Below are positions 1 through 64,000 of a DNA stretch of 64,000 bases, piece after piece (positions within the stretch are counted from its first letter, which is position 1; each line of letters starts with the position of its first letter). The stretch comes from Podarcis bocagei (Eukaryota). The position numbers and the translations under genes were made by a program. The notes beneath the pieces are model-generated. The model had not been told where the DNA came from. It was given only the letters and a program-made list of their open reading frames with translations, and ran no database searches. The stretch lies in the NCBI GenBank assembly GCA_964188305.1, contig OZ076885.1; one strand, written 5' to 3'.

Positions 1-417
1 GGTTTCCTTGGAATGAGGTACAGTGGAGTCTGGGATGTCTTTATGATATATGGGTGTTTTTTTACACATATATACAACCTGAGCCTAAGACGGATGGGCT
101 CACAGCATTAATACCCAAGAAGGTCTGACTTCTTCCCTAGGCATAGCCTTGGATTCAAGCAGAAATCAAGCATAGCCTGCAGCTTCTACCTCACATATGG
201 AACTCAGCTCTTTGTCTTTCTAACTAAGAGACAGTTGGAGGGGGGAACCCATTTGTCCTCTGGCGCAGACCATTCCCTTTGTTACCTTAACAACCCATAC
301 TTGGGCCATTAACAAGAAACTTGCCTGGCTATTCCAGTGATTTGAATCCCTGCTGGATCCAGGAATTGGAAGGAACTCAGACATACAGCCTACCCCCCAC
401 CACCCAAACTCACAACA
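1..417 (-). mobile_element. LTR-like (solo-LTR) fragment, related to 11974-12401
   Basis: Reverse complement starts TGTTGTG and shares GAATCCAAGGCT, TGTATATATGTGTAAA and CCTCATTCCAA..GGAAAC with the second copy. Confidence 0.5.
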
Positions 418-513
418 ATATGTAGCTGCAAAGATCGCAATGATTATTTGTGAAATAAATAGTACACACACAAAATAAGTCCATGGAAGTTATTTCAAAT
501 ATGTCTGCCTTAC

Positions 514-609
514 CACTTGTTATGAGCTGTCCATTTACATTACAGAAGCATGGTGTGGTTCTCATTTCTGATTTTGCTGGTGAGATGGGGAGAGCCACTG
601 TAGTTTTCC
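514..609 (-). CDS. Ovomucin-like exon [31 protein letters not shown]
   Basis: TTTTAG acceptor, GTAAG donor, 96 bp; TPCFC..NGQLI resembles ovomucin-alpha post-D3 region (from memory). Confidence 0.72.
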
Positions 610-3600
610 CTAAAACAATAAGAAGCATGGGACATCCAGTTTCTTACTGAACATTTGACACCTTTCCAAAATAAACAGCAGCAGCCATAGTTGGCAAATG
701 GCACTGACATTGAACAACATATTCCCTTCCCCTTACACACACCATGAGCAAGGAGTGGGATCCCACCATATTTAATCTGACATCCTCCTCTTGCCCACAC
801 ACTCCTGTTGTCTATCTCAACAGGAATGTCCTGTTTTTCTTTATCTCAGGATGTGTGAGAAAGAGAGTTGTGCACACACACTACTATTGCCACCTGATTG
901 AATGAGAGGGAGAGTGACCAATATGCCCCCACCACTGTGAATCTACTACAAACTGGGCATTGTGACCTGTTGCTAATGTTGCCTGGTCATTGAAAGACTG
1001 GTCATTATGACCTCATGCTTATGCTGCCTGCCAGGAGACTGGCTGACCCATGTGCCCTCATACTGATGTTACCCAACCAAAGGAAAAACCGGACAACTTG
1101 CCCTCCCAATGCTACTGCACACCTGAAGGAGGCAGCGACTTATATACCTGCATATAACTGTCCACTTTAATGAGAATTAAATGAGTTTGCAGGGCAGCAG
1201 TTGAAGAAGGAGCAAAAAGGGTTTTCTTGTGTGTGTGTGTTTCTTGTGGCTGATTAGCTCTTTTCCCTGTGTAAAGGTCAGAGGGGGCAGGGTTTCTGTT
1301 GAGGCAGGGGATTAGCTGTGGGAGGAGCTTATCAGAGTTTGCAGGGCAGCAGTTGAAGAAGGAGCAAAAAGGGTTTTCTTGTGTGTGTGTGTTTCTTGTG
1401 GCTGATTAGCTGTTTTCCCTGTGTAAAGGTCAGAGGGGGCAGGGTTTCTGTTGAGGCAGGGGATTAACTGTGGGAGGAGCTTATCAGAGTTTGTAGGGCA
1501 GCAGTTGAAGAAGGAGCAAAAAGGGTTTTCTTGTGTGTGTGTGTTTCTTGTGGCTGATTAGCTGTTTTCCCTGTGTAAAGGTCAGAGGGGGCAGGGTTTC
1601 TGTTGAGGCAGGGGATTAGCTGTGGGAGGAGCTTATCAGAGTTTGTAGGGCAGTGGCGCGCGCCTAGCGGCGCGTGCAGTTATATCCATCTTTTAGATTT
1701 AGGGGAGCTAGTCTCAAACGTTTGTTGGGGGAGACCTAGGTTTTTTTTGTGGGCGAAGTTATTTGTCCTGTCTTCAAGCTTTTTATGATGGAGGACCTCT
1801 GTAGCCACCCCCAACAACACGATCTCAAGATGGAAGGGGAGGGAACAGCTGCAGTCGCCTGCGATTCCTGCGCAATGTTTGCCATCTTGCCAAAGGTTGC
1901 AGGCAGCTTCACCTGCAGCAATTGCATGTTGATTGCCCTTTTATTTTATTTTTTTTAAGTATTTTTATTGGGTTTTCACATTTTATATAAACACAAACAA
2001 CACACATAACACCCAAACAAACATAAAAAACGACAAACATGAATAGTTCCCGAAAATCTTATTTTCTAACCCTAGTCCTTGACTTCCCCCCACCCCCTCC
2101 CCTGCATCCCTGTTCCCAAATTTGTGTCAGCAAGTTGGCATTTCTTCCGTCTTAGTATTAGTCCTTTTATAAAAAACAAAAATAAATTTTCCCTAAGTTG
2201 GACCCAATTCTCTTCCCTCGATTTCTCATTTTTTCTTACATAATTTTCTTATTACTAAACCCCCTGGTCTTGAGTGTTGTTTAAATTTAAGTACTTCCCT
2301 CCCTCCCATCCCCGCTTTGCGTCCTTTCCCAAGACATGTCCAAAATAACAGTTTTTAGCCTGGATTCCGCACATCCGAGGCTCTCAAATCTCTTTCAGTC
2401 CCTCTCCGCCAATTTTGTTGGTAGTCCTTTTTGTCTATCATCGAGTCTCGAAAGATTTCCTTAACCATCAATCCAATCAGTCCATAGTCTCTTCCCATAT
2501 TTAAAGGCAACTGCTGAGGAATTTCCACAAGGCCTAAGTCTTGGTGATAGTCAAAATCGAAGTCTATGTGGAGGCCCCAATTGTACTTCTTTATTTCGAG
2601 TTCCTGAATTCCATAAAGTCCCAGGGCCTCCACTTTCGTCTTCTGTATCTTTCGTAGGCTTAAAGTAGATTTAATCCAATAGTCTCCTTGCTTGTGTTCT
2701 CCAGATGTCGGCTTCTGGTTAGTATTTTCCCAGATAACTTGTTCTCTTTCTTGTTTTGTCTTCTCCTCTTCTTTGTTTATAGTTTCGAATTCAGCTGTGG
2801 GTTCTTTCTCACTCAGGCCCTCATTACATTCAGCAGAGCTACTTGTTTCCAAATCCAAGGTCGTCAATTGTTTACTCATAGCTGTAGTCTGCTCCTGTAA
2901 GGTTCCCACCAGTGAAAACATCCTTTCGATTTCTCTCAGTATCTTTCCACCCACAGCCATTGTAATTCCACAGAATTCCCCCTAGAGGGAATCTGGTTAC
3001 TGAGTAATCTTTTCTCCAACAATCCTCTGTCCTATTATTGTTTCTTTGTTTCCCAAAATTTTAGTTCAATTGTAACTCCTTTTAATCCGGAGAGGTCTTA
3101 AACGGCGATTTTTTTTCACTATTAATAGTCCATTTGACAGCTTTTGACAGCTGTCAAATTCTGCTCCTCTATACAGGCTCCAAAGCAGGTCGCTCCCGGG
3201 CCCGGGAGGGAGGGTTGTTTGCCACAAAACAAAGACTCTTCCAACACTCCACTCTCCTGCTCAAATTTACCTTTCTAAATCTTGGAAGTTACTGTCTTTT
3301 TAAAACTCACCCTTTACAGGGTAGGCACTCCAGCTTAGCTCTTATTTCGTTGCTCTGGATCGTCTGCAAGGGGGGGTGTGGGGACTTCCTTTTGGCACAC
3401 CCCCCGGTCGTCTCAAATTCAGAAGGTAAAAATTTTAAAGTTCAGTTCCAAATTACTCACGGGTTCTTTTTTCAGTCCGAATTTCAAGGAAGGAAGTCAG
3501 CGCTCTCCAGTTATGGCTCGCGGCTTCGCTCAGCGGCGGTAGCGGTCGACTCTCAGTGCCACGCCGTCCCCTGTATCCCCTCCGTAGCCTTTAAAAAGGC

Positions 3601-6600
3601 TCATTGCGAATCAGGGGGGGGCGCTTAAGGCACCCGCCGAGTCTTCAGTCCGCAGGCTTCTGCGCCTGCGGTTTTTAAGGGTCCCCGTGTCGCCGGCACG
3701 GCAAAGACCCATCCACCGCTGAGCCGATTCCCTCCGGAGCTCGGAGGGAATCCGCCATTTCCCGATCGCGTGTTGATTGCCCTTTTAAAAGACAAAGTCC
3801 AGCAACTGGAGGAACGTGTAGCTACGCTCCAAAGAATTAGAGAGCTGGAGCTCTTCTTGGAAGCAACAGAGCACACCGTCCCCACCAAGGAGGAGACAGG
3901 GGACTCCCCTGAGAAGGAGGCTAGTTCATCAACACAGGAGCCAGATATATGGAGAAACGTGACTCAAAGAAGTAGGAGGCCCAGGGTTCACTCTGATTGT
4001 TTAGAAATACACAATCGCTTTGAGGTCCTCTCCCCTAGCATGGAAGATGAAGAGCAGACTCCATTTGAGGATCTCTCCCTCATTACAGTCGATCAGGTAT
4101 ATGAAGACGAGCAGCAAAGTCAGTCCTCAGGGAATGTGCAGGCGACCTTGGAACGGACAGCTCACGGAAGAACCCCGACCAAACCCAAGAGGAGGCGTGT
4201 AGTGGTGATAGGGGATTCCCTACTGAGGGGAACAGAAGCAGTGATCTGTGGGCCTGACAAGATGTCTCGGGAAGTGTGCTGTCTCCCCGGGGCTAAGATC
4301 CAAGATGTAACTGAACGACTGCAAGGAATCATAAAACCCACTGACAAATACCCCTTCCTCTTGGTTCATGTGGGAACCAATGACACTGCAAGCAATAGCC
4401 TCCAGAAGATCAAAAGAGACTACGAGGCTCTCGGCAGGAAATTGAAGCAACTAAATGCACAAATTGTCATCTCGTCTGTCCTCCCAGTTGAACGACGTGG
4501 CCCAGGGAGAGAGGGGAAAATAGTGGAAGTGAACAGCTGGCTTCGCAAATGGTGTAAACAGGAACGGTTTGGATTCTTAGATCACGGACTGCAGTTTCTT
4601 GAAGATGGACTTCTGGCAAGTGATGGGCTGCACCTCACAACGGTTGGGAGGAATGTTTTTGCCAAAAATCTCAGAAACCTCATCAGGAGGGCTTTAAACT
4701 GACTAATGTGGGGGAGGGAGACAGTGCTCCTGAAGGTAGGAGTCTATCAATTAATGAAGATGATCATCCAAATGTCATAGACCAAATGGAGCAAACAGCA
4801 CGCGGACCTAGTGGTGGGAGGAAAAAATCCTTAAATAAGAGACACGGGGGAATGATTAATGGACTTCAATGTCTGTACACTAATGCGCAAAGCATGGGAA
4901 ATAAACAAGATGAGCTTGAGCTCTTGGTACAGCAAACTAAATATGACATAATAGGCATCACTGAAACCTGGTGGGATAAGTCCCACGATTGGAATGTAAT
5001 AATGGGGGGATACAATCTATTTCAGAGAAACAGACCAGACAAGAAAGGAGGAGGAGTGGCGTTATATGTCAGGGATGTGTATACCTGTGAAGAGATCCAA
5101 GATTTAGAACCTCAAAGCCAATGTGAGAGCATTTGGGTCAAAATTAAGGGAGAGAAGAATAACAGAGACCTCATTGTGGGAGTTTACTATAGATCCCCAA
5201 GCCAAACGGAGGACATAGATGATGCCTTCCTGGAACAGATGGCCAAGCATGCAAAAGGAAGGGAGATAGTAGTAATGGGGGACTTCAATTACCCGGATAT
5301 TTGTTGGACGTCAAACTCAGCCAAGAGCATAAGGTCAAACAGATTCCTCACTGGCCTTGCAGACAACTTCATTGTCCAGAAAGTGGGAGAAGCAACAAGA
5401 GGAACAGCCATTTTAGATCTGGTCCTAACCAATGTTGATGACCTGGTTAGTGGGGTAGAAGTGGAAGGATCATTAGGCGCGAGTGATCATGCTCTTCTGA
5501 AGTTTACTATACAGCGGAAAGGAGCAGCCAAGCATACTAGGACTCAATTTCTTGACTTTAAGAAAGCCGACTTCATAAAACTTAGGGAAGTGCTGGGTGA
5601 GATCCCATGGACAGCAATACTAAAAGGAAAGGGAGTTCATGATGGCTGGGAGTTTGTTAAGAGGGAGATAGTAAAAGCACAACGTCAGGCAATACCAATG
5701 AGACGGAAACATGGAAGGTGCCTAAAGAAGCCAGGGTGGCTATCTAAAGAACTTTTAACTGAATTAAGATTAAAAAAGGATGTGTACAAAAAATGGAAAA
5801 GGGGGGAAACCACCAAAGAGGAATTCAAACAAATAGCCAGAACGTGTAGACACAAAGTCAGAAAAGCTAAAGCACAGAATGAACTCAGGCTTGCTAGAGA
5901 GGTTAAAAGCAACAAAAAAGGCTTTTATGGGTATGTTCGTAGCAAAAGGAAGAACAAAGAAACAGTGGGGTCACTCAGAGGAGAAGATGGTGAAATGCAA
6001 ACAGGGGACACAGAAAGGGCTGAACTCCTCAATGCCTTCTTTGCCTCAGTCTTCTCCGATAAAGAAAACAATGCCCGACCTGAAGAATTTGGAGCAAATG
6101 ATTCAGCAAAGGAAACACAGCCCAGAATAACTAAGGAGACAGTACAAGAATATTTGGCTAGTTTAGATGTATTCAAGTCTCCAGGGCCAGATGAACTGCA
6201 TCCAAGAGTATTAAAAGAACTGGCAGATGTGATCTCAGAACCACTGGCAGTCATCTTCGAGAAATCCTGGAGAACAGGCGAAGTCCCGGCAGACTGGAGG
6301 AGGGCAAATGTTGTCCCTATTTTCAAAAAGGGGAAAAGAGAGGACCCAAATAATTACCGCCCAGTCAGTCTGACATCAATAGCAGGGAAGATTCTGGAGC
6401 AGATCATTAAGCAAACAGTCTGTGAGCACCTAGAAAGGAATGCTGTGATCACCAATAGTCAGCATGGATTTCTGAAAAATAAGTCATGTCAGACTAACCT
6501 GATCTCATTTTTTGACAGAATTACAAGCCTGGTAGATGAAGGGAACTCAGTGGATATAGCCTATCTTGATTTCAGCAAGGCATTTGACAAGGTGCCCCAT

Positions 6601-9187
6601 GATATTCTTGTAAAGAAGCTGGTAAAATGCGGTCTTGACTCTGCTACCACTCAGTGGATTTGTAACTGGCTGACTGACCGAACCCAAAGGGTGCTCATCA
6701 ATGGTTCCTCTTCATCCTGGAGAAGAGTGACTAGTGGGGTGCCACAGGGTTCTGTCTTGGGCCCGGTCTTATTTAACATCTTTATCAACGACTTGGCTGA
6801 TGGACTCAAGGGCATCCTGATCAAATTTGCAGATGACACCAAACTGGGAGGGGTGGCTAACACCCCAGAGGACAGGATCACACTTCAAAACGACCTTGAC
6901 AGATTAGAGAACTGGGCAAAAACAAACAAAATGAATTTTAACAGGGAGAAATGTAAAGTATTGCACTTGGGCAAAAAAAATGAGAGGCACAAATACAAGA
7001 TGGGTGACACCTGGCTTGAGAGCAGTACATGTGAAAAGGACCTAGGAGTCTTGGTTGACCACAAACTTGACATGAGCCAACAGTGTGACGCGGCAGCTAA
7101 AAAAGCCAATGCAATCCTGGGCTGCATCAATAGGAGTATAGCATCTAGATCAAGGGAAGTAATAGTGCCACTGTATTCTGCTCTGGTCAGACCACACCTG
7201 GAGTACTGTGTCCAGTTCTGGGCACCACAATTCAAGAAGGACACTGACAAACTGGAACGTGTCCAGAGGAGGGCAACCAAAATGGTCAAAGGCCTGGAAA
7301 CGATGCCTTATGAGGAACGGCTAAGGGAGCTGGGCATGTTTAGCCTGGAGAAGAGGAGGTTAAGGGGTGATATGATAGCCATGTTCAAATATATAAAAGG
7401 ATGTCACATAGAGGAGGGAGAAAGGTTGTTTTCTGCTGCTCCAGAGAAGCGGGCACGGAGCAATGGATCCAAACTACAAGAAAGAAGATTCCACCTAAAC
7501 ATTAGGAAGAACTTCCTGACAGTAAGAGCTGTTTGACAGTGGAATTTGCTGCCAAGGAGTGTGGTGGAGTCTCCTACTTTGGAGGTCTTTAAGCAGAGGC
7601 TTGACAACCATATGTCAGGAGTGCTCTGATGGTGTTTCCTGCTTGGCAGGGGGTTGGACTCGATGGCCCTTGTGGTCTCTTCCAACTCTATGATTCTATG
7701 ATTCTATGATTCTATGATTAATTGTTCCCTTTGTGGCACATATGCAAGATGAAAATATTTTGTAAGTATTCTTCTCAGATTTATAATAAGATCATTTCAT
7801 TTTTTGATGTCCGTGTGCAAATTGGTCAGCATTTGATCTTACTCTGGCATGGACCCAAAGCCATCTTCCTTTCAAGTAGTTCCTCAGTTGTCAGCATTCA
7901 AATGTCAATGTTAACTTTTAGTACAGACATAGGCAAACTCGGCCCTCCAGATGTTTTGAGACTACAACTCCTATCATCCCTAGCTAACAGGACCAGTGGT
8001 CAGGGATGATGGGAGTTGTAGTCCCAAACCATCAGGCGGGCCAAGTTTGCCTATGCCTGTTTTAGTATAACGATCATCATTTTTACTGATGCTGCTGTGT
8101 ATATTGTTATTGTAATTATTTATTGATTTCATTTATGAATCACCTCCTACAAGGCATCCCAAAGTGATTTACCGTACAATACAGTAAAAACAGACATAGA
8201 ACAATTGAATATATTAATTTCACTTCTCTGCCCAGACACACCCCACTATGCGTTTTTGACCTTTTAAAATCCCACACATCTTCACCTGCTCTTGGCTTTA
8301 AAGGGCCAACAATTTCCCCGCCTTGAGGCGTGATCTCCAAGCCATGCCCTGCTGTTTCGAATATATTATGCAGGTTAGTGCTTTGAAGTAATCCACACGC
8401 TACTTTCTTATCAACGGATGTATAGCCAAGAATTCTCTTTATATTAGGCTTGTAATGAAATTGAGACCTACAAAGCTAACAAAACCCAGATTAACTCAAC
8501 AAATACTCATTCAGCCTTGCTTCTTCTTCCTGATGAGTAGCAAAATTATTGGATGCAGCTCTACCATTTGTGCCTAATCTAATGTCAAAAAAAACTAACG
8601 AAATGCCATCAGGACTTCCCCACCTCCTTCCATCCACTCCCTAAATCTGTTCTTAGGGTTCCCCCAATTCTCCATGACTGATTTGGTGAGGGTGCAGGAC
8701 ACACATCAAGGGAGAGAAGGGAAGTCCCATTGCACAGGTAGAAGTCCTTGTGTTGATGAGACACATTAGTTGGATACCACCCACGGTGTGAGTCATTGAT
8801 GAGACCAAAAGAAATAACGTTCTCTATGCTCAAGAAGAACTAGGTGTTAAGTCAAGAACTCCTTGGCTAACTTCAAGGAAGACTATGGATATATAGTTGA
8901 TTCAGTGTCTCTCTCAAAGTTCCCAGATGCTGGTCTCCACACACTGCACAATCTTAAACTTTGCACATTTGAGTGGAGTTTCCAGCAAAGATTTGACAGG
9001 GCTCCTTGCTGCTAATGTAGATGTCTCTCGAAGACCTTGTATGTTGACAGGCCTATTCAGTTGTTTAAACCTTTTCAAGATGAGCCAGTCACTTTTATGA
9101 TTATTTTGCATTGTTTTTATGGTATTTTATGCTTTATCTTACTTCCATATTTTGTTGTACACCACCTTGATATTTTATATGAGGGGT

Positions 9188-9262
<75 letters not shown>

Positions 9263-12200
9263 TAATATTCTCTCTAAATACAGTTAATAACTTACCATTT
9301 GATTTGTTCAAGCAGAGTTTTTCTTTTGGATCACTGAGGGGAAACATATATAAAATATTGTTGATTCTTTTATTGCTTAATTTGTACATGAAACCAAAAC
9401 AAAACACCAACACACAAAGTAATCCACACTTCTCTCCCTCTCTCAGTTCAGAGTCTACAAAGATGTGACTACCACAGATTAAAGAAAGAAACCTTAACGA
9501 GCATATGTGCAGAATGGGCTATGCTGTTAAAAATGACCTACCATGAGGTACACTCAAACACTGAGACACATTCTCTTTTTTTCTCATCATAATATGGCTT
9601 CTCAGCACTGCATTCTGGGTAGCAGCCTAAAATGGGAGCAAACCGTCAAAATAATAATCTCACTTTTCAATAGGGGCTGGCTATTAGGTGATATAATAAT
9701 ATATGTATTACATGAGGTATATTATAAGGTATAAATCTGAAATTGCAATAATTAGAAAACAGAAGAACAAAAAATGCTATAAATATATATTGGGGTTTTT
9801 TCACAACTTGGTCTGTAAATTTAACCATTAAAGAGGGGCAGCCTCTGTGCTTTGCTGAGAGAGTGGGTCTTTGGCCACTGCAAAGAAATATCAAATATAA
9901 TCCCTTTACATTTTATGAATTTCAGCAGAAACCTTTTTCTCATTTCATGTCACGTTTGGTGGGAAGTGAAAAAGCATTTACCTTCAAAACTATAAAGCAG
10001 ATTGCCACAGTTTCCTGCTGGATTCCTGCAGGTCCTTAAACAAGGTTCTCCACAGGGCTTATACCGCCATTCTCTTTTGTTGGGTGAATCATAGTGGTCA
10101 CAAAACACAGCTGGATCAGAAGACATGCTAGCCATAAGTGATGAGGTCCATGTTTTCAATGGAATCCCCTTCCTTCCTTCCTTCCTTCCTTCCTTCCTTC
10201 CTTCCTTCCTTCCTTCCTTCCTTCCTTCCTTCCTCCTTCCCTCCCTCCCTCCTTCTGGCTACCCCTCAGTCATACATTTATTACACCTCTTAACATTGCA
10301 TCAAAAGTGATAGCAGCATGCCAGCTACCACTTTTGATGCAATGTGAAGAGATTCATCTTGTTATCCTGGCCTATGAAAATTGAGGAATTGATTTTGAGG
10401 TTCTCCCAGTAATGTGTTGTATGGATCACTGATTTGGGGACTGGATATTTCCCCCCCCATTTTAATTGTGCTTTTATATGCTGTAACTTGCTGTACATCA
10501 GGGAGAAGGACAAGTAAGAATGACAATAAAATAAATAATGGGAGGCCTGTACACACACATATCCATGCGCATATCCTGGAAATAACGTCTATCTTAACCC
10601 ATGACATGCTGGACATGTGCAGCTTGAAACAATGAAATGCTTAGTCATTGGTGAAACTTCTAGCCATTGGTTCTGGTCCCATGCACAGCAATAAGTTGCT
10701 GAACTACATGTGAGGTGTTGGCCCCAGATTTATCTTGTGGATAAAAGGAACACTTGTTCCAAGTCTACTCTTGTAAGCTTCACTTGCTAGTAGTTTTAAA
10801 GTATGACCTCTTGTTGAGAACAGTTTTTCACTATTATTTGTGATATTTTCCATCTGTCTTTTTCTCCAAAGTATCATATTGTTCAAAAGGTTATAAGGCT
10901 ATAATAAAGTGTTATGTTTTTGGACAACGTGAAAGATGTGAATCACAAAGTGGATTCTGAAGAAGAAAATTCCTTTTTCATACATTCAACTGTGTCATTA
11001 AATACCATTAGCAATTAGTATTTCTCACCCCCTCAGATAACATGCAGCTACACAATCATTGCTGCTGAGACTATATTTGCTTTGTAAGTACTTACGGCAA
11101 TTTTTAGGACTTCGCCAGTCAATACAGATGCCAACTCTGCCACAACTCCTTGCATATGCTGCTACAGCAGTACAGAAACACTCACAGTCTCCCAGACTGT
11201 CACAACCACAAAAATCAGATACGCAGGATTCATAATAGGGTGTTGGGTTGATCTAACAGAACCAAGAAGAGCCAGAAATAATGAACATTTCTTCCCAGGA
11301 TGCTATTTAATCAGCTTCTTAAAATAGAAAATACAAGACTGCCTAGCCTGCCTGCCTTGAAATATTCAAGGAAAATTGAATATCTATCCTGGGAGGCAGC
11401 CCTATCAAGTTGCTGCTTTGAAGAAATAGCTATATCACCACCATAATATTATGCCCATGGGATCATGGATGCTTTTGGCCTAGGAAAATGCAAGTTTTTA
11501 AATTATCTTGTCTAACCTCCATATGATTAGACAACACTAATCCTTTATATTTAAATTTATATTTATATTATGGGAAGGTTCACTTTTTCTCTTCTTTCCC
11601 TTTGAAGTCTATCTGTGCTTTCCTATCGGATTGCAACACTAATTAGGCTAACCATTTTCTTAAATTGTAATTTTATTTCCCTGGGAAAGTATAAAACCAA
11701 TTGCCTAAATATTTCTTATCAGTATTCTGAAGTATCTGGAAATAGGGCAGATATGATAATCTGTTTAAGTGCAAGATCACTGCCAATTAGGTGGCCTGGT
11801 TTTGTTCGCACGCGCACACATGCACGACCCACTCCAGTCTATAGGAACAACTCACTTGTGGCATCCCACTACAGTGCTATCTCTACACCAGACAAATCCC
11901 AAAAATGGTACAAATGAATGGCATTCAGTTCATGGAGATTCTGCTCCCAAAATTCATGCATCTGGGGTAGTTCTATAATGGGGTGCCTAACCCCAGTTGA
12001 TATGGACTCTCAAGCAACTGTTTCTGCCTGACCCTGCTAATTTTTGTAGCAGTTGCAAGGGGGGGGTGTAAAATAGATACAGCATCAAAGTGGGCAGAGC
12101 CAGTATTCTGATGGTAAGGGGATCCATGTGTCTCTATGTTAAGGTTGCCATCTTTCAAGAAGTAAAAACCAGGACAGCCCTAAGCTTAAGCTTTTTTAAG

Positions 12201-15200
12201 GACCCCCCCTTCTTCTTCTTCTTCTTTTTTAGGAATCCAAGGCTTTGGCTATGGGAGACATCTTGGGCTGTGGTCCTGTCCATCATGTATATATGTGTAA
12301 ATAAGCCATGCCAGTCTCTGCTGTGCCTCATTCCAAAGGAAACACAAACCCTGGAGCCCCTGGAATCTTGCACCACTCAGAGACTGGGATGGCATGCAAC
12401 AATACATTATCACCAAAACACATTTTCCCCCCATCCAGGACAAAGCACCGCCTTTTGGAAATCCACCCCCCACACCCCAGACATCAATTGCACCTTTGAA
12501 ATCTTGGCAATGTCCAGGAAAATCCAGACATATGGCAGCCATACTCTATGTTTGTGTGCCTGGTATGTCATGCGTATGTGCGAGCGCATGAGAGTAGCCA
12601 TAGCCACTTTTTGGCCATGCCCATCACTGTCCACATCTCTCTACAACACCGTCCCTAGGAATGGGAACAAGTCTCTCTCTGGAGGGTGTACTCCCTGCTA
12701 TTATTTTAAATGCCTTCAATAATTATGCCCCCCCCGAAAATATTTTTCCTTTGTTTAACTTTTCTTGTTTTGCCAGTAAAATTATTCATCATTCTTGCCA
12801 CTCATAACTTTATGAAATGCTAGGAATGCTAGGATAGGAGAATGCAAGGAGAAGGGGAAGAGTCGCAAGAAGCAAAGGGAGAGACAAACAGACAGATTAC
12901 CTTACTGTGGCAGGCTTCAAAAACGTCGCTCTTGAGAATGCTGCATCGCTTTTGCCCCAGTACGAGTTTGGAAGGCTGACTTGCACATAGGTCAACTTCA
13001 TTTCTGTCTGAACAGCTAGTGGTGACTTTCCAGCTGCTTCCAAATGCCTGTGCTTGCATCTCCACAGACTGCCCTCTCGTGGTGAAGTCATTGTTGCCAC
13101 TGTTGTCAAAATCACCACAAAGACCACAAACTCTGCCCTAGGAAATTGGAGCATGGCATTTTACAAAGACAGAATAAAAAACAAATAAAACTATCAAAAT
13201 GAAGTAAATTCAAATTGTATTCTAAACATGCTTTGTATAAACCACTAGTCCTATGTGTTTCTCTTGATTCAAAACACTTTTCTCTACTAAGTTGTTAGAC
13301 TATTTTAGAAGAATGAAAACTCGGGCCAATTAATATCCACATATTTTAAAAGATAACAGTCTAAGAATTTACAGCACGCAAAAAAATGTGTTGGATTCAC
13401 TTGAGACAAAGAATATTGTCTGCATTTGCAGCATAAACCTACCAATATTTGTCTGATTTATGGCGATTCTATCTTTACTGGTTGCAGGAAGCTATAAAAA
13501 AATAAATCAAATGCTTCCTAAATATGAAAAAAGCAAATAGGCTTGGTTTAAGGCATCTGATTGGTACATGTTATGTTTACAAGCATAACCAGAGAATTGC
13601 AGAATACACTAGCTGCAAACTGGGCAGTTTATTAGCAGGTAACTGAGGGTCATTCTACTCACAACAATTTCTATGCACACTTAGCTATGACTTCTTTATA
13701 GGCAGGAAATGTACATGTATCAGGTGAGATGAACACACATCCAACTTATTCCATGCTGCAAAACAAAGATGTGTCTATTCTCCACTTGTGACAGTGTAGA
13801 TGTGATGCTCAATTCCCACCCCCAAAGTGGAAGTGATACCTTGACAGGAAAATTACCCCAGCCAGTATAGAATTACCATGTGCAAGTCAGCAGTTATGTT
13901 TACTCATACCTGAAAAGAGGGTGCGAGTTGCACCATGATTGTTGTCTTCTCATCCCACATGAAGGTCATTCCACCGAAGGTTTCAATTATAATGTAAATT
14001 CCCATGAGATGGATGTTATAGTTCCTTTCAGAAGGCGGTATGCTAGTTATCTCCTCAATTTTCCCTTCCTGAAGTCTGATTTCACTACCCTAGAAAAATA
14101 CATAAATAATTTGTAAGAGCAAGGATGCAGCTGAAATACAATGACAACGCAACCGCAACCCTTTGTAGATAATAATTCATATGCCATCCCATCAAGATGT
14201 ACAACTGCAATATATACCCACATCTCTTTTTTCCCCCAGGATGATGATGATGTTTATTATTTATTAAATTTGCATACTGTCCTTCATCCATAGACCTCAA
14301 GGCAGTTCACAAGATATATTCATTCTTACTGTGATGTCACAAAAGAAATGAGCTCTGCCCCCACCTACTGTGGTGTCATGGGCACAGGAACATGATAACT
14401 AATGAAGAATTAAACTTCAAGAATACAGAAGGGCAAAAGAAGCTGCAAACTTCTGGTGGGCTGAAGAGGAGAAAGCAATACTGCACTAATGATCAACTTT
14501 TAGGCTGAATGTGTGAATGAGGCAATATGAGTGGTTTACTCAAGGATCGTCAATTTCCATAAGTGATGTGCATCTGATGGGTGTGGTATGGGCGATTCAA
14601 TGGACGGTGTGTATGCTGCATGTGAATGAGGGTGAATGTGGCCTCTGAGATGTGCACATGTAAATGGGAGCATAAATTGTGTCTGTTAGTGGTATATTAG
14701 GAGTTGGGGTCCCTCAAATCCAGCCAATAATCCGGTTAATTCTGAAGTCTAATAGCACCCATATCTAGTTCTTCCTTCCATCCTTCCTTCCAACAGATTA
14801 ACACAACTACTCTTCTAAAATCTGAATGAAGTTTATGGGGAGACAGGGTATGAAAGGTGTAGATTAGCTACTGTAAGCAAAGAAACACAAGCTGTCTATC
14901 CAGTTTTGAAGTTCTCCACTTACAAGGCTGATTGTGGACTTACCTCCAAGATGATGCGAATTTTCAAGGAACAAATGCTCAGGGATTTACCACATGCCAT
15001 GTTCTGTGTTACAATTTGAAAAGTGCCTGGGTCAGGATTATCAGGGCAAAAGTCCTTGGGAAAGGAAACAATAATACGTTTAATGTTACGTTCTCCATAT
15101 TCAAGCCACGATAGCAAATATTCTACAGAAGGAAGTGCATGCCAGCTAAGGCAGTTTTCTTTATTAAATGTATGGATTTAACCAGGTCTCAAACTTGGGA

Positions 15201-18200
15201 ATATGCTGCAAGCAAAATATCCTGGATCTGTACTTGTAACTGTGCCACTTCAGACTACAGGTAAAAGAGGCTGTAATTTTGAATACTCACAACTATTCTT
15301 TTTATATAAAAAAAATCAAAGTAACAACTCCTGGCATGTAGAAAACTATAAGGAGAAAGTTAGTCAAGAAATTGTCTTCCTGTTGTGATTTTCCTTTTTT
15401 TAATTTCATAAAAATTATATACCACTTGATCATAAAACAAAAACCTCAAAATGGTAGGGAGTTTTGGCACTGGAGGACACTCACTCAAATACGAAACCCT
15501 TTAGTCTGAAATGTACAGCCCTAGGTGGACTTTTAAACATTGTTTAGCTGAAAATGTAACTTGGTTTTAAGAAACTTGCAAAATATGGTGTGCCAAGCTC
15601 ATTATTTTCATCTATGGGATTTTTTGCTTGGAGGTACCTGGTGAATTAAAAGGGACATTCCACAAGCCATAGTCTGATGTGATGAGCCATTTTCTTACAT
15701 GGCAAACCCATGCAACATTTGCAAGAGTCCACAGTCATAGATGAGAAGTGGGAAAAGTACAGATTCTGGCCCTCAGTCAGTCAATATGAAGTTTCTGAAA
15801 ATCCCTTTCAGCACAGCCCTATGCATGTCTACTCATAAGTATACCCCAAGGAGTTCAATGGCACACACTGGGTCAGTGGGCACTGCACTACAGATGGGTA
15901 AAGCAGTGAAATCACAACATTTCCACTTGGTTCCACACTAAACAGTCCATGAGGCAAGTAGTAAAGATTAAATACCTGGGCTAGGATATAATCACAGCTT
16001 CCCATGAAATCAAATTTTGTTCCATCAAAGCTGAAATAGTGGCCATTTCCATACACCATGCAGGCTCCATGGCAGTAGTTCTTTGTACAGTTCCATTGCC
16101 TCCTGTAGCACATGCTGAGAGATTAAACATAAAATATCACAACTTGTCCCCTCAAAGAAAACTGCAAGTAGGCAGGGTAATTAATAGTATAATGATAATT
16201 CCTCTGGATCTGTCAGCTGAAATGACAGTATTACTCTCCTTCTTATTACAATGTATAGCCTTCTATACAACAGGGGGAGTTACAGTAAAGACCTTGTCTG
16301 ATGGGTGATAAGTTGCTGCATCTGAAGCAACAAAAATAAATAAAAGCCTAATAATGCCAGAAATTAACAAACCTAATTACCAGGGGGGTTATATTTTTTG
16401 GTGGTAGGGAGAGTTTCACATCTAAGCATCAAGTTTACAAATGTTCATGGTTAAGGGCATGGCAGCCAGAGAGGCTATAATTGCCACTGGCTGCAAATCT
16501 AATTTGTACAAAGTGATTGCTGTCATGTGTGATCTTACCGCATGGGAAACACTTCCACAAAACTATGTGTTTATAGAGGGGGGAAAGTTACTTCCAAAAT
16601 GGTAGCCTGAACTGGTGCTCAATTCTTCGATACGCTGCATTGGGTACTCTTTGAATAAACTGCAGTGCAGTTCATAAAAACACCCTCAAATGAATGCAGA
16701 GACTTGCATTAGGTAGATCATTCAAAGGATTAAAGTATTAATATTAAACTGAAAAGATTCTTACAAATGTCACAGTTGCTCATAAAATCGGCCTGGGGCT
16801 ATTTGTAAATACCCAAGATCATGCACACCACAAAACAAAAACTTGATAGACTAGTTTATCTGGTCTATAGGGGTTTGTTTTGTGAGGGGCCTCCTAAAAC
16901 CTTTGGACGCCCGCAATAACAGTGGATATTTCACAACCAAACCCTTTCCCAAACTGCTCTCTACAGACTGGCACCTCTTTTTCCCTTTGGTCTCTTTGAG
17001 CTCCTCCCTATTTCACCACATAACTAAAATACTTTCATGCCCCCTACTTTACCTCCTGCTCCCACATTTATTTGCTACAATTTACACATGTACTGGCTTT
17101 AAGAACACTGAAGAATACTGTACCATGTATTGCAATTTACTGTGATTTGAGTGCCAGGACTGTAGAACTTCCCTCCATGCATGCAGGGGCACTGCTCCTC
17201 CTCAATACAGTTGCCGTGACCATCGGACGCCAGCCCATCAGGACACATGCATCCAGAGACACATTCTGTAGCATACTTGGTTGAGTGCATGGAAACAAAA
17301 TGGAAATCGAGACAGAAGGGAACAAATATTGGGGGAGAAAATAAAGGCAGCCCTTCATAAAATGCTGTTGTCATGATACTGTTAGATATTCACCAGCACC
17401 GTAAAACGTTAGATGGTTCAGTTCACAGGGATGCAGGGACTGTGAAGACTATGTTCAGAGAATGGTAATACAGCAAATCAGTGAAATTATCTGGATGGAA
17501 AGATGGTGGTGTATTTACAAAGCAGAGTCGACAGGTTGCAAGCCAGAAGTTTAGGCTTTACCGTTAAATTGGACGAAACAGGAGATGGAAGAGCCATGGC
17601 TTCCTCTGCCCACTCCTTCCCTGGTCGCTTTGTAAACTTTGTGACACCCCTGGAGTCCTGCCGCCACCACAGGTGGAGGATCAGTGAAAGAATGGGAAAA
17701 GCTACAATTGCTCTTTCTCCCCTTTCATCTGTATATTTAATGGTAACACCTCTATCACAGATGAGATGGATCTTCTCTGGCTTGTGCTTATCTGCAGTAA
17801 ATAAGGCTGAGTCACTGAAAAGTGAAAGCCATCCTGTTCTAACACAAGGATGTGCTCATCTGCCTGGCAAATAAAATCCTGCATATAAAAGGCCAATGTC
17901 AATGGGTGAGATTTTAACACCAGAGAGTAGCAGTACCTTATAGGAGACATGTATGATCAAGAAGAAGGCAATCAAATGAATAAGGCATTATGTTGTTCAT
18001 ATGTGTTCAGGCACCATGTTTGGGTCTCCCAAAATATTTGTTTGCCCTTATAACTAGTTAATACTCAACTGAAATACTTTTAGAGGCCACTTTAATTTCT
18101 TTTACATCAGACAGGCAAAAGAAATATCAAACTATCTAGAAATCCCCTTGAAAAATAACCAGCTTTGCTCTCATGGATGCCAGCCCAGGAGGCTTGTGTG

Positions 18201-21200
18201 GCTAGGGCAAATACACTTCCCATTAGCACTCAGGAAGCTCACTTGAGCGCATGGAGTGGTTAGGGTACATATATCACTGCCACGAGCTTAAGCCCTTACA
18301 CATTGCATGTCTTGTGTTTCACAACTTTTCTGGCATTCTGATCCAGTCACACTTCGGCCAGCAGAGCTGCAGTCAAAGTAGGACATTGGATAAGGGCAAT
18401 CTGGAACAAGGACACAATTACCAAGACAAGAAAGCAAGACAGTGTAAAACTATGCATAGCACTCAGCAGACTCCAGAACCCCAGATGTCTAAAATGTAAA
18501 ACCATTCCAACCATCAAGGGCATAGATATATGCTCATAATTTTCCTTCTCTACGGAAGCTTTATTATCGCTGTCTCCCAATGTTAGTGACACAATAGATG
18601 TGATGCAAGTGATCTGTTGTCAAACCCCCCAATGCTTTTTTCTTTACTTGAACTGGATTGAGGGGTGAGTAGCAGCTTAACTCAAATCACGCTCCTTTAC
18701 AAACTTATTCAGAGATGGCGATAGAGATAGAGCTTGTCCTAAAGCAGATAGAGGCAACTTTAAAAGCTACATACAAGAGCTGTAGAGATTGTGTCCTCCC
18801 TAAAAGAGGGAACGTTTTGCAATGAGACCTGGAGACCAATCCCCTGTGTTGTGGGTGGGTAAGATTGGTCAGCCACAACACCCGATTGGTAGGTCCCTCA
18901 GTGCTGGGTTTTATCGGACCAATAGGGTGCAGTCCAAATGGATTGAGGGACCTATACATACCCATGCACATGACCCAGAGCTTCCACTTTTGGTGCGTGC
19001 ATTCAGAACACCCGCCCACCTCTCCCTGTTTTTAGGGCTTGTGCGCTTGACCTTCTATGCCATTGTGTGTCGTCTGTCGTTGGGACAGGGGCAGGAATTT
19101 TCCCCACTTGGCTGATTGGCTGTTGCCATTTGGGTTTCGCCTGCTGTGTAGCAAATCGTCACAACTTGTAAGGTTGTGGATAGGCCCTGGTTCAGGTGAT
19201 AGGGATGGGGGAACACTCTCCCATCCCTATGTGAAGGGTATTCTGTGAAAGGAATCCAGGGACTCGATGGTTTGGTCAACCCCTGAGAGGGGGTTGTGCC
19301 CATGCCTGAGTCTAGGGGGACATCTTGATGGCGGACATGGTCTGCTCCCGACTTTTTGCCTATCCAGGTGTTCACCCTTGGCTGACCTATGCTGGAACTC
19401 TGGGTCAGCGCTACCTGCAAGTGTGTAGGGAGCTAGTCGAACCAGAGCCTATGCCACCACTCACTTTCTGTAATCAATAAAGTTGTGGCCTAAATTCTGC
19501 CAAAAACCAAACTAAAATTTGAGTCAAGTGTGAATTTATTCAGCGGGGAGGTTTCTGGGTCATAACACGCAAAAGCAAATGCAGAGGGGACGGGGTTGAA
19601 TTTGATCCCTAAATCTAGGATTCTCCAGAGGATCAAGAAGGATCAGATCCTAACTTGTGCATGTGGAACGCGACAGTAGTTCAAAACAAATGTCAGATTC
19701 CAACATCTTGGTTTAAAGTTGCATAGTAAGTAAAAAAGAGGTCTTACCTTTCTTTGTTTCTGTGTTTTCAATGCAATCTAATTGTCCTCGAATGCACTTG
19801 CTAGAGATATTAAAACACAAAAGGGAAGTCTCACACAAATGCATAAAGAGGGGGTGTGGAAAACTACCCAAGTTCCAGTCATGCAAATACACCCATCCCC
19901 AAGATAAGCCATATCTGTAATCTATATCTTGCCCCTTGGAAACAAATGCCTTTTAAAATCAAGGTGCCTTTAATTAACAGGTTCTGGTTCTTTTGAGGAT
20001 TTGCAACAACCTTTTACAGACATGTTTTGACTATTAATATGGTTGTGAGGAAGGTGCAGGGGAGGTTGTATTTCCTGAGAATGCTCAGGGGACTGAATCT
20101 ATCCCAGCACCTACTTCTGTCCTATTATCATAGTACCATTGAGAGTGTCTTAACCTATAGTATATTATCGTGGTATGGGAGCAGCTCTGAAACGGATAAA
20201 AAAGCTTTACAGAGAACAATTAAAATTGCCCAGAATGTTATTGGGCTCCGACTACCAACCCTGGATGAGATCTTCACGTCTCGCATTTTGAAGAAGTCAT
20301 ATAATATACTGAGAGATCCCACCCATCCTGCTCACAACTTCTTTGAACTATTGCCTTCGGGCAGAAGATATAGGACAATGAAAACACGAACCACACGCCT
20401 TCTGAATAGTTTCTATCCAAGAGCTCTGATTGCACTAAATAATGATCTCAGGGCCAGTTGCAAGGTTTAGCAAGCAGAGAGTAGGAAGGAATGAGATAGG
20501 TTTTAGGTTATGTTTTAGGTTTTAGGTTATGTTATGCCTTAATAGGTCATGTTATATTCTGGATTATGTTATGTTTTATAGATTATGTCTGAATAGGATG
20601 AGAGTGTCGGAGATACGTGCAAATGTATATGTGAACCCGGTCTTTGGGTGGGTGTTTGATTTTCGTTGTTGTGTATACTGTGTATATACGGACAATGACA
20701 ATAAATTTATCTATCTATTAACTAAATAACTTTACCACACGAGCTCATCCTTTTGAAATGAACTTCTGGGTTGTATCAGCAGGCCCTTGTGGTAACATGG
20801 ACAGTCCTCTGGAAAGACACATTCTTCCTCATTCATTAGGTAAGTTCCCTCAGGGCAGCTGCAGCCATCCACAGGGATAGTCTGAACACTGCATAGCACA
20901 TCAGGCTCCCTCAGGGACCGGCAAGAGTTGTTGCAGAACTTCACTTCATAGCTGTATACCATATTCTTAGGGCACTCTGCTGAGGCATCTTTGCAAAAGA
21001 AGAAAAACAAGGGATAGAATGAGCAAAGTGAGTATGCTTATCTTAGACTCCAAAGAACAATAGTTTATTTCACAAGGGAAGCAGCAAGGCTCCTTGCAGG
21101 AGGCCCTTCAAAACAAATGAGACAAGCTGCAATCCCAAACATAATGGAAATGATTTCCCTTGATTTTAATGAAGCAGGTTGGTTGGTGAAGTCAATGTGA

Positions 21201-23558
21201 TGCACCTAAATTATTAGTTTGTTTTCCACATTTTGCAGGAATTTGCAATTGGGGAAAAAATGAAATTTCATCAGCCTTTTCCTGTGAATTTATGTTAATG
21301 AACACATTTTTATATGCAGTTTTGACTATGTGCAATTTTTGTGCATACCACATGTCATTATTTTTTTTAACAAATATATTCATTTATGCATGCTTTCCCC
21401 TAATATATGCAGTTCTGTTCGGAGAATTGCATCGCAAAGTTCAGATAATGTAAGTGCAAATTTCAAAGAATGGCTGTGTTTTGGTTAGCATATTGTTTTA
21501 GAAAGCGTAAATTTGATGGATTCAGTTTTAAATGCAAGCTGGACCATAAAGAAGGCTGATCGCCGAAGAATTGATGCTTTTGAATTATGGTGCTGGAGGA
21601 GACTCTTGAGAGTCCCATGGTCTGCAAGAAGATCAAACCTATCCATTCTTAAGGAAATCAGCCCTGAGTGCTCACTGGAAGGACAGATCCTGAAGCTGAG
21701 GCTCCAATACTTTGGCCACCTCATGAGAAGAGAAGACTCCCTGGAAAAGACCCTGATGTTGGGAAACATGAAGGAAACAAGGAGAAGGGGACAACAGAGG
21801 ACGAGATGGTTGGACAGTGTTCTCGAAGCTACCAGCATGAGTTTGACCAAACTGCGGGAGGCAGCGGAAGACAGGAGTGCCTGGCATGCTCTTGTCCATG
21901 GGGTCACAAAGAGTCGGACACGGCTAAACGACTAAACAAGAGAATCAGATTCCACCCCGCCCCCAATCACTATTGGACAAACATTGGTTCTGCCCCTGCA
22001 CACCCATCATTGGGATGGAAGAGAAAAACTGATTTGTGAAGCTTCCCCCCCCCCCCCATCATTACACAACCATTCTGGGTGTGGATGCCATTTGATTATT
22101 TTTTTAAAAAATGATCAGTCCTGAAAGTACTATGTACATGGCAAAGAGCTCACCAAATGTGTTCCATATTACTTTAAGTGTATGCTACTTTGAATTATTA
22201 AAAATGGCTTAGGAGTACGAGAGAATAACACACCACACCTACCACAGATGCTGCCTCTCCATCCTTTCAAGTGGATGCCTTCTGCGGCACAATCTCTGGC
22301 ATAGCCAGAGAAAACGCTGCACAGAGCCTCTTTGCTTTTCTCAGCACTGCAAGTGTCGTAAACGCAGTTCTAAGTAATAAACGCAGAAGCAGATATAAGA
22401 ATCAGTGCTCAAAAGAAGCGTCACATTCACCAACAGATAAATGACAGAGTGAGAGTGGGCTCCTCTGTTCAAAGAAGCAGCATGGATTGCTTGTGTTTCT
22501 GCCTTGACCGCTTCTTGGCATGTATAAACAAGTTCTAATTTCAGGGGAAAGCTCTCTGTCAAAGAATGTCCATTTATGACACATATATATGTCATTGCAA
22601 AGGGGAATTAATGCAGCTCTGTGACTAGAACATCCTCTTTTTCCTCAAATAAATAATCGGGATATTTGATCCTGCAAGGTTGAAATCATATTCCAAAATT
22701 CACTTATCAAAACCTTTTTCTTTCTTTCTCTTGCTTTAGTTCTTTTCACCTTTTTATTGCTATAAGAAAATGATACAAAAAATACCCCCAAAAAATGAAG
22801 AAAGAAAAAGGAGGAGATTCAGTCTTATTTCTTTGGCTCAGGCCTCATTTCCAAGAAATTCATGTTACATTTCTTGAGATATAGGGAAAGCGGTTCACTG
22901 TTCCCAGACAGGCCACCAGAGGGCAACTATACCTTCCTGTACAGCTTATCTGCCAGCTACTTAAGCTCTAAAGAGCTGCTCTTTCATACTGTCAGAAGAT
23001 GTGATGATGGTTCCGCTGGCTTATTTCATCTCACTCACAAAAAGTAGAACACCCCTGTGGCAAAATAGCTTGCAGAGCTTCCATAATTTATTCAACTTTA
23101 TGGGAAGCAGACATGGGCAAGCTGAAACATAGCAACTACTTAGATCGTTGCCTATCGGATCAGAATGCACCTGACATTGTGCCAGATATGAGAGGAGATG
23201 TTTTAAAATAGGAATGAATCCTTGCCTTACCTTGATATAAGGAGCTGGGTCATTAACAGAATGGCACTCAGCAAATACCCCCTTTGCATCCAGCAGAAGG
23301 GCACACCAACGCTGCCCATATTTTTCTATAAGAGAAAATGAGGATTCCCAAAGATTATTTACAAAATGGGAGTCATTCAAATGCCACACTAATGAGTGAA
23401 AATATCACCTGCATTTTACAAGGAGCTTGCTTTAATAGCATCATCATCATCACCATCATCTGGGCTGCTTACAGCATATATAAAAACATAATCAAACATT
23501 AAGAAACAGAATACCTTATACAGACTATAAATAAACCAATAAGCCAATAGAAAATAAA

Positions 23559-23608
<50 letters not shown>

Positions 23609-26600
23609 TTTTACAGTTATACCCAAATTAAAAGAGATGCCAACCCCAACCAAACACTTAACCAACCCCAACACAACAAAAACAAAACAGAGGAACCAAA
23701 ATTAAAACCATTTTAAACATGTTAAAACATTTTAGCCAGCAATGTCCCTCCAACCTCCCAAGAGCCTCTTTTGATTCTTCAGGTTGAGTATGTGGCCCAC
23801 CAGCAATTTGTATTAGCTTATCACATACATGTTTTTGAAAAGACATTCTAATTTTGATCATTCATTTAGAAAATGAGGGAGCTACCCCATATACTCAGGC
23901 TAAAACTCCTAGGCATACACTTTTACTTGGGTGTAAGACAATGAACCAACTAGGACTTAGGGTAAATCTAAGTAAATATGAGTAGAGTTAGCCACAGCAA
24001 GGGGCAAATAAAAATTCCCTTCTGGTTGTAGAATGGATTGTGTAAGCTTTCGCTTATATACCAGTTTAACTTGCCAATTTCATCTTCTATTTTAATCAAT
24101 GTTTTCTGGTTGTGGCATATTTTCTTATATAGGGTTGTGGTTGGGGCTTTATAAACCATTCTAGAAACACTGCTGGAGAGTAAGTGGTACATAGGTCTGA
24201 CAAACAGAAAAGTTATTAAAAACAGAAGAATGGCTGTCATTCCTCTCATGGTAGAAAACAAAGTGCTGCATTTAGGGAAAGCATGAAATGAGGAGAAAAT
24301 ATAATACCTTTATCAACACTTTTCTGACAGGGATCCTCAAAGCTGTCTTGAACATCAGCACAGCTGGCCATAGTTTTCCATGAGTTTCCAAACACTGAAG
24401 CAGAGTCTTCTACAATCCCACTGATGGTTTGAAAATCATCAGCCTGATCATTGTTGAAATTTCCACAAAGGCCTAGGTAGGTAAGGGAAGGTACAAGACA
24501 ACAATCCAGACAAAGTCTTTGAAACACCCTATCTAACAAAACAAATTCAGGACCCTGTTACAGAGCAGAAAGAGAGCCTTGTTTGTGGGCAAAGAAAGGA
24601 CAGACAAATGGGTGAAAACTAGATTTAGGCTCTGAAAGTCTAATGATACCTATTCATGAATGGGATGTAGATCAAAATGCATAAATGTAACAATATGTAA
24701 GGATCTTTATGAAAGCTAGGTTCCCATTATTTTAACTATAGTTAGAAGCAGGCCTCATACTGTACTAGACTATACTAGAGCTGATGTTGGTGGCATGATG
24801 AGTCAATCCCAGAATAAAGTAATCCTAACTGAGTGCACTTAATCAATCATTGTAAGACTGCATTTTACAATGCAACAGTAGGAACACAATAGCAAACTAA
24901 ACACAGCACACACACGTGTTCATTGGTGCTCTCTCTCTCTCTCTCTTGTTTCAGAGATCCTGTTGCCCCCAATCCTGCATCTACCTATCACTTGAGGGTG
25001 GTAGTAGCAATGTTGGAGATGGCAACTGCATCCCTTTCCTCCATAGTCTCATCAATGACGATTCAGATACATGGGCAAACAAGGAGAGGGGGGCATTGAC
25101 CAACCTACTTAACTCATTTCAGCAGCATCACACCTGACAGAGTCCATCAGAAGCAATGTGCTTGGGATGTTTTATCCCCAAAGACACTTTTGTTGGGATC
25201 GGGGGATGAAAAGCCAGCTGTCTCGGCCCCAGCTGGAGCGCCTCCTTTCTCAGCCTTGCCGCTGCGGAGATCCATCGACTATCCTCCCCGATGTGCGTCT
25301 GACTCAAGCTGCAGAGCAGGCTTGAGCACACATTACTCAGCAGTGTAAACTGCACAAGAGATGAGGTTTGAGGCGTGGACACGATACTAAACTACACATT
25401 TATTCTACATAAATCAAGACAAAGAAAACATGGCTTCTCTCCTTGCCGTCTTCTCAGAGAGACTAAAAACAGACCGGAAGTTCTGCTCACGCCAGCAATC
25501 TGTGTTGGAATGTAAACAGACATGGGACATGTAACAATCCACATATCTGCAGTAAAGGGTGGAATGGGATTCCCAATAACTTTGTCTCCCCAGTTCCTTG
25601 ATAACACTTGGCTTTCCAAGCTTCACATGCTCTCCAGAGAACAGGAGAACAGGACATGTCAGACAAAAGCATGGAAACTAAGGAAAATATCATTGGCAAG
25701 ATGTAGATTCTTGATATCAATTATTCCAAACATTCCAATATGAGACAAACATATCAAGATAGAACTAAATTTCTTTTGAATAAAAGATCGCTTTAAGTAG
25801 CCTTATCCAGAGGTGGGTGACCTGCTTGGCTTCCAGATGTTGTTGAACTCCAGCTCTCATCATCCCTAGTCAGCCAGAGCAAATGTCAGGGCTGATGAGA
25901 GTTGGGAAAAACTCCAGGTTCCCCATCCCTGCTCTAGACATTTGTGATGTCAGTTTATCCTTGAGAAAGTTTGCGAATATTTCATGAAATCAAAGCATCT
26001 CAAGGTACTTTTTACAATCTACTAAAAGACAGTAGGAGTTCATGCATGGGGAAATACTATACCAGAAGTATGGTTTTGATAAGTTTCGTCTACTGTTATG
26101 AAGATCTGCATAATGGGTTTCAGTTGTACTTGAATTTGTACCCTTGAAGAAGTCAGGATGTTGACATAGAATGTAGATGGTCTGAAGAGTGTGATGCCAT
26201 CTAATAAAAAAAAAACCCCAGAACTTGCCTTCAGCTAAAAACTATATCCAAGTAGAAGCAATCACCTTACAGGTACATAGCTTTCATTGGAAATTTAGAG
26301 TGAAACTGAATGCTGACCTTTAGTTATAGGCAATACCGCAATGGCATTATTGACATAGACATCTCCAGTGGAACAGACTCTTATACTCTGCAAAGAAAGG
26401 AAAAATAAATAAATGCATGAACACTGACAAAGCACTTAGGGAGCAATCCAAATCCAATATCTGTCAGAGGTGGAGTTTGAAACAGGTGAGTCTTTGGCTA
26501 AACTGATTCAGTCAAAGATATGTTGGTGTAAGTCTCCACCCCAGCTCATCTGGTGCTGAGTCGAGGCCAGGATAAGTTCCCAAAAAGGGGCATTCCAGGA

Positions 26601-29600
26601 AAGTTGCAAGGGCAGGATGGCACAAGGGGAAACTTAGCCCTATTCCAAACTTTATTCAGCTTGGTGATATGACCGACAAATTCAGTGGAAGTTTCCTGCA
26701 GAAAGGGTGGTGTACGTCAAACTTTATTTTAAAGGCTCATTTTCCTTCTTCTGAGCTCAGACCAACTCAGCCAGCAGTAGCCCCACTCATGAACAGAGTG
26801 TAGAATAGGGTAATTATCCCAGTATAATTTACTCCAGTGTCTTCCTTGAGTTCAGATTGTTCTGCATTTCTGACAGGTGGTGGCAGCACTTCTAGACATA
26901 CTGTAACTCTAGTAACTTACAAGGGCTCCTAAAGTGATTAAAGCATTCTTCAGACAAGTCATAGTCTTGGAAACTCCACATTGAACAATCTCTCCAATGA
27001 CCACAAAGGAACCATCTGTGTCCTGAAAATGAAGAGGGAAATACACCATTAATGCAGTGGATGTGGCCAGCAACCAGGGTGTATGTTCATCTGACACATT
27101 GCAAATCTCTTGTAGAGGAGATGGGCAGTGGATGCTGAACACTGTTTACATGGCCTCTTCCCCCCTGCCTAACATGGAGTCAGTGCTGTTATAATAACAG
27201 GGGGAAGTTTTGCATGCACCTACTTGCAAGACAGACAAACTGGAAAAAGCTAACATTTTCCCTGCATATTTTTTCAGATGTAGAACCTTCCAATGCTCTC
27301 AATTCAGACAGATTAGACACAGGTGTAACTTTCAGCATATATGTATTACATAATATTGAGTACTGCCTAAGTCCTGATGAATTTAGTGGGCCTTATTCAG
27401 CAGGTGGTGAAAACACTTAAGCCTTATTTCTCAAAATGATTTAGACAAGATTCCCCCCCACCATAGTTCCGGACTTGCTGTAAATCCATATTTCATGTGG
27501 CATGTGTGCTTGCTGTTTCCGTCATCAGTAGCAAAGCTGGATGACATATACATTGCATAGTGCATGCTGTGAACACATCTGGTTTGTTTGTTTAACCATG
27601 ATCCACAGACACATGGTCATTTAATCCACATGTGACACACACATGACATCAACACGTATTTTTGTTTTGCTGCAGGAAAAACATAGAGTAATTTCATTGA
27701 ACATATACATGACATGTTTGCCATGTAATGTACAGAGCTGTGCTTAAGCCCTTTCCCCCACAAAAGAAATGTGTCCTTGTCACTCAGGAGTTATGCACAA
27801 TCTATGTATTTTTCTCAAGTTTGTGATTCAGGTGCGGAGAAATCACATTTTCCTCAGACTCAAAGGAGAAGAAATGAGTCAGCTGCAACAGCAAATACAA
27901 TGCAGAATATGGCTGTATGAACGTGAAAGGCCCCAATTGGTTAGTGCTCATTTACAATTGCAAAGGGCTACATTTACAATACAGTTTATCAGTCTCATGG
28001 AACAAAGCATTTAATGAGAAGCTTAATTTCAGTATGTTATGCAACCTCAGTGCACTACTGTTGGTGTCTATTTGCTGCTCCTAGAAGGTCTCAAACAATT
28101 TTTAAAAATCCCCTACCTTAGCTAAGACATAGTTGCAGTTGCCATGGAAAACGAATTGCTTCTTATCAAATGTTGTTATGTGGAATCCACCTTCTATTTT
28201 ACAGTTTCCAGAACAAGGCAGTGATATGCAGGACCATTTTCCACTCATGCAAGTACTACAAGACCGAAAGAGTAGCTTAATCCTCAATAACAGTAGTACA
28301 GAAAACACATGTGACCAGCCCTGAACATTTTCCAGAATCAAGAAGTTGAAGCAGGGTATAAATTATGTAGTCAGCTTCTCAGCTCAACGCACTTTAAAGC
28401 ACAGCAGCTCTTTTCCTCTCCAATGCTGGCTGAAATAGCATGGAATATGGGCCAGGAGTGGAAAGCAGGGATTGCTGCTTGGTCAACCAGCGGTGTCCAA
28501 ACTTTTTTCAAAGAGGGCCAGATTTGATGAAGTGAAGGGCCATGAGGGCTGACCAAAGGGCCGACCAAGGTTGTTAACCTTTTTTTAGGGTTGAAGTTGT
28601 TGAGGTTTACTTAGGCTTTTACCCCAGGAAATAAACAGCCACAGGGGCTGGATTAGGCCCCCAAAACAGACTTTGGTCAAGAAGATGCTTTGCTGCCATG
28701 TAATTCTTTCTGCTCTCTCCACAATCAGCTGGAGTTGAGCTGAACTTTCTAAGATGACTTTTTTTACTGAGAACGTTTCTGGGGGTTTTCAGTTTTGCAC
28801 CCCAGTAAATGCAGGGGGGCATTTTAGATGCAATGGGCTTGGATTTGTTGCATTTCAAAGTTTTGGTTCTGAACTTCCAAAAGAGAATCTCCTCCAGACT
28901 TTGATTTTAGCATAAAATAACCAGTTATCTCAGTTCTCCCTCAAGCTGATACATCATTATTAGCAAGCTTTTAACAGTACCAGTTTTGGCAGGGGGTGGC
29001 GTAGGTGTCTCCAGCTGCATAGACTTTGCCTTGAAAGGTACAGGGGCAGCTGCCAATTGGGATGCATTTTTTGCCCTTGATGTCATCGAGAATGCTTCCT
29101 GTTCAAACACAGTGCTGAGTTATGCTTAGAAGGGGGAAAATAAATGCTACACATAATTTTATTATTGGTAGGAAATATGTGAAAGTTATTGCACTTGTTA
29201 GCAGACATCACTTAATAATATGATGAAAAACAAAACAAGCAATGTTATTGGTCCACACTCTGTAAAATGGGCATATTCAGTGACCTGTTTCATAGGAGTG
29301 TTGACAGGATGCACAAGGAAAGTTTGGAATACTACTTTGCTCAGTTAAAATGCCGTGCAAATTATGGATAATAGATCAGGTCAATTTTCTACCTTTAGGA
29401 CAAAAGCATCCATCCGTACATGGGGCTTTACATATTTTGCTCCTTTCTGGGTTGAAGCAGGTGTCAGTACAGGGGCTTCCACATTCTGCATATTCCAGGT
29501 TGTTTGGACATTTCAGGACTACAAACCCAAGCAAAGTAAAAATGTTATTGATAGTTTTCAAATTAATAATATGATTTTTAAAATAAATAGCATACTTCCA

Positions 29601-32600
29601 GTTCCAGTCATTCTTTCCATTCTTATGACGAACTTAGGTTAGATGTCATTTATTGAAAATGTTTTGCGGTTGTACCATTTCTACAAGATTCCAAAGCATA
29701 CCAAAGTCTTTCCCTGAGCCTTGAATCAACAGGCACAAACCACAGCCAATTTGTAATAAGCAGACCCCATTCACTTTAGTAAGGATAGTTAATTAGAGGT
29801 CCTGATATAAAGTGCAGAAACTCTGGTTCCAAAGTAGATAACAATTGGGGAAAGAACTAGGGCAGGATACTGGCAGAAGAGGAACTTGGGGAGTACGTGT
29901 TCCTTTCTGCTCCAAATGTTGGGGAGGATCAATGTATGTGCTGTAGGGAGAAACTGAATTCAGTTTGCATTAAAAGCTGAATTTTGCATATTTGCACTTT
30001 CCAAAACAACACGAAAACCAAAACACAGCCATTCTTTGAAATTCACAGTTGTCCAGTTTTGCAATGCAGCTCTCTAACCAAGCAAAAACTCATGAATTAG
30101 GGGAAAGCATGGATAAGAATGAATAAATTAGTGAAAGATAACATTAAATGCATATCATGAAAAAAATGCCAGCAAAAATGTGAACAGTAGTCAAAACTGC
30201 ATGCAAAAATGTGAAATCCGTACCCGAATGCTGTTGAATTTTCATCAGAATTGTTTTTTTAAAGGGAAACATGAAAATGTTTCAGAAAAGCAGAGAACTG
30301 AATTTAAGATTGGAAAAATAAAAAACCAAGAGAACAAAAATCAACAAAACCTTCCATCCCTATCTTCAGATCGGTATTATCTGCATGAGAGCCTATGAAT
30401 TAGTCACATTTTTGGACAGCAACACCAGACAGCTGCCATTTCAGGGTGGGAGTTGAAGTTAATGTTGCATTAAAAGGATGGCTGTATAAAGCTGAAAACC
30501 TATCCACCAAAGCGCCACTGAGTAAAGTAGGACTTACTTCTGAGTGCACTAAATATCTAGGTTGCCATTCTTGAATATTATGCCCAGTGACACCCCTACC
30601 AATCTCCCCAGGCAGCAGCAGTGTCACGCTCCCTGAGCCCCCTGGCCAGTCCTCTCTGTTGACCAGCTGCACTGTGTATGCCACAGGTCTTTTACACCCC
30701 TTCAACTAGCCTACTGCCGTCAGATGCACTAGAGGATACGATCCTGTTGCCTACGCTGAAGTTAGACTCAGCTCCTAGTCCAGTCCACTTCTGTACATGG
30801 CATGTGGGGTGCAGCAGAATCTGGTCCTTAGCCTCAGCTAACAGAATATCATAGGCTCACCCTGAATATGCTAGTCCTGCACTTTAGTTCCTGTGATAAT
30901 GAAAAATGCCTGAAGAGGAGAAAGGAGCCATTGTGACCTCATGCTGATGTTGCCTACTTCATGAAGAAAGACTAACCATTGTGACTTCATACTGCTGCTG
31001 CCTGCTTGGGAAAGAGAGACCAGTCATTAGGAACTCCTTCTGATAACCTATTTGTTGTTAAGCTGGCAGAGTTTGGACATTATTGAATTTAAGCTGTTCC
31101 TATTAGTATAATAAACCCATATCTGCTTGGGACAAGTCTATGTAAAGAATCACATTGCATAATATTCACCCACCTTACCACTTTGATTGCGAAACTTGCA
31201 CTTTTACAAATGCCACATAATCTTCGTTCTACACGAACCCATCTTTCAGTGTGGCAGCGGCTATACTCTGGAACTCCCTGCCCCTTGATATTAGACTGCC
31301 ACATTTGCTGCATTGTTTTCAGCACCTGATAAATCCTTTTTCTGTTTAGGCAAGTCTACTCAGACATGCAATTTTAACATGTTGTTTCAGTGTGTGTGCG
31401 CGTGTGTGCACGCTGTTAAATAAATTAAAGGTCAATCTTTCTTTACTCACAACAGAGTTCCTTGGATCGCCATTTTCCAGGGTCTCCACCTTTGCGGACA
31501 CAGTCCCGGGAGTACTGACTGAGAGTGCTGCATACACAACTGGCAACCAGGTCAGAAGCAGAAGATTTCTCAGAACAGCTGCACATATCTTGAATACAGA
31601 TGGCTATATAATCATCGATAGCAACCACCCTCTTACAATTCCCCAAGTGGGATAGGGCTTCCTTGCACTTAGATTTCTGTCAAAGAGAGAAAGTGGTGGG
31701 GAGAGAGGGGGAGATTGGAGATCTTACATGTATAGTAGCATCAGTACCATAAATTTACTGACTTCTGTGGCGTTGCTTTGATACTTAACATGTGAGGTTC
31801 TGGCTCCCTGGTCAAAGTATGTCTATCTGCTACTGAGAACACTGTCACCTCTGCTAACTTCATTGAAGGGGGAAGTTCCATGTATATAGCTTTATGCATG
31901 TGTGGAGCAGCAATTACATCCACTAAAGTGAATAGGGAAACATTTGCAGTGAGGAGCTGCTGCCCTTAGAGGGATCAAATGGAAAGCAAGGCAGGGTTCA
32001 CATACCATGAACAGTGCAACTTACGTATCTATTTTTGCATTTATCTTGCTGTTGAGAGTTGTCTTGCTGCTTTCTTTTGTCTCCCATTACATCGGAACAC
32101 TTCTCTGTTGGATCATCTACTTTCTGAAGGTTTCCAAACTGCCATGGGAATAGTGGATAGCCTGTAAAATCCCACCAGTAATAGGACTTTACTGTGCAGG
32201 GTCAATGTGTGGGTTTAGGATTACAGCCTTACTCTCAGTTTTGAGCCCAGCAATCACCCATCCATGATTTAAAGCATATAGTTTGTACCGTTATAGTTTA
32301 ATTTATTTTACAAATGAATAAATAAGCAAATAGTTGCATCTGTACTCACAGTGTGTACAATTGCTCTGCATAAAGAGAAAAAAGGAAGCAGGCATTTATC
32401 TTCCAGTCAGCCTGTACATAGAAGGTATTGCTTAGAATGCCAAGAGGAATACAGTGGTGCCTTGCAAGACGAAATTAATTCATTCCGCGAGTTTTTTCGT
32501 CTAGCGAATTTTTCGTCTTGCAAAGCACAGTGTCAGAAAAGTTTTGGAAAAGCTTCAAAAATCACAAAAAAACCTCAAAAAAGGCTACCACACCGCGTTC

Positions 32601-33518
32601 TATGAGTTGCTCCTCAAAGTCAAGTCGCAACTGTATTAACGGTGTTAAGAAAAAGGAAACAAACTTGCAAGACGTTTTCATTTTTCGTCTTGCGAAGCAA
32701 GCCCATAAGGAAATTTGTCTTGCGAAGCAGCTCAAAAACCGCAAAACCCTTTCGTCTAGCGAGTTTTTCGTCTTGCGAGGCATTCGTCTTGCGGGGCACC
32801 ACTGTACCTTATTACATGTGAAATAAGAGTTCTGAGTGACAAATTCACATCCTCCTTTGTTTAGTTCAGATATCAGCCCAGATTCACTCAATATTTTACC
32901 CTAGGCTACCTTACCAAGGACAGTGATTAGATTTTACCCCAAATGTATGTATGTATCTCAGCTATATATCTCACTGCTGAGGCCAGTCATGATCTCTGTT
33001 GTCTTGAGGGTAAAATGGGGAAATATTTCCACAAATCCAGCCACAATTCCTGAGATCTTTTGAAAACGGTTAGGATACAAATGTGATGGTTTCTAATAAT
33101 AATAATAATAATAGCCAATTATATATATTTAAAAAATCCTACCCTGCAGGAATAAATCATTTTTATCATTGCCGTCATAGTTTCCACACAAACCACATGT
33201 TTTCCCTTTGTAAGTATCTTCTAAATCCAGCTAAGAAAAAATAAGCAAAAAGACAAACATTTTAAACACACATATATACAGACACCTTCATAACTATAAT
33301 GCATAGTACGGTCTCAGCTTGAGCTGCCCTCCAGATAGAACTATATCTCCCATCAACCCCAGCCAGCATGGACAATGGTCAGGGGTGAAGGCAAATGTAG
33401 TCTACAACATCTGGAGGACACCATGACGGCTTCCCCGTTGGAAACTGAGCACAATTGCTGCAGTGGTATTCTCTTTCTGAACATGGAATTAAATACTCCT
33501 CTTATTTATTTTTAAACA

Positions 33519-33557
<39 letters not shown>

Positions 33558-36500
33558 GAAAGAAATGACTGTGCCACAATTAGGCCGTAATTAGTCAATT
33601 TTTAAGCACACAAGCTGGTGTTGGGTTGTGTGGCTTCCTATTCTAGTGATAAAGTCAGAGATACTAACTAAAACTTTGCCATCTTCCTGACATTCTCAAC
33701 AGTAGAACCAGAAAGGAGTTGTGCGATTGTCTCGCTCCAAACATAATTCCAGGGCTCACAAAATGATTATTTATATAAATAAATTAGCTTTATGTGTATC
33801 CCTTTTGTTCATAATTTCACTAGAAGATGGCAGTGTGCGAAGACTGTGGCTACTCAACACATTTTAGATGTATTAAAATTCACTAAAACAAATCCAACTA
33901 ACTGGAGCTTCATACTAGGAGAGTGTCACCCCAATTCCACTTGAGAGTCAGGCCTAGTTTGGAGGTAATTAGGAAATAAGGATAAGTATCTTCTACTAGG
34001 ACACTCTTCAGACTGAAGGGCAGAAGAATCCTAAAAGAAAGAAAAAGAAGAAAACTAAATAAAACAAATGTACAAGCATCCTAGTTGTCTCATGATTAAA
34101 GATATCCCCAACCCATTGAGCTTATTAATTAAGCTCAATGGGCATTTCTCAGCTTTGATCTCTCCCCTCTCAGACAACCCCTCAGACAACCAAAAGGACG
34201 GATGGGAATGATGGGAAGCAGAGGTTGGCTGTGCTCACATACTTCTGCTTTGGCCAGGTCCCGCCCGTGAGAGAGAGAGAGAGCGTGCTCACATCTTGTT
34301 GTTGTTGTTGTTGTTGCTGTCTTTTCGGTGAGAGACGGACCAATATGTCTCGATATGCACCATACCAATATGCCAATATGCCTCCATATGCACTCATATG
34401 TACCATACTGATGCTGCTTGGCTGAAGGACACAGAGTGGCACTTGTGACCTCATGCTGATGCTGCCTGCCGGGCTGCCTGCATGTCAGAGACCAGCCATT
34501 GTGAGCTCATGTTAATGATTGCTGCCTGAAGAAGCATGAGAGCTCCTGATGTTGGTCCTGAGTGTAGGAAATCACCCTAATCTGGGGCCACCACTGTATG
34601 ACATTTCTCAGCATTGGCTCTCTGATTTCAGACCCAAGAAAACACTGTTCCTAGTACACAAGAGCATTCATGAGAAAACAGAAGACTATCAACAGATGTT
34701 GAGACAACTCACGTCTTCCCATCTACTGTGATGCCTGATTCTTTGACCTCCAGAAGCACTCCATCTATAGTGGCCGTGAAATAGATGGCAGTCCCCGCCT
34801 TGATGCTTCTCATTATCTGGATACTGAAGTCCTGATGACTGTCTTTGCAGTGTGAAGCAAAAACATAACGGCAAGTTCCAGTGAAGTCAAATTTTGCACT
34901 GTCAAATGTCTGAAAGTGGAAATTACCCCAAGTAGAACATTCACTTGTGGTGACAGCAGGACGCTGAACTGCAGAGAAAATAAGGGTGGTGGCAATGATA
35001 AAATGCTCTGCAAACATTTATTTATATGGCCTGGCACCATAGTTACATATCTTTAGGTGTGAGAGGAAAACGTTCCTTTTTAATGATCTCTTTGGCTTTT
35101 AATTATCCATAGCCTCTGTGAGTAGGTGGGATGTTTTAATCTAGTTTAAAAACAAAAAAAACAGAGCTGTCTTTAGATTTTTCTGTGTTTTCTTTTATCC
35201 TGGTTTTAATGTATCTGGCTGCTTGCTTTTACTGTAAGTTGCTTAGTTATTTAGGTTAAAAATGACCAATAAGTTTAATTAATTAAACAGAGTCTGAACT
35301 TTTTGAGGGAGAGGGTGAAATGAACAACACAGATCTTCAACATGGGCAAACATGTATGTGTCCATCATGCTTTTGAACATCCCTCTTCCTGGCTGAGCTG
35401 GATCATTGGATTCACAGAGCAATCTTGCGGGGCTCTTGTAAGATCTTCTCAGAAGCTGCACGACCCTGGTAAGTGAGGCTTTAGCAGGGACATCAAGAGG
35501 GCATGGGTGGCATGCATGCAGGGCACCACCTTCCCATTTAGCCTCAGGCAGCAAAATGGGATGGGCTGCCCCTGGGTCAATAATAATTTGTTTTCAGTGG
35601 CACTTGGTTGCAGTTGGGTGATCCAGTCCTGTTGATTTCTATCAGACTTAAATGAGCCCAGCCTTCTCTCGATTAGACCCAAATTCTTCAGGATTAGGCT
35701 GCACAACACTGCCAATGGGTGTGCTCTGTGACATGCAAGAGGGGGTTCTATTTCAGTGAATTTTTCATATTTGAATAGACGGACTGCTTTTGGGTTACGG
35801 TCTTATTTGCCAACCTAGCAAGCAGCAGTGGGGGGTAGGGCACAGAGAGGACAGTGGACATGGCCTTGTAACATGTGACACTTGTAGGAAATACCAAGAA
35901 AGAAGGCTATCGCAGTTCACATCACTTGTTTCATGTTCAGTGAACTTTGCAGTATTATGAAATACCTTGGAATTTGGAGGGTTTTGTTAAAGATTTATTT
36001 TCTCCCCATAACACAGAATTCTAAGCTATGCTGAAGTGCCTGGGAGTCTTCATAGAAACAGGGGTCCCAGGAATTGTGACAGAAAAACGACAATGGCTCT
36101 GTGCTTTTTTAAGCACTTTGTGTAATATATGTAAAGAGTTTGTTGCCAACACTGAGTTTATAGATATATCAGCCCAACATTGACTTCTGATTTTAAGTCA
36201 GAATTAAATAAAGCTGACATAATGCTAACTATTTTTCATGAATATCTTAGTCTTCCTTTTTTCAACTGGCCATTCCATGTGATATAATTTTATGTAATTA
36301 ATAACAGTATATTTTGCTTATAATTTTGATACAGTCAAAAAGTCTGGGACTATTTGGTGAAAGGTGGTCTAAATCATTACTATCATCTCATCACTATAAT
36401 CTATTGATCTAGATCTTATATCCCACTTTTCAAGGACAAGGCCTTTGAAAAGCATCTCACAACCTAACAATATAAATCTGAAAAATACAACATCCAATAA

Positions 36501-37854
36501 AAGCTAAATTCTTTTGACTCAAGGTCCTTTCAAAAGAGAAATAAATGAAGCCTCTCATTACTTAGCCACTATGGTATGATGGTGGTGGTGGTGGTGATAA
36601 TAATAATTGCTTGTTTGTTTAGATGCTCACATTACCTCTCACATTCAGTTTGGCCCCAGTTCTGTTCATGCAGCCAAATCTGACTGATGAGTTAGCATTG
36701 TGATATCACTCATTCCATGCTCAATCAATCAATGTGATTAATATCTACTCAGAAGAAAGCCTAACTGAGTTCCATACACCTTACTGTCAGGAAAGTGTGT
36801 GCAGGGTTATAGCGGGGTGAGGGGGTGGGGTGCCAGTCAATCACTATTTCTTGTTTGGACTCAAAATGAAAAGTGGAGACTATTCAGTTCAGTTCTAAAT
36901 AAATAAACTTCAAAAAGAGATTATTTTCAAATATACAAATCTGAAAATATTGGTAAAGAACAGGAAAAAGGTAGTACATGAAAGAACTGGTCCCTGAAAA
37001 CTCAAGTCTTTTTTCCCATTGTTTGCCAAGTCACCTGTGAAGACAGAGAACTGTAGAAAGGCAGTTATGGCATATTGAACCAATCATGTTTCCACTTACA
37101 GCACTCCATTCTCAATATTTACATTTATTTTACTAAATATGTGACATTGTTTTCTATAAAAAAACACCATAGAAATAAAACGACTACAATATCTCACAGT
37201 ATAAATTATCTAAACCAAGTCTCTTCTCAGTACTCATAGGATAGCTAGCGAAGAGACATTCAAGGACAAAAGGCAGGGTGCATGTGTATTGCTTAGTGTT
37301 CTACCTCTATCTGTGTACTCTATGCAACTAGAAACGCAGGGTGGAATTCAACATCACACTAATAGGATATCTCTGTCAACTTCTGTTTGCCAGACACAAT
37401 TATCTCCCCTCTCCCTGCCCCCTCTGTGTGTTGTTCAAACCCCATAACAGATTGGGGGAAGGCATGTTGCCACACGGGGGAGACAAGGGGGAAGCCTCAT
37501 TGAACTATTAGGAGTTACTGTGCTGGCTTCCACTAGTGCAGCAAGTTAGTTGAATCTGGCCTTAAGGGTATAACTGAACAATAGCTGAGCACTTTTACAT
37601 CCACTAATATAAAAGAGGGATAAACAAGTGCTTATTTTTTCTAACTGAAATTAATTGAATTTGCCTAAACTTACGGGTTGTTAGATTATGTCCATAGTTA
37701 TTTCATTTGTTTACATGAAGATCAGATCAGACATATAACAATGGAATATAAATAGTAGTAGACTTTTCTTACCTATCTGCACCAAAGTTTTGCCCTCACA
37801 GCAACTGCAGAGTAAGAACAAAATCCATAACTGTACTCCCTTCTTCATTCCCAT
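514..37854 (-). CDS. Ovomucin alpha-subunit-like / mucin-5B-like gel-forming mucin, 5' part (signal peptide, D1-D2-D'-D3); continues beyond the left edge
   Basis: Phase-consistent exons from ATG 37854 to 514. N-terminus [29 protein letters not shown]...[15 protein letters not shown] and [18 protein letters not shown] closely resemble chicken ovomucin-alpha (recalled from memory). Three CGLCG-type motifs. Lies directly downstream of MUC2, as in chicken. Confidence 0.85.
1183..1653 (+). repeat. Three near-identical 152-bp tandem monomers plus a partial fourth at the CR1 5' end
   Basis: GAGTTTG(C/T)AGGGCAG starts at 1183, 1335, 1487, 1639. Confidence 0.95.
1944..3770 (-). mobile_element. Complete non-autonomous L1-dependent (HAL1-like) retroelement, 1.83 kb
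   Basis: 17-bp TSD TGTTGATTGCCCTTTTA (1927-1943 / 3771-3787) at a TTTT/AA site; A-rich tail with AATAAA (1964-1969); CpG-rich 5' end with AAATGGCGG. Confidence 0.85.
2355..2960 (-). CDS. Orphan 201-aa ORF of the nested element (coiled-coil-like N-terminus, charged middle)
   Basis: ATG in ACAATGG context, uninterrupted, A-rich like L1 coding sequence. Confidence 0.55.
   Translation of the reverse strand: MAVGGKILREIERMFSLVGTLQEQTTAMSKQLTTLDLETSSSAECNEGLSEKEPTAEFETINKEEEKTKQEREQVIWENTNQKPTSGEHKQGDYWIKSTLSLRKIQKTKVEALGLYGIQELEIKKYNWGLHIDFDFDYHQDLGLVEIPQQLPLNMGRDYGLIGLMVKEIFRDSMIDKKDYQQNWRRGTERDLRASDVRNPG
4708..7629 (+). CDS. CR1 ORF2 (apurinic endonuclease + reverse transcriptase); premature TGA at 7534-7536, natural stop 7627-7629
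   Basis: APE motifs CLYTNA, ITETW, GDFN, SDH; RT motifs [22 protein letters not shown]. Confidence 0.93.
7924..8059. mobile_element. hAT-type MITE (~136 bp, palindromic)
   Basis: TIRs CAGACATAGGCAAACT / AGTTTGCCTATGCCTG; perfect 8-bp TSD TTTTAGTA. Degenerate relatives at ~25808-25931, ~33325-33440, ~50963-51100, ~57493-57630. Confidence 0.85.
9193..9260. repeat. (CT)n(CA)n microsatellite
   Basis: Direct reading. Confidence 0.95.
9296..9333 (-). CDS. Ovomucin-like micro-exon [13 protein letters not shown]
   Basis: CCCCTCAG acceptor, GTAAG donor, 38 bp, phase-compatible. Confidence 0.78.
9542..9626 (-). CDS. Ovomucin-like exon [28 protein letters not shown]
   Basis: AG/GT, 85 bp. Confidence 0.87.
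9982..10110 (-). CDS. Ovomucin-like exon, TIL3 ([20 protein letters not shown])
   Basis: AG/GT, 129 bp. Confidence 0.88.
10168..10254. repeat. (CCTT)n microsatellite
   Basis: Direct reading. Confidence 0.95.
11096..11252 (-). CDS. Ovomucin-like exon, C8-3 ([14 protein letters not shown])
   Basis: AG/GT, 157 bp. Confidence 0.9.
11974..12401 (+). mobile_element. LTR-like (solo-LTR) element
   Basis: Ends GCAACA; homologous to 1-417. Confidence 0.5.
12901..13137 (-). CDS. Ovomucin-like exon [11 protein letters not shown]...ACHSK
   Basis: AG/GT, 237 bp. Confidence 0.9.
13910..14089 (-). CDS. Ovomucin-like exon ...[17 protein letters not shown]
   Basis: AG/GT, 180 bp. Confidence 0.87.
14944..15054 (-). 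CDS. Ovomucin-like exon [18 protein letters not shown]...
   Basis: AG/GT, 111 bp. Confidence 0.87.
15976..16114 (-). CDS. Ovomucin-like exon, VWD3 start
   Basis: [14 protein letters not shown]; 139 bp. Confidence 0.88.
17124..17275 (-). CDS. Ovomucin-like exon [14 protein letters not shown]...
   Basis: AG/GT, 152 bp. Confidence 0.88.
18300..18400 (-). CDS. Ovomucin-like exon [10 protein letters not shown]...DMQC (TIL')
   Basis: AG/GT, 101 bp. Confidence 0.88.
18815..19571 (+). mobile_element. Solo-LTR-like element (~750 bp)
   Basis: CCAAT boxes, TATA-like motif, AATAAA at ~19475, ends ACACGCA; homologous to 49146-49950; left boundary approximate. Confidence 0.55.
19748..19800 (-). CDS. 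Ovomucin-like exon [17 protein letters not shown]
   Basis: AG/GT, 53 bp. Confidence 0.85.
20027..20720 (+). mobile_element. Rex1/Babar LINE, 5'-truncated 3' end
   Basis: [44 protein letters not shown]; tail GACAATGACAATAAA(TCTA)n. Confidence 0.85.
20736..20988 (-). CDS. Ovomucin-like exon, TIL2/E2
   Basis: CPKNMVYSY...CPCYHKG; 253 bp. Confidence 0.88.
21535..21939 (+). mobile_element. Bov-B (RTE) 3' fragment
   Basis: [22 protein letters not shown]...[11 protein letters not shown]; CAA-type tail. Confidence 0.92.
22243..22369 (-). CDS. Ovomucin-like exon NCVYDTC...GWRGSIC
   Basis: AG/GT, 127 bp. Confidence 0.88.
23231..23325 (-). CDS. Ovomucin-like exon EKYGQRWC...PAPYIK
   Basis: AG/GT, 95 bp. 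Confidence 0.88.
23561..23607. repeat. (AAT)n microsatellite
   Basis: Direct reading. Confidence 0.95.
24308..24472 (-). CDS. Ovomucin-like exon [14 protein letters not shown]...
   Basis: AG/GT, 165 bp. Confidence 0.9.
26063..26200 (-). CDS. Ovomucin-like exon [11 protein letters not shown]...QLKPIMQ
   Basis: AG/GT, 138 bp. Confidence 0.87.
26318..26387 (-). CDS. Ovomucin-like exon [23 protein letters not shown]
   Basis: AG/GT, 70 bp. Confidence 0.85.
26921..27022 (-). CDS. Ovomucin-like exon [16 protein letters not shown]...
   Basis: AG/GT, 102 bp. Confidence 0.87.
28117..28255 (-). CDS. Ovomucin-like exon, VWD2 start
   Basis: [13 protein letters not shown]; 139 bp. Confidence 0.88.
28981..29098 (-). 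CDS. Ovomucin-like exon [19 protein letters not shown]...
   Basis: AG/GT, 118 bp. Confidence 0.88.
29393..29518 (-). CDS. Ovomucin-like exon, TIL1
   Basis: [18 protein letters not shown]; 126 bp. Confidence 0.88.
29944..30362 (+). repeat. ~400-bp interspersed repeat (probable non-autonomous DNA element); copies at ~21190-21960 (minus, interrupted by Bov-B) and ~42965-43180
   Basis: Shared AACCAAAACACAGCCATTCTTTGAAATT block. Confidence 0.6.
31451..31676 (-). CDS. Ovomucin-like exon, C8-1
   Basis: [11 protein letters not shown]...WRSKELC; 226 bp. Confidence 0.88.
32025..32161 (-). CDS. Ovomucin-like exon ...[15 protein letters not shown]...
   Basis: AG/GT, 137 bp. Confidence 0.88.
32452..32804. 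mobile_element. Tc1/mariner (pogo/Tigger-like) MITE
   Basis: TIR CAGTGGTGCC..GCAAGACGAA, TA TSD. Confidence 0.88.
33143..33230 (-). CDS. Ovomucin-like exon [20 protein letters not shown]
   Basis: AG/GT, 88 bp, CGLCG. Confidence 0.9.
33520..33554. repeat. (GT)n microsatellite
   Basis: Direct reading. Confidence 0.95.
33916..34030 (-). CDS. Ovomucin-like exon [14 protein letters not shown]...KWNWGDTLL
   Basis: AG/GT, 115 bp. Confidence 0.88.
34713..34968 (-). CDS. Ovomucin-like exon 2 (VWD1 start)
   Basis: [15 protein letters not shown]; 256 bp. Confidence 0.9.
37773..37854 (-). CDS. Ovomucin-like exon 1 (signal peptide)
   Basis: [32 protein letters not shown] donor, 82 bp. Confidence 0.85.
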
Positions 37855-37925
37855 TATCCTATACAAGGCAGTAAGCTGAAAAATATTTGCCAGGACAGGA
37901 TTTCTTTCTTGGGTTTAGAGACACG

Positions 37926-37931
37926 TTTATA
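37926..37931 (-). promoter_or_regulatory. TATA box of the ovomucin-like gene
   Basis: TATAAA ~72 bp upstream of the signal-peptide ATG. Confidence 0.65.
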
Positions 37932-40900
37932 TGGTACTAATTCATGAGGACTGAAAGAAAACCATTTCCCCCCCTCTCAGATATAAAATGACAAAAGGCA
38001 TTTGGTTCCTGGATTCTATAATCTCAAATTTAATCTTTGAATCTCAGGTTTATTCAAGCTTGGAACTCTAGGCAGGTGCCAGGAAGCAATTCCCTGCTGG
38101 GTAAAACAGAGTCTTGATCTCTACGAAAGGCTCCCCATCTCAGTGGGGTGGGTTCCTGTGGGCCTGGGATCTCATGAAATCTGCCTCTAGGTGCATGCTC
38201 CCAGTTTCCTGGGTCAAGTCATTCAGTATTTTTACTCTGTGAGAAGGAAGTTCCCATGGTCATGAATAGACTTTTCTCTCTTCTATTCATTTCGCTTCTC
38301 TTGCTTCTCTGGTAGGAGAGGAAGGTGGCCAGCAAGTTACTTTTAAGCTATCTCCTTGGCCTTTGAAGCTTTTCTCCTTCCAGACTAAAAATAGTGAGCC
38401 TTTTGATCCAACATACTGTGACTGTGGTAAATTGCTTCAATGCACACCTTAGGTGATCCAGGCCTAAAGGACCGGGGCAGTCCACAGAGCATTTGACAGT
38501 TGGCAAACTCCTTTTTACCCAGCTGGAAAGGATTTCTTGGCACCTGACCAGAAGTGGAAGAGTCCTAAACCTTAATAATCAAAATATGGCCCGACACCAG
38601 GGGTTGTGAACTGTCTTCAGTCCACAAGCTTCATTCCCTCAGCAACCTCTTGGGGCCTCTTTACACATCCAGCAAGCACATAGCCAGTGGTGCTGGGGCT
38701 AGCCAGTGGAGCCCACAGCCCCCTCATGTTTATGAAGCCTCCTAATATCAGTATTGCTTGATCATCTTCTTCTTCTTTGGAGATCACTCGTAGCCGAGTA
38801 AGATTGTCTTCCATAAATACGGTTTTAACAATGAGTCTGTAAGTGACTGTGGAGGCCAATTCTGGATCCACGTGTCCTTCCACAGTGGGGACATTGGCTT
38901 CCGGATGGGAGTTGATCAGTTTCCGGGCGGGAGTTGATCATAGCACACCCTTGATAACAGCTTTTTTCCTTTTGCTTGTAGGACAACGGATCGAGCAAAG
39001 CTTATCTGGACTTATACATGCATGGGCTATCTCCAAATGGTTGTGCAGTGCTTGACGCCTACATGCAAGAGCCTGCATCATTTACATATAATTACTGTGC
39101 TTTTCAGTTTAGGAATTGCAGTAATTATCACCATCACTGCAGTTTCCTATAGTCAACAGCATCGGAATAGACACTATGACAGAGAACTATTACCAATGAT
39201 GTTTCATAAATGTCTTTGCCCTGTAGACTGACATGTCAAAATTTATGACTTTTCACCTCTGGCCTACAAACCAGTTAAGGTATAAATCCCATTTGTCACA
39301 GAGCTATGGTCTTTGGAACAACATTTTTCATGGATCATTTGCCACAGAGCAGTGTTTGGTTTCGGTTACTGCACAGCTTAAAAATTAACTATATGATTTA
39401 CCTCATGAAGGCGGTAAATTGGAGCTGATTCACCACACCTAAAAAACATTAGGAGTTATGAAGGTACTGCTTCTGTTACAAGTCGTCTGTGGCTGCTGGT
39501 TAACTTTTGATACATAAATAAGGAAAGGAAACACAGCTCTCCAAGCACAGCAATAACAGCTTTAAAGCGTGCCGCAATAATATCCACAGTGGGGTCATGG
39601 TTTCTCATATGGATTTTATCAGTGTTGTTGCAGCACAAGTCTTTATTCTATAGCCTGTTGATTGCAACCTAGAACATGCCACAAGGGTAGCATCATCTGA
39701 TGACATATACAGAAGTACTGTGTTGAAAATCCATTGGTTGTGTCATTAGACCTCCCTCCAGAGGGCTGTGCCATGACAGTAGTCTGAAGTGACCCAGGAA
39801 CTGTGAACTTAAAGTCACTGGACACAGGATAGTAGTCAGGACTGAAGGGCAAACTAGGTGGTAGGAACAAGGAGAAAACCAGAAGTCATGACAAAACGAT
39901 AACCAATGATACAGAAACATGCTCCTCAAGCAAGGCTCAGTTTGAGCAGGAAGCCCTTTATACACCTTTCCTCTGATAAGGATTCATTAGTCAACCTGGA
40001 TGAGTCAGTTCAGTACAAGAATGTACTGAGAATGTACTGAATGTAATGAGAACACTGCCGCCTGCAGTTCAGTGGTTCACCACATGAGGCTGTCACACAC
40101 AAATTCCAGCAACTCGTGTCACAAACTAGCACTTCCCTCAACTTCTGCTTTTTTAATACCCTCCCAGATCTCCAAAGACCTCTTGGTATACCAGAACTCT
40201 CTTGCTGCCATTGCTCAATATTCTGTAAGTGTGTGTGAGTGTTCTGTGAAGCCTTAAGTGGGCCATTGCAAGCTGATTAATAGGCCCTCTGCATGAGAAT
40301 CTCCCCTTTGCCTTTCATTGGGTTAACAGCTCTGATGTCATAAATAGGCCACATCACCTTGGGGTAGGTAGTTTAATGTTACAAATCTAAATGGCTTTCA
40401 AAGTGGAAATCCAGGGTTAACATGTAATGCTTGTTAAATCTAAGAAATATTGGCTATATGCCATGCTTTTAAATGATATTTTGCTAGTTGAAATCTTTGT
40501 CTTGTGTCTGACCCATTTATTAGAAAGCTCTTGGGCATGAGTAGACTGCACCTACTACCCATGGTATGTGATTATCACATTCACAGCTCATAAGTTGCAA
40601 ATGGCTAATTATTTTCTCTGCTGTCATACTGTGTCTCCACAAGTGAATTTGAAATGAGTTAATTTAAAGTGTTTTCTTGGACGGCTGCTGACACTGACAA
40701 CTTATTCATTGTTGCATCATGCTATGAGCATCTCAGATTTTAATTTTATTATGTATACTTCTAGATAATTGGATTTTGCAGACAATATTGAAAAAATACA
40801 TTCAAAGTACAATCCCATGCAAGTCTTTGTCTTTGTTTTTAAACTGAAACTCCACACCTTTTTACATGTTCAGCCATAGGCTGCCCTGTAGTGGTGAAAA

Positions 40901-41112
40901 CCAAGACCTGCAATACCAGCAAAACATTTAAGACTGTGACTACAATTACCCTTCACTTTCTTTTAAAATTAAAAAACGAGGAAGTGTAAAAATTCTAGAT
41001 AGTTATGATGAAAGTTAAATCTTCAATATAACTTTTGTTTAGGATGCCCCATAGCATACATGAGGTAAACAAATGACAACAGTAATAGTTTAATATTCAT
41101 TGATGTTTCACT

Positions 41113-41118
41113 TTTATT
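41113..41118 (-). terminator. Candidate MUC2 polyadenylation signal (AATAAA)
   Basis: AATAAA on the minus strand ~1.07 kb after the stop, followed by a U/GU-rich stretch; an alternative ATTAAA lies at 41922-41927. Confidence 0.4.
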
Positions 41119-42186
41119 TCAAAAAAGCTATGCCTAACTACTATGGTTTTGTATGGACGTTGAGTAAATCAGCTGATGTTTTGGAACATATACATCCTAT
41201 TTTAAAAATTAATTTCTGACTCCCAAATGGAAAAGCCCGAAGCTTAGGAACCTTGGCTTGTAGAAGCTCCATAACCCTTGGGCCATATCCAGTGCCCAGC
41301 CTGACTCTTTTATCCATGCAGGATGCTTTCAGTCAGGCCTTGTGGGTTTTCTATGGGGTACCTTATCCCTATGGCCATTTGTTTATATCACAATGATATT
41401 TTAAAATATTGTCTTGGCATTTCCATTATACTGAGATAAATGTATGTTATGACTTAGACTGAATAGCAGCCAGCAAGATGAATAGCAGTATTTGGGTGAA
41501 ACTGAACTGCAGCAGAATGAAAACAGTGCTGCCTATGACAGAAATCACTGCCCTCTTATATATCTATTGATGAGACACAAATCACAGGCAGCCAGGCAGT
41601 TGGAAATGCAGGGCTGGTTTGAGAGGGAATGTTCTAGGGGAAAGCTAGTTATCATCAGCATATAGCTGCTACTGAACTCCTTAAAAGTTCAATGAAGCCA
41701 CGCAGGGACATTGAAAAGAACAAAAATACCAGGGAACTAAACCCATGGAGCACAAATGGTGTGTGGACAGGCCATTTGTTGTTTTAGAAAATGTATAGAT
41801 TTTGCCATTTTCTCTTCGAACTCCTAAAGCAAAGCTCCTGCTCACACAGGCTTAGGAAATCCAAGAGTGCAGGTGTTTGCCAACAAAACTGGATGTGGAG
41901 ACTTCAGTTTTTAAATGTGCTTTTAATTATTTAAAGAAGAAAAGAAAACGATTCAAAAGTCCAAAACATAAAACTTTGTTACACTCAGGGAAAAACGACT
42001 TGCACTTCTTTTGTTTTTGTTTAACACAAATAAATAAAGTGATCATAAGGGGAAACAGTCAAAGAGGGCACAGATTTAAGAGGCCCGTGGAAAGTAAGGG
42101 CAAGCGCAGAATTATTTGTGAAAAATGAAACCATGGGTTGTCCCTGTATAACTTTTCTTTTCACTTGTAACCTGTTGATTAGCTCA

Positions 42187-42481
42187 TTATATTCCCATCC
42201 TTCTCTTCACCGAACTAATGGCCCTCCTGACACGAGCCACAGCATTCAGTTCATCTTCCTGGGAGTCTTCCCTGCTATTTTCTTCTGTGCTCTTCTGGGA
42301 CTCGTTTGATGAGTGTGAACTGTTGCATTCGGTGTTGAGGCACTCGCAAGAGTCCACCTGAAGGTATTTGTGTTTCTTGTTCTTCCCGTCAGGGCACACC
42401 AGTGTTATTTCCTTTTCGGATACTTTTGACTCCCTGCAGCAAGTGCACTTGTGTTCCATGGAGTTGGCTTCAGAAGAGTAT
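42187..42481 (-). CDS. MUC2: MUC2 terminal coding exon (HKCTCCRES...CEC, acidic tail, stop)
   Basis: Cystine-knot second half; TAA at 42187-42189. Confidence 0.9.
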
Positions 42482-45400
42482 CTGTTTTTGTAGCACAAGA
42501 AGGTGAAAAAGAGTTACTCTGTGCCACAGATTGAAATTATGAGCAATTTTAGTGGTGGGTGATATTAGGAGAAACTCGTGTTTGCGCAACTCATTTGCTA
42601 AATGACAAGATTCCGGTATTTCCACATAATATTGAATCGAGGATGATGCACTTTAAATAATGTGCTGTCTCTAATTATACCACCATAGCTAGTTGGTTGT
42701 TCTGGGTTTTATTTTTTTAAAACGGAGGATCAAGAGACCAAAGTACCAGACCCTCCAAGTGTCCCTATTTTCAGAAGCCATTCTTATTTGATCCCAGAAT
42801 GTCCCACTTTTCCCTAGGATGCCCCTATTTTCATTGGATAAATGTTGGAGGGTATGAAGTATTGAAATCAAATTGGCTCTCACAGTAGAAAATAAGTTTT
42901 GATGTTGGTGTAGCATAGCAGCTAAAAGATTGGGGTTACAGTCCTATACATATTTACCAATTACAGACGGAGGAGAAATTTGATTCAGTGTGCATTTTAA
43001 AGCCAAATCTGTCAAATTCACACTTTGTAGAACAACATGTGAACCAAAACATAGCTACTCTTCAAAATACGAATTGATCTGATTTTTGTGTGTGCATAAA
43101 AGTGAAGATATTAATGAAAACATACAGAAATGCATTAAGTTAGGAGAAATTACTTGCAAAAAATCACATTAGTAAATTTGATTACATTACTAAATTTGAA
43201 TAATTAAACAAATGGGTACAAATGCATTGCAGGATCTTATTGTAATTTGGCTTTACATACATTGAGGAAGTTCCACAATGTCCTTCACACTGGGCCACAG
43301 GGACCATGTCTGCTGAACGACAACCATCATGAACGATATAGTCCTTCATTTCAGAGAGAGAGCAAGGTGGCACTGGTACTGGGCTATCTTTGGGCTTGCC
43401 TGCAGGATAAAATGTTTTTAAAAACCTTTATTCAAATGTTTTCCGGAACATCAAGCTTTTTTGCTCATCTGGACTGAGTTATAAGTAGCACCAAATTACT
43501 TGCATGCCATAGTATGTAGCTATTCAAGAAATGTAAAAGTTCAGCCAATATTTAGCCCTAAATGCATTTTGGTAACACAACTGACACAAAAATCCTCTAT
43601 ATATTTACTCAGAAGTAAGCCCCATTGATTTGAATGGGGTTTACTCCCAGGAAAGTGCAGCCTTGAGGGGTGCAGCCAGAATGGCTCCTAGCCATGTGGG
43701 AGAGGAGGCTAGGGAAGGATGTACTAAGCATCCCCTCACTATGTGCTAGTTTTAAGGTTGGAATCACCTGCAGGACAAAAGTACCATATTTCAGGAGAGC
43801 CAAGATATAAAGCTGAGCATCTAAACCAAAGCAAGATATTAAGAGTGCAGTTACAGTAAAAATATGCAAATCCACTTCTTTTGAATATAGTTTGCAAATC
43901 AAAGCAAACTGGCCCATTTTATTTTTTGTTTGGGTGATACTCAACTAAGCCATACTCAGAGATGACTCATAGCTGTACTCAGAATATGATAAACACTGTG
44001 CTTATTTATTTATCACATAGAGAGATGGCATAGATATATAATTTATGATACTTACAAGTTTTACAGCAGCCACTGGGCAAATAGGCAATGGTGTCCTAGG
44101 AAGAAAAATGTATTATTGAATTGCATATCCAACTAGAACAGCGCAAAGCCCCCAACCTGACAATGAAGTAAGGTTCAAGAACCAGTGGGGTGAGACCTTT
44201 GGTTTAGAAGTCTATGTGTGTTGAATAGTTTCTTTTTGTTCCCTTTAAACTTTTTTTTAACCTTTAATCCTTAACAGTAGGAACTGTTGACTAAAAAAAA
44301 TTATTAAGAAAGCAATTTATGCATATAACTGAAGATACACCAGATATTTTATTTGCACTACATCAGATTCAGACGAAGAATGTAGCTACACCTACATCAG
44401 TCATGACTTTGATTTCCATGAGAGCTAAGTGCAGCTAACTTGGTCTGGATCTAATTCACGGGGAATAGAACATGTTTAATGCAGTGAGTAGGTGGCTCTG
44501 TGGCCTAAACCACTGAGCCCAGGGCTTGCCGATCGGAAGGTTGGTGGTTCGAATCCCCGCGGCAGGGTGAGCTCCCGTTGTTCGGTCCCAGCTCCTGCCA
44601 ACCTAGCAGTTCGAAAGTACGTCCAAGTGCAAGTAGATAAATAGGTACCACTCCGGTGGGAAGGTAAATGGCATTTCCGTGCGCTGCTCTGGTTCGCCAG
44701 AAGCAGCTTAGTTCTGCTGGCCACATAACCCAGAAGCTGTCTGCGGACAAACGACAGCTCCCTCGGCCTATAGAGCGAGATGAGCAAGCAACCCCAGAGT
44801 CGTCCACGACTGGACTTAACTGTCAGGGGTCCCTTTACCTTACTGCATTTATATGACACTATCAACCATGCAGGATCTTTTCTTTCTTTCACAGCCATCA
44901 CTTTAAAATGACAGATAAGCCAAGAATTCAACACAAAATCCAACTGTAACAGCTCTTGCTCATAGGGTGGGCTAATCAAATTAAAGGAGTTTTCACAAGA
45001 TGGAATGTGTATATTCAGTATTTACTCACAGGCTGACATGCTTCCTCGTTAAATGCTGGGCAGCTTATTGAAGAGGTGGAGGAGACCAGCTGCCTATGTA
45101 TGTTCACACAGCTGTAAATAGTGCAGTTGTCATGTGGAGCACTCCGTTGCTCACCAGGCTATTCAAGATAAGGAAACAAATTAAATACTGGCAAAATATC
45201 TTCCTGTTTTCTAAATGTGTATTTTCTTATGAATAGCAGAGCAGCCAATATGGTAGAAGGGCCCATAAGGAAGGTTAAAATATTGGGGTTGGAGGGAGCT
45301 TGCAATAGAAAGATAAGACTCTTTACCCAAGAATAGTCCCAGTCAGGACTGAGGCCAGTTTTGTGGGAATGAAGGAACAGAAAATAAGTATGTGAGGGAG

Positions 45401-48400
45401 TGATTAAGGATGGAGTTGCAACTAAATAGGCACTCATTTGATCACCTGCAGCAAACCATAATCACTCCTTGGTAACTAAGCAAGGAAGCTTTTGTAAACT
45501 GTCAGCATCAGATAAGTGGAATAAGAAGAATAGGGAGCTAAGGGAAAGAGAGAGAAATTTGAAAAGTGCAAATGGGGAAAAATATTTTTGTTTTAACTAC
45601 TAAAACCATATTTGTTTCATTTTATCTGCTTTTAACTGCTTTTGCTTCACTTGTCCATTTATTAATTTTTCACAAAAAAACTTTACAAATTTTAACATAA
45701 ACTGTAAGTTACGTTATCATTGACTTCCTGTCCTCAGCTTCCATGCTGCATAATTCGCCTATACTATTCAATACATCCATTTTGACCTATCCGTCCTAAT
45801 AATTCCCACTGTTGCTCATATTTCGACTCCTGCTCGTATTTTCTTCTCACTATAGTAGTTCTTTAAATACTTTTTGTCACTTTGATCTCTATTCTTTGCT
45901 GTTAATCTTGCCAGTTCCATGGACTCCATCATTTTCAAAAGCCAATATTTTTCGGATTTAATTTTATTTGTTTTTATTTTCCTGTTGCTCTCGGTGAAGA
46001 CATGCCTGAACGTTTGCTGCCTGTAGCCTGATGCTTTCCATCCAAATGGCATGAAATTTGCAGAATTTTTACTACCCTCTTGGGGTGGTTGCTTTGCCAA
46101 ATTTCAGTTTGGACAAAGGATATCCGTTGCAGAGGCAGTTAAGAAAGAGGTAGCAAATAACTCCCTGCAACTTTGGGTGATCTACTTTTTTTTTTGCCTG
46201 CCTATAACTTTGCTGTCACACAGCCACTAACATTTGCAGGCAGAGTACTGCTCTCTCAAAGGCACCATCACTGCCATTGTTCATGCTGATTTGACATGTC
46301 AAATTTGAAAAATGATAATTTCAAAATAAAAATGAATGTACCCACAAAGCAAATATAAAATAAATGGAAATGCATTTGATTCTTTTTTCATTTATTTTTA
46401 AAACTAATGCACATCACTAGGATCTCACACAGATACTTGGGTGCCATAAGGGTATGTGGGATTTATTTATAAATTTCGACGTTTGCAGCCAGTCTCTTTC
46501 TCTGAATGCTAGTTGCTTTTTCTCCTGCATCAGAAGTTCAGAATTACAAGAAAATCATTACTATTTGAGGACTCTTTAAAACACAAAACACTTACTCTTA
46601 AGATGAAAACATCATTCTGAGGTGTTCGTATAACACAGCTTGTCTGCACACACACCCCACAACATTCACCGTCCTGATGAATAAGAGTATGTCCCTAGGG
46701 AGAAAGAGATGCACAGTTATGATATGGGATCTGCAACAAAGCTTTGCCATGTGCGGTGCTCCTGCTCAGGCTTCTTAGTCATCCAGCCAACTATACCACT
46801 CTTGCATACTCCATCCTATCCTCCCCCTACAAAAAAATCCAATGCCCCACCTACAGATATGTAAAATCCAGCCTATAAATCTACAAAACGACAATGTTTA
46901 TGGGCCAGTTCAGATAATGACAACTGCTATGGATCCTACATGTGCTGGCGTATATAACCACTTTGAGATGAATAATGGAAGAGCAAGGTTTCAAACCACG
47001 AAAAGGCTCCCTGCTCCAGAAATTCAGCTTCAGCACATGGAAGAATGTGGGAGCGGTGATGGTGATGTGAGTGAGGGGTTGGGGCTAGGGAGGGCACACC
47101 TCTGCTCTCCCCCCCCCCACCTCATGTGATGGAGGGAAAATACCTGGGAAGGGCTACCACTTTTTTGAAATGTTATTATTATTGAAACTTTTCAGCATAG
47201 AAAGGAAAAAAACAGATGAATCTAAATGAAAATGAAAAAAGGGAATAACTTTAAAGTGGGTGTGGGGGAGAGAAAGAGAGGAAAAAGTAAAAGAATACAA
47301 AAGAAATATGAAGCCCTCTGACAGAGGTAGATCTTAACCCTTGCTTCACACAAAAGGGTATGGATGGGAAACCTATCCCTGAACATGTTAACTCATACCA
47401 ACTTCAACAGGTATGTATAAAGAAGTTGTATAAAGGAGGCCTGAATCATCCTGATCAGACCTACTTCACTTCACATTGTTCCATCAAACTTTATATTTCT
47501 TTATTTTAAAACGTATATGCTGCTTTTCACCATGTGGTCTCAAGGTGGCTTACAACAATGAAGCATATAATATATATAATTTAAAATTTAAAACATACAA
47601 TAGATGCAAGGGCAGCCTCACACAGATTGTGTTACAATAATTCAATCTTGGGATTTACCAACGCACAGACTACAGTGGGTAAGTTATACCTATCCAGTTG
47701 CATACCAGTAGAAGGGAACTGGATAAAAGGCACGCCTAGCCATACAGGCCACCTGAGTGACAATGATGGTTCAAGGAATACCTCTAAACTATGTATCTGC
47801 TTCTTCAGAGGGAGTGTTAGCCCATCCAGGACAGGCAACTGGTCTATCTCCTGGATCTGAGAACCACCCCACCCACAAGACCTCTGTCTTCCCAGGGCTG
47901 CCCTCATCCAGTCTACCAATGCATCCAGGTACTTGGTCCCGGTCTTTCACAGCCTCTCCTGAATAAAATATAATGGAGAACTAGGGCTGGGTGGCGGGAC
48001 GCGGGTGGCGCTGTGGGTAAAAGCCTCAGCGCCTAGGGCTTGCTGATCAAAAGGTCGGCGGTTCGAATCCCCGCGGTGGGGTGTGCTCCTGTTGCTCGGT
48101 CCCAGCGCCTGCCAACCTAGCAGTTTGAAAGCACCCCCGGGTGCAAGTAGATAAATAGGGACCGCTTACTGGTGGGAAGGTAAACGGCGTTTCCGTGTGC
48201 TGCGCTGGCTCGCCAGATGCAGCTTTGTCACGCTGGCCTTGTGACCCGGAAGTGTCTCCGGACAGCGCTGGCCCCCGGCCTCTTAAGTGAGATGGGCGCA
48301 CAACCCTAGAGTCTGTCAAGACTGGCCTGTACGGGCAGGGGTACCTTTACCTTTTTAGGGCTGGGTATCCTCAGCATCCTGAGGACACCTTGCCACAAAA

Positions 48401-51400
48401 CTCCCAATGACTACTTCTAATGGTTGCATATAGATGTTAAATAGCACTGGGGGCCAAATAGTGCGCTGTGGGACTGTTATGGGCCCAAGGAGCAGTCTCC
48501 CTGTGCCACTTTCTAGATACAACCCTGCAAGTAAGAATGGAACCACTGTAAAACAGTGCCCCCACAGACCTGATCCATCAGGATAACATAGTCAGTGGTA
48601 TCAGAAGCTGCTGAGAGATCAAGAAAGAGCAGCAGGGTTGCACTCCCCCATCTCTTTCCTATCAGGGCAACCAAAGCTGATTCAGTCTGAAGCCCAGGTC
48701 TGAAACCAGAATGAACTAGATCTAGGTAATAATAATCATAGCAACTGGTTTTCGGTTTTGTTCTTAAAGTGGATGGTGCTTACTTGTTCACACATCGTTG
48801 GGCATGGGATGTAGCTGCAACTGATCAAATTCAGCAAAGTACTGTTGTCTTTTTTCTCTGTGCAGACACATTTCTGGCACTTATCTCCTAAGATCTGAGA
48901 GCCAGGCTGGAATAGGAGAGCAAGAGATAAACTATAAGCAAAGCAAAGCATGAAACAGGCCTGTTTATATTACTTTAGTACAAAATGACTACCAAAAATA
49001 AAAATAAAAAATGGAATAACATGAGAATGGCCCAGTGGCAGTAGTTGCTTTAGATTTAATTTAATTTTAATTTGTTTCCATCTCTTGCTAATTCCCTCTT
49101 GAATATCTATCCTTGCTCAATTCACACTCTTGTTCATTTGATCGTTGTGTGTTGAGTCACAGTAGCCCCCCAATAAATCACACTTAACACATCAATTTTT
49201 GTTTAAGGTTTTTGGCATAATTTTGGCCACAACTTTATTCAAATACAAACAATGTGAGTGGTTGCTTAGGCATTGGTTATGACTATCTGTCCTTGCCCTC
49301 AGGGACAGAACTGGCCTTCCGGACACCAGCGGAAGCCAGCGTGGGAAACAAGTATTGGGTGAGAAATAAAGCTGGGCACCAGACCATTACTTCTCACCCT
49401 CATGTTCTTGTGGGGCTTGCACGGCCCAAGTCCGACTCCGGGGACAAGGACGAAAGAATGGCAAGCCCCTGGATTTCCTTTAACGAAATTCCCATTCGCA
49501 TCATTTGGAGGGGTAGGCACTTACCCCTCCAAGCACCAATTTAACCAATGCCTAACCGCCAACCTTACAAGTTGTGACGATTTGCTACGCAGTAGGCAAA
49601 AACCAAATGGCACCAGCCAATCAGCCAGATGGCAAAATTCCTACCAGGCCCCCGCACCAAGGCGAACGACCCCATGACAGGCATAGCAAGGTCAAGCAAT
49701 CCTTCAATACCCTTCAATACTTAAACAAGGGAGGGAGGGCGGGTGATCCGATGTAAAACGGCCAAGAGGCCGTGCCAACGTCTAGCCCCTGTATATATAG
49801 ACTCTGACCCCTCCTCCGAATTGGCAACAATCAAAACACCCCAGCAACCCAGTTTAACCATTTAAATGGTCGGGATTCAACTAAATTTGCCTAGTCACTG
49901 GAGGGTGGCCTGTTCCCAACCGCAACACATGCTCTCTGCTAGGGAGAACACGCTTTACCAGCAAAGTGCGGTGGGTGTGGGTGGATGTGGATCAGCAGCA
50001 CTGACCTCCCAGTGGTGGAGGCACTTCATTCTCCCGGATGCAGATGGGGCAGTGAGAGAAAGTGGCAAGCCTGGGGGAGCTCTGGATTTGGCAACATCTG
50101 TGTTCCACAGGTACATGAGGATGTGAAGCACCACTGCTACCAACCCGGAGTCCCACTTCAATCTCACCAGCCCCTCATCTTGCCCTAGTCTGTGAACAGC
50201 AGTGCTGCCAGTGGAAGGCTACTTCTGCTGTTCCACCCACTTCATACACTGCTACTGATTTCACAGTACAGTCGCACCTTGGTTGCCAAACAGAATCCAT
50301 TCTGGAAGTCCATTCAACTTCTGAAAATGTTCGACAACCAAGGCGCAGCTCCTGATTGGCTGCAGGAGCTTCCTGCACTCAGACGGAAGCTGCAGAAGCT
50401 GCATTGGGCGTTCGGGTTCCAAAGAACATTCGCAAACCGGAACACCCACTTCCAGGTTTGTGGCATTTGGGAGCCAAAATGTTCGAGTCGCAAGGCATTC
50501 AGGATCCAAAGAATGACTGTATAATCCTATGCTACTGTCTACTCAGAAGAAAGTCCCACTCTGTTCAATGGGGCTAGTTCCTTGTAACTGCAGCCTAAGG
50601 CAGCCATATTTTCCTGTGAGCAAACCCTGTTGAACTCAAGTCTGACTTACTCTTGAGTAGATGTATATAGAAATGTGTTATGAAGTGTTTTGGAATGATG
50701 TCCTTTCTTTAGAAAATTGGATGTGCAACTGGGCTCCAAAAATGGACAAATAGACAAATCACTTCATGAAACTTTTGTTAGCAGAGTAAGGAAGAAAAGG
50801 AAATCTTACCGTGTATTCATTACCGTTAGCCACACAAACGTTTTTGGGCTCTACAAAAAAAAAAAAGACAACATGTAAAATATTCTATATTAAGCCACTG
50901 GATATTTTTTTAAAAAAATGTACTCACTGTTATATAGCTCCCCACCATGCTTCCTTCACCAGCAGGGATGGCAAGCGTGTGGCTCTCCAGATGTTGTTGG
51001 ACTACAACTCCCATCAGCCCCAAGCCAGCACAGCCAGTGGTCAGGGATGGTAGGAGCTGTGGTCCTGCGACCTCTGGAAGGCACCAGATTGGCTACTGCT
51101 TCATTAGACTGTAAGCTAAGGATACAACTGGGAAGCAAATTCCACTGGCAACAGCCAGATTCACTTCTAAGCACGCTTAGGACCAGAATGCGATGTGTCA
51201 TGCTTATCCTTTCATAATTTGTTAAAACAGACTTACCACATCGGTGATCAGGACAGCAGTGGCCTTCAGGAACTTCAGAAACTAACTCATACCCTGGCTG
51301 ACATTTAGGAGGCTCTGTTGTGCAGTCAGTGGCATTGCATACTGTAAAGAAGAAAGGGCAAAATGATATTGCAGAAACATGGGGAAATTCCTTAAACTGG

Positions 51401-54400
51401 GTTCAACCAGGAGTACTGAACAGTGAATTAACCAGGCATCTTGCAAATTAATATTGAACAGTGAAGTAATCATGCATTGTGCAACAGGAGTTCTCCCATA
51501 GTTGGGGAAACTGTAATTGAAAGTATTTACAGTGGTGCCTCGCAAGACGAAATTAATCCGTTCCGCGAGTCTCTTCGTCTAGCGGTTTTTTCGTCTTGTG
51601 AAGCAACCCTATTAGTGGATTAGCGGATTAGCGCTATTAGCGGTTTAGTGGCTATTAAAGGCTTAGCGGCTATTAAAGGCTTAGCGGAGTAGCAGCTAAA
51701 AGGCTATTAGTGGCTTAGCAAAAGGTGGGGGAAAGCGAAAAAAAATCGCAAGACTTGCAAGACGTTTTCGTCTTGCAAAGCAAGCCCATAGGGAAAATCA
51801 TCTTGCGAAGCAGCTCAAAAACGGAAAACCCTTTCGTCTAGCGGGTGTTCCGTCTTGCGAGGCATTCGTCTTGCGGGGCACCACTGTATTCAGTTCTTAA
51901 TTCTCTGGCAGGTGGGGCCAATCCATCACTCCTATTACTGTGCCTTCAATTGTACTGAGCTCCCTGCTGCTTTGCCCCTTCTCCCCCTTGTAAGGAGCAC
52001 TAACCACAAGGCATTGCAAAGCCAGGTGGGCAATGCTGCCCTGCCCTGCCCACACCAGCAACTGCTACTGCTGGAAAATGCTTGTTGGCTTCTCCCCCCC
52101 CCCCAAAAAAAAACCACAAAATAGCATAATAACAACTAATCACCGAAACAGACCAATGAACTTACAGGGACTTTCTAGTCTGCTGTACCTCTGCTGTCTG
52201 AAAATTGCTAGCACTGGGAAGTGAACCTATAGCCCTATACACATCATGGGCTGTATTAAACCTTTTGTGCTAAGGCAATGATTAGCACTAGGGGATTTCC
52301 CCTTTCTCCTCTCCCTGTGCATGTCCCATATCATCCCCAAAGCTGTTCCAAAAACCTTGGAGAAGCTCCAGAGCAAATTTAGGGGACACACAAGGGACAG
52401 AAAGGGGGTGAACACTCTGGTGCACAAGAAGGAATCCTTGCAGTGACGGAACCTTCACCTTATGTATTTGCTCTACCATTGACCATTGGTTGCTCCAAAG
52501 CAGGTAAATAGCAAAGGGCTCCCAAGAATTGCAAAGGGCTCCTAAGATGGACTTACCACAAGTGGTTTTAGAGCAGCATTTGTTATCAGGATTGACTTCA
52601 GTGATCGTGTAGAATCCATCTCCTTCACAGCTGACATAATCATCTGATGGACATTTGAGGGGCTCACAGGTAATACCGCTGCCTCCTTCCAGGCAACTGC
52701 ACTTCTTGCAGTCAAACTCAAACTCCTCCCCAAACTATCATTCAAGAAAGGTAAAACACATTAAGTTTGTGAATGCCTACAGGGTACAAACTGTAATAAA
52801 AATTTTCTGTCCATGAGGTTTGTGGAATGTCTGCTTTAACTTCTTCTGGGCAGCACCTTCTGGGTGAATGCCTTCTCCTGACAGAAGCAGTGGGGAACCT
52901 TCAGTCTGTGCACTTAATTAGACCCACCATGAGGCCATTGGGGTATAAACACACCCACCTCTTCATCACTTGACATCATAGCTATAGCACCAAAGTCAAA
53001 AGGAAGAATTGGGGTAACTCTAAGAGCACTCCCATTTCTTTCTTTTCAGCCATGGCTTGAGGTGCAAATCAAGGATCCTCCTTACAAGTCCTGGCTTGAA
53101 ATAGGCACTTTTTAAATTTGGCACATTTTTTTTGTTCAGCAACAGAAAAGGGAACCAAAATCAAGGAGCACCTGTTATAAGCTGTGGCTGCAAATAAAGA
53201 TCATTTCTTTGCACTTCCAGTCATGGGTGCAGAGGAAAAACCTTCCCTTGCATCTGTGGCTTGAAGGTTAAATTGTCTGATGTCATATAACATCAAGTGA
53301 AAATCAAACTTGTTTTATTTATGGTTATTCTGCTTTGCTTTGTTTTTGTGGGGGTTTTTTGTTGTTTGTTTGTTTTTGCTACAATCTATTCTAGTATTGT
53401 TACCAAGGATGGGCAGGCTATGAACTTTTTAAATAACCAAATAACTCACATATATTTTGGAAAATAGCAGAAGGGAACTAATTTTGGTAGGTCATTTTAT
53501 TACAATCCTAATTCTGCTACATTCCAAAAACTGTTTATCATGATGGATCCCTTGATGAGATTATCTCCAAATAGTTGAAAGAGCAATAGAAAACAAAGTT
53601 GTTGGGATTTTGCACTTCCTTTCCCCAAAGTAAAGCAAACTTACAACTGAATACTTACAATTCAGCAAAAAAGGAACACAAAACAAACAGACTTGCATCT
53701 TACCTTCCTTGGTATATTATCTGGCCCAACACATCCTGCAAGCAGAATAAAGAAAATACCCATTACTAATAAGTTCATTAGGCCAGAGGTTTTCAACCTT
53801 TTTGAGTCCATGTCTCACTTGACCAACTACATTCTTTCTATGGCACCTCTGTGGGGCTCAGGAGCCCAGTTATATCACCCCTTGCCTACAAAGCTGGCAG
53901 CCTCTTATGCTTTTTCTAATATCCTCCCTTGAGGAGTGTTCCCTCAGCCTCTTCTACTCCCCCTTCTCCTTGGGAGTCCTCTGGGCAGCCACAGCCGCCA
54001 CCCCTGGTCTCTGAGCTGCCCCCCCCCCACTACAAAGAGAGGTGCCTCCTCACACTGCTCCACAGGGGCCTGGGAAGACCATGCCTCCAGCCTTAGTGGC
54101 CCAGCAGAGACTGGCCAAAGTAGAATGTGAGGCCAGCACCTTACCTCAGGTGGCAGCAGCAGGCACTGTCGGGCCTGCATGGCAGAAAGGCTCCCCTTCA
54201 GCACAGGCCTTGCACACAGCAAGCACAAGAAAGGTCAATGCAGTGCCTGCTTGCCGGGCTTCCCACTTGTCTGTCCATTCCTAACAACAAGGGCTGGTGG
54301 GCTAGCTGGCTGGGCTCCCTCACCCACTTCCTTGCATACTCCGAGGCCGCCTCAGCTCCTGGCAACCAGCAACCCCTGGCCAGCCCCAGAGGCACCATTT

Positions 54401-57400
54401 GTCTGGGGAGCTTGTAGCCAGGGCTGCTGCAACAAATAGCCACAGAAGCCTCTGTGAGGCAAAGACGCTAGAGGACATCAGAGGAGGGAGGGAAGCAAAG
54501 AGGGACAGAGGCCAGTGGTGCCATGGCACCCCTGACCATCATTCAAGGCACCCCAGGGTGCCGCAGCACACTGGTTGAAAACCACTGCATGAGCCACACA
54601 TTTTTGTTACATAAAAAAATAAAGACCACTGTTGCCATCTATAGAAATATCTGGAACCTTTCAAATAATTCCACATCTTCCACTCTCTTAAAAAAAGAAA
54701 AACAACCTAAAAGGCCATGAACAGGTACATCTTCACTTAGCGCTGAAATGACAACAATGTCAGGGCATAAGGCAGCATGCTTCCATCTGTGGCAAACCTT
54801 CCATGGGCTCATTGATGCTATGCAGAGCTCCCCCACCCAAGAGGCTGGGTGAGGTGGCTGCCTCAGGCAGCGCCTGCCTAGTAGTGGCATGCCTATTACT
54901 CATGACACAGTACCTGATAGCCAGTTATCAGGCAGAACAACACAATGGTGGTGGGGAGGAGGAATATGTGGTCAAAGAACTGCCAAATCTGAGGCCTGTT
55001 GCTTTTGTGCCAGCCAGGGCAGAAGAAGTGGCGAGGGCATGAGGGTGGGGAGTCTGGAGGGACATGAAATGCACCAGCTATATGGATGGTGTACCTTTCT
55101 TTCCCAGCATACTGGGGAAAGGGGAGAGTTTGGGATCCACTCCCATCACACCCATAACATGCCTGTTTCCCCTCCTACGCCAATCAGCAAAAGAGGGACA
55201 TATGTAGAGGTTTTTACAGCTCTCCACCCACAGAGAAGGAGATCTACAAAATCCTATGGCCCATGCAATACCCTTCCAGGGGTCATAGAATTGTAGCCTA
55301 AATTCCTGGGGGAAAGAAGAATCAGAATGAAAACTCACCACAGGTTTTCACACAAACATCCACACCAGCATCATAAAGTGTTGTCCCTTCAGGGCAGAAG
55401 CAGCCTTCAATTTGTTGGGTTTGGTTGACTCCTATTAAGCTACAATAGATAAACAGTTCAAAAAGTAAGGATTCTTCTCATACAGCATAACAGAAATTTA
55501 TAATTTAAGCCAATGACATTTCAAATGATAAATCTATGACATATCTATCAATATCCCTTTATCTGTAGATATACAGGTATATAGCTGAAGCCACAACTTT
55601 CTGATGTACGAGTGGAGAAAATAACTGTTCTGATTTTGGGGATGTTCTGGATTATTGTGTCAATATTGCACTGCATTCTAGAGACCACATGTGGAGGTCA
55701 ATTTTTTTGTGTTGCATGATGGAAACAACATATATTTATAGGGGTTTGTGCAAGGATGACAGGGTGGGTTCAGGGGAAGTAGGCAGAGAATTCCACTGCC
55801 TTTCAGGTAACAAAAAATCATACATAATCCAGCAAGTAAAATTTGTGGAGTTACTACAGATTAACTCAGGTAAGGACTGAGTTGCATGCCTTGCACCATC
55901 TCTTATGCATGAAATAATCCAGAGCAACAGAAGACCATGGTTAATGGGTATATGAACAGAATGCATTCCAAGAGAGGTCCTTTGCACATTGACCTGAGAG
56001 TCACCAAATGCTGAGTAAATGTGTCGTGAAGAACTGGTTAGTGTTCGTCCACATCCAAATGCAGACTGTATTCTCATACAGTGAGATAATATTTGAACAG
56101 GCCTGATTCATGTGAGCTTCCTACTGAAATGGAGAGTGAAATATCAAACAAATTGGGAGTAAGGTTGTAGAACTGTATGCATATTGCAGCACCTACATCA
56201 CATGTATGGCATATATGGCTTGGGTGCTCCCTCTACCACCCTTGCCAAGTGTATGTGTGAACTGCACACTGATTGGCATGCACTATGAGTGTGGAATTTC
56301 TAGGCCAGACAGTGATGTTTGGGGGATTTTAAGGTGTTGTGGACTACGAAACCAAGGATAGGAACTCTACTTCATTATATACAATACACATATATTATAC
56401 TAAGTGACAGTACCAAAGAGCTCATCACATCAGTTCATGCAGACAGACGGTACTGAGATTGGGCTGGTGGGAAAGTAATTACCCTGATTTGCAAGTCTCC
56501 TCTTGAGCAGGACCACATGCTTTGTAGACTCTGTTAGATGGGCAGCTGACGCCTAGATTTTTTTTTTAAAAAAGGGAAAAATTAATGAAGCAGAAGGATC
56601 AGCAATATTAACCATGATGATTTTTTCCTGAAAAAGAACAGCCTATTTTAACTTGTATGCATTTCTAAACCGAGAACAAAAAAACAAAGGCAGGATATGG
56701 GCTCTCCCAACAAACAAAGCAGGAAACTACTGAGTGAGGAACACAGAAGGTGGAATAAACTGATTAGTGTATACTTTCTCATCTCTGTACCTTCTTCTCT
56801 CTTATTGGTCAGTGATAGTATCTAATGGTGCCTTCCTTATCTGGGCACACTCAATAACCTAAGTAACATAGGCTACTTGCATGCGGAGAAAACATAGTTG
56901 TCCATCCTGGCACAGCCCACCATAAGGTGCCATCATAAGCTGGCAACAAAAAGAAGAGAGAGAATGGAGAATAACCTATGGTGGCCTTTCTCCATCCTTC
57001 CTGCTCATTCATCAGCTACTCATTGGGTGCTAGCTTCCTACTTGCTTTTGCCCGGGGCATTTTAAGCTCAATGAAATAAAATCTCTGTCTAAGTGATAGC
57101 ACTGTTGGATAACTGTTTTTAAACAAAAACATCAAAAAGAAAAATATATTTTCAGAGTTGCATTTTCTATTAGAATCTGAGATATCCAACTATTAGCAGG
57201 GTTCATAAAAGTATTTCAGTAAGCTTCTGGGAAACTGTATCTGCGACTAGATCTAAAAAATAACTTAAATAACAGAATGCATGTGTGCAAATGTTTGGAT
57301 GCATTCATGTGAATTCATACCCTACAGAAGCTATGGAGAACCATGGACTGTACAGTCCACACAGGGGAATCAGATGGGCAAAACCCTAAACATCAATCCC

Positions 57401-58727
57401 TTCACTTCACCCACAGTATGGGTCTTGAGTTAAGACACTCAGGGGGGGGGGCTAGTGGGCTTTTGTGAAGGCATACCCAGTAACCCTACAACAGGGATGG
57501 GGAACTTGTGGCTCTGCAGATGCTGTTATACTATAACATCCATAATCCTGATCAGTGCCTATGCTGGCTGGGGCTAATGAGAATTAATAGTCTAACAAAA
57601 TCTGGAGAGCGACAGGTTCCCCATCTCAGCTCTACAGTTGTCCCAAATAGTTCCAGATGAATTTAAGAAATATGCACTTACTACATGTGCCATTGGTAAG
57701 CCCTCTCCAATCAATGCAGACACCTTGGTCAGCACAGGTAAATGCATAGATCTGAAGACTTGCACATTCCATGCCACGATCGGGAATCCTGCAGTTATCA
57801 AACACGCAGGCTGCATAGAAGTTTTCATAATCAACAGCATCATGACACTTCTTGAATTCGCTAGATGCAGGAAGAATAAAAACAGTATTAGGTACTGATG
57901 ATCCATGCTTATCTCATCAAGGAACCTGTTCATTCTACAAATGCCTCATTACACACACACACACACACACACACACTTTTACTTATGTATGCATTTATAA
58001 TCAATATCATAAAAGTATAACAAAGTGCTATATAAAATATAAAAATAAAACCGACAACAGTGTCCATAGAAAACAAAATCAGAAAAATCAATCAATACTG
58101 GTTGGGTAGAAAGAGAAAATTTATCTTGCAAAGGCCATTTTTTAAAAAGATGTCTGAAATAAGAGAGGGATGGTTCCTGCGAAGCCTTTGCTGGTAGGGA
58201 CTTCCACAGTGCAGGACCTGCCACACTAAAGGCTCAGCCCTGAATGAAGGCCAACCAAACCCCAGGGGCTTGATGAACCCCCAGAAGTACCCTATCAGAG
58301 GATATCATTGGCCAATGTAGAGCATAATGAATCAGATGATCTGTAAGAAATATATAATAGACCAGGGGTACATTCTCTATGGGCAAATAGAATGCAAATT
58401 GTCATTTGTCAACACTATGATTAGAGAGGGCAGGGAGCTTCAGTGTAATAAGGGGATGCAGGGGTGCATTTGTGGGAAACACAGATAAAACACTGTAAAG
58501 TACTTTCAGCACAAAAAAAGAATTAAAAAAGAATAAAAGTGCTCAAAATGTTTTGTTTTGTTTTTTTAAAAAAGAAGCATATCAGAATCCAAAAGTTGTA
58601 CTTGTGCAACTGGATTAAAAACAGGAAAACAACCATTAGTTTTGGGTGACTCCATTACCCCAGAAAAATCCATGCAGATATAGGATGAATTTCTAAAACA
58701 AAATCACTCTGAAGAGCAGGCAAGTGT

Positions 58728-58775
<48 letters not shown>

Positions 58776-59747
58776 AGCCAAACTTTTAAGCAATGAAGAC
58801 CAAACACCAAACTAAACAGATACAAATCCCAAAGTGAAAATTGGTAAGAGCACATTTACCCCTCAAGTAAAAGTTTACAGAGCGGAGATGGTTCGCAGGG
58901 CGGGCGGTTTGTTGGTTCCTGAATCGGGGGCAATCGGGGGCAATGGGGTTTGGAGTCATCAGTAATAAACCAGTCATCTGCCATCTGTACACAGTTTTCT
59001 GCAAGTTCTCCATTGCGCAGCCGACAGTCGTCTGCTGTATTATTGGTGCATGTACCTAAAATTGACATAAAGCAGAGGAATTCAGGCAGCTGTACATCAT
59101 TTGGTTTCCATTATGTTACTAATTATTATTTTTATCAATACTAATAATACAAGGTCTGAAGATGAATTCACAGAACTTATAGCACAGAACTTTCTAAGTT
59201 TCATTAGGTGTGTGTTTTTGAAAACAATTTTCATTAATAGTAAAAAGCTGCTTACACACAATATATTACTATTACTGTTTAAATTAGTTTTGTTAATGTA
59301 TTCCCATAATGGTTCACCTTTATATTTCTGATATTGTTCTTATTATTTGCTTTTCAGTGTATCATTTTAGAAGAAAAAACAAAATAATTCTTACCACACT
59401 GGCCCTGGGTGTTGTTGCCAAATAGTTCATAGGGCATCCGAATAGTGAAAGATATGCCGTTGAAGGTTATATTTATCTTTGATTCAGGAATTACCACCAT
59501 GTAATTCATACCTAACTGATGAATTTTCACACCATATTTTGTGTAAGGTAAGTTCACAACATTCCCATTTACGAGTACCTAATATCCAAAGGGTGGGAAA
59601 GGATGTAAAATAGTTAGAATAAAAAATTGTATCTTTTCAAACAGCATTTTTAAGTGCAGGACTATAGCATACCAGAGAAAAGGAACAAGGAATTGTTTTA
59701 GTCAATTTGCTGGATGGCTTTTAAGCATATAAATCTATATCTGTCTA

Positions 59748-59783
<36 letters not shown>

Positions 59784-62700
59784 CCTATCTATCATCTATC
59801 TATCTGTTGGATGAAATCTAACATTGTGTGAGTGGGCTTTGCTTGCACAATAGGACATTTCCTTCCCTTGGGTCCCTTCCAACTCTATGATTCTATTATT
59901 CTCTCCTCCCCATAGCCTCTTCAAAACTCCCCTCCTGATGGATAGGCCATTTTACTGACAAATAGGCACAACTGGATCCTAGGCTGTGTTAAGAAGCCAA
60001 ATCACTTATTGTTGGCAAAGCGTTAACTCAACCCAAAGTAGCATGTTAACAGTTTATAGTTTAAACTATGTAAATGTCATGAAAAATGAGTCAAGGGAGA
60101 TACAGTACAAACTAATTTTCAAATCTGTTATTAATTATCTAGTTAACAGGGTGTAGCTTTAAATCATAAAAGGCATTTGACTCATACCTCTACTTTGATA
60201 GGAACAGATGAGAGAGTGTGTATGCGTATATCCTGAGTCTCATGCTTTATAATGAGAGTACGTGGACAGGACACTGGTTCCCTTGGGTCACAGTGATAGT
60301 TATCAATGTACACTCCAAAGTTGTCGATGGTTTTTACAATCTCTTCCACCAGGGTGTAGGTACAGTTGCCTTGGTAACTGTAGTAGAGGCCATCAAAGGT
60401 CTTATAATGTGGGTCTCCCCAGCCGGTGCAGTAGCCTTTAGAGAGACAATAAAATTGATTGGTTGGTTCTTGTTTGGCAGCACACATAGGAATATGAATA
60501 ACATTTTGTTTCAGGAAGGGGGAAGAGAGCCTAATGGCTCTTGCACTGAGAAAGTCTAGATGGAGTTTGTCACAGAAACTGTGACATTGAGTAAGAGACT
60601 GTCAGCCCCACTAGCAGCACTAATGGCTCAAGAAACTAGAATCTCCTTCTTGTGCGTATTACAATAACATCAAAACACAGGATGGCAAAGAAGCAATTTG
60701 TTTTAGATCTCCATTTGTATTATCAGGCATTATGTGCTCATTAGCAAAACATATATTTTTGACATTAGGGGCATGGCTTCCAGGTGCCACTCCCCCCTTC
60801 TCCTCTACCAGCCCCCATTTCTCCTCCTCTTGCGCCTCACCCTCACTTACTGTAACACAAAACATATTTTTTCTTTAACACCACTGGCACTGCTACTGCC
60901 ACTAAGAGGAGGATGGGAGCAGGGTGGCACATTGAGGAGAATGGGGGTGGGGGCAGTGCAAACCCCTTGTGCAGGACCTACTTAAAAGTGAAATTCTAAA
61001 AATAAGATACAAATCTTCAAGCTTTTCTGGAAGCTGTCTTTTTAGACCTGGAAGCCATGCCTCACATTGATTATTTTCAAAATAAAAAAAATTCCTTACA
61101 GTAGCACCTTAAAGACCAACTAAGTTAGTTCTTGGTATAAGCTTTCGTGTGCATGCACACTTCTTCAGATACACTGAAACAGAAGTTGCCAGATCCTTCT
61201 ATATATTGAGAAGGTGGGGAGGGGTATTACTCAGAAGGGTGGTGGGAATCGGAGATTGGCAGATAGCTGAGATGAGCCTGTTGACGACTCTTAACGACTG
61301 TAATAGGTCTTACAGGAAAAGGCAAGGGGTGAGAAGGTGAGAAATGGCTTAGTCATGTATAATGAGATAAGAATCCAATGTCTCTGTTCAGACCAGGTCT
61401 CTGAAGGACACTGAAGGAGCTGAAGGACACTGTTGGCATTTGATGGCATACACAATGTTAGACGATGAGCAATTAAATAGTCCCGAGATGGTATGTGTGA
61501 TGTTGTTGGGGCTGGACAGCCACCCAATCTTAAACAACTCCTAACCCACAATAATACTACAACCAGACTTAACACGGACACTGGCACCAGAGCCTGCAAT
61601 AAACCCAGATGCCAACTTTGCTGCCACATACACCCGGACAACACCATTACTGGCCCCAACAACATCACACATACCATCTCGGGACTATTTAATTGCTCAT
61701 CGTCTAACATTGTGTATGCCATCAAATGCCAACAGTGTCCTTCAGCTCTCTATATTGGACAAACAGGCCAAAACTTACGCCAAAGAATAAACGGACATAA
61801 ATCTGACATCAAGAATCACAAAACAGAGAAACCAGTAGGAGAACACTTCAATCTCCCAGGACATTCTATACAAGATCTCAAAGTAGCTGTTTTACTACAA
61901 AGGAATTTCAGAAATAGACTGGAAAGAGAAGCTGCTGAATTACAACTCATTACCAAACTTAAAACAATGGAGAGACCTGGTCTGAACAGAGACATTGGAT
62001 TCTTATCTCATTATACATGACTAAGCCTTTTCTCACCTTCTCACCCCTTGCCTTTTCCTGTAAGACCTATTACAGTCGTTAAGAGTCGTCAACAGGCTCA
62101 TCTCAGCTATCTGCCAATCTCCGATTCCCACCACCCTTCTGAGTAATACCCCTCCCCACCTTCTCAATATATAGAAGGATCTGGCAACTTCTGTTTCAGT
62201 GTATCTGAAGAAGTGTGCATGCACACGAAAGCTTATACCAAGAACTAACTTAGTTAGTCTTTAAGGTGCTACTGTAAGGAATTTTTTTTTATTTTGACTA
62301 TGGCAGACCAACACGGCTACCTATCTGTAATTGATTATTTTGTTACTGTGTGTGATAAGGGAAGAGCATTTCTTGCATATGTTTGCAGGCTCCTTTCAAT
62401 CCTTGCACCGAAAAGGGTTCAGAGGGTGAGCCATGAGCAGAAACTCCCTCACTCTATGTTCAAACATATGAAAGACACAAAATATCTAATTGCAGCTCTA
62501 CACTGATACAGGTATTCAAAGGGGAAACAAAAAGTTATATGATGCACTTATACTGCCATACATCCTGAATTTCCAGGACACGTCCTGGAATTCGCTTCCA
62601 AAAATGGCGTCTTGGATTATTTTCAGTAATCAGGCAAATGTCCTAGAAAACTGGCAACGGGCTAAATTGTGCCGAAAATGCCTAAGAAAGCTCCAAAGCT

Positions 62701-64000
62701 CAAAAATTATTGCAGTTTTTACTTGAGAAAGCTCAACAACTTTGAAATATGGCAGCCCTAAACTACACCTTTCCCCCTTGGGCATATGGATCCATTGAGA
62801 GAACACCTAACAGGTTTTCAATACAAACTCACAGTCACATTCCCAGTGCCAGCAGCAGTTATTCTTATCCATCACACGGACAGGAGCAAGCCCATTGGAA
62901 CATGTGGGCTCAGGTGGTGGTTCACACTTTATGGGTTTTAAAATCCAGTCCTCGTTTGAAATGCAAAAGGCCTGGACACAGTCACAAATCCACATAGATT
63001 CTCCAGGCTGTATTTGAGAAGAGAAGTGAGAAAATAAATGACCGTTTAAATAGAAGAATATTCATATCCAAATATACTGTATATATTAAGGGATCAGAAG
63101 AGTAACCAACCATTTCCTAGTCAATGTATGCCCTTGCAGTTTCATTCAAGTAATTCAACTGCTGGACTGAAGATTATATTCAGTGGTGTCTTGTATGGTT
63201 TTAAGTGCACACTGAACATTTTTGTGCACGCTCGTGGCTCTATTTGTGTTTTAAATGTAAAAGTGTAAAAAAATAAAAGTATAATATTCAACACTAGGGC
63301 TTTGCATACGATTTGGAATAAGACCCCAAATAGGACCAAATCAAATTGCTTTCTCTGAGGTTAGCACCAGATCACAAGATGGAAGAAACAGCCAAGGTAA
63401 ACCTTCTAACCTGTATGTGTAAAAGCCAGTTGCCAATGTTCTGCTCTAGCCTGACAGGTCCAAATGAAGACTATATGTAGTGATATTGCTTTACTTTTCC
63501 AACATATTGCATGACAAGCCTACCAAATGTGGATAAAATCCACATTTATTTTCTTTATAACTCAACACTCATCAGAAATTATTTTGTCTTTTTTCTTTCA
63601 TATGAACAGATAACTAACATTGGTATTATCTCTCTTTAAATTTATAGTTTGGACAATAGCAAGTAACAGTGGTAACTCACCCTTTTCAAGAGAAAGGAAA
63701 TATATGAAATTAACTTCCGAATAGGAAACTCATTGAACACATACTGATGGTAGCTTCCCTTTCAGTAACACTTTCAGCAACTTTTTTCATTTGAAAATGT
63801 TAAGAGAGCAGTTTGAGTTTTGAAAAGGGATGATCAAGAAAACTACTCAAAATAATTCAAGAAGATGTTCCTGTATTAATTTACAATGCATTAAAGAATA
63901 CTTACTAGAATAGTCCCATTCTCGAATGGACATGGTGCTGGTGTGGGTGTTGGTCCGGGTGTGGATTTCTCTGGACTATGACTTGGAGTTGTACTAGTAG
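42187..64000 (-). CDS. MUC2: Mucin-2, 3' part (end of PTS region, VWD4/C8/TIL, VWC repeats, C-terminal cystine knot); 17 exons, gene begins beyond the window
   Basis: Phase-consistent GT-AG exons: 63906-64000, 62833-63007, 60188-60435, 59395-59578, 58860-59055, 57682-57860, 56483-56552, 55339-55439, 53704-53735, 52557-52734, 51237-51341, 50810-50850, 48784-48906, 46596-46694, 45030-45158, 44056-44095, 43261-43399, 42187-42481. [35 protein letters not shown]...VDNFGVYIDNYHCD is characteristic of MUC2 VWD4. Confidence 0.9.
43261..43399 (-). CDS. MUC2: MUC2 exon, cystine-knot first half (CEGHC)
   Basis: AG/GT, 139 bp. Confidence 0.88.
44056..44095 (-). CDS. MUC2: MUC2 micro-exon DTIAYLPSGCCKT
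   Basis: AG/GT, 40 bp. Confidence 0.85.
44490..44843 (+). mobile_element. Sauria SINE
   Basis: tRNA-derived head with B box GGTTCGAATCC; tail CCTTTACCTT. Confidence 0.88.
45030..45158 (-). CDS. MUC2: MUC2 exon PGEQRSAPHDNCTIYSC...
   Basis: AG/GT, 129 bp. Confidence 0.88.
45640..45960 (-). mobile_element. L1/Tx1-like 3' end fragment
   Basis: WLLKMMESMELARLTAKNRD ORF2 C-terminus-like, then 3' UTR with AATAAA. Confidence 0.6.
46596..46694 (-). CDS. MUC2: MUC2 exon GHTLIHQDGECCGVCVQTSC...
   Basis: AG/GT, 99 bp. Confidence 0.88.
47500..48720 (-). mobile_element. Degenerate L2 LINE RT fragment
   Basis: VPQ..LFNIYMQPL..CPQDAEDTQ resembles L2 RT PQG/YADD region; boundaries approximate. Confidence 0.65.
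47993..48355 (+). mobile_element. Sauria SINE nested in an L2 fragment
   Basis: B box GGTTCGAATCC, (ACCTTT)n tail, 11-bp TSD TAGGGCTGGGT (47982-47992 / 48356-48366). Confidence 0.92.
48784..48906 (-). CDS. MUC2: MUC2 exon PGSQILGDKCQKCVC... (VWC)
   Basis: AG/GT, 123 bp. Confidence 0.88.
49146..49950 (-). mobile_element. Solo-LTR-like element, same family as 18815-19571
   Basis: Shared AATAAAGTTGTGGCC and a 29-bp identical core; right boundary approximate. Confidence 0.55.
50810..50850 (-). CDS. MUC2: MUC2 micro-exon EPKNVCVANGNEYT
   Basis: AG/GT, 41 bp. Confidence 0.85.
51237..51341 (-). CDS. MUC2: MUC2 exon CNATDC...GHCCPDHRC
   Basis: AG/GT, 105 bp. Confidence 0.88.
51530..51886. mobile_element. 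Tc1/mariner (pogo/Tigger-like) MITE, same TIRs, internal TTAGCGG repeats
   Basis: TIR and TA TSD. Confidence 0.88.
52557..52734 (-). CDS. MUC2: MUC2 exon FGEEFEFDCKKCSCLEGGSG...
   Basis: AG/GT, 178 bp. Confidence 0.88.
53704..53735 (-). CDS. MUC2: MUC2 micro-exon GCVGPDNIPRK
   Basis: AG/GT, 32 bp, phase-compatible. Confidence 0.85.
53784..54587. mobile_element. hAT (Charlie-like) non-autonomous element, ~800 bp
   Basis: TIRs CAGAGGTTTTCAACC / GGTTGAAAACCACTG; 8-bp TSD CATTAGGC/CATGAGCC (6/8). Confidence 0.75.
55339..55439 (-). CDS. MUC2: MUC2 exon ...EGCFCPEGTTLYDAGVDVCVKTC
   Basis: AG/GT, 101 bp. Confidence 0.88.
56483..56552 (-). CDS. MUC2: MUC2 exon VSCPSNRVYKACGPAQEETCKS
   Basis: AG/GT, 70 bp. 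Confidence 0.88.
57682..57860 (-). CDS. MUC2: MUC2 exon, C8 domain (FKKCHDAV...CIDWR)
   Basis: AG/GT, 179 bp. Confidence 0.9.
58728..58776. repeat. (AAAG)n microsatellite
   Basis: Direct reading. Confidence 0.95.
58860..59055 (-). CDS. MUC2: MUC2 exon GTCTNNTADDC...LCKLLLE
   Basis: AG/GT, 196 bp. Confidence 0.88.
59395..59578 (-). CDS. MUC2: MUC2 exon VWD4 (VLVNGN...NNTQGQC)
   Basis: AG/GT, 184 bp. Confidence 0.9.
59740..59805. repeat. (CTGT)n/(CTAT)n microsatellite
   Basis: Direct reading. Confidence 0.9.
60188..60435 (-). CDS. MUC2: MUC2 exon, VWD4 start with GDPH
   Basis: [15 protein letters not shown]; 248 bp. Confidence 0.92.
61135..61172 (-). ncRNA. Second identical hammerhead motif, sense to MUC2 pre-mRNA
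   Basis: Exact reverse complement of 62201-62238. Confidence 0.75.
61513..62020 (+). pseudogene. Penelope ORF C-terminus: Cys/His linker + GIY-YIG endonuclease
   Basis: CNKPRCQLC, IVYAIKC..C, YIGQTG..LRQRINGH, REAAE, GLN. Confidence 0.88.
62201..62238 (+). ncRNA. Minimal type I hammerhead ribozyme motif in Penelope pLTR
   Basis: GTAT-CTGAAGA-A-GTGTGCATGCACAC-GAAA-GCTT-ATAC. Confidence 0.75.
62833..63007 (-). CDS. MUC2: MUC2 exon PGESMWICDC...CCWHWECD
   Basis: AG/GT boundaries, 175 bp. Confidence 0.9.
63906..64000 (-). CDS. MUC2: MUC2 exon (end of PTS region, TSTTPSHSPEKSTPGPTPTPAPCPFENGTIL), truncated by the window edge
   Basis: Pro/Thr/Ser-rich frame ending at GTAAG donor (63901-63905). 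Confidence 0.8.

Follow-up and report, generated by a model that had tools for sequence, protein, structure and literature searches.

The window (the entire 64-kb stretch of Podarcis bocagei DNA that was analyzed) carries near its start a nearly intact CR1 retrotransposon, which spans about 1183 to 7719 and has a TGA 33 codons ahead of the natural end of its ORF2. A second element is inserted in antisense orientation into this CR1 and interrupts its ORF1 (Table 1). The insert has its own leader, a single ORF, a 3'UTR and an A-rich tail, and is flanked by two identical copies of the 17-mer TGTTGATTGCCCTTTTA. Both copies of this target-site duplication (TSD) encode MLIALL in the same codon phase and, therefore, the CR1 ORF1 frame continues across the empty site. 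We consider it likely that the insert belongs to a ∼1.8-kb family of non-autonomous, polyadenylated retroposons of lacertid lizards that is moved in trans by L1, and that it represents a young and apparently full-length copy. In a blastn search of the element against the 64-kb window, only the element itself was recovered, and a motif scan of the window for the L1 RT returned the CR1 RT only. The window also holds Bov-B-like and Penelope-like ORFs.

Table 1. Features of the insert and of its CR1 host (positions in the window; sense strand of the insert is minus)
Feature	Position	Strand	Details
Host CR1, 5' part	1183-1943	+	3.1 copies of a 152-bp monomer (1183-1653); start of ORF1 (1785-1943)
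TSD beside the A-rich 3' end of the element	1927-1943	.	17/17 match with 3771-3787
Retroposon body	1944-3770	-	1827 bp; without RT or EN
A-rich tail	1944-1956	-	13 nt, including one T
Polyadenylation hexamer AATAAA	1964-1969	-	Read from the sequence
3'UTR	1944-2354	-	411 nt; rich in purine and G
G-quadruplex motif 2	2093-2117	-	Regex match; followed by GGAAGTC at 2081-2087
G-quadruplex motif 1	2297-2313	-	Regex match; ∼40 nt past the stop codon
ORF	2355-2960	-	201 aa; helix at the N terminus, then a variable acidic middle and a conserved tail with the C-terminal residues ASDVRNPG
5'UTR (leader)	2961-3770	-	810 nt
CpG-rich 5' part of the leader	3441-3770	-	Element nt 1-330; candidate for an internal promoter and a structured RNA leader
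YY1-like box AAATGGCGG	3752-3760	-	Element nt 11-19; read from the sequence, putative
TSD beside the 5' end of the element	3771-3787	.	Copy of 1927-1943
Host CR1, 3' part	3788-7719	+	Rest of ORF1 with GDSL esterase domain (to 4702); ORF2; tail
Host CR1 ORF2, EN and RT domains	4708-7536	+	942 aa
Host CR1 tail (TCTATGAT)n	7687-7719	+	8-bp microsatellite; no poly(A)

Several observations show that the integration marks of the insert are of the L1 type. First, apart from the two copies of TGTTGATTGCCCTTTTA, this part of the window has no stand-alone exact 17-mer direct pair with a spacing of 300 to 8000 bp, and the chance expectation is ∼0.03 pairs; other exact 17-mer pairs are parts of longer repeats. 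Second, the plus-strand sequence of the empty site, CCCTTTT(A)/AAAG with an ambiguity of 1 nt, represents a TTTT/A(A) site of the L1-endonuclease type. Third, the element ends in an A-rich tail preceded by the hexamer AATAAA. Because this tail continues into the TAAAA of the TSD, the exact junction between the two is ambiguous. A 17-bp TSD at TTTT/A together with an A-rich tail is the pattern of L1. Two details count against an L1 retroposon, i.e., the tail is only 13 nt long and is separated from the preceding hexamer by no more than 7 nt. The sequence-only reading had described a complete element of ∼1.83 kb with a perfect 17-bp TSD at a TTTT/AA site, an A-rich tail with AATAAA, an ∼800-bp leader with a CpG-rich 5' part and a single intact 201-aa ORF devoid of RT, EN and recognizable ORF1 RRM motifs, inserted into a young CR1, and each of these features was recovered at the positions listed in Table 1.

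The 201-aa ORF is the sole sense-strand ORF of >100 aa in the element, and the chance of an ORF of 201 codons at this base composition is ∼7e-7. In Pfam searches, no RT, EN or L1 ORF1 domains were found in this ORF. Because the element has no copying enzyme and carries LINE-1-type insertion scars, it probably borrows the LINE-1 machinery, and we infer that L1 supplies the enzyme. Upstream of the ORF, the first 330 nt of the leader have a CpG o/e of 1.10 and a GC of 0.60, versus 0.45 in the rest of the leader and 0.31 in the CR1 flank, and the first 290 nt of the element are predicted to fold at −146 kcal/mol (z = −6.2 compared to 200 shuffles). The putative YY1-like box in this region resembles the YY1 site of human L1 at +13 to +21.

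Relatives of the ORF at the protein level point to a multicopy family. Public protein sets contain ∼25 relatives, and the 9 clusters that these form at 50% identity come from an HMM search of 1.84 billion representatives; a word search found 5 relatives. The full-length relatives have a length of 176 to 215 aa and are 25 to 87% identical, and one frameshifted copy of 129 aa stands apart. The only named source is Podarcis lilfordi, in which the relatives are distributed over at least six chromosome-size contigs (136.9, 123.2, 103.1, 98.3, 89.6, and 62.8 Mb); many short Logan contigs also carry relatives. In the nearest cluster (85 to 87% identity), 7 variants are found on Logan contigs, the longest of which has 1814 bp, i.e., about the length of the element. 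Within the family, pairwise identity averages 0.49 for the N-terminal and 0.60 for the C-terminal block, compared to 0.29 to 0.31 for the middle; because protein sets contain open reading frames only, decayed copies are invisible and the constraint apparent in these values is partly ascertainment. The tail is nearly fixed and its final residues P and G are invariant among members. Moreover, despite many in-frame indels, ORF length is maintained even in members with as little as 25% identity. With both termini better kept than the middle, these comparisons indicate that the ORF is not drifting, and we read the predicted protein as a selected orphan representing a small family without known domains. 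The family also speaks to three outcomes that the sequence-only reading had named as contrary to its proposal. A single-copy processed pseudogene is hard to reconcile with relatives that occur in P. lilfordi on six or more chromosome-size contigs, and also on Logan contigs; full-length relatives that are as little as 25% identical and still share ORF size and last residues are not what a one-off deletion of an L1 would leave; and the difference in identity between the termini and the middle speaks against neutral drift of the ORF. The NPG end of the tail is reminiscent of 2A “ribosome-skipping” peptides, which are defined by D(V/I)ExNPG followed by P and with an invariant N. This reading was rejected: the tail is DVRNPG followed by the stop codon, the E is missing, and the N varies (N, D, or S).

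How the protein originated can be explained in different ways. The element could be a true half-L1, i.e., a lizard L1 minus ORF2, in which case the protein would be a strongly shrunken ORF1p in which the coiled coil remains, as does the end of the C-terminal domain, but the RRM is gone. The succession of leader, one ORF, G-rich 3'UTR, and poly(A) is the layout of an L1 minus ORF2, and ORF1p likewise starts with a long N-terminal helix such as the one predicted here. An LRD motif ∼30 residues before the end of the protein, which is presumably similar to the LRDF conserved close to the C terminus of mammalian ORF1p, can be taken as a lead only. Against a half-L1 stands that L1 ORF1 Pfam models, including Transposase_22, matched 0 of 13 family members at E values up to 10, that profile searches of the PDB gave chance-level helical matches only and no L1 ORF1p chain, that the ESM Atlas gave nothing for either the whole protein or residues 95 to 201, and that the HMM search of 1.84 billion proteins revealed neither a link to L1 ORF1p nor a family protein of >215 aa. 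The AlphaFold2 models have a mean pLDDT of 42 (6 sequences) and 47 (13 sequences); in the latter, residues 3 to 48, which form the N-terminal helix, are the only confident part, with a pLDDT of <50 elsewhere. An RRM-like fold was not predicted in this low-confidence model, which is too poor for fold comparison. A predicted complex of three copies of residues 1 to 60 (score 0.25, mark 0.32) speaks neither for nor against an oligomer. Finally, all full-length members are predicted to be acidic (pI 4.5 to 6.4), and such a protein does not fit an ORF1p-like nucleic-acid chaperone. Altogether, we regard a half-L1 origin as possible, with a probability clearly short of even. This explanation concerns origin only and is compatible with mobilization by L1 in trans. 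The sequence-only reading had suggested that the protein may be a decoy, an RNP adaptor or a remnant of ORF1 or ORF2; similarity to ORF1p or ORF2p was not detectable in these searches.

Alternatively, the protein is not an ORF1p relic but a separate acidic, mostly disordered adaptor, evolved or captured, that plugs the element RNA into the L1 particle. Such an adaptor could act with its N-terminal helix joining the coiled coil of ORF1p, or with its fixed C-terminal tail holding ORF2p. We put this idea forward tentatively and consider it possible, but less likely than not; if true, it would represent a so far undescribed protein-coding strategy of LINE hyper-parasitism.

Other explanations dispense with a function of the protein, with self-propagation, or with L1. 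If the RNA were the conserved object and the ORF a passenger, the frame and the C-terminal codons would reflect RNA structure, 3' recognition, or ribosome seating. The strongest conservation indeed maps to the extreme 3' end of the ORF, and disorder is predicted for the larger part of the protein. However, RNA constraint alone would permit stops and frameshifts over 600 nt, whereas the ORF has held its length in relatives that are as little as 25% identical and its N-terminal helix is conserved as a protein pattern, and we hold a passenger ORF to be improbable. Even less probable, in our estimate, is a processed retrocopy of a lizard-specific host gene that was made once or a few times by L1 and does not propagate itself. 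Processed pseudogenes likewise bear a TSD, an A-rich tail, and AATAAA, and the ORF lacks a transposon domain; however, one species alone has relatives on at least six chromosome-size contigs, the relatives form 9 deep clusters with the ORF open, an 810-nt CpG-rich leader travels with the copy, and none of the protein searches with the ORF found a named host gene. Mobilization by a non-L1 LINE such as CR1, L2, RTE/Bov-B, or Penelope, each of which has left remnants in the window, is brought to mind by the young CR1 and the Bov-B-like and Penelope-like ORFs, but we consider it highly improbable, given that the host CR1 terminates in an 8-bp microsatellite rather than poly(A), that the element and the CR1 have no common sequence by blastn, and that TSD, target site, and tail follow the established L1 pattern.

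Returning to an element moved in trans by L1, we suggest the following working model. The CpG-rich, strongly folded first 300 nt together with the YY1-like box would serve both as leader and as internal promoter for Pol II, in that way making each new copy transcribable. The polyadenylated RNA would then enter the genome by target-primed reverse transcription carried out in trans by the ORF2 protein of an autonomous L1. The small acidic protein, made from the element's own RNA, may help this RNA to reach or hold the L1 enzyme, with the N-terminal helix serving for self-assembly or for joining L1 ORF1p, and the mostly basic tail possibly contacting RNA or ORF2p.

Known systems resemble the element in part. 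In the SVA and LAVA elements of hominoids, composite retroposons of 1 to 3 kb are transcribed by Pol II, polyadenylated, and moved in trans by L1. The lizard element shares with them the absence of an enzyme, polyadenylation, and L1-type TSDs; however, SVA is a composite of known repeats without a protein, whereas the lizard element carries an ORF. HeT-A of Drosophila telomeres is a non-LTR element that keeps only the first, Gag-like ORF and obtains the RT from another element. It differs from the lizard element in that its Gag is recognizable and that it targets telomeres, while the lizard element is at dispersed TTTT/A sites. Processed pseudogenes and retrogenes also have TSDs and poly(A) and are intron-free; they do not found families because they lack an internal promoter, in contrast to the multicopy and deeply diverged family of the lizard ORF. 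A SINE, which would have a tRNA-, 7SL-, or 5S-derived head with a Pol III promoter, was rejected based on size (1827 bp versus less than ∼600 bp) and on an Rfam search at E values up to 1, in which there were 0 matches to Pol III or other RNA families.

To our knowledge, the riders of L1 known so far either encode nothing, as in the case of SINEs and SVA, or keep a normal ORF1p, as in the case of HAL1. HAL1 (half-L1) elements of mammals (Smit 1999; Bao & Jurka 2010, as cited in PMC5753468) are non-autonomous, L1-dependent elements that have arisen several times independently. The lizard element shares with HAL1 a single ORF in the place of L1 ORF1, the absence of ORF2, an own leader, and a poly(A) end, and differs in that HAL1 encodes a recognizable ORF1p with coiled coil, RRM, and CTD while the lizard protein matches no ORF1p model and is predicted to be acidic. 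The lizard protein is also ∼40% shorter than mammalian ORF1p, and its host is a lacertid lizard. We refer to the element as HAL1-like in layout only. In a literature search, we found no report of HAL1-like elements in squamates.

An element that has discarded the enzyme and kept a small protein unlike ORF1p would show the minimal protein function needed for competing for L1 ORF2p, and would give a natural handle on cis-preference. The presence of a young copy inside a young CR1 suggests that activity of the family in wall lizards may be continuing and, thus, that the system may be open to experiment.

The 3'UTR, described as G-rich in the sequence-only reading, turned out to contain two G-quadruplex motifs on the sense strand over its 411 nt, and when the 3'UTR was shuffled 2000 times, two or more such motifs occurred in 0 cases. 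In P. lilfordi, the frameshifted relative P0018 translates through a similar G-rich stretch. In addition, the motif GGAAGTC is present in the 3'UTR and the complement of GGAAGTC in the leader.

We describe a retroposon that lacks a reverse transcriptase (RT) and carries integration marks of the L1 type. It probably represents an RT-less family with a selected ORF that is driven in trans by L1. In such a cycle, the CpG-rich folded leader would act as an internal promoter carried along with every copy, L1 ORF2p supplied in trans would reverse-transcribe the polyadenylated RNA at TTTT/A nicks, and the protein may work on its own RNA to gain access to the L1 enzyme. According to a passage in PMC5753468 (citing Smit 1999, Bao & Jurka 2010), half-L1 (HAL1) elements are ORF1p-only L1 derivatives with several origins in mammals; a full-text literature search found no report of HAL1-like elements in squamates.

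The element is flanked by two copies, without mismatches, of the 17-mer TGTTGATTGCCCTTTTA (1927-1943 and 3771-3787). Among all exact 17-mer direct pairs spaced 300-8000 bp in the 64-kb window, this target-site duplication (TSD) is the sole stand-alone pair in its region; the remaining pairs are parts of longer repeats, and chance alone would yield ~0.03 such pairs. The A-rich end is at the low coordinates, which makes minus the sense strand. The empty site reads CCCTTTT(A)/AAAG on the priming (+) strand, with the nick ambiguous by one base because tail and target both end TAAAA, and it matches the site preferred by the L1 endonuclease, TTTT/A(A). A driver LINE other than L1 is a very unlikely alternative. 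No L1 was found within the 64-kb window. The sequence-only reading had proposed a perfect 17-bp TSD at a TTTT/AA site, an A-rich tail with AATAAA, an ~800-bp leader with a CpG-rich 5' part, and one intact 201-aa ORF without RT, endonuclease (EN) or recognisable ORF1 motif, all of which are borne out here.

Features of the element and mean pairwise identity along its protein
Feature	Position	Strand	Remark
Insert	1944-3770	minus	1827 bp
Tail proper	1944-1956	minus	only 13 nt, including one T
AATAAA	1964-1969	minus	7 nt ahead of tail
5'UTR		minus	810 nt
ORF	2355-2960	minus	201 codons + stop
3'UTR		minus	411 nt
Protein	residues 1-45		identity 0.49
Protein	residues 46-100		identity 0.29
Protein	residues 101-165		identity 0.31
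Protein	residues 166-201		identity 0.60

The first 330 nt of the leader have a GC content of 0.60 and a CpG o/e of 1.10, compared to 0.45 in the leader remainder, 0.50 in the ORF and 0.31 in the flanking CR1; thus, the leader CpGs are undecayed. For its first 290 nt, the computed folding energy is -146 kcal/mol (z = -6.2 relative to 200 dinucleotide shuffles), and the structure contains a perfect hairpin of 11 bp (element nt 19-45). A candidate YY1-like box, AAATGGCGG, is read at element nt 11-19, a position that we take to be about that of the YY1 site in human L1. The sense strand of the 3'UTR holds two canonical G-quadruplex motifs (2297-2313 and 2093-2117), and none of 2000 shuffles of this 3'UTR held two or more. 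Rfam matched no known RNA on either strand, and there is, therefore, no SINE-type head. The complement of a GGAAGTCC-type 3'UTR motif was sought at the first letters of the element: GACTTCC is not at nt 1 and lies at nt 273-279 (window 3492-3498, minus), while its complement GGAAGTC occurs twice on the sense strand, in the 3'UTR shortly downstream of the second G-quadruplex motif (2081-2087) and in the leader (3383-3389), with a chance expectation of ~0.11 occurrences per 7-mer. The leader also contains a perfect 12-bp palindrome, TGACAGCTGTCA (3143-3156, minus), which resembles a TGIF/MEIS site centred on an E-box and is immediately followed by a second CTGTCAAA.

The element lies antisense inside ORF1 of a CR1 that extends from about 1183 to 7719, and it is necessarily younger than this host. 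The host had been described as young and almost intact, and the details agree. Both TSD copies encode MLIALL in identical codon phase, and CR1 ORF1 was, therefore, open across the site; without the insert it would comprise 357 aa, with PHD-like cysteines and a GDSL esterase domain. ORF2 has an uninterrupted frame of 942 aa that includes EN and RT domains, and the sole visible defect besides the insertion is a TGA 33 codons short of the apparent natural end (...QWNLLP...MSGVL-stop; window 7534-7636). The ORF1 frame closes at 4702, and that of ORF2 opens at 4708. In the CR1 5'UTR (1183-1653), a 152-bp monomer is repeated 3.1 times in tandem with 98% identity, recalling the monomeric promoters of mouse L1, and the tail is (TCTATGAT)4.

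In the alignment of 13 members of the protein family (A3), identity to the window protein drops to 25%. Nevertheless, all full-length members share a start (MA..GK...E..R...L.G.LQ) and an end (...LRD...[19 protein letters not shown](V/L)R(N/D/S)PG-stop), while the middle is variable with many in-frame indels. For a random ORF of equal length and composition, p is ~7e-7, and a 600-nt frame would not survive neutral decay to such divergence. Because the frame is kept despite this divergence and a random ORF is so improbable, we take the protein to be selected in propagating lineages, with the caveat that the protein sets contain open frames only and dead copies are, therefore, invisible. That the ORF is a passenger is an unlikely rival account.

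A word search recovered five relatives (176-201 aa, 41-85% identity), and an HMM built on their alignment, run exhaustively against 1.84 billion cluster representatives, matched only 9 clusters. Their representatives span 176-215 aa, save one 129-aa frameshifted copy, and none exceeds 215 aa. Repeating the word search with the 13-sequence alignment as query (E up to 10) brought in a single further fragment and no ORF1p. Closest to the window protein (85-87% identity) is a cluster of seven near-identical variants on Logan contigs, which reach 1814 bp and thus approximately the size of the element; the exact window protein was absent from the collection searched. The sole named members are Podarcis lilfordi "hypothetical predicted proteins" on contigs of 136.9, 123.2, 103.1, 98.3, 89.6 and 62.8 Mb, and hence on at least six chromosomes. 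The family is, therefore, spread across many chromosomes in a related lizard, and a host-gene retrocopy is a very unlikely alternative.

In L1, ORF1p serves as a basic RNA chaperone and contains an RRM. By contrast, every full-length member of the present family has an acidic pI (4.5-6.4), although the C-terminal 36 residues are basic in the majority. In Pfam searches at E up to 10, no L1 ORF1 family was matched by any of the 13 members, nor did any family come up repeatedly among them; for the window protein, Pfam gave nothing credible, with no match to RVT, Exo_endo_phos or Transposase_22. Profiles against all PDB chains gave chance-level helical matches and no L1 ORF1p, and an ESM Atlas search with the window protein was blank. 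With A3 as input, the sole segment that AlphaFold2 models confidently is a helix spanning residues 3-48 (pLDDT 75-89); beyond residue 92, pLDDT is <50 throughout. Because of the missing Pfam and PDB matches and the acidic character, the protein does not group with ORF1p by sequence. Within the L1-driven reading, it could tentatively be a shrunken ORF1p; that it is something other than ORF1p we regard as nearly as likely, with both options below even odds. The NPG-stop end recalls 2A peptides, but a 2A reading was rejected as the end has no E and no subsequent P, and its N varies.

Other elements lie elsewhere in the window. A 175-aa ORF with a GIY-YIG nuclease domain (61493-62020, +; Pfam E = 1e-6) probably represents the endonuclease-coding terminus of a Penelope-like element. 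Two ORFs resemble the C-terminal part of LINE ORF2: that at 21513-21935 (+) looks Bov-B/RTE-like on visual inspection and lacks a Pfam match, and that at 20027-20470 (+) shows similarity to ALKBH8_N (E = 7e-11), a model frequently hit by LINE tails.

Follow-up and report, generated by a model that had tools for sequence, protein, structure and literature searches.

Programmed -1 frameshifting into a polymerase ORF is described for the ORF1a/1b junction of nidoviruses (coronaviruses, arteriviruses; PMC5009743, PMC3542737, PMC11818727), and a canonical -1 signal is stated to require a structure 5-9 nt downstream of the slippery heptamer (PMC3542737). Retroviruses and LTR retrotransposons likewise fuse a structural ORF to a reverse transcriptase (RT) ORF at low ratio, as in the Gag-Pol products of Rous sarcoma virus (-1) and of Ty1 and Ty3 (+1) (PMC5009743, PMC5911963). 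Among non-LTR retrotransposons, a figure legend in one review gives a -1 frameshift as needed for translation of ORF2 in the Dictyostelium elements TRE5-A and TRE3-A (PMC5911963), and for L1 and SART1 the sources cited here give reinitiation as the route to ORF2 (PMC5972666, PMC1965478, PMC3708506, PMC5009743). How LINEs produce ORF2p is a long-standing open question, for which reinitiation is the textbook answer. CR1 is the dominant LINE in birds and reptiles. The literature searched held no report of frameshifting in vertebrate CR1; the older primary CR1 papers, which lay outside that search, may mention it.

This study followed up an earlier note, made from the letters of the sequence, which had proposed a coronavirus-type frameshift site at the ORF1/ORF2 junction of a CR1 copy in the window, that is, the whole 64,000-nucleotide stretch of Podarcis bocagei (contig OZ076885.1) that was analysed. 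Compared with the ORF1a/1b junction as described for nidoviruses, the CR1 junction has the identical heptamer in the identical phase and a -1 frame leading to a polymerase ORF; it differs in having no pseudoknot or stem-loop 5-9 nt downstream and in that the zero-frame stop is the very next codon. A stop likewise adjoins the slip site in some viruses, among them Rous sarcoma virus and equine arteritis virus. With TRE5-A and TRE3-A, as presented in that legend, CR1 shares its place among the APE-type non-LTR retrotransposons and would share the -1 frameshift for ORF2, although the Dictyostelium elements belong to another host kingdom and another element type (their ORF2 has a C-terminal zinc finger). 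Gag-Pol, in the accounts cited, would be matched in the low-ratio fusion of a structural ORF with an RT ORF, but CR1 has no LTR, and because no protease domain was detected by a Pfam search, a CR1 fusion would not be cleaved except by a host protease. L1 and SART1 are described as having a bicistronic LINE RNA with low-level ORF2 after ORF1 (PMC5972666), which they have in common with CR1; the ORFs of L1 are separated by a 63-nt spacer and those of SART1 overlap at stop and start, whereas CR1 has a conserved slippery heptamer and is AUG-less in some families. Finally, amniote CR1 LINEs with an esterase ORF1 (the ZfL2-1-like ORF1p class as characterized in PMC3905857) have the same architecture as the window element, and the new point relative to them is the route by which ORF2 would be translated.

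Architecture and age of the CR1 copy

The CR1 copy in the window is full length but interrupted (Table 1). A reading as a 5'-truncated copy was considered and rejected, as the 5' UTR repeats and the ORF1 start are present and ORF1 is broken by an insertion. The 152-bp units of the 5' UTR are 98% identical to one another, and presumably resemble monomer-type LINE promoters. The N-terminus encoded by the 5' piece of ORF1 is common to uninterrupted copies; in the window copy, the zinc finger is separated from the rest of ORF1 by the 1827-bp insertion. The esterase of ORF1 matches PF13472 (E 1.6e-9) and PDB 4C1B (E 1.2e-37). The features of a CR1 LINE are therefore present, namely an ORF1 with zinc finger and SGNH esterase (interrupted here), an ORF2 with APE and RT domains, and the 8-bp tail, which we take to be a CR1 hallmark; the CR1 clade label itself is provisional, following the earlier note and the esterase match to 4C1B. 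A phmmer search of the APE region against PDB gave no endonuclease match, and the Asn of the YTNA motif may correspond to the catalytic Asn of the L1 endonuclease, in line with a Pfam match that starts at profile position 11.

ORF2 of the window copy meets a premature stop at 7534-7536, whereas the family stop lies at 7627-7629, so that 947 codons are counted from the heptamer as against 978 in copy L191. Because of the ORF1 insertion and the early ORF2 stop, the window copy is dead and neither protein can be made whole. Its family is very young in the lizard genome. All 40 scored matches, out of 1346 candidates, are identical over 4560-4960 (401 bp), and the window ORF1 is 92-98% identical to lacertid ORF1 proteins.

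Table 1. Features of the CR1 copy and of its ORF1/ORF2 junction, in window coordinates.
Feature	Position	Strand	Basis or remarks
CR1 5' UTR, 3.1 tandem copies of a 152-bp unit	1183..1653	+	also seen in copies L191 and L192 (5' part)
5' piece of ORF1, with its start codon and a CxxC..CxxC zinc finger whose cysteine codons fall in 1860-1925	1785..1943	+	sequence reading
A-tailed young element, 1827 bp, within ORF1	1944..3770	-	17-bp target-site duplication 1927-1943 / 3771-3787
3' piece of ORF1: coiled-coil-like stretch, then a linker and the SGNH esterase (about 4280-4648); C-terminus A-L-N	3771..4702	+	PF13472, PDB 4C1B
Slippery heptamer U_UUA_AAC, made up of the two final sense codons of ORF1 and the wobble base before them	4693..4699	+	conservation comparisons
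ORF1 stop codon, directly 3' of the heptamer	4700..4702	+	TGA here; TAG, TGA or TAA in relatives
Linker, open in the -1 frame only	4700..4875	+	about 60-61 codons from heptamer to YTNA motif
G-rich motif, conserved: five Gs (+11 to +15) followed by another purine run	4710..4722	+	candidate stimulator
Small hairpin of the earlier note	4727..4742	+	starts 28 nt past the heptamer; no conservation; folds no better than shuffles
ORF2 body: APE endonuclease about 4882-5490, RT about 6328-6978	4876..7629	+	domain matches, comparison with copies
3' UTR and 8-bp tandem tail (tail 7687-7719, 4.1 copies)	7630..7719	+	

Slippery heptamer and reading frames

The 3' end of ORF1 reads GCT TTA AAC TGA at 4691-4702. 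The claim that T_TTA_AAC at 4693-4699 stands in X_XXY_YYZ phase relative to the zero frame was borne out by the sequence and the ORF reading, as was the claim that ORF2 occupies the -1 frame of ORF1, open from 4624 to 7533; this frame carries the APE and RT domains. Two features of a canonical -1 site, an in-phase X_XXY_YYZ heptamer and a downstream ORF open in the -1 frame, are thereby present at the junction. The word TTTAAAC by itself is common, with 10 occurrences on the plus strand and 7 on the minus strand (17 in 128 kb, counting both strands of the window). A canonical heptamer in phase is found at only 5 of the 1300 codon positions of ORF1 and ORF2, of which 4693-4699 is one. When the linker of the young lizard family was shuffled, it stayed open in 1.5% of 5000 trials.

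Of the 14 junctions tabulated, 7 have a -1 frame that closes 1-5 codons before the heptamer; in an older lizard family it closes 7 codons before it. Since the frame is shut just before the heptamer, there is no entry into it from upstream in those junctions. The linker from the heptamer to YTNA ranges from 37 to 93 codons; it ends in the -1 frame in 9 of the 11 junctions in which the APE motif was found, and is stop-free in 7.

Conservation of the heptamer across CR1 families

Within the young family, the heptamer and stop read TTTAAACTGA in 89 of 90 loci and TTTAAACTGG in the remaining one, the loci having been gathered by protein searches between which duplicates are possible. The linker is in frame and open in 81 of the 88 loci with a located APE motif. 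The older family of the same genome was located through an APE pattern independent of the junction, and 25 of its 55 loci (L156-L180) were aligned, the other 30, partly truncated or duplicated, being left out. The heptamer is intact in 17 of these 25 decayed copies, and the 1-2 letter differences in the other 8 are as expected because the copies are only 79-90% alike. For bird-type CR1, a label that reflects the likeness of metagenome loci to bird proteins, 60 loci were considered. A profile covering the 75 nt before the heptamer, but not the heptamer itself, was made from many of the very loci that were then scored; it located the ORF1 end in 16 loci that continue past that point, and TTTAAAC stands there in 15 of the 16 (the exception is L042); L067, which has an internal deletion, carries it as well. 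Conservation of the heptamer and its -1 phase across CR1 lineages, put forward in the earlier note as a check, was thus found in four deep lineages, the lizard families and three bird-type groups being about 45-55% identical upstream of the heptamer.

When 15 ORF1 ends were aligned by codon, nnT TTA AAC was invariant (15 of 15) while the residue encoded by nnT varies (A in 12, otherwise S, C or T). In the same alignment, 42 of the 44 other columns with a conserved residue use at least two codons, and all nine other Leu columns use three to six. Because nnT TTA AAC is invariant while other conserved residues change codons, we read the constraint on the heptamer as one that acts on nucleotides and not on the protein alone. 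From these alignments, the CR1 ORF1 end is a real and deeply conserved recoding candidate.

Among the loci retrieved with protein queries P0059, P0096 and P0101 for more distant families in the lizard's own genome, only the young family was represented; pattern searches for further distant families in that genome gave 0 and 2 matches, and the CR1 junction was not found in viral contigs, GTDB genomes or plasmids.

At the protein level, a C-terminal L-N is present in 81 of 120 ORF1 homologues from lizards, a snake, turtles, birds, frogs and distant contigs. Among the best 150 cluster representatives at 50% identity, 76 reach the ORF1 end, with L-N in 52, Q-G-N in 5 and S-K-N in 1; one L-N-ending ORF1 protein comes from a shark. 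The residue before L-N is one without a T-ending codon in 1 of 45 distinct ends, as against 19 of 45 and 18 of 45 at the two preceding positions (Fisher p 4e-7, which is overstated since the sequences are related). Of the 29 proteins of a distant clade, 15 end x-G-N, where x is Q, A, V or K, and the other 14 end otherwise; read from protein letters, the x-G-N ends would fit the heptamer G_GGA_AAC. The L-N and x-G-N ends are, to judge by these letters, what two different slippery heptamers would give, and PMC5009743 counts both U_UUA_AAC and G_GGA_AAC among the heptamers most prone to shifting. Judged by names and domains, none of 14 longer homologues stood out as a natural in-frame fusion of ORF1 with ORF2. 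Other C-termini of the distant clade, G-F-L-G, G-F-F-R, L-G-F, S-L-N-C, M-F-F and S-K-N (in proteins P0310, P0305, P0315, P0311, P0309 and P0258), could, to judge by protein letters and post hoc, also spell slippery heptamers at most one codon before the stop.

Search for a downstream stimulator

The description of the site as coronavirus-type held for the heptamer and its phase and did not hold for the stimulator, as no conserved downstream structure was found; because the test for such a structure failed, the site is not classed as coronavirus-type here. The structured stretch with a CTCCT/AGGAG hairpin that had been described downstream can be drawn, but five folds of it were no better than shuffles (z -0.28 to +1.16), and the proposed comparison for covarying structure yielded none common to relatives. 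Folding 15 junctions with quadruplexes allowed and again with them disallowed gave 30 folds, of which one reached z < -2 (in a copy with a deletion); a quadruplex was chosen in 2 of the 15. Additionally, an RNAalifold consensus over 11 junctions contained 0 pairs, and a search for H-type pseudoknots did better than shuffles in 1 of 10. The stem-loop or pseudoknot 5-9 nt downstream that a canonical -1 signal requires was not found by these searches.

A G-rich stretch, which had been placed about 8 nt downstream, does exist, although the G-run starts 11 nt after the heptamer, at 4710. All 18 junctions have G at +12 and +13, all 17 scored at +14 have it there, and 15 of 18 have it at +11. In the -1 frame, the +11 G falls at the third position of a codon for a variable residue, which points to a role at the RNA level. 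Two pairing partners for the G-rich motif were tried, and neither was supported. A pyrimidine stretch in the 3' UTR was rejected, since in 4 elements 3-30% of windows gave better pairing and its letters show no covariation with the motif. A stretch of ORF1 640-680 nt upstream was the top match in 6 of 21 junctions but is inconsistently placed, lying after the N-R-F motif in the young family and before it, in proline codons, in bird-type loci, and being absent elsewhere. As a separate observation, a small hairpin recurs about 28-30 nt past the heptamer in one bird-type group (L032:1260-1290, L036, L043, L044 and L066); its distance is like that of the hairpin in the window, but its sequence is unrelated and its energy weak.

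Translation of ORF2

From the observed site, its phase, its conservation at the nucleotide level, the open linker and the AUG-less older family, we infer that ORF2 is probably reached by a programmed -1 frameshift at the heptamer, which would give an ORF1p-ORF2p fusion. In the proposed mechanism, most ribosomes would decode U_UUA_AAC as Leu-Asn, meet the stop at the next codon and release ORF1p with its zinc finger and esterase, and a minority would slip back by one base on the heptamer, re-pair on UUU and AAA, and run through the linker of about 60 codons into the APE and RT domains. The predicted fusion would have about 1330 residues (357 + about 976) and stand in a fixed low ratio to ORF1p. 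Our guess is that the ribosome would be slowed by slow decoding of the adjacent stop together with the G-rich motif at +11 to +23, not by a local pseudoknot, and that the motif may be bound by a protein or paired with a partner that our searches did not find.

The alternative that requires most weighing is termination followed by reinitiation, either at a nearby AUG or near-cognate codon or in an AUG-independent manner as in L1, which would give a separate ORF2p and make the heptamer and G-run parts of a reinitiation signal. Six bird-type loci (L032, L033, L036, L039, L042 and L066) have an in-frame ATG 2 nt past the ORF1 stop and three more (L034, L035 and L049) have GTG or TTG there, and the young lizard family offers GTG 4708 (in good context) and the in-frame ATGs 4786 and 4852, the latter preceding the entire APE domain; such codons favour reinitiation, as does the lack of a frameshift stimulator in our searches. 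In the older lizard family, the majority sequence of the 25 aligned copies, taken column by column, first shows an in-frame ATG within the YTNAQSM motif, ATG occurs in at most 5 of 25 copies at any column, and neither ATG nor a near-cognate codon stands in the -1 frame before codon 33, all of which speaks against it. So do L043, L044 and L058, which have no start codon near the stop (in L058, no in-frame ATG precedes the APE motif). An AUG overlapping or adjoining the ORF1 stop gives a mixed picture, being present in the six bird-type loci and absent from both lizard families and from L043, L044, L046, L056, L058 and L065. Precedent exists, as reinitiation is given as documented for SART1 and proposed for L1 (PMC5972666), and L1 is reported to tolerate loss of the ORF2 AUG (PMC1965478). 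Reinitiation leaves the exact X_XXY_YYZ phase, the rule of a T-ending codon before L-N and the switch to x-G-N unexplained, however, and we consider it unlikely to be the explanation of this junction, although it may coexist with frameshifting in the bird families.

Two other accounts do without recoding. The heptamer might be kept for a needed Leu-Asn C-terminus plus some RNA or DNA signal of another sort (in packaging or termination efficiency, for instance), with slippage incidental; L-N is indeed nearly universal in the protein and TTTAAAC is a common word, but a protein constraint does not fix synonymous positions, the related clade ends in G-N, and the solved ZfL2-1 esterase (4C1B) aligns to profile position 324 of 327 with the final A-L-N outside the match, so this account strikes us as very improbable. 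Joining or exposure of ORF2 in the RNA, by splicing, a subgenomic RNA or polymerase slippage at T3A3, can draw on the AG near the junction in families with a TAG stop, whereas the young lizard family has TGA, not TAG. Runs of three bases are short for polymerase slippage. Four RNA runs labelled as the species of a close relative, with 627-785 reads each over 3780-5780, were even in depth across the junction (about 40-50 reads) without joints or a step, and had no insertion or deletion at 4693-4699 at a threshold of 3 reads in 100. These reads lie on both strands and come from many copies, which at low depth could hide rare forms; they speak mildly against splicing and polymerase slippage, and an RNA-level explanation seems to us barely credible.

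A programmed -1 frameshift at the heptamer, our preferred reading, would place a LINE polymerase on a route normally associated with viruses. The conserved slip site predicts the true N-terminus of CR1 ORF2p and would explain the ORF2s that have no start codon; it therefore bears on CR1 annotation and on the design of constructs for retrotransposition assays, and the missing RNA roadblock makes the site of interest to recoding biology itself. More tentatively, and with more doubt than confidence, we suggest that esterase-type CR1 across animals may use an ancient -1 frameshift with interchangeable heptamers (U_UUA_AAC in vertebrates, G_GGA_AAC in the distant clade) to make an ORF1p-ORF2p fusion with no folded RNA roadblock, driven by the adjacent stop and by a protein-binding G-rich motif at +11 to +23 (the protein being a host factor or ORF1p). 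Were this so, natural frameshift stimulators would gain a new class, and a lipid-type esterase would share one chain with the reverse transcriptase.

Additional observations

In RNA run X22, adaptor-like loose ends occur in 7 and 12 reads where the G-run begins (4709-4711). These are probably a template-switch artefact rather than an RNA start, since identical loose letters occur elsewhere.

The element inserted at 1944-3770 has a GC-rich 5' end, and its 5' part is 99-100% identical in all 40 scored matches (out of 2707 candidates); the whole 1.83 kb is present at 3 of 3 other loci. Its one open stretch of 208 codons (2355-2981) has no Pfam match and no match in the protein atlas. We read the element as non-autonomous and LINE-mobilised, and possibly ORF1-only.

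One CR1 ORF1 protein, P0040, is named as a Klebsiella pneumoniae SGNH hydrolase and lies on a 2.9-kb contig; the record is likely vertebrate DNA in a bacterial entry. Elsewhere in the window, long open stretches on the plus strand at 19997-20470 and 61481-62020 resemble, as judged by eye, pieces of other retroelements, namely the C-terminal part of a LINE ORF2 and a GIY-YIG-like Penelope part.
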